DNA from: Bdellovibrionales bacterium
GTDB lineage: Bacteria; Bdellovibrionota; Bdellovibrionia; Bdellovibrionales; UBA1609
Assembly: GCA_050246815.1 (NCBI GenBank)
Contig: JBFWVI010000038.1
Coordinates: forward strand, 1 to 30,647
Direction of reading: 5' to 3'
Length of the DNA: 30,647 nt
Shown: positions 1 through 30,647 of the stretch, piece by piece
Position numbering within the stretch: position 1 is the first letter of the stretch
How the letters are laid out: each line of letters begins with the position of its first letter
Position numbers and translations under genes: made by a program
Notes under the pieces: generated by a model
What the model saw: the letters and a program-made list of their open reading frames with translations, nothing else
What the model was told of the DNA's origin: nothing
Database searches by the model: none

Positions 1-292
1 GTACCAACACGGCGGTGCGAGGTGACTCATGGGGGCAGACCAGATGATTGACGTTCAAAGCCAATATCTGTTGGCGCTGCTGACGCCATTGCCCGCGATC
101 GCGTTTATTGACCTCAATCACATGATCCGCCACTCCGGCAGTACGAATGATATCGCCCAAACCGTGACGACAAACCACTGTTAGCTCTTCTTCAGGGAAA
201 ATGGTGGTCATTTGGCGCATCAAGGGGATGCTAAGGATGAGGTCTCCAAGAAAGGCGGTTTGGATGATGACATTTTGCTGGCTAGAATCCAC
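1..292 (-). CDS. GT9 family LPS heptosyltransferase (WaaF-like), N-terminal 97 codons, runs off the window
   Basis: Not in the ORF track; translated by hand from GTG at 292: (M)DSSQQNVIIQTAFLGDLILSIPLMRQM...CPHESPRTAVLV. QTAFLGD is the typical GT9 N-terminal motif. AAGGT lies upstream and the frame is open to the window edge. Confidence 0.85.
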   Translation of the reverse strand, partial: MDSSQQNVIIQTAFLGDLILSIPLMRQMTTIFPEEELTVVCRHGLGDIIRTAGVADHVIEVNKRDRGQWRQQRQQILALNVNHLVCPHESPRTAVLV

Positions 293-1389
293 GTTTGACC
301 TTGCCGAAGGGCTTCAAGCACCTTTTCTACGGGCACCTGATCGTAACACATCACGGCGTTAGAGCAAGATCTCTTCCAGCAGGGGCTACAGTGCACTTGG
401 GCTTGCAAATGCACGCCTCGCTCGTACAAATCAATTTCGTGCGCACAAGTGGGGCCAAACCAAGCCACCGTCCATTTTTTCAGGGCGATGGCCATATGCA
501 TGCCCAAAGAGTCGCCGCTGACCACCATGTCACAGGCGGCCACGCTGACCAAACCATCGCGCGGCCCCGCCGTTGTGGGCGATTGAATCACTTTTGCACC
601 TGCAGCCATTTGTTGATTGCGGATTTCGTCTTCGGGTCCGCCAAGCAGAACCACACTGGCTTGAAATTGATTTTGAATTTCACGAATCAAACGTTGATGG
701 TATTCAACGGTCCAACGTTTATAAGGGATCACGCCGGAACATCCGGTATTCAAACCAATGATCAGCTCATTGCGACCCAGCCATTTTTTACGACGCTCTT
801 CGACCTGGGCTTTTTCTGCAGGGCTCAATTCGACTTGATACTCATCGCGGCGGAAATCACCCAGCGCCAGCGCTTCCACCATCAGCTGGGTTTCTGGTTT
901 ACGATTGATGTGAAATTTCAAGTTGTCGTCTAACCCCAAGCGCCAAAGCCCTTCCGCCTCGGGGTTGGCCGGCCTGATTGCGGCATTCCAACCATCGACG
1001 ATAAAACCACGCACCTCTTTGGCTTTGGTCAAAGCCAGCACGCCCGCTGCTTTTAAAGATTTATCGATCACAAACGCCAAATCAAACTTCAATGCACCCA
1101 GAACCAATTGATCATCTGATTTTGTGGTCAAAACACGATCGATCAAAGAGCTTGGTTTTAAAAGTTGTTCGGCCGGGGCCTGCGTGACCCAAGTAATGTG
1201 GGACTTTGGATATTTGCGTTTAATCGCAGGCAAAATCGAAGTGGCTCTTAAAACAGCACCCAAAGCTTCCAGATGAATGATCAAGATACGTGGAAATGCC
1301 ATTTGAAAATGTGCGCAGGTCGGCACACAGGCCGTATTAAGACCGCAGGGTTTGTACCCAGAAAAATGCCGACACCCAAACATGGCCAT
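220..1389 (-). CDS. GT9 family glycosyltransferase (ADP-heptose:LPS heptosyltransferase-like)
   Basis: Motifs ILIIHLEALGAVLR, KRW, DSLGMHMAIAL, WFGPT and C-terminal CSPC; sits in an LPS gene cluster. Confidence 0.88.
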   Translation of the reverse strand: MAMFGCRHFSGYKPCGLNTACVPTCAHFQMAFPRILIIHLEALGAVLRATSILPAIKRKYPKSHITWVTQAPAEQLLKPSSLIDRVLTTKSDDQLVLGALKFDLAFVIDKSLKAAGVLALTKAKEVRGFIVDGWNAAIRPANPEAEGLWRLGLDDNLKFHINRKPETQLMVEALALGDFRRDEYQVELSPAEKAQVEERRKKWLGRNELIIGLNTGCSGVIPYKRWTVEYHQRLIREIQNQFQASVVLLGGPEDEIRNQQMAAGAKVIQSPTTAGPRDGLVSVAACDMVVSGDSLGMHMAIALKKWTVAWFGPTCAHEIDLYERGVHLQAQVHCSPCWKRSCSNAVMCYDQVPVEKVLEALRQGQTWILASKMSSSKPPFLETSSLASP

Positions 1390-1549
1390 GCATCTATTTT
1401 AACGCGAGTTGCAGCCATGAAGATCAGGAACATGTCTGATCAAAGAAGTTCCGGACTAGGGACTGGTGTGAGCGGACCAAGGGCCAGTCATGACTCGATC
1501 AAAACTACGCGTGGGACCTGGTTCGTAGCTGATGCCATTTTTATACGAG

Positions 1550-2638
1550 CTATTGACCTCGCTCGATAGCTTTGAGCTTACCCACAATGGTGCCGATTTT
1601 AATTTTGGATTCAATGCGAACCACAAACTTACGATCATCATCCGTCAACCAAATCAAGATGTCGCCGACCGGCTTAAATACTCCATCTACGGTGATTTGA
1701 GGTTTCACAACCACAGTGTTAAGATCTCCAACCTCCGTACTCAACTCTTCACGGCGCAACACTTCGGCAGAAAATACGATATTTTTACCCTCGTCAGCGA
1801 CACGAAAGGCCAGCTTCTTACCCGGCGTTAACGCAAAAGTGCGCAAATAATAAATCGCGCTGATCACGTTTTGTGAATAGGCCTTGATGTCCCATTCAAT
1901 ATTTTTATTGCGCTCACCCTTGTCCTTCGAAACACGCTTTTCCCAGTAATTCCCTTTGAGTTTCTTCCAATCAAAAAAACTACGAATGTCAGCGAGTTGC
2001 TTGGATTCGCGAACAGAAATTTCAAAATTAAACGGCAACAATGTATTGTAGTTCAAATAAGTCGTGGCCTTGTCTTCAACCGAATAAAAGCGCGAAAAAA
2101 TTGAATTGGATTTAGCCGACAGTTGAAATGCATAGGCACGCTCGCCGTTGACTTCCACAAAGGGCAAAACCGCCAAGTCCAAATAGCCAGCAACCATATT
2201 GAAATAGGATAACGCCAAGGTAACCTTTTCGCCCGGACGAAAAGGATCCACAATCGGCCGACGACCGACGAAACCCTCTCCGTCTTCGATCTCGGGCAGA
2301 TGTTTTTCTGGCGGTTTCATACGCCCCTCTTTTGTTTTTTTGACTTTGACGGCCTCGCTCACAACCCCAGCCCGCACCGCGCTTTTACTTTTGGCGCTCT
2401 CTGCTTTGACCCCAGAAGACCCCACGTTCGCCGTGGTCGCCTCAACAACCACTGGCACGGGCGGCTCGAGCTCTTTGATTTTTAACTTTTTGTCGTATTC
2501 GGCATTGGTCAAAAGTTCTTTGCTTTTTTCATACTCCATAATGCGTGAAGCGCAACCCAATGCCGCACCAACCGCAGCGATAACAATCAGACCTCTGGCC
2601 ATTTTATGGGTCCAAGGGCGGTTCACGTTCAGCTCCAT
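1550..2638 (-). CDS. DUF3108-like lipoprotein
   Basis: Lipobox-like ALGC after a hydrophobic stretch (start may be the second Met, MARGLIV, at 2602). GEK-type N-terminal segment and IWLTDDDRK-x-VVRIESKIKIG C-terminus resemble DUF3108 proteins. Confidence 0.7.
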   Translation of the reverse strand: MELNVNRPWTHKMARGLIVIAAVGAALGCASRIMEYEKSKELLTNAEYDKKLKIKELEPPVPVVVEATTANVGSSGVKAESAKSKSAVRAGVVSEAVKVKKTKEGRMKPPEKHLPEIEDGEGFVGRRPIVDPFRPGEKVTLALSYFNMVAGYLDLAVLPFVEVNGERAYAFQLSAKSNSIFSRFYSVEDKATTYLNYNTLLPFNFEISVRESKQLADIRSFFDWKKLKGNYWEKRVSKDKGERNKNIEWDIKAYSQNVISAIYYLRTFALTPGKKLAFRVADEGKNIVFSAEVLRREELSTEVGDLNTVVVKPQITVDGVFKPVGDILIWLTDDDRKFVVRIESKIKIGTIVGKLKAIERGQ

Positions 2639-2641
2639 CCG

Positions 2642-3529
2642 CTAGTACTTAAACTTCTTCCAGCGCTTGTGCAGCCACATCCATTGCTCTGGACACATCC
2701 TAACATATTGTTCCAAATGATCCGTATAAACTTGTGTCATTCGAGCCAGACTTTCATCATGATCGGGGCCTTCCACATATTCAATGGCCGGCTCGCAGAA
2801 CACATCCGTACGCCCATCCTCACGGCGCAAAGTGTAGGCCGGAACCACCGCCGCACCTGAGCGGTGAGCCATGACCGCCAATCCCAATGCCGTGCCAGTC
2901 TCTCTCCCAAAAAACATGGTCTTGACCCCAATCGGAGGCCCCGTGAACTGATCCAGAACAAAAATCACAATCTCGTTTTTTTTCAGTGCTTTTAAAATTC
3001 CATAGGAACTGTTGCGTGGTGGGATAAATTTCATGCCCACCTTTTCGCGCATTCCAAACCACGCATCATTCAGCCACTCAGTCTTAAAAGTTTTCGAAAT
3101 CAGGTGCATAGGCCAACCCAACAAAGCCAAGCCAGCACTGGCCAAATCACCATTACCCAAATGCAAGGTCAAAAGCAAAACTCCTTTACCCTGCAGCCGT
3201 GCCTTTTCAACGTGCTCGCGGCCATAAAAACGAAATTGATCGATATCTTCAGCCCCTAAAAACGGAAGGCGCGCGTACTCCACCACGTTGAAGCAAAAAT
3301 TGGCCATTGCTCGTCGCCCGATCTTGACTCTTTCCGAATAGGACATTTGTGGAAAGGCAATTCCCAAATTGTCGATGACCACCTGGCGACGAATGCGCAA
3401 TAGATCAAACCAGAAAATGCCCATCCCCCAAGCCAAGGCCTTTTGCATTTTCCAAGGCATGGCTTGAATCAGCCAAGCCAACCCCCTAGCGGGTGACAGC
3501 AGCCAGCGCATGATCCAAGGCCTCCTCAT
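2642..3529 (-). CDS. lpxL: Lipid A late acyltransferase (LpxL/HtrB family)
   Basis: HLGNGD (HxGNWE-like), FVLDQ, FFG, PEQWMWLHKRWK motifs; directly downstream of lpxK. Start may be 3511. Confidence 0.85.
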   Translation of the reverse strand: MRRPWIMRWLLSPARGLAWLIQAMPWKMQKALAWGMGIFWFDLLRIRRQVVIDNLGIAFPQMSYSERVKIGRRAMANFCFNVVEYARLPFLGAEDIDQFRFYGREHVEKARLQGKGVLLLTLHLGNGDLASAGLALLGWPMHLISKTFKTEWLNDAWFGMREKVGMKFIPPRNSSYGILKALKKNEIVIFVLDQFTGPPIGVKTMFFGRETGTALGLAVMAHRSGAAVVPAYTLRREDGRTDVFCEPAIEYVEGPDHDESLARMTQVYTDHLEQYVRMCPEQWMWLHKRWKKFKY

Positions 3530-4520
3530 TTTTCACCCATTTGATCTGCAACCCTGCGACTGCGGTACGATTGAGCAAGGGCGAATTAAGCGAGCGCCAT
3601 TTGACGGCATCTTTTTCGGTGATCACCACGCCCTGACCGGGCTTAAGAGATTTTTCGATCAAAGCCAAATCCTCAACGCTATAATCATGATGATCCGCAA
3701 ACCAAGATTCACCATGGACACTCAACTTAAGTTCTTCGCGTAAAAGTTTAGCAAAAGTTTCGGGCCTGGCGATCCCTGCGCAGGCCCTCCAGCTGTTTAC
3801 CCTCTCAAATTCGCCTGAGCCTGGCGTGAGTGGCTCGATTTTTTTTGCCTGATAAGCCGCCTCGATTAAAATTTGGCTGGATCGCAATTCTTGGCCAAAC
3901 CACTCCCGCCATTTGTTCAAATGGGCGACTGGGGCCAGATTCACCTTATTCAAAACGACAACTTGCGCACGTTTGAGACCCTGGCGGTCTTCACGCCCCA
4001 GCCCCCAAGGTAAAGGCCTTAAGCTTTCAAGCGATTGGCAAGCATCTAGCACCACAACATCCAACTGACGTCGCAAGGAGCGATGCTGAAAAGCATCGTC
4101 CGCCACGATCACATCCACCTTTTCATGGCGCAAAACAAGCTTGGCCACATCCACCCGTTTTGCGCCAACATAAACAGGCACATCACCATAATGGCTTTTG
4201 ATCAAAACAGGCTCATCACCAAAACGAGACACCGCATCGCTCGCCCTTAAATCCACCGCCGACACCACGCACCCACGACGTCCATAACCACGACTGATCA
4301 CCGCGGGTCGAAGACCTTGGGCTTTTAATTTTTGCAACAGCGCCATAGTCACCGGGGTTTTACCTGCCCCACCGACGGTCAAATTGCCCACGCTGATCAC
4401 AGGTCGATCCACTGCATGAGATTCAAAATAACCCTGATCATACAAAAGATTTCGGCAAGCCATCACTTTGCCGTAAAACAATCCGAAAGGCTTAAGCCAA
4501 GGACGCGAGTCCTTCAACAT
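3486..4520 (-). CDS. lpxK: Tetraacyldisaccharide 4'-kinase
   Basis: SVGNLTVGGAGKTP P-loop, SRGYG, GDEP, DDAFQH, FADHH, TEKDAVK. Confidence 0.96.
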   Translation of the reverse strand: MLKDSRPWLKPFGLFYGKVMACRNLLYDQGYFESHAVDRPVISVGNLTVGGAGKTPVTMALLQKLKAQGLRPAVISRGYGRRGCVVSAVDLRASDAVSRFGDEPVLIKSHYGDVPVYVGAKRVDVAKLVLRHEKVDVIVADDAFQHRSLRRQLDVVVLDACQSLESLRPLPWGLGREDRQGLKRAQVVVLNKVNLAPVAHLNKWREWFGQELRSSQILIEAAYQAKKIEPLTPGSGEFERVNSWRACAGIARPETFAKLLREELKLSVHGESWFADHHDYSVEDLALIEKSLKPGQGVVITEKDAVKWRSLNSPLLNRTAVAGLQIKWVKNEEALDHALAAVTR

Positions 4521-5674
4521 AACGCCTCCACGGCATCTGCCACTCGCTGTGTGGCGCCACGTTCACCTAAACGCTGCTTGGCTTGATGGAGCCTATTTGC
4601 CATTTGCTGACGCAAGCTGGAGTCTTGCAAAAGGGGCCTCAATGCCGAGGCCAAGCCGTTAGAATCCGCCTGCTCTTGAAAAAGCTCCGGCACCACTCGT
4701 TCATTTAGAACCAAATTAATTAAACCAAAATGTGCGGTCGAACGCACGAAGCGTTTTGCAATCCAGGCCGTCACTGCATTCATTCGGTACATAACCACCA
4801 TCGGTTTATCCATCAGACCCACCATCAGCGTGGCCGTGCCCGAAGCGCAAAGCACCACATCGGCCAAGTTGATCATTTTAAACGGCTCATCTTTGATCAA
4901 CATCAATGGCACATCGGTCGGTGGCAACAGCGCCTTGATTTCATCCACAGAAAAAGTTGGTGCCACCAGCAACAAGGTCTTTAAGCCAGGCAACGTTTGC
5001 CGAAGCTTGCCCGCCGCTTCGATCTGCACCTGCAAATGGTGTTTCAATTCGGACTTCCTAGATCCCGGCATTAAAGCCAAAACCGTGTCGTTGTCGGTGA
5101 TTCCATAACGTCCACGCTCAAGACGCTTGGCCTCAGCGCTAAAAAGCTCGGGCGCCAGTTCATCGAGCAGCGGATGCCCCACAAATTGCACCGGCACCCC
5201 AAAGCGTTTGTAAAAATCCACTTCAAAGGGAAACAGCACCAACATTTGGTCGACCACCCGCTTGATCAAGTGCACTCGCGACTGGCGCCAAGCCCACACT
5301 TGAGGCGAAATGTAATAAACCACCTTAATGCCCATTTTTTTAAGCTTCTTGGCCAAACGCAAATTAAAATCAGGATAATCCAGCAGCAAGGCCACCTTAG
5401 GCCTGCGCTTTTCAGCTTGCGCCAAAAGCCCGTGAAAGGCGCCCTTAATCACGCTCCAATGGGCGATCACCTCTTGCAGACCCACCACTGCCAATTCCTC
5501 TGAACGCCCGATGATCTCAAAACCCAAAGTTTCCATCTGTCGTGAGCCGATACCGAAGGCTTTCACCGGCACGCCTTTTGCCCGCCAATGCTCAAGCAAG
5601 CGTTGCGCGTACAGTGTCGACGAAGCTTCCGCCGCGACGATTAAAATTTCAACGGAGTCGTTGGTGGATGTCAT
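4514..5674 (-). CDS. lpxB: Lipid-A-disaccharide synthase
   Basis: DYPDFN, YYISPQVWAWR, LFPFE, VGHPL, PGSRKSE, SGTATL, VPELFQ. Start moved to the ATG at 5674 (MTSTND), because the track's extension overlaps the upstream gene. Confidence 0.96.
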   Translation of the reverse strand: MTSTNDSVEILIVAAEASSTLYAQRLLEHWRAKGVPVKAFGIGSRQMETLGFEIIGRSEELAVVGLQEVIAHWSVIKGAFHGLLAQAEKRRPKVALLLDYPDFNLRLAKKLKKMGIKVVYYISPQVWAWRQSRVHLIKRVVDQMLVLFPFEVDFYKRFGVPVQFVGHPLLDELAPELFSAEAKRLERGRYGITDNDTVLALMPGSRKSELKHHLQVQIEAAGKLRQTLPGLKTLLLVAPTFSVDEIKALLPPTDVPLMLIKDEPFKMINLADVVLCASGTATLMVGLMDKPMVVMYRMNAVTAWIAKRFVRSTAHFGLINLVLNERVVPELFQEQADSNGLASALRPLLQDSSLRQQMANRLHQAKQRLGERGATQRVADAVEALC

Positions 5675-6596
5675 CAAGGATTTGCTCCGCCAAACGGAGC
5701 GCCAACAGGCCATCGCGGCCCGAAACCACCACGGGATGGCGCCCTTCGACCGCATTGATGAAACTTTCTGTTTCGATCAGCAGCGCGTCGCTTTTCTCAA
5801 GGTTCCAAGCCTCAGCATCAAGAGGAATTTCACCGTCTTTCCATTCACCGGTCTTGGTCAACAGGTTCACTTCACTAGATTGAAAATCGATCGACAAGTA
5901 TTGATCCGCCTGGAAAACTCTAAATTTTCGCTGTGAGTTCTGTGACACCCGCGATGCCGTGATGTTGGCCACAGCACCAGAAGCAAACTCCACTCTGGCA
6001 TTGGCAATGTCGACTTTTTTGGTGATCACGGGTGTGCCGACCGCTGAAACTTTGACCGGCTCGCTTTTCACCAGCGACATAATCACATCCAGATCATGAA
6101 TCATCACATCCAAAACCACATCAACGTCCAGACTGCGGGGCTTAAACGGCGCCAAACGATGGCATTCGATGAACAATGGTTTCTTCAATTTTTCACGCGC
6201 TGAAACTAGCGCCGGATTAAAGCGCTCGATGTGTCCCACTTGCAAAACGATTTTTTTCTCTTCGGCGATACGACACAGCTCTTCGCCTTCGCGACTGGTG
6301 CTGGTCAAAGGTTTTTCCATATGAACATGGATACCATTGGACAAAAAAAGTTTGCCCAATTCATAGTGCGCCGGTGTATTGGCCGCAATGGTCACCGCCT
6401 GCACTCGGCCGATTAAATCCGCCGGGTCGCGCACGAAATCCACCCCTAGCTCTTTGGCCAAAGTCTGGCCATGTTCAACGCGCTGATCGCTGATTGCCAC
6501 CAGCTCAGCACGGTCTTTGAGCGCCAAGTACTTTTGCGCGTGCCATTTGCCCAAGTGACCGACACCGACCACCGCTGTTTTTAAACGTGAACCCAT
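5649..6596 (-). CDS. Gfo/Idh/MocA oxidoreductase, probable UDP-GlcNAc 3-dehydrogenase (GnnA-like)
   Basis: GVGHLG Rossmann motif, EKP, VGHIERFNP, DVMIHDLD, TASRVS; lies between lpxA and lpxB like gnnA. Start moved to the ATG at 6596, just after the lpxA stop. Confidence 0.85.
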   Translation of the reverse strand: MGSRLKTAVVGVGHLGKWHAQKYLALKDRAELVAISDQRVEHGQTLAKELGVDFVRDPADLIGRVQAVTIAANTPAHYELGKLFLSNGIHVHMEKPLTSTSREGEELCRIAEEKKIVLQVGHIERFNPALVSAREKLKKPLFIECHRLAPFKPRSLDVDVVLDVMIHDLDVIMSLVKSEPVKVSAVGTPVITKKVDIANARVEFASGAVANITASRVSQNSQRKFRVFQADQYLSIDFQSSEVNLLTKTGEWKDGEIPLDAEAWNLEKSDALLIETESFINAVEGRHPVVVSGRDGLLALRLAEQILDDIHQRLR

Positions 6597-6598
6597 AG

Positions 6599-7387
6599 CT
6601 ACCTGGCGATGCCGCGCTCGGAGCGGCGGACAAAATTGACCAAATGTTCGATGTTTTGACTGGGCTGGCATTCTTTTGCGATTAAATCCAAGGCCTCTTC
6701 GATGGTGCGGTTACCCATCAGCAAGGCACGAATGCCACGGTGCACATTGTCCACTTCTTCTTTGCTAAAACCCGCGCGCTCAAGGCCGATTTTATTGGTT
6801 GCTCGCGAAACCGCATATTCCCCCAAACCCTGTACCATGGTGAATGGAAGCACGTCTTTATTCACCGCACTTTCACCCGCTATGTAGGCAAAACGTCCTA
6901 AGGTGATAAATTGATTGAACGAGCAAGACCCGCCGATACGCACATAGTCCTCTACCGTCACATGACCGGCGAAATTGGTGGTGTTGGCGATCACCACGTT
7001 GTTACCCACCATACAATCATGGGCAATGTGCACATAAGACATGAACAAGCCGCTGTTGCCGATCTTGGTCAAACCGCCGCCCTTAGGGGTGCCGGTGTTG
7101 ATGGTGACAAATTCGCGAATGGTATTGCGATCACCGATTTCAAGACGTGTGGCTTCGCCTTTGTATGAAAGATCTTGCGGAGGTCCACCCACCATGGCGC
7201 TGGGTAAAATATGATTATTTTTGCCGATAACGGTGATGCCGTGGTCATTGCCAATCACGGCGTGTGATTCGATTTTTGTGCCTGAACCGATTGTGGTTTG
7301 CCCTTTAACAACGGCAAACGGACCGATCTCGGCATCGGCTGCAATTTCAGCTTTAGGCGAAATTATCGCCGTCGGATGTATGGCCAC
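6599..7387 (-). CDS. lpxA: Acyl-ACP--UDP-N-acetylglucosamine acyltransferase
   Basis: IHPTAII start, hexapeptide repeats, PQDLSY, IREFVTIN, HIAHDC, N-x-IGLERAGF; AAGGAGG RBS before GTG. Confidence 0.97.
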   Translation of the reverse strand: MAIHPTAIISPKAEIAADAEIGPFAVVKGQTTIGSGTKIESHAVIGNDHGITVIGKNNHILPSAMVGGPPQDLSYKGEATRLEIGDRNTIREFVTINTGTPKGGGLTKIGNSGLFMSYVHIAHDCMVGNNVVIANTTNFAGHVTVEDYVRIGGSCSFNQFITLGRFAYIAGESAVNKDVLPFTMVQGLGEYAVSRATNKIGLERAGFSKEEVDNVHRGIRALLMGNRTIEEALDLIAKECQPSQNIEHLVNFVRRSERGIAR

Positions 7388-7398
7388 GTGAGGCCTCC

Positions 7399-7878
7399 TT
7401 AATGACCCTTGGACTTGAAGATGATCGAAGCCAGAATTTCAGCTTCGGCCACCGGCTGGCCGTCAACTTTGGCCTCACAGTGCAAGACAATCATTTGTCC
7501 GCGGTCTTTGATAATTTCAGCGGTCATCACCAGGGTGTCCCCGGGAATGACGGGCCGGCGAAAACGGGCATCGCGCACAGAGGCGATGGCCACTTCGATT
7601 TTGCTGTTGGCGTCGGAAGGTTTATAAAATGCCATACAGCCCGCTTGTGCCAGGGCTTCAAGAATCAAAACCCCAGGCATAATCGGCCGCCCCGGAAAGT
7701 GGCCGACAAAAAACTGTTCGTTCATGGTGACGTTCTTGATCACCGTGGCCTTGCGTCCCAAACGCGCTTCAGGGTCAGGGCCTGGCACCACATCAAGAAC
7801 ACGATCGATCATTAAAAAAGGGAACCGATGAGGTAAGACCGCCATGATTTCGGCAGGATTCATCTTTGTTTCCATCAT
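7399..7878 (-). CDS. fabZ: 3-hydroxyacyl-ACP dehydratase
   Basis: LPHRFPFLMIDR, GHFPGRPIMPGVLILEALAQ, FRRPVIPGD. Confidence 0.97.
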   Translation of the reverse strand: MMETKMNPAEIMAVLPHRFPFLMIDRVLDVVPGPDPEARLGRKATVIKNVTMNEQFFVGHFPGRPIMPGVLILEALAQAGCMAFYKPSDANSKIEVAIASVRDARFRRPVIPGDTLVMTAEIIKDRGQMIVLHCEAKVDGQPVAEAEILASIIFKSKGH

Positions 7879-7896
7879 CGACTCCGTTTCGAGAAA

Positions 7897-8415
7897 TTAC
7901 TTCTTTTTGGCTTTTTCGAACTCCGCAATCATGCGTGCGGTCAGATCGATATCTTTTTTCGCCCACATCACGCTCTGTTCCGAGCGCTCCAAAATTACGG
8001 TGTAACCATCTTTTTCCGCGATATCGGCCATAATTTTGCGCAGGCCCTCAATAATCGGTTTGGTGAGCTCTTGTTCGCGCTTTTGAATATCCATTTGGCT
8101 TTTGCCAACCAACTCACGGTATTTGAGCATTTCAGCCTGCATGTCTTGTTGTTTCTTGGCACGCACTTCATCCGACAAAACCATGGCCTTCTTTTCCAGG
8201 TCTTCGTTCATTTTTTTTAGGTCGGCTTCTTTCTTTTCAATCTCTTTTTTCTTCTTGTTGTAATCGGCTTCAAGATCTTTTTTGGCCTTTTTTCCAGCGC
8301 TGGTTTCTTGAATGGCCTTTTGCATATCCACATAACCGATTTTGGTTTCGGCGCTGGCCAATCCCGCGGTCATCAGGGTGGCAATCACGGCCATAATCTT
8401 AAGCTGCTTTGTCAT
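7897..8415 (-). CDS. skp: Periplasmic chaperone Skp/OmpH
   Basis: Signal peptide (ASA-E), KIGYVD, long coiled coil, DIDLT; AAGGAG RBS before ATG 8415; directly downstream of bamA. Confidence 0.93.
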   Translation of the reverse strand: MTKQLKIMAVIATLMTAGLASAETKIGYVDMQKAIQETSAGKKAKKDLEADYNKKKKEIEKKEADLKKMNEDLEKKAMVLSDEVRAKKQQDMQAEMLKYRELVGKSQMDIQKREQELTKPIIEGLRKIMADIAEKDGYTVILERSEQSVMWAKKDIDLTARMIAEFEKAKKK

Positions 8416-8487
8416 TGTTCTGCTCCTTAGCTGTTTAGCTTTCAAATTCAAATCCAAACCCATCAAATAAACGACCGCTCATTTTCC

Positions 8488-10833
8488 CTAAAACGGAGCA
8501 CCAATGGCAAACTGAAAATTCACCGCACCTTCGTTAAAGCGATCTTGTCGATCAATCGGGAAGCCCCATTCAAAGCGCAAAGGCCCGATCGGCGAAAACC
8601 AACGAAAGCCAAAACCTACGTCACTGCGGAAATTAGTCAGTTTCAGCTGATTGTCCGCGTCACCGATGTCGTAAAAGACCACACCTTTGATACCGGCCTC
8701 ATCGATCATCGGGAACTGGAATTCCAGGTTGTAATAAAATTGCTGCGTGCCGCCAAACGGGCGCAAGGCCGCGTTATACTGAGCCTCGCCAGTCAAGCCT
8801 TGGGCAAATGCCGCATTGTAGGCCCGATTCGAAAACTTTCTTCGTCCAATCGAAAACCAGTCATAACCACGTAAACTGTTGGCGCCACCAAGCAAAAATA
8901 ATTCGTTAAACGGCGGCGGCTTCGAGGGATCGTTCGAGGAAATAAATCCATAAGCGATATTGTTACGCCACACGACATCCCAAAAGGCTTTTTTGTAGTA
9001 GCGCAAATTTGCATAACCTTTGGTGTACTTCTTATCCCCGCCAAGCCCCGCGTACTCAAGCGACACACTGCTATAAAGACCTTTACTCGGCGTGAAACGG
9101 TCATCACGTTTGTCGTATTCAAGCGTGAATGTCGCCGAACTGGTGATGCCATTGGCCGTATTGACCGGGAACAGATCCGGATCGCCAAGATCGGTCAGGC
9201 GCAAATCGGTGTCATCAAGTTTGTAGCGTATAAAACCATCCAAATAGGGGGCCAAAGGATGACCGATACGGACCGCACCGCCCTTTTTGGTCTCGCTGTA
9301 TTCGGACAATTGGCGCTTGCTTTGATAGATGTCGTAGCCCGTCGACCACTCGGTGTCGTTAAAATAAGGCTCCGTGAAAGAAAGTTTGAATAGCGATTGG
9401 GCCTTCGAGATGTCCACGGAGGCGCCGAGCTTTTGCCCCTTGCCTGACAAGTTGATTTGGTTGACTTGGCCGTTCAAGACGAATTTTTGATAGCTAGAAT
9501 AGCCCGCGCCAACCTGGATGGTTCCGGTGTTGCGCTCTTTGACTACAATGTCGTAGTCAATCACATCGTTTTTACCCTTGGGCGTTTTGACATTGAAGTT
9601 GACCTCGTCGAAATAGCCCAGACGCTTAACATTGTCGAAAGATTCGCGCTTTCGAGTCTCGTTGTAGAGCTCACCCTCACGGATGCGCAGTTCACGACGG
9701 ATCACCTTGTCGCGGGTTTTCGTATTACCAAGCATATTGATACGGCCAATATAGACCTTGTTGCCTTTGTCGATTTCAAAGGTGATATCGACTTCTTTGT
9801 CTTGTTCTCGCACGCGAGTGCGCGGAATCACGTTGGCAAAAGCGTAACCCAAATCCCCGTATTTGGCTTGAACGTCGCGCAAATCACTTTGCAAGGTTTC
9901 ATAGCGAAACAAACCCGACTCATCGATTTGGGCCGTTTCAAGCAACTCTTGATTAGAAAAAAGAAGGTCGCCGGCAAAGTCGACCGTGCCCACTTGAAAC
10001 TGCTCACCTTCTTCAATCTTAATGGTGATGTAGATACCGGTTTTATCAGGCGTGACGTAAACTTGCGGACGATCAACTTTGACCTGAACGTAACCTTCGT
10101 TGAAGTAAAGAAAATTCAGCATTTGAACGTCGCGATCAAAGGCCTCTTGCTTATAGGCGCCAGATCCCGACAAGAAACTGAAAAAACCACCCTCTTGAGT
10201 CAGCATGGCACCCTTGAGCTTGCCGCTGGGCACTCGCGAGTTGCCCAAGAAGGTGATGCGCTTCACCTTCACTTTGTCATTTTCTTGCACGTTCACATGA
10301 ACAATCACTTGATCCGCGGACGCGGCAGGCACGGCTTTGGTGGAAACCTTGGCCAAAAAGAAACCTTTGTCCTCGTATGTTTTTTCAATTTTTTCGACAG
10401 CTTCAGTCAATTTGGTTTGGTCTAAGAGTTCGTAAGCCTTAAGCCCTGCGGCCTCTTTGATTTCATCGTCGGTTAACTCTTCGTTGCCGTTGTAATGGAT
10501 TTCGGCAATAGACGGCTTTTCAGTCACCAAATAGGTCAGGTTGACCTTGCCACCTTGATCTTCGCGATCCACTTGCACGTCGTAAAAATAACCCAGGTTG
10601 AAAAGATCCAAAACGTCTTGGCGGATCGCCGCATCTGAAAACGGCTGGCCTTCTTTACTGGTTAACTTCGAACGAATGGCATCGGCTTCGATCTTTTTTT
10701 GACCCTTGATCTGAATCTTGCCTATAACCGCAGCGGAAGTTGCTTTTTTTGCGCTATTTGCCGCAGGGCGTGCCTGGGCCACAGCATCCGCGCAGAGAAG
10801 GGTCAAAATGAGGCCGACAAAGAGTCGCTTCAA
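8488..10833 (-). CDS. bamA: Outer membrane protein assembly factor BamA
   Basis: POTRA repeats (GNTKTRDKVIRRE), LRGY loop motif, RWFSPIGPLRFEWG, C-terminal Phe; TTG start. Confidence 0.97.
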   Translation of the reverse strand: MKRLFVGLILTLLCADAVAQARPAANSAKKATSAAVIGKIQIKGQKKIEADAIRSKLTSKEGQPFSDAAIRQDVLDLFNLGYFYDVQVDREDQGGKVNLTYLVTEKPSIAEIHYNGNEELTDDEIKEAAGLKAYELLDQTKLTEAVEKIEKTYEDKGFFLAKVSTKAVPAASADQVIVHVNVQENDKVKVKRITFLGNSRVPSGKLKGAMLTQEGGFFSFLSGSGAYKQEAFDRDVQMLNFLYFNEGYVQVKVDRPQVYVTPDKTGIYITIKIEEGEQFQVGTVDFAGDLLFSNQELLETAQIDESGLFRYETLQSDLRDVQAKYGDLGYAFANVIPRTRVREQDKEVDITFEIDKGNKVYIGRINMLGNTKTRDKVIRRELRIREGELYNETRKRESFDNVKRLGYFDEVNFNVKTPKGKNDVIDYDIVVKERNTGTIQVGAGYSSYQKFVLNGQVNQINLSGKGQKLGASVDISKAQSLFKLSFTEPYFNDTEWSTGYDIYQSKRQLSEYSETKKGGAVRIGHPLAPYLDGFIRYKLDDTDLRLTDLGDPDLFPVNTANGITSSATFTLEYDKRDDRFTPSKGLYSSVSLEYAGLGGDKKYTKGYANLRYYKKAFWDVVWRNNIAYGFISSNDPSKPPPFNELFLLGGANSLRGYDWFSIGRRKFSNRAYNAAFAQGLTGEAQYNAALRPFGGTQQFYYNLEFQFPMIDEAGIKGVVFYDIGDADNQLKLTNFRSDVGFGFRWFSPIGPLRFEWGFPIDRQDRFNEGAVNFQFAIGAPF

Positions 10834-10906
10834 GGATGAAATTCCCTAGTGTTTTTAGGTACTTAACAATTCAACCCGAGTAGCGTAACGTGAAAGCTGA
10901 AAGATG

Positions 10907-11578
10907 TCAAAAGTTGCTCGCCCACAAACCGTCCGCCATGCGCAGCTGGCGGCTAAAACGGCTGGCAAAAACGGTGTCATGGGTCACCGCGACGACCGCC
11001 AATTTCAAGTCGCGTTTCAAATCAAAAAATAGATCCTGGATCAGTTTGGCATTTTGCGTGTCTAAATTGCCGGTGGGTTCATCCGCCAGCAACATCGTAG
11101 GCCCACATATCAAGGCCCGGGCAATGGCCACCCGCTGCTGTTCGCCGCCACTCATCTCGGAAGGATAGTGCTGTGCCCGCGAAGTCAAACCAAGCTGTCC
11201 AAGCAGTTTCTCGGCCTTTTGACGACACTCACGAGCATCCATGCCCCCGATACGACCGGGCATCATCACATTCTCTAGAGCCGTGAACTCACTCAAGAGA
11301 TAGTGAAACTGAAAGACAAAACCAAGATTTCGGTTACGAAACTGCGCCAAAGCTTCGTCCGATTTGCCGATCAGCTCTTCACCGCGGAAAAGCAACTGCC
11401 CACCGCTTGGACGATCCAAAGTCCCTAAAATATGCAAAAAAGTACTCTTGCCCGCGCCCGAAGGCCCCAAAATGCAGACGTCATCGCCTTCGCCAAGCTC
11501 GAGGCTTAAACCCTTCAGGATCTTGAGCTCGCGGCCACCTTGTTCATAAGATTTGCTGATCATTCGCGCTGAAAGCAT
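10907..11578 (-). CDS. lolD: Lipoprotein-releasing ABC transporter ATP-binding protein LolD
   Basis: [41 protein letters not shown]. Start moved to ATG 11578, just after the permease stop. Confidence 0.92.
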
Positions 11579-11580
11579 GG

Positions 11581-12798
11581 TTACTCGTACCTCAATCCTT
11601 CGACCGGGGGAAGTGCGGCGCCTCGCCGCGCTGGGCCCAAAGTGGCCAAAAACGAAATGACCCATGAGGCCCCTAAGATCGCCATCAAATCCCAAAACCT
11701 CAGCTCGATTGTAATGCGATCCAATTTGTAAACTTCGGCGGGCATCAAGGACCAATAGTTTTGTACCCACATAAACAGGCCACAGGCCAAAAGTCCCAAC
11801 AGCACACCCAAAATTGAGCCGATCACACCAATCATCACTCCCTGGGCAGCGAACACCCGAATGATCAGACCTTTGCTTGCACCCATGGATTTCAAAATGC
11901 TGATATCGCGAAAGCGTCTAATCACGCTTACAAAAAGAGTGCTGCAAATGTTGAAAGCCGCCGCCACCACGATCACCAAAAGCACAAAAAAGATCACCGG
12001 TTTTTCATACTCAATGGCGTGAAACAAATTGCGATTCACCGCGTACCAATTGCGCACATCGTAGCGCGAGCGAAAGCGCTCGTTCAGCTCTGGGCCCAGC
12101 GTCAAAGCAAGATCATCATTTTTCAGTCGAAAGCGGTAGCCCGACACCTGCTGGCCGATCTGGGCGAAATTTTGTGCGGTCGCCAAATCGGTCAGTAGAT
12201 AGCGTTCGTCAAAGTCGTGGCGACCCATATCCAAAATTCCGGCTACAAAAAAGCGCGACACCCGCGGTTTTACACGCCCCTGGTCATTGCGCGCCGAAGC
12301 AGGCAGCACCACACGAAATTGATCCCCCACCTTCAGGCTGTGTTTGCGGGCCAAACCCTTGCCAATCAAGGCGGCCGAGGCGTCATCTTGGCGGCGTAGG
12401 TTGAATTCCCCAGCCGCTAAGCGGCTTTTCAAATTCAGAACCTGATGCACGGTGGCTTCATCTACGCCCTCCACCGCCACACCGGAAAGTTTACCTTGAT
12501 GGGCCAAAACAGCCTCTAAAAAGACATAAGGCGTATAGGCTGTAAAATCACGAACGCTTGAGAGCATCTCTTTAAACAGCTGGGGATCTTCGGGCCCGCT
12601 GGTACGAGCCACCACCAAGTGGCCGGTGACATCAATCACCGTGCGTTTCAAAGTGGATTCGTATCCGCTGACCACGGCCATGGCGACAACCAAAGACCCA
12701 ACACCGATCACCATGCCCACTATGCTCAGGGTGGTCGACAGGTTCATCAGCCCCCGCCCTGCCTTTAAATAACGCCAAGCCAGATAATTGGCGGTCAT
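11581..12798 (-). CDS. Lipoprotein-releasing ABC transporter permease (LolC/E family)
   Basis: MacB/FtsX-type topology; VAAAFNI, DISILKSMGAS, PARRGA-x-LPPVEGLRYE; adjacent to lolD. Only one permease gene is present. Confidence 0.9.
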   Translation of the reverse strand: MTANYLAWRYLKAGRGLMNLSTTLSIVGMVIGVGSLVVAMAVVSGYESTLKRTVIDVTGHLVVARTSGPEDPQLFKEMLSSVRDFTAYTPYVFLEAVLAHQGKLSGVAVEGVDEATVHQVLNLKSRLAAGEFNLRRQDDASAALIGKGLARKHSLKVGDQFRVVLPASARNDQGRVKPRVSRFFVAGILDMGRHDFDERYLLTDLATAQNFAQIGQQVSGYRFRLKNDDLALTLGPELNERFRSRYDVRNWYAVNRNLFHAIEYEKPVIFFVLLVIVVAAAFNICSTLFVSVIRRFRDISILKSMGASKGLIIRVFAAQGVMIGVIGSILGVLLGLLACGLFMWVQNYWSLMPAEVYKLDRITIELRFWDLMAILGASWVISFLATLGPARRGAALPPVEGLRYE

Positions 12799-13926
12799 TC
12801 AGGAGCCTTGCCGGTCAAGGCCCGCTGCTTTAAGAAGGCCTGAATAAAGTTGTCCAGCTTTCCATCTAAAACTTGCTGCGGATTCATCGACTCAAAATCG
12901 GTGCGATGATCCTTAACCAACTGGTATGGGTGCAAAACATAGCTACGGATTTGACTGCCCCATTCGTTGGCCTTCTTTCCGGCCGACATTTCGTCCAGCT
13001 TTTGCTGACGCTTTTCCATTTCTTTTTCATACAAGGCCGCTTTCAACATCTTCATCGCTTTGTCGCGGTTGGAGTGCTGGCTGCGCTCGGCTTGGCACTG
13101 CACGATGATTCCCGAGGGAATATGAGTCATACGCACGGCAGAATCGGTTTTGTTCACATGCTGCCCACCGGCACCGCTGGCGCGGTAAGTGTCCACCTTC
13201 AAGTCTTCTTCGCGGACCTCAATGTTGATGTCATCGTCGATCTCGGGCCAGCAGTACACCGAGGCAAAACTGGTGTGACGGCGCGCATTCGAATCGTAGG
13301 GGCTGATCCGCACCAAACGATGCACACCATTTTCAGCCTTCAAGTTGCCGTAAGCGAAAGGACCGTCGATGCGAATCGTTGCCGACTTAATGCCCGCCGC
13401 CTCACCTTCAGACAAAGACATGGTTTCAAGCTTATAGCCTTGGTCTTCGGCGTAACGGATGTACATGCGCAACAACATCTGGGCCCAGTCTTGGGCCTCC
13501 GTGCCACCCGCGCCCGCATTCACACTCAAGTAAGTCGAATTGCCATCCAGCTCGCCGTTGAGTAAACTTTTTAATTCCAAATCTGTGGCACGTGCCAGCA
13601 ATGCGGCCACTTCGCTGCGGACCTCGTTGAACGTGCCTTCATCTTCGGCTTCAGCGGCCATGTCCAACAGCACCCCGGCATCGTCCACCCGACGCGATAA
13701 ATCCCGCCAGTCGTCCACCGACTTGCTCAACAGGGTCTTCTCTTTGTTGATCTTTTGCATTTCCTGGTGATTGTTCCAGGTTTGCGGGTCTTGGGCCTTG
13801 GATTCTAGCTCTTCGAGTCGTTTAGCTTTGACATCGATGTCAAAGATACCTCCGCAGTTCGTCGGCTTTGACGCGCAGTTGGGCAATCTGCGCACGGGTA
13901 TCTGAAAGTTGTGTGACCAAAGACAT
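12795..13926 (-). CDS. prfB: Peptide chain release factor 2, two frames joined by a +1 programmed frameshift (about 376 aa)
   Basis: True start is ATG 13926 (AGAGGA upstream): MSLVTQLSDTRAQIAQLRVKADELRRYL, then CTT TGA C, continuing in the +1 frame as DIDVKAKR... Contains GVHRLVRISPYD, GAGGQ, WGSQIRSY. Confidence 0.97.
13839..13853 (-). promoter_or_regulatory. prfB autoregulatory +1 frameshift cassette: internal Shine-Dalgarno GGAGG, 3-nt spacer, CTTTGAC
   Basis: Minus strand reads GGAGG TAT CTT TGA C, the established RF2 frameshift architecture. Confidence 0.96.
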
Positions 13927-13955
13927 CGCGATCCTCTTTGGCCCTAACCTAACAA

Positions 13956-14411
13956 TCAACCGGGGCTATGTAAACGCTGAAGCTTGCTAAATATGCGGTC
14001 TTGAAGCCGAAGCATGCGGCGCGCCTGGGCTTTTGAACCCTCATGATCGTACCCCAACAGGTGCAGCAGACCATGCAAAACCATATAGGCCAATTCGGCA
14101 CGAAAACTTAAATCGTGGTCACGGGCCTGGCGCACAAGGACCTCGGGACAAATCACCAGATCACCCAAGGACTCTTGGCCGTCACCGGCGAAGCTCAACA
14201 CATCGGTGGCGTAGTCTCTTTTACGATATTCGCGGTTTAGCCGACGAGCTCGGGGCTCATTCAAAAAAGCCAGGGTCATTTGCAGTTTTTTTTTGCTGAG
14301 GCGCTTGCGGTCCGCGGCGGGCAATTCACAAGTGACCGCCTTCATCCAGCTTTGCATGAATTGCCGCGGCAGGGGCCGCTTGCTCTCGTTGACGAATAGC
14401 AATTCGATCAT
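13956..14411 (-). CDS. ybeY: rRNA maturation endoribonuclease YbeY
   Basis: LNREYRKRDYATDVLSF, LGDLVI, HGLLHLLGYDH. Confidence 0.97.
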   Translation of the reverse strand: MIELLFVNESKRPLPRQFMQSWMKAVTCELPAADRKRLSKKKLQMTLAFLNEPRARRLNREYRKRDYATDVLSFAGDGQESLGDLVICPEVLVRQARDHDLSFRAELAYMVLHGLLHLLGYDHEGSKAQARRMLRLQDRIFSKLQRLHSPG

Positions 14412-16849
14412 GCGCCCGAAGTTCCGCGGCGCTCGCCCTTGGGTTTCAGGGCGGGACGTGTTGCCGAATATTTCATGGGGTAATCGACGCGTTGGTGATA
14501 AACACCCAAAAGCACACGTTTGTAGGCCGCCTCGATCACAGTCAGGTCTTTAAGCGTCAGGTTGCACTCTTCCAGCTGTCCGTCCAAAAATTTGTTTTGA
14601 ATGACGTTTTTTACGATGTTCTGCAAGCGCCCCGCAGTGGGATCTTCAAGCGAGCGCGCTGCGGCCTCGATACTGTCGGCCAACATCACCAAAGCGGCTT
14701 CACGAAACTGAGGCTTGGGGCCTGGGTAACGGAAATCTTCCTCGTTGACTTGATGAATGTCGACGTCTTGGCCCTCTAAAGCCTTGTTATAGAAAAACGA
14801 AATCAAAGTGGTGCCGTGATGCTGCAAGATTCCGTCGATGATCGGCTTGCCCAAGCGATGCGCATAACCCATCTCGGCGCCATCTTTGACGTGAGCAATC
14901 AACACGGTTTTGCTCATGTTGGGCGAGATATGATCGTGGGGGTTATGACCGGGTCGCTGATTTTCAATGAAGTACTGCGCATGTTCGATTTTACCGATGT
15001 CGTGGTAATAGGCCATCACCTTGGCCAGCAAGGGATTTGCGCCGATCTCTTCGGCAGCGGCCTCGCACATACTGCCCACCACCAGACTGTGATGATAGGT
15101 GCCTGGCGCTTTCACGATCATCTCTTTCATCAAGGGGTGATTTAGGCTGGCCAGCTCAAGCAGCTTCAAATCCGTGGTGTAGTTGAACCAGGTCTCAAGC
15201 ATGGGCACAAAACCCATGGTCAAAACGGCCGCCAATAATCCGGCCACAAAACCCGCCGGCACGTTCCAGATCAAAGCACGCAAAAGTTCGGGGTCATTCA
15301 GATGCTGCAACAACGTCACCAAAAAAATCACCAGTGCGTTGACCAAACCAACACGAATACCGGCGCGATAAATGCCTCCCCGCTGATTGCAACCAAACAC
15401 GCCGCGCCCCGCCGCCACACCACCAATCATCGTCACCAAAAGAAAACCAAAATTCATCTCAAGCATGGTCGCCAGCACTGTGGCTAAAAACACCGTGAAT
15501 AGCCACACCACTTCACCTGAAACAATCAGCATGCCCACCAGCATGGGGCCAGCCGCCACCGGCGCCAAATAAAGCATCGCCGACTGCGGAATGGCTCCGC
15601 CACCCAATTTCATCACGATGGTTTGATCCGCTAAAAGCACGAAGACTTTGGTGATCAAAGTGATCAGCACCGTTACCGCGCCCATGGCCAACAGATCTTT
15701 GTTGGGCACCGAACGCCGACTGGGACTAAAGCGCCGTAAATACGACAGCAGCACCAACGCCAGGGTCAAAAATAAAAGAGCGGCCGCAAAGGCCACCAAA
15801 CCGCTGCTACGGGCCGAGTTGAGATCTTCGATCTCGTTGATAATCGCCATGTGGATCGGCTGAATGATTTGGCCTTCCGAAACAATAATCTGACTTTTTT
15901 GAATACGACGCTGGACTGGCAAAACGCCGTCACGAGCCTTGCGCCGACGCTCATCGGTTTCTTTGAGATTGAAAGTCAAGTTTGGCTTTAAAAGCAACTG
16001 TGCCAAAATCAAAGTGTTGCGCTGATCTTTTTGTTGCAATGAATCTGCACCACGCACTTCATTTAAATCGAAGTTGCGAATGGCACTCATCTCTTGCAGG
16101 TCCTCACGGCGCAACGTAAATTCTTCGCTCGTGCCACCGCCGCCCTTGACCTCGCGCACGATCACTTCTTGGTTGGCTTCGCGTAAATGCACACCCACAT
16201 TTTCCACAAGGTGCAGCGCCGACCACTTCGCCAAAGTGCGTATCAATACGTTTTCAAGCCGCGCCGAAAAACGCTTTTCCACCAACCACTCGTATAGACG
16301 TGAAGGCACTTCATGTCCCAGCTCTTTTTCAAAGGCCGCCTGATTCACCATGAAGTCCTTCACCGCCTCTTCAAGCTGATGGGGGCTGGTGGGCCACACT
16401 GTGGAGCGGGCCAAACGGCGCATCTGTAAGAACGCGCGGTAAACGTTATCGTAAACATGTTCGTACGCGTTGGGATCAAAATCGAAAACGGGTGGAACGG
16501 TGGCCTCGGCCTCGCGACGTTTTTCTTCTGTGGCCACCTGGTCGATCAATTCCAAATTCACGGGCGACTTGATATCGGTGGCGGCCACGCTCCCCTGACG
16601 CACATTGTAGGTGAAGTCGATCTCGCTAAAGATCAACGATGATAGCATTATGCAGTACACACCCATAAAAGCCACGCGGCGCAGATTCAGGCGCTCATCA
16701 ACCCACTTTAAAATTTGTCCGGGGATGGTTTGCTCGAAACCAAGGCTGTTGACCCATTCTAAAAAGCGGCGCGAATGATCAGCGTACTTCGATCGGTGAT
16801 GAATCTCGTGTTTGTCGCCCTTACGGGTCCATTCCTTGATTTTGTTCAT
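14408..16849 (-). CDS. Membrane 7TM-HD phosphohydrolase (PgpH-like)
   Basis: N-terminal TM, large extracytoplasmic domain, about 7 TM helices, then APGTYHHS, YYHDIGK, FIENQ, QHHGT, FRYPGPKP, MLADSIEAA; 4-nt overlap with ybeY. Confidence 0.92.
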   Translation of the reverse strand: MNKIKEWTRKGDKHEIHHRSKYADHSRRFLEWVNSLGFEQTIPGQILKWVDERLNLRRVAFMGVYCIMLSSLIFSEIDFTYNVRQGSVAATDIKSPVNLELIDQVATEEKRREAEATVPPVFDFDPNAYEHVYDNVYRAFLQMRRLARSTVWPTSPHQLEEAVKDFMVNQAAFEKELGHEVPSRLYEWLVEKRFSARLENVLIRTLAKWSALHLVENVGVHLREANQEVIVREVKGGGGTSEEFTLRREDLQEMSAIRNFDLNEVRGADSLQQKDQRNTLILAQLLLKPNLTFNLKETDERRRKARDGVLPVQRRIQKSQIIVSEGQIIQPIHMAIINEIEDLNSARSSGLVAFAAALLFLTLALVLLSYLRRFSPSRRSVPNKDLLAMGAVTVLITLITKVFVLLADQTIVMKLGGGAIPQSAMLYLAPVAAGPMLVGMLIVSGEVVWLFTVFLATVLATMLEMNFGFLLVTMIGGVAAGRGVFGCNQRGGIYRAGIRVGLVNALVIFLVTLLQHLNDPELLRALIWNVPAGFVAGLLAAVLTMGFVPMLETWFNYTTDLKLLELASLNHPLMKEMIVKAPGTYHHSLVVGSMCEAAAEEIGANPLLAKVMAYYHDIGKIEHAQYFIENQRPGHNPHDHISPNMSKTVLIAHVKDGAEMGYAHRLGKPIIDGILQHHGTTLISFFYNKALEGQDVDIHQVNEEDFRYPGPKPQFREAALVMLADSIEAAARSLEDPTAGRLQNIVKNVIQNKFLDGQLEECNLTLKDLTVIEAAYKRVLLGVYHQRVDYPMKYSATRPALKPKGERRGTSGA

Positions 16850-16952
16850 GCGCCTTCTATATTATGATCGGCATTTTTGCTGTGCGCCCCTTGAGCCTTG
16901 TGTTAATTAGGCACATTCTAGACAAAATGCCAGACCAAAGGAGTCGAGCCCC

Positions 16953-17747
16953 ATGCCTCAACCGCCCAAGAATCTACGCCATTTTTCTAGTCTGGTCGAG
17001 GTGGTTACCGCGCTGCGCGGCCCCGAGGGCTGCCCTTGGGATAAAGAGCAAACTCACCAAACCTTAACCCGCTACGCGATTGAGGAGGCTGCAGAGCTGT
17101 CCGAGGCCCTTGACAGCGGCGACCCCGAGGCGATTCGCGAGGAATTAGGCGATGTGTTGCTGCAAGTGGTGCTGAACGCCGAAATCGCTCGTCAAACTGG
17201 CACCTTCAACATCGAAGACGTCATTGAAACTTTAAACCGTAAGATGATCCACCGTCATCCCCACGTTTTCGCGACCACCAAGGTCGACGGCGCGGCCCAA
17301 GTGGTCAGCAACTGGCATCAACTAAAAGCTCAGGAAAAGAAGGACAAGCCTCTTTCAGGAGGGCTGCCTGCGGCACTGCCCGCTCTGCTGGCCAGCCAAA
17401 AAATAGGTGAAAAAACCAAAGCCTATCGCTTTGACTGGGCACGTCTTGAAGACGTGGTCGCCAAAGTGGAGGAAGAGCTGGCCGAGCTCAAAGACGCGCT
17501 GACCCACCAAGATAAAGGTGCGCAAATGCGTGAGCTGGGCGATCTGCTTTTTTCATTGGCACAGCTGGCCCGCCACATGGGTGGCGACAGCGAACAAGCC
17601 CTGCGTCAAACCAATCTGCGTTTTGAAAAACGATTTTTAAAAATGTTCGAACTTTTAAAGACCTCGGGCCTTGACCCCGCCAAGGCCAGCGCGGAACAGT
17701 TAGAACGGCACTGGCAACTGGCCAAACAAAATGAGGCAAAGGATTAG
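16953..17747 (+). CDS. mazG: Nucleoside triphosphate pyrophosphohydrolase MazG
   Basis: GCPWDKEQT, EELGDVLLQV, RHPHVF, and a second domain with KVEEELAEL and ELGDLLF. Confidence 0.95.
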   Translation: MPQPPKNLRHFSSLVEVVTALRGPEGCPWDKEQTHQTLTRYAIEEAAELSEALDSGDPEAIREELGDVLLQVVLNAEIARQTGTFNIEDVIETLNRKMIHRHPHVFATTKVDGAAQVVSNWHQLKAQEKKDKPLSGGLPAALPALLASQKIGEKTKAYRFDWARLEDVVAKVEEELAELKDALTHQDKGAQMRELGDLLFSLAQLARHMGGDSEQALRQTNLRFEKRFLKMFELLKTSGLDPAKASAEQLERHWQLAKQNEAKD

Positions 17748-17750
17748 AAT

Positions 17751-18515
17751 ATGAAGTGGACTTTGATCACCGGCGCCAGCAGCGGCATCGGTTTAGCCTG
17801 CGCCGAAGTTTTGGCGCGTGAACAAAAGCCCGTGTGGCTTTTGGCCCGAAGGGGCGATCGCCTAAAAGATTTGGCCGCCAAATTTGATAAGCGCGACGTC
17901 GAAGTGAAAATCAATGTCTTGGATGTACGAAATCCCGAAGCCGTCAGTCAATTCGCGGCTCAAGAAAAAACTCATCTCGAGCAAGTGGAAACCCTGATCA
18001 ACAATGCCGGCTTGGCCCGCGGGGTTGCCCCCATCCAAAGCGGCCGCTTTGAAGACTGGCAAGAGATGATCGAAACCAATGTCATGGGGCTTTTGCGCCT
18101 GACCCAATTGGTGCTGCCCAAAATGTGCGAACGAAAAGCCGGCCATATCGTCAACATCGGCTCTGTCGCCGGTCGCTGGGGCTATCCCGGCGGCAATGTG
18201 TACTCTGCCAGCAAAAGTGCGGTTCATATGCTCAGCGAGTCCATGCGTCTTGATCTTTTGGGCACGGGAGTGCGCGTCAGTGAAATTTTACCCGGTATGG
18301 TCGAAACCGAATTTAGCCTGGTTCGACTGCAAGATGAGGCTCGGGCCAAGGCCATTTACAGCGGCCTTAAGCCGCTAAGTGCTGAAGATGTGGCGCAAGC
18401 TGTGGTTTGGTGCATGAGCCGACCAGCCCATGTGAACATCCAAGAAGTGGTGATTTACCCCACCGCTCAGGCCGCCCCGGGACATGTGCACCGTAAAAAT
18501 ATGACAGTGCCCTAA
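17751..18515 (+). CDS. SDR family NAD(P)-dependent oxidoreductase (YdfG-like)
   Basis: TGASSGIG, NNAG, YSASK catalytic motif, PGMVETEFS, RPAHVNI. Confidence 0.92.
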   Translation: MKWTLITGASSGIGLACAEVLAREQKPVWLLARRGDRLKDLAAKFDKRDVEVKINVLDVRNPEAVSQFAAQEKTHLEQVETLINNAGLARGVAPIQSGRFEDWQEMIETNVMGLLRLTQLVLPKMCERKAGHIVNIGSVAGRWGYPGGNVYSASKSAVHMLSESMRLDLLGTGVRVSEILPGMVETEFSLVRLQDEARAKAIYSGLKPLSAEDVAQAVVWCMSRPAHVNIQEVVIYPTAQAAPGHVHRKNMTVP

Positions 18516-18542
18516 ATCGAATAAAACGGCATATAGTGGCCT

Positions 18543-18998
18543 ATGGCCTTTTTATCCCTGTTTAAATTTATTTTGAGCCTTCTGACGACCACTGCTTTGG
18601 CGGCACCCACCGCGCAGATGCAATACCCCACTTACGAAGGACCCGAGACCCAAGGGCATGGCACCTGCTCAATTAGCATTTTACGCCAAAGCCCCATCTT
18701 CATGCGTGTGATGTTCACGATCACTTCACCCCAAGGCGACCTGACTCATTTGGACGTTTACACTCTGGAAGCAAAAAACAAAGACGCTCTGGTCTTCGAA
18801 AAGAAAAACCCGCCCGAAATTTGGGGCAAAAACAACATGCAGGGTCTGATGCGCATGTCGTTTGAAACGGGCCGAGCCAATACTCTGACCTTTCAATATA
18901 TTAAGTTGATGACGATCATGGGCAATGACCAGCGCCTACTGCAAAACTCAGTGATGCCGATTTACGAGTGCCCGACCTTGGCTTTAATTCGCCGTTGA
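18543..18998 (+). CDS. Hypothetical secreted protein
   Basis: 151-aa ORF with a signal-peptide-like N-terminus (ALA-A) and two Cys; fills the gap between the SDR gene and murJ. No family recognised. Confidence 0.7.
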   Translation: MAFLSLFKFILSLLTTTALAAPTAQMQYPTYEGPETQGHGTCSISILRQSPIFMRVMFTITSPQGDLTHLDVYTLEAKNKDALVFEKKNPPEIWGKNNMQGLMRMSFETGRANTLTFQYIKLMTIMGNDQRLLQNSVMPIYECPTLALIRR

Positions 18999-20575
18999 AG
19001 AGCGCCCAATGTGCGCACGGCCTCCGCCGAACCGCATAAAGTCGCCGTCATAAAATAAGTCACCGCTGCCACGGCAATTGTCAGTAGCAGGATCAACGCC
19101 CTCACCAGCGCATTGGGCTCTGACGCCTGCCCCATCAACCACTCATGGCCAAAGTGACTGACAGCGGCCATTAACAACAATGCCGGCACCACGCGCGCCA
19201 CGGCGACAAAAATACTTTTTAGGCCGACGGGGCCCAGCCAAAAGTGAAATGCCACTTGCAGCATGATCATGTTTAAAGCGCCCGACACCGCCGTAGCAGT
19301 GGCCAACCCCACCACACCGTAAGAACCGATTAAAAGTTTTGCCAATATCAAATGCGCTAGCAAAACAATCGCCGCCACCACTGCTGGCAAACGGGTGTTT
19401 TTAATGGCGTAAAAACCTGGCACCGTCACCTTGGCTAAACTTGAAACCACCAACAATCCCGAATAGACCTGCACGATTTCAGCCGTGGTGCGCGCATCAT
19501 CGGCACCAAATGCCCCGCGCATAAATAAAACTTCAATAATCGGTTGAGCTAAAATAAACATGCCCACCGCCGCAGGCAGAGCCAAAAACAACATCGCCCT
19601 TAAACCTTCGTTGGCGGTTTCAAGCATCGCCGCCTTGTTTCCTGCAGCCAATTGCCGCGAAAAGGCCGGCAGCAAAGCAGTGCCCAAACTGATGGCAATA
19701 ATCGATTGGGGCAGTTCTAAAATTCGGTCGCTGGCGAACAGATAACTTTGGGTGCCTTCGGGCAAAGTGGCCGCAAAAAACGTGTTGGCGATGGTCATCA
19801 CTTGGTAAATGCCAAGGCCAATAAGACTGGGCCCCAAATTGCTGAGCACAGCCCTAAGACCGGGCACGCGAAAATTAAAAACCAAGCGGGGCAAGTGGCC
19901 TATTTGATACAGCTGAACGGCCACCAAAACCACTTGCACCACACCCCCCGCCACCACACCCCATGCCAAAACTGACCCCGGCACTGCCAGTAAATTTTGC
20001 GGCAAAAGGGCAAAGCAAATAAATACAAAATTGAATAGGGCGGGCGCCAAGGCGGGAATAAAAAACTTCTGACGGGCGTTTGAAATGCCCATCAAAAAGG
20101 CATAGGTGGTGACTAAAAAAACATACGCCACCATGATGCGCGATAAATTCGCCGTCAGTTCCATTTTGCCGGGAATGGCGGCGTAACCCTGCTTATCCCC
20201 GACCCAAAGCTCAAGCAAAGGCTCCATCAGCACAAAGGCCAATACGGTCAAAGTCATGGTGATTGAACAAAGCAGTGTGAAAGTCGCATTGGCCAAATTG
20301 CGAGCCCGCTCACCACTTGAGTCCGCGTGCATCTGCTCGATGTACACAGGGATAAAGCTGGCCGACAGGGACCCCTCGCCCAGCAACCGCCGAACCAGGT
20401 TGGGCAGGCGAAAAGCCACCACAAAGGCATCGGTCACGGTGCGCGAAAATAGGGCTAAAAGCACAGCATCACGGACATAGCCCAGTATCCGGCTTAAAAT
20501 CGTGCCCAGGGACATCGCGACAGCGGCCTTGATAACACTAGGTTTTTTCTCAGGAATATGGCCTTCTGCCGTCAT
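18962..20575 (-). CDS. murJ: Lipid II flippase MurJ (MviN)
   Basis: SRILGYVRD, AFRLPNLVRRLLGEGSLSASFIP, many TM helices; ATG 20575 follows GAAGGGG (the track starts at GTG 20584). Confidence 0.96.
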   Translation of the reverse strand: MTAEGHIPEKKPSVIKAAVAMSLGTILSRILGYVRDAVLLALFSRTVTDAFVVAFRLPNLVRRLLGEGSLSASFIPVYIEQMHADSSGERARNLANATFTLLCSITMTLTVLAFVLMEPLLELWVGDKQGYAAIPGKMELTANLSRIMVAYVFLVTTYAFLMGISNARQKFFIPALAPALFNFVFICFALLPQNLLAVPGSVLAWGVVAGGVVQVVLVAVQLYQIGHLPRLVFNFRVPGLRAVLSNLGPSLIGLGIYQVMTIANTFFAATLPEGTQSYLFASDRILELPQSIIAISLGTALLPAFSRQLAAGNKAAMLETANEGLRAMLFLALPAAVGMFILAQPIIEVLFMRGAFGADDARTTAEIVQVYSGLLVVSSLAKVTVPGFYAIKNTRLPAVVAAIVLLAHLILAKLLIGSYGVVGLATATAVSGALNMIMLQVAFHFWLGPVGLKSIFVAVARVVPALLLMAAVSHFGHEWLMGQASEPNALVRALILLLTIAVAAVTYFMTATLCGSAEAVRTLGALQRRIKAKVGHS

Positions 20576-20699
20576 TTGCGGCACCCCTTCGGCGGGCTTT
20601 TTAAAAGCCCTCTCTTGGTGTCTTGCGTCGCAGCCAAGCGTGTGATATCTCCAAGCTTTTCGCGTGAAGGACCAATTGTCAATCTAGAGGAGATTTTAA

Positions 20700-20963
20700 A
20701 TGGCAACCCACAAGTCAGCCGAAAAGCGCGCCCGCCAGTCCGTGCGCAAGAACGCCATCAACCGCAAAACTCGCAGCACCGTTCGCACCGTCGACAAACA
20801 AATGCGTGATCTGTTGGTGAAGAAAGATAAAAAATCGGCTGAAGCCCTCTTAAGCACATTCATGAGCGTCGTGGCCAAAGCCGCGCAAAAAGGCGCCATC
20901 CACACGCGCAATGCCGCTCGCCTGATCAGCCGCGTGTCGGAACAAGTCTCGAACCTGAAATAA
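20700..20963 (+). CDS. rpsT: 30S ribosomal protein S20
   Basis: MATHKSAEKRARQ, KGAIHTRNAAR; GAGGAG RBS. Confidence 0.97.
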   Translation: MATHKSAEKRARQSVRKNAINRKTRSTVRTVDKQMRDLLVKKDKKSAEALLSTFMSVVAKAAQKGAIHTRNAARLISRVSEQVSNLK

Positions 20964-20977
20964 TCTGTCGATCCCTT

Positions 20978-21013
20978 AAAAGGAAAACACCCAAAGGAAT
21001 TTTTCTTTGGGTG
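20978..21013 (-). terminator. Intrinsic terminator between convergent rpsT and PilZ genes, possibly bidirectional
   Basis: 9-bp stem CACCCAAAG (20988-20996) / CTTTGGGTG (21005-21013); on the minus strand it is followed by TTTTCCTTTT. Confidence 0.7.
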
Positions 21014-21069
21014 ACGCCTTCGCATCAAATTGGTCTTAAAATCGAAAATAAAATCGTGATGGAAACGAA

Positions 21070-21453
21070 CTACTGGGTGCTGGAATTGCGGCCCGTTTGA
21101 GCAACGTAGTTGCGCACTTCGCGTTTGATATTGAAATCCAGGTTCAAAAACTCGACGCCATAGCGGTCGGCTTGACCATTTTCGGCGGGCAACACATAGC
21201 GCACGCAAGCCAACACCACGTCCGGCGGCAAGCCGGGAAGTTTAAAGCTGACCACGACTTTTTGTCCCATGGCCAAGGGGGTTTTGGAGTTGATCATCAT
21301 GCCGCCCTCACCGATCTGAACGGCTCGGCTGACATGATAGGCACCACGAACCAAAAGACCGATGCGATTGAAAAAATCGCGACGCGGAACCCGCCTGCGG
21401 CGGATGATCATGCGGGGATCTTGACCCGGTTCTTTCTTGGCGATTTGGTCCAT
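21070..21453 (-). CDS. Stand-alone PilZ-domain protein
   Basis: RRVPR (RxxxR) switch, QIGEGG at the D/NxSxxG position, VRY and YGVEF beta-barrel strands. Confidence 0.82.
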   Translation of the reverse strand: MDQIAKKEPGQDPRMIIRRRRVPRRDFFNRIGLLVRGAYHVSRAVQIGEGGMMINSKTPLAMGQKVVVSFKLPGLPPDVVLACVRYVLPAENGQADRYGVEFLNLDFNIKREVRNYVAQTGRNSSTQ

Positions 21454-21499
21454 AACTTCTTATCGGCTGACCAACGGCCAGGATCGACCGGATAAAAGT

Positions 21500-22501
21500 C
21501 TAGAGTTGGCAGGCTTTCAGGATGAAGTTTTCAAGCCAAATATGAGACGACACAGGCGAAGATTTTAGCGCTTTGTCGGTGTCTTTGAGGGCATGAATCA
21601 TCTGTGTGATCTTGCTGTCAGACCAAAGTCGGGCTTGGCTTTGATAGTCTTTTAAAAAGAACTGCGGGATTCCCGCCTTCAAACAGAGTTTGGTCGGTGG
21701 CATGCCTTCACGAACTCCATCACGAACCGCGCTTAAAATGCGAATGTGCCGAGCGATCATAGCCACTGCACCGATTTCGTTTTGCCCATGCTCAAGCAAG
21801 TGGGCCAAGGACTGCAAAGCCATGGCCCGATCTTGACGGCCGATGGCATTGGTCAAATCAAAAACGCTGTCGGCTTTAGAACGTGAGACCACTTTCAAAA
21901 CATCTTCAGCGTCTACACTTTTGCGTGGGCCAACAAAGTCGCGAAGTTTTAAGACCTCGTTGTTCAATTCAGTCAGACTGGCGCCAATCAACTGGCGAAG
22001 CAAAGCCGCGGCCTCGTTTTGAATGGTCAACCCATGCTTGGCGCCGATGTAGTCGATCCAAGCGGCCAACTGATTGTCGTAGGGGCGACTGAGCTCCACG
22101 ACTGTCGAGGTCTCGGCCAAACGCTTAAAGGTTTTGCGACGCTTGTCGACCTTGTCGGCCAAAAGCACCAAGGTGGTGGAGTCCACCGGCTGATCAAAAA
22201 TCGGCGCCAAAACATCCCAGTCTTTTTCTTTGAAACTTTGTACGTTGCGCACCACCACCAAGCGGCGCGGGCTCATCATCGGCAGCATTTCAATGGTGTC
22301 GCGGATTTTAATCACATCATCATCGCCGGCAAAAAACTGATCCGAGTTGAAATCGATCGCGCCATCGGTCAAAACCGCAGCCTTGATGCCGGTCAGCGCT
22401 TCATTCATCAAAAAATAATCTTCGCCAACCAGCAAATAGATGGTTTGTGGCGTGCCTTTTTGCAGATGCATTTGCAAACGTCGTAAATCCCAAGATGCCA
22501 T
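21500..22501 (-). CDS. holA: DNA polymerase III subunit delta
   Basis: IYLLVGED, LPMMSPRRLVVV, NEVLKL, VFDLTNAIG, DKALKS; directly downstream of lptE. Confidence 0.93.
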   Translation of the reverse strand: MASWDLRRLQMHLQKGTPQTIYLLVGEDYFLMNEALTGIKAAVLTDGAIDFNSDQFFAGDDDVIKIRDTIEMLPMMSPRRLVVVRNVQSFKEKDWDVLAPIFDQPVDSTTLVLLADKVDKRRKTFKRLAETSTVVELSRPYDNQLAAWIDYIGAKHGLTIQNEAAALLRQLIGASLTELNNEVLKLRDFVGPRKSVDAEDVLKVVSRSKADSVFDLTNAIGRQDRAMALQSLAHLLEHGQNEIGAVAMIARHIRILSAVRDGVREGMPPTKLCLKAGIPQFFLKDYQSQARLWSDSKITQMIHALKDTDKALKSSPVSSHIWLENFILKACQL

Positions 22502-22504
22502 GCT

Positions 22505-23071
22505 TTAGAAGTTCTCCGTCATGCGGTCGTGGGCCTCTTCCATCATCTCTTTGGCCAAAGCCGTTAGACTTTGCTGCCTTGCGCTTTGGTTGTAAAGCAC
22601 GTTGGCAGAATTCACCACAGGCGTGCCGATCTGCGGCGCCGAATAAACTTTTTCGTTATTCACAGAACCTTCCCAAAGCACCGCTTGATCCGAAACCCGA
22701 CGCAAACGAAAGCGCATGGTCACCAAGATCTGATACGAGGTCGTCAAAACCGCGTTTTGTGGTAATGCCGGAATCTCTTTGCTCTGAGCCGCCGAACGAC
22801 TGCCGTATTTGACGGATTCAATTTCACCCTCAAGCTTTAACGGTGCATTGTCGACCGGCACGATTTCGGCGATCTGGGATTGTTCGAACTCGCGGATCAT
22901 CGCGTTGGTGAAGGCCACTTCTGCACCGACCTCTTGAGTTTTATTGCTGAAAACCGGAATCGCCAGCTGACGATAGCCGCCCGGCAGGCTGCGGCTGCCG
23001 ATGCCCATTTGATAGGCACACGAGCTTAGCAACAAGGCACACAATAGGGCTGTCATTTCCAGATTTCGCAC
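22505..23071 (-). CDS. lptE: LPS assembly lipoprotein LptE
   Basis: Lipobox LSSC-AY, IPVFSNKT, size and position immediately upstream of holA. Confidence 0.85.
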   Translation of the reverse strand: MRNLEMTALLCALLLSSCAYQMGIGSRSLPGGYRQLAIPVFSNKTQEVGAEVAFTNAMIREFEQSQIAEIVPVDNAPLKLEGEIESVKYGSRSAAQSKEIPALPQNAVLTTSYQILVTMRFRLRRVSDQAVLWEGSVNNEKVYSAPQIGTPVVNSANVLYNQSARQQSLTALAKEMMEEAHDRMTENF

Positions 23072-23158
23072 GCCTTGAACCTAGCCTTGGCCGACGATTT
23101 TATCAATCCTCTCGACGTCATTATTGAAGCGCGCTATGACCTTGAATAAGTTAAGGAA

Positions 23159-24331
23159 ATGAAAATGTCGAACGCCTTACTGCCCTATCGCCTGCTGACC
23201 CCCGGCCCTGTGCCTTTGGCACCAGAGGTTCTGCGTGCTTTGAGCGAACCGGTGCGCCATCACCGCACCCCGGAATTCGAAGCTGTATTGCAGCGCGTGT
23301 GGTTTGGATTAAAATGGATTTTTCAAACGCAGCAAGACGTGATGACCCTGACTTGCACCGGTTCGGGCGCCATGGAGGCCGCACTGGTGAACACCCTTTC
23401 ACCCGGCGATGAAATTATTTGTACCGTCATCGGCAAATTTGGCGAACGCTGGGCCGATATGGGCGAACGCTTTGGCCTTAAAGTGCACCGTCTTAGCGTA
23501 CCGTGGGGCCGCGCCGTTGATTTGGCCGAACTTGAACAAGAATTAAAAAAGTATCCGGCCATCAAAGCCGTTTTACTGCAAGCTGTGGAAACCAGCACCG
23601 CCACCATGAACCCGGTGCGCGAAATCGCCGCTCTGGTGAAACAAAAAAGCCAAGCATTGGTGATGGTCGATGCCATCACGGGACTTGGCGCCATGGACCT
23701 AGCCATGGACGATTGGGGCTTGGATGTGGTGGTGGCGGGCTCGCAAAAAGCATTTATGCTGCCCACGGGTTTGGCCTTTATCGCGCTGTCTGAAAAAGCG
23801 TGGAACGCGAATAAGACCGCCAAACTCCCCCGCTATTATTTTGATTTGGCCGCAGAGAAAAAGGCCAATCAAAAGGGCCAGACTTATTTCAGTTCGGCAA
23901 ATTCTCATTTGGTTGCCTTGGATGTGGTTTTTGAACGTTTTCAAAAAATGGGACAGCGGCTGCTGAGAAAGCGCTGTGAGCTTTTGGCCGAGGCCACCCG
24001 CGCCGGCGGCGAAGCCTTAGGGCTTAGCGTTTATTCACGTTCGCCCGCCCCTTCCGTGACGGCGTTAATAGTCCCCGACAAAGTGGATGGCGTAAAACTG
24101 CGCGATCATTTAGAAAAGCAATACAACGTCACAGTCATGGGCGGCCAAGATCAATTGCTGGGCAAGATCTTGCGCATCGGCCATTTGGGTTACATCACCG
24201 ACGAAGATTTGATTCAAGGTATGGACCTGCTGGCTCAATCGCTTAAAGATCTGGGCTACACGGGTTTACAGCGGACCTTAAGCCAAAGCACGATCAAAAC
24301 TATTTTGGCAAGAGGCCCCGGTGCCAACTAA
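23159..24331 (+). CDS. Class V PLP aminotransferase (alanine-glyoxylate/serine-pyruvate or phosphoserine aminotransferase-like)
   Basis: LLTPGP, HHRT, GSGAMEAA, GKFGERW, ETST, VDAI, GSQKAFMLP (PLP Lys), RIGHLG. Start may be 23165. Confidence 0.92.
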   Translation: MKMSNALLPYRLLTPGPVPLAPEVLRALSEPVRHHRTPEFEAVLQRVWFGLKWIFQTQQDVMTLTCTGSGAMEAALVNTLSPGDEIICTVIGKFGERWADMGERFGLKVHRLSVPWGRAVDLAELEQELKKYPAIKAVLLQAVETSTATMNPVREIAALVKQKSQALVMVDAITGLGAMDLAMDDWGLDVVVAGSQKAFMLPTGLAFIALSEKAWNANKTAKLPRYYFDLAAEKKANQKGQTYFSSANSHLVALDVVFERFQKMGQRLLRKRCELLAEATRAGGEALGLSVYSRSPAPSVTALIVPDKVDGVKLRDHLEKQYNVTVMGGQDQLLGKILRIGHLGYITDEDLIQGMDLLAQSLKDLGYTGLQRTLSQSTIKTILARGPGAN

Positions 24332-25298
24332 ACTGTTGATCTGCGATGCCTATGAAGGTCAGGCCATCGCCCGCCTGAAGGCCGAACTCGATTGCACCAT
24401 CGCCAAATCTGCGGATTTGAAACCTAGTGCGCTAGAGCTCGGCGAGGTTGAAGGGCTGCTGATCCGCTCACGCACCAAAGTCGACAGACATCTGCTGGAT
24501 CTGGCTCCGAATTTAAAATTCGTCGTCACCGCCACCAGCGGTTTTGACCATATTGATTTTAAAACCTGCATTCAAAAAGGCGTGACTGTCAGCTTTACCC
24601 CTGAAGCCAACGCCGCCAGCGCCGCCGAACTGACTGTGGCGTTGATGCTCAACCTGATGCGCCGGTTAAACGAGGGCATGAGATCGGTCTCGCAACACAA
24701 ATGGCGCGAAGACCAACTGCGCGGTGAAACCTTGCAAGGCAAAACCTTGGGCCTGGTGGGCCTAGGCCGCATCGGTCAAAGAGTCGCCCGCGCGGCCAAT
24801 GCCCTGGGCATGAAGATCATCGCCCACGATCCCTATCAAAATGAAAATGTCTTTAAAGCCTTGGGCGTCACCCGACAAGCCTTTACTGAACTGTTACTTT
24901 TAAGTGATGTGGTCAGCTTTCACGTGCCCATGACCAAAGAAACCAAATATATGTTGAACCACCAAACCTTTCGACTGATCAACCCCGAAGCCGTGGTGAT
25001 CAATGTCTCAAGAGGCCCGGTGATTCACGAGAGTGAATTGATTTTAGCTTTGGACGAGGGCTTGATTCGAGGGGTCGCCTTGGATGTTTATGAAAAAGAA
25101 CCCCTGCCCAAAGAGTCGCGCCTGAGGGGGCGCAAAAATGTGATCATGACCCCCCATGTGGGCGCGTTCACGACCGAGGCCATTGAACAAGCCTCGATGC
25201 AGGCGGTCGAGCGAACTTTAGATTTTTTCAAAACCGGTAAGAGCCGCGACAGCTTACCCATCCAGGCGGGTTGGTTTGAGCAAATCGTCGTCGAGTAA
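24321..25298 (+). CDS. D-isomer 2-hydroxyacid dehydrogenase, D-3-phosphoglycerate dehydrogenase-like, without ACT domain
   Basis: IRSRTKV, GFDHID, GLGRIG, NVSRG, LDVYEKEP, TPHVGA; overlaps the aminotransferase stop. Confidence 0.88.
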   Translation: MPTKLLICDAYEGQAIARLKAELDCTIAKSADLKPSALELGEVEGLLIRSRTKVDRHLLDLAPNLKFVVTATSGFDHIDFKTCIQKGVTVSFTPEANAASAAELTVALMLNLMRRLNEGMRSVSQHKWREDQLRGETLQGKTLGLVGLGRIGQRVARAANALGMKIIAHDPYQNENVFKALGVTRQAFTELLLLSDVVSFHVPMTKETKYMLNHQTFRLINPEAVVINVSRGPVIHESELILALDEGLIRGVALDVYEKEPLPKESRLRGRKNVIMTPHVGAFTTEAIEQASMQAVERTLDFFKTGKSRDSLPIQAGWFEQIVVE

Positions 25299-25335
25299 GG
25301 CTTGCCAAAGCCAGACGATAAAGCCAAGATTCTAA

Positions 25336-26652
<1,317 letters not shown>

Positions 26653-26665
26653 CCCCCCTGAATAG

Positions 26666-26694
26666 TTGACATATCCGCCCGGTTACCCCAAATT
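26666..26694 (+). promoter_or_regulatory. Probable sigma70 promoter of the tRNA pair
   Basis: TTGACA (26666-26671), 17-bp spacer, CAAATT (26689-26694), 20 nt upstream of tRNA-Lys. Confidence 0.65.
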
Positions 26695-26714
26695 ACACGC
26701 TCTGTTTTACAAGT

Positions 26715-26790
26715 GACCCGCTAGCTCAGTTGGTAGAGCACTTCACTTTTAATGAAGGGGTCGATGGTTCAAGTCCATCGCGGGTCACCA
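26715..26790 (+). tRNA. tRNA-Lys (anticodon UUU)
   Basis: Hand-folded cloverleaf: acceptor GACCCGC/GCGGGTC, D stem GCTC/GAGC, anticodon stem CTTCA/TGAAG with loop CT-TTT-AA, T arm GATGG-TTCAAGT-CCATC, encoded CCA. Confidence 0.97.
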
Positions 26791-26817
26791 ATTGTTTTTT
26801 GAAATGATTTAGGCTGC

Positions 26818-26893
26818 GTCCCCATCGTCTAGAGGCCTAGGACAATTCCCTTTCACGGAATAGACCGGGGTTCGAATCCCCGTGGGGACGCCA
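26818..26893 (+). tRNA. tRNA-Glu (anticodon UUC), probable integration site
   Basis: Acceptor GTCCCCA/TGGGGAC, anticodon stem ATTCC/GGAAT with loop CT-TTC-AC, T arm CGGGG-TTCGAAT-CCCCG, discriminator G, encoded CCA. Confidence 0.97.
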
Positions 26894-28465
26894 ATTTTGA
26901 TTTTCACTCATTTCAGCAATAGTAGCGAACGGTTTTCTCAAACCGTATCGCAGATTTACGCCATCTAATATCGGGTTCCAACAGACCCTTTTCAAGATTT
27001 CCAGTCGTTCTGTCAGACTTCCTTTTTTCCATAATTCTTTCGCTTCTTTAGCGAGTTCCAATACAGTTTCAGCAGTTACCTTCCAAGCATCAGAAATTTT
27101 GTACTGAGCATCCTCCAAAAGTTTTGTGAAATGCTTTTGGTCGGCTTCGATTTGCTCAAGCTTCACGGCATAGTCTTCGTTGGTAATGATTTTATCTGCC
27201 AGCAGATCCAAATACTTCAACCGTCGCTCGTGCAAAGTGGTGAGCGCCTTTCTATATTCATTCATTTCAGCAGCGATAGCCTCTTTAGCTATTTTGTCTG
27301 TTTCATTTAATGCCTCAGCTATTTCTTTTGCTCTCTGCTCAGAGATACTGATTTTATCAAGTGCTGGCTCAAAAGCCTTCATTAGCTCCTCCTCAGTTGT
27401 GTACATGCCCTTCAAAGATTCATGGACCCCTCTAGAGTTGGAGCATCTGTAATACTTGAACTCCTTTTTCTCCCCAGTTTCCTTAATCTTCTTTTTGGTA
27501 TGTTCACATACTATCTGTAATCCACACTCTGGATGACCACATCTTATCCAACCGCCAGAAAAAATGCCTTTTTCTACTGATGCTCTTCTGTGGACCCTCT
27601 TGTGACCAAACCTCTCATCAACAGCATCAAGTAATGGCTTTGGAATGATAAGCTCGTGCTTGCCCTTATATTCTATTCCCTGCCAATCAAATGACCCCCG
27701 ATAAAACTTATTCTTTAAACGAGCCTCAATGCCGTGCTTGGAATAGGTATTTATTTTTGATGGCAAAATAAATCCGTCTTCAATAATCTGCTCGCGGATC
27801 GCAGCCACTGAATAACCCTGAGCACATAACTCAAATTCACGGATGACTTGTTTAACGGCTCTTTCATTGGGGTTTTTAACGATTGTTGAGCCACGTTTCT
27901 TGGCTCTGCCATTTTCATCAATTGGAAAACTATGGATATAGCCAAGCGGAGCATGGTTATTTGGAAACCAACCCTCCTCAGCCTTTCTTCTCATAGCATC
28001 GACAACCTTAACTCGAAGTCTTCTAGAAAAGTCTTTACTGCCTACAGCTTGGTAATCTCTGGCCGTAAAATCAGATTCAGGGCTATCTTTGTGGAGGATT
28101 TTTCGTTCCTGAACGTAGTGAAGGACAATCCTGTCCTGAAGAACCAATTTTTCATTATATTCATTGTCCGTTAAATTTCGCGCTTCGCGATCCCCCATAT
28201 AAAAGAGGATGTGCCGAGCACCATTCTTCAATGCCCACGAGATAGCATGATGGTACTTCTTGCGTGAATCTGAATCCTTTGCTGACTCATATATTTTGAA
28301 GACCTCTATTAGATCCAATCCCTTTTCTTTAATCCATTCTGCCACACGCTCAGCCTGAACAGTGTGGGACAACCCATCTACTTGCTTTTTTGTACTTACC
28401 CGTAGAATTGCAATCGCTTTGTTAGAAGCGCCAATCCACTCATTTTTATCATTTGAATATTTCAT
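26837..28465 (-). CDS. Large serine recombinase (integrase)
   Basis: Resolvase domain LRVSTKKQ (Ser24), ESAK, DREARN; recombinase domain APLGY and LKNKFYRG...GKHELII; zinc ribbon CGHPECG...YYRC; coiled coil. GAGGT RBS before ATG 28465. The last 57 nt overlap tRNA-Glu antisense. Confidence 0.95.
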   Translation of the reverse strand: MKYSNDKNEWIGASNKAIAILRVSTKKQVDGLSHTVQAERVAEWIKEKGLDLIEVFKIYESAKDSDSRKKYHHAISWALKNGARHILFYMGDREARNLTDNEYNEKLVLQDRIVLHYVQERKILHKDSPESDFTARDYQAVGSKDFSRRLRVKVVDAMRRKAEEGWFPNNHAPLGYIHSFPIDENGRAKKRGSTIVKNPNERAVKQVIREFELCAQGYSVAAIREQIIEDGFILPSKINTYSKHGIEARLKNKFYRGSFDWQGIEYKGKHELIIPKPLLDAVDERFGHKRVHRRASVEKGIFSGGWIRCGHPECGLQIVCEHTKKKIKETGEKKEFKYYRCSNSRGVHESLKGMYTTEEELMKAFEPALDKISISEQRAKEIAEALNETDKIAKEAIAAEMNEYRKALTTLHERRLKYLDLLADKIITNEDYAVKLEQIEADQKHFTKLLEDAQYKISDAWKVTAETVLELAKEAKELWKKGSLTERLEILKRVCWNPILDGVNLRYGLRKPFATIAEMSENQNWRPHGDSNPGLFRERELS

Positions 28466-28530
28466 TTTATACCTCTCTATATTTTAAATTTAAATTTGTC
28501 GAATACATGTGAGTTCCAATCCCCTAGGAC

Positions 28531-28920
28531 CTAGCTAGCTTTCAGTTTGATTGAGTGAAGCAATGCAAACAGCTCAGTTAGGTTTTTGAAGTCAGATGGA
28601 CTCAGGTCATCAGCTTTACCATTAGCCTCTGTGACGCTCGCAGGAGCCACCTGATGGGTATGAACGGCTGACTGCTCAACATAGCTGTAAAGAAAAGGGT
28701 CACCTCTCTTACCACTACCTGTTCTGTTCACTAAATTATTCTCCAAGCAATACCGAACAACTTTAACTTTGTACTGCTTGCGACCACTGACCTTTTCGAG
28801 CAGATCAAACTCGCTCATAGGTTTTGGTGAACTTTTGACTGTTGATAGTATCCGCTCCATCAACGAAGAAAATTGCTGTGGAGGGATTCCTTGGATTCCT
28901 CCGATAACTGTTTTGGACAT
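28531..28920 (-). CDS. Small hypothetical protein, winged-helix-like; candidate accessory or directionality factor of the recombinase
   Basis: ATG 28920 with AGGA upstream (the track starts at TTG 28947). A helix-helix-helix then LVNRTGSGKRGDPFLY wing-like pattern. Co-oriented with the integrase and ends 65 nt before it. Confidence 0.65.
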   Translation of the reverse strand: MSKTVIGGIQGIPPQQFSSLMERILSTVKSSPKPMSEFDLLEKVSGRKQYKVKVVRYCLENNLVNRTGSGKRGDPFLYSYVEQSAVHTHQVAPASVTEANGKADDLSPSDFKNLTELFALLHSIKLKAS

Positions 28921-29384
28921 AAAAGATCCTATACAAGCTTTATCCAAAACCGTTTGCTATGGTTCCTTTGGGCTTATTGTAGGCTTCCATCCTTTTGTTA
29001 TCGGATTTAAGCGGCTATTTAATTTTTTCTATAGCCAATGATACTAAATCCAAATGTGCTTGTGAAGTACTGCTGATGAAAATCGGAAATATTTTTTGCG
29101 AAACTAATTTTTGTAAAATCGCGCTACTGTTCAAAAGTTCGACGAAAATATTTTTAGAAAAAATATCGAAAGTACTGGATTCGATTTTTTGAAAATGATA
29201 CCCCTATAAGGGAAGTGATAGAGCATTCTCTCGTGACCTCACTCTAAACAATTCCACACAATCAAACCAAGATCTCAAGATGAGGCATTCGTCCGTCTTA
29301 GGATCAAACTATAACTAAAAAGCAGTTTTCAAACGCGATGGGCGCGTATGGGCACCGCTATACCTAAAACCTGAGGAGGTTTCT

Positions 29385-29855
29385 ATGTCAGTATCTTTGC
29401 AATTTAAACAGAAGACTTTAATGGGCCTTGTGAGTCTCATTAACGAAGAGCTTCAATCTAGGCATGAGTTCAGCATTGAATTCATTATTACAGATGAAGC
29501 ATTAATATTCGAGAATGGGTTTATCGAATTCAAATTCGATAAAGAAGAAATTGTTGAAGCATCATTATATCATTTGCCAACTTTTCACTTAAGCCTTGCT
29601 CTTTCCATAGCTCAAGCGTTTGGAAGAATAAATATACCGATGCTAAGCCAACTGTTTTTGATAAATCAAACAACAACAGGCTCTAAACAGGTAGTTATCG
29701 TCACGCACGAACTTCACAACATATTTTTCTGTGAATCCGGAAATATATTTATCCGCGCATGCGCTCTAGATAACAGACATCTGAAATCAAGCAAAACCGC
29801 AGCTCTCTATCTAAAGTACGAACAATGCGAGCCAATAAACAAGCTGGCGATTTAA
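29385..29855 (+). CDS. Hypothetical protein (156 aa)
   Basis: Strong GAGGAGG RBS 6 nt before the ATG; no family recognised with confidence. Confidence 0.65.
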   Translation: MSVSLQFKQKTLMGLVSLINEELQSRHEFSIEFIITDEALIFENGFIEFKFDKEEIVEASLYHLPTFHLSLALSIAQAFGRINIPMLSQLFLINQTTTGSKQVVIVTHELHNIFFCESGNIFIRACALDNRHLKSSKTAALYLKYEQCEPINKLAI

Positions 29856-30028
29856 AAACAAGAAAGGAGAAGCAAATGGATACCTCTTGAAGCCTACCCC
29901 AAAAACATATCTGGATTGACTTATGGGAACATACCTAAGAAGTAGTATTCAAATGACATGGATACCTCCCTTTACTCCCTTTATATCCTTATATGCTACC
30001 CACATACTATGCGTTCTATTCCTTCTAC

Positions 30029-30066
30029 AGCTTGAGCAATGGAGCTTGAGCAATGGAGCTTAAGCA
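30029..30066 (+). repeat. Tandem 14-bp direct repeat AGCTTGAGCAATGG x2 plus a partial third copy (AGCTTAAGCA)
   Basis: Read directly at 30029-30042, 30043-30056 and 30057-30066. Confidence 0.9.
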
Positions 30067-30096
30067 TAACAATAAATTAAATGGCAATTATGCCGA

Positions 30097-30555
30097 ATGG
30101 AGTTTTATATGATTAATAGTAAAAGTGAAAATGATGAAAAATATAAGAATAGAGATATGGCTTTAGAGACAAACATTCTCAAAAGGCTAAACGGAATCGA
30201 GCTTCAGCTACACAGCTTTACAGTGCTAGATGATGCACCTGATAGCCCTTTGTGGAATTTAGTAAGACGCTTATACAGAAGCAAAATAACCAGCACAAAA
30301 ATTATGGGAATGGTTCTGAATTATGCCCTTACTACTGGTCAATCTGTCTTTACTCTCTCGATGTCTATTGTTGCAGCCATGATAAGGGAAGATGGCAATT
30401 TGGACCTGCAAAAACCGAGCGATGCAACCCTTAGAAAATTCTTTGTGAAAGCAAAGAGCTCACTCTTAAAGGAACTTTTTCCTTTTCAAGAGGCTAGCGA
30501 GGGCCATAGAGCAAGGGCAGGTCTGGAGTTGCCCCGTTTCAGTGGACGGGTTTAA
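30097..30555 (+). pseudogene. Hypothetical protein interrupted at about 30523 by an IS3-family insertion
   Basis: The terminal residues (LELPRFSGRV*) are read from the IS inverted repeat starting at 30524. Confidence 0.7.
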
Positions 30556-30647
30556 GTCTCGGATTTAACCAGTCCGAGACCAATACTCTTGCTCATAGTC
30601 CGCCGGCGATAAATAGTCTAGTGCCGAGTGACGTCGAGACGGATTAT
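30524..30647 (-). mobile_element. Right end (IRR) of an IS3-family insertion sequence
   Basis: Terminus TGGAGTTGCCCCGTTTCAGTGGAC has the IS3-family TG end with TGGAC at positions 20-24; the transposase C-terminus ends just inside it. Confidence 0.88.
30565..30647 (-). CDS. IS3-family transposase OrfB, C-terminal fragment
   Basis: Not in the ORF track; translated by hand as ...NPSRRHSALDYLSPADYEQEYWSRTG*, matching the IS3 integrase-core tail YNxxRxHSxLxYxSP. Confidence 0.9.
   Translation of the reverse strand, partial: NPSRRHSALDYLSPADYEQEYWSRTG

Follow-up and report, generated by a model that had tools for sequence, protein, structure and literature searches.

An integrase gene that runs without a stop into the tRNA gene it targets raises the question of whether the overlap has a function, and whether insertion of the element changes the protein that the gene makes. 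The locus studied here lies in a window of 30,647 nucleotides, which is the whole of contig C38 in a 3.4-Mb, 149-contig assembly of a Bdellovibrionales bacterium. The integrase gene (26837..28465, minus strand) overlaps an intact tRNA-Glu(ttc) gene (26818..26893, plus strand), which is the host half of attL and the sole tRNA-Glu among the 42 tRNA genes called in the assembly. ORF and tRNA calls bear out what the first-pass annotation had read at this locus: a 542-aa ORF (28465 to 26837) that ends in a tRNA-antisense tail, WRPHGDSNPGLFRERELS, made up of 18 codons (26893 to 26840) and a TAG stop (26837..26893 in all, minus strand). The first tail codon, TGG (Trp), is the reverse complement of the CCA end of tRNA-Glu, and the stop at 26837-26839 falls on tRNA positions 20-22.

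The ORF encodes a large serine integrase in its integrated-state form. Pfam matches cover a Resolvase domain (PF00239, residues 17-165, E = 3.8e-8) and a Recombinase domain (PF07508, residues 205-285, E = 1e-6). The sequence R22-V23-S24 is present, with R22 and S24 kept in at least 90% of the family alignment, and the zinc-ribbon residues C309, C314, C341 and H348 are invariant in the family. The domain order runs from the serine catalytic domain through the Recombinase domain to a zinc-ribbon domain with an inserted coiled coil, modeled as two long helices (376-423 and 429-456). A fold search matched the SPbeta, Bxb1, phiC31 and LI integrases, the best being the SPbeta integrase (E = 1e-17). 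In the model of the integrated form, residues 531-542 have pLDDT values below 50.

To the left of tRNA-Glu is host DNA with purA (25360..26652, plus strand) and tRNA-Lys(ttt) (26715..26790, plus strand). The order purA, tRNA-Lys, tRNA-Glu is common to relatives, in which the CCA end is followed either by unrelated DNA or by the same integrase end. To the right, GC content goes from ~0.52 to ~0.38-0.42, and this low-GC left arm of the element (26894..30523) holds the integrase gene, a 138-aa ORF (ORF138) and ORFs at 29385-29855 and 30097-30555; apart from the integrase, none of the element ORFs tested has a Pfam match. The contig breaks in the end of a repeated insertion-sequence-like element (30524..30647), which we take to be IS3-like and which breaks several contigs (the window at 30524-30647, C17:1-127, the end of C32, C87:1-126 and C44:3487). 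Contig C17 begins with the other end type of this repeat. No matching target duplication was found in the insertion-sequence flanks at the C38 and C17 breaks, which suggests rearrangement between repeat copies. Read depth over the element contig (window 26400-30550) was 14.9 compared with 28-31 over the host flank in run X1, and 7.7 compared with 13.2 in run X2; depth does not equal the share of cells, and the half depth possibly reflects a mixed population with empty sites.

The overlap could simply be a chance read-through with the att site outside the gene, and the tRNA-derived tail varies in length among relatives, as that reading would have it. We found 164 homologs, the named ones from Bdellovibrionota; within the order, matches occur in 78 of 384 genomes. 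A first set of 68 loci was assembled from 60 of the 103 listed places and 8 earlier loci (L033 was dropped as a duplicate of L030, and L057 is uncounted). The integrase ORF overlaps the 3' end of a tRNA or tmRNA gene in 52 of these, and the Trp codon sits exactly on CCA in 51 of the 52, with tRNA-Glu (14), Leu (12), Ser (8), Asp (7), Arg (2), Ala (2) and Asn (1) and tmRNA (5) as targets; the remaining loci comprise contig edges, broken ORFs, and element-type or other tails. A second set of 85 loci (the best 80 of 119 metagenome loci plus 5 viral ones, with 50 distinct closed C-termini) repeats the frame in 34 of 36 overlaps and adds Val, Met and Gln as targets, although a few of its loci repeat elements of the first set. 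Over both sets the targets comprise ten kinds of tRNA/tmRNA. Since a random overlap would place CCA in this frame about one time in three, the overlap is not a matter of chance; P values overstate the case, as the family loci are kin and not independent and the motifs took shape with the first set already in view. The reading frame into the tRNA is, as the annotation had asked, conserved in relatives, and on sequence grounds the integrase feature is real and family-wide. Far-end copies of the tRNA core also continue the integrase frame with a family motif, and the junctions on C17 and in a related genome described below contradict an att site outside the gene; we therefore regard chance read-through as extremely improbable.

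The tRNA-derived tail itself fared differently. The annotation had asked whether such tails are conserved; across relatives it measures anywhere from 4 to 49 aa, and the DSN within it is the T-loop read backwards, so that it is filler and no conserved functional tail. Tail classes, which rest on the 120 of 164 homologs listed, comprise 63 tRNA-type, 39 other and 7 short tails, with 11 homologs lacking the anchor. The element motif W-x6-[FLY]-R-[TNKI] is carried by 23 of these 120, and proteins with the element tail occur naturally, an example being the inner one of the tandem copies that follow tRNA-Ser at L104. Five IMG/VR contigs (31-47 kb, L193-L197) carry distant members of the family with 36-40% identity, one of them at tRNA-Val; these came from an alignment search, a search of the viral contigs with the single integrase protein having given no match. 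Some family members may ride on proviruses.

For the other end of the element, contig C17 is the likely location. A 12-bp block made up of the last 10 nt of tRNA-Glu plus 2 (26884..26895) is shared with C17:4141-4152, where the integrase frame continues from the inner junction (C17:4142) as WRPLALRLRNECFAFVA followed by a stop. A second copy of the block (11+1 nt) ends near C17:5400, and this outer junction (C17:5391) continues as WRPQVRQFRTACEELAASRVPT and a stop; beyond it, GC is back at host level. The 9-nt tRNA core has 21 copies in the genome. Two of them, at C17:4142 and C17:5391, are followed by family-type tails and sit in DNA of low GC that is homologous to the element or borders on it. 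A further candidate, C20:32909-32929, which matches the tRNA end at 20 of 21 positions, lies within a gene of host GC and was rejected. C38 and C17 are unjoined in the assembly, and we infer their connection from the fact that both break at ends of the same repeat. The listed loose ends of contigs from four sequencing runs held no excised junction or circle.

A genome of the same family (G006, on its contig C2) contains a contiguous element of 15.4 kb with an integrase that is 93% identical and is broken by a frameshift and an insertion. Its left part aligns with C38 (82.7% identity, 2430 nt) and its right part with C17:2708-4174 (79.2% identity, 1473 nt). The right junction shares the 9-nt tRNA core, after which the integrase frame gives WRPLALKLRNDCFAYVA and a stop. 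The element also has a small resolvase, and a 1295-aa STAND-type NTPase gene lies beside a SIR2-like gene (L021:10800-15378), likely anti-phage cargo. Near the far end on C17, an ORF of 351 aa (2650-3705, minus strand), partly shared with G006, has no Pfam match and by eye looks like a homing-endonuclease-type protein. The stretch between C17:4142 and 5399 (L112) is an integrase-less cassette of 1.25 kb bounded by two att cores; it holds one 380-aa gene without a Pfam match, together with 11 codons left from the end of an earlier integrase gene, and has the look of an older element that has shrunk and now sits behind the present one.

The block at 26884-26895 is shared by both ends and is the probable place of the crossover; at any position within it, recombination would exchange everything after WRP between the integrated and excised forms. 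It is very probable that the att site lies inside the integrase gene and that excision swaps the tail, as the annotation had proposed: the core shared with the far end is within the gene, and the C17 core continues in frame to a different C-terminus. None of the sequence findings that it had named as contradicting it turned up; the att site inside the gene and the change of tail stand, whereas the tail that is conserved is the one encoded by the element. Across the family, same-orientation 6-nt cores at far ends carry the tail motif (loosely defined) in 22 of 235 cases compared with 1 of 188 in the opposite orientation; a strict motif keeps 20 of the 22, two of them from the genome under study. 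With a stricter motif fixed beforehand, the second set gave 4 of 50 compared with 0 of 66. Element sizes measured from these far-end cores are about 6-20 kb.

The conserved part of the element tail is tied to how the site is read. When element arms of relatives are aligned on CCA, the T-loop motif GTTCRA of the tRNA recurs 5 bp further out; mean identity is 0.53 at a shift of 5, compared with 0.13-0.31 at other shifts. With the protein motif left unused, the shifted motif was found at 16 of 232 same-orientation cores and 0 of 187 opposite ones (5 of 50 and 0 of 66 in the second set). Of the two far ends on C17, the outer is exact, and the inner is degenerate at shift 5 (TTCCTGAG) with GTTC at shift 6. 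A 5-bp offset of the zinc-domain motif separates attP from attB in large serine integrases, as described in the available part of PMC3783163, and the offset is 4 bp in SPbeta according to the part of PMC11722253 at hand. The tRNA-Glu T-loop GTTCGAAT (26870..26877, plus strand) is accordingly labeled here as a candidate binding motif of the zinc-ribbon domain in attB. Arg codons in the tail motif end in a purine in 20 of 20 cases compared with a 60% background; given this bias and the T-loop repeat, DSN in the tRNA tail and FRT in the element tail are one DNA motif in two frames, and the FRT in the middle of the element tail is largely explained by DNA constraint. We consider it probable, with good confidence from these alignments, that the family reads the T-loop with its zinc-ribbon domain. 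Identity blocks at att sites extend 6-12 nt into the tRNA across loci, and the shortest would place the crossover inside the last 6 nt of the tRNA or just beyond. If the T-loop occupies attB positions ~12-19, the crossover would come to lie ~5-6 nt inward of the CCA end, in agreement with the shortest blocks of 6 nt.

The element tail itself ends ~50 nt from CCA, beyond the DNA motif. Among 43 distinct element tails, 20 are 17 aa long, 22 end in Ala and 19 end in a hydrophobic residue followed by Ala. Of 1720 long ORFs of the host, 8.0% and 3.3%, respectively, have ends of these two kinds, as does 1 of 47 tRNA tails; the Ala-ending share of element tails is about six-fold above the host background, with varied Ala and stop codons. 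The other 21 of the 43 have a different last residue, and Ala-Ala closes just 6 of the 34 element tails that are no longer than 21 aa. The second set has 6 element tails, 3 of them with Ala at the end; 3 of the 6 had already been seen, and among the new three 1 ends in Ala. A subclass of tails (P0019, P0085, P0088, P0096, P0100 and P0102) has H-G-G after the shared motif and no stop at 17 residues. The host has clpX, and its tmRNA tag is GNTEHALAA. In E. coli, GFP-FKLVA is degraded by ClpXP like GFP-YALAA, and no ClpXP signal is stronger than a terminal Ala-Ala preceded by an aromatic residue or Leu, according to the portion of PMC10862746 available. The end of the present element tail, FAFVA, resembles the FKLVA-type ends, and the composition of these tails suggests that the element tail is likely a ClpXP degradation tag.

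A candidate for the control of direction is encoded beside the integrase. ORF138 (28531..28947, minus strand) lies directly upstream of the integrase gene and has a conserved C-terminal helix with the approximate pattern LxxxEFxxVVExFxxL (28534-28653, minus strand), which recurs in the upstream ORFs of loci L023-L068. The helix is found at 27 of 56 loci compared with 2.5% of host ORF ends (the pattern was set after inspection) and at 37 of 70 loci of the second set, and it is joined to differing N-terminal parts across loci. Complex prediction with the last 40 residues of ORF138 and integrase residues 300-526 scored 0.74, compared with 0.13 for the best of three controls; the score mark is reached by 116 of 157 solved pairs and 2 of 215 mismatched pairs, and the score may reflect likeness to solved integrase-RDF structures. 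At least 93% of contacts are the same between runs, and the partner has pLDDT values of at least 68. The predicted site (integrase residues 372-389, 463-494 and 510-512) is the base of the coiled coil, and its contacts center on the conserved L471, A475, L478 and W479. In SPbeta an essential helix of the RDF packs at the coiled-coil base, as described in the available text of PMC11722253. An atlas search of ORF138 gave only unnamed or helix-turn-helix leads (0.87-0.90). From the predicted complex, ORF138 is rather likely to be a recombination directionality factor. Since a separate factor of this kind is likely to exist, the tail need not set direction.

The evidence on the tail bears on several explanations of why it is swapped. 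The tails could be exchanged while both forms of the protein behave alike, with the element tail kept mainly as arm DNA that the integrase binds. The Arg codon bias, at tail positions 8-9, is a DNA-level constraint of the type that this explanation calls for; half of the element tails lack a terminal Ala; both tails are predicted to be disordered, and the last 28 residues of the SPbeta integrase are disordered by cryo-EM in the available account (PMC11722253). The lack of an ordered tail in either model suits a degron or an inert end alike. A pure DNA arm leaves unaccounted for both the length of 17 residues in 20 of 43 tails and the excess of Ala ends, which are outside the DNA motif and written with varied Ala and stop codons, and we judge it a minority explanation, at perhaps a quarter of the weight. 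A switch of activity or direction like that reported for Mx8 is another reading: the element tail might fold onto the enzyme and either be required for full activity on attP x attB or block the directionality factor, leaving the inserted form weaker or biased toward excision. Tail positions 4, 5, 8, 12 and 13 are repeatedly hydrophobic, and the placement of att in the gene parallels that of Mx8 (cited in the part of PMC4383910 available). Against a folded tail, it is unpacked in the model of P0006, a protein in the element-tail form (residues 526-536, pLDDT below 50; a weak point, the alignment being mostly of tRNA tails). Two specific versions found no support: the tail does not resemble the ORF138 helix (best score -0.07, within the range of shuffled sequences, -0.15 ± 0.26), and it is no more amphipathic than tRNA tails (0.29 compared with 0.33). 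A switch of activity or direction seems improbable to us.

Control might also act on the RNA. The last 57 nt of the integrase mRNA are complementary to tRNA-Glu and the two genes are transcribed head-on, so that in the integrated state the message could be silenced or cut, and that of the circle would escape; the peptide tails would then be by-products. This geometry is directly in the sequence, and no terminator turned up in a simple scan of the stretch from the end of the gene to the tRNA, though its promoter and terminator counts equal those of shuffled sequence and are at chance level. Such control would leave the Ala-ending tails unexplained, and as the main explanation it is quite improbable; it can coexist with a degron. 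For degron-based control of the integrase, the makeup of the element tails tips the balance slightly in favor and makes it the likeliest function, and the account of tail swap and degron as a whole is, to our minds, likewise somewhat better than an even bet.

In that account of tail swap and degron, the att site of the integrase would be the last ~10 bases of tRNA-Glu, within the end of its own coding sequence. The enzyme would read the universal T-loop with its zinc-ribbon domain and probably also the acceptor end near the crossover, and reading these features would let the family move between tRNAs and tmRNA. As inserted, the element encodes an integrase with the 18 tRNA-antisense residues at its C-terminus; the circle left by excision would encode one ending in WRPLALRLRNECFAFVA, the likely ClpXP tag. 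The upstream helix is predicted to bind the coiled-coil base and license excision, so that the untagged, stable integrase would excise the element together with this factor. Integrase made from the circle would be short-lived, which would delay re-insertion in the donor and tie insertion in a new host to its protease load.

Several known systems resemble parts of this arrangement. Insertion of an SSV-type element splits the integrase gene into two large fragments; here the crossover would lie about 15 codons before the gene end at the Glu site, and all integrase domains remain intact. By sequence the present integrase has the layout of the myxophage Mx8 enzyme, with att in the gene and a C-terminus changed by insertion, in a serine rather than a tyrosine recombinase. 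On insertion, Mx8 IntP reportedly loses about 110 residues and its activity, a finding ascribed to Tojo et al. in 1996; the present enzyme would exchange about 14 residues and retain every domain. To our knowledge, canonical large serine integrases have their att sites outside the gene; those of LI/A118, SPbeta (SprA), Bxb1 and phiC31 share with the present enzyme the domain order, the fold, the 5-bp shift and a helix partner, which is here predicted. The Mx8 and SSV integrases extend across attP, as stated in the part of PMC4383910 available. In the integration-dependent immunity of mycobacteriophage BPs and phages of clusters G, N and P, as the available part of a review has it (PMC9262239), attP lies in the repressor gene, and the integrase is tagged whether or not the phage is integrated. 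In the present element the core is within the integrase gene, it is the integrase that would be switched, and Ala-ending tails are enriched.

A close parallel is DsiB, the ssrA-specific integrase of Dehalococcoides, a serine recombinase of ~540 aa. The 3' part of its gene and attL overlap in every case (McMurdie et al. 2011, PMC3146451, in the portion available), and the present integrase gene has the same overlap. The DsiB stop codon is supplied by the antisense strand of the target RNA gene or by the neighboring island; islands occur in tandem and carry a six-gene module that includes DsiA, RecF-like, ParB and Mom proteins, and a role in regulation was put forward as speculation (PMC3146451, same portion). 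DsiB is found at tmRNA only, whereas the present element is at tRNA-Glu and its relatives are at Ser, Leu, Asp, Arg, Ala, Asn, Val, Met and Gln tRNA genes and at tmRNA. Compared by description, the available DsiB text defines no element tail, degron, T-loop motif or helix-type factor. According to the available part of the 2014 Islander paper, no serine integrase is known to have a tRNA gene as its target. Control of these enzymes is commonly attributed to DNA sites together with a separate factor. The main text of PMC10083194, as far as available, does not mention tRNA or tmRNA, and the family is also absent from the passages of PMC12884075 at hand. In the literature covered, largely main texts outside subscription journals, no tRNA-targeting serine integrase with swapped tails was found.

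The broadest form of the proposal, that widespread serine integrases read T-loop plus CCA, encode their own target in their last codons, lose a ClpXP tag on insertion and adjoin a one-helix directionality factor, is plausible as a whole, at somewhat less than even chances. The residues after the last Trp tell the target: WRP and WRS point mostly to Glu, WRR mostly to Ser or Asp, WC mostly to Leu and WWR mostly to tmRNA. For annotators, proteins in the databases mostly carry the inserted-state tail, and cloning an integrase as annotated may give the wrong form. A family that targets many tRNA genes and tmRNA through the T-loop would supply integrases whose target sites occur naturally in almost every bacterium. 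A degron tail swap would be a new and easily tested layer of control that answers a question posed by DsiB and open since 2011 and, if true, would make the integrase its own state-sensing stability switch.
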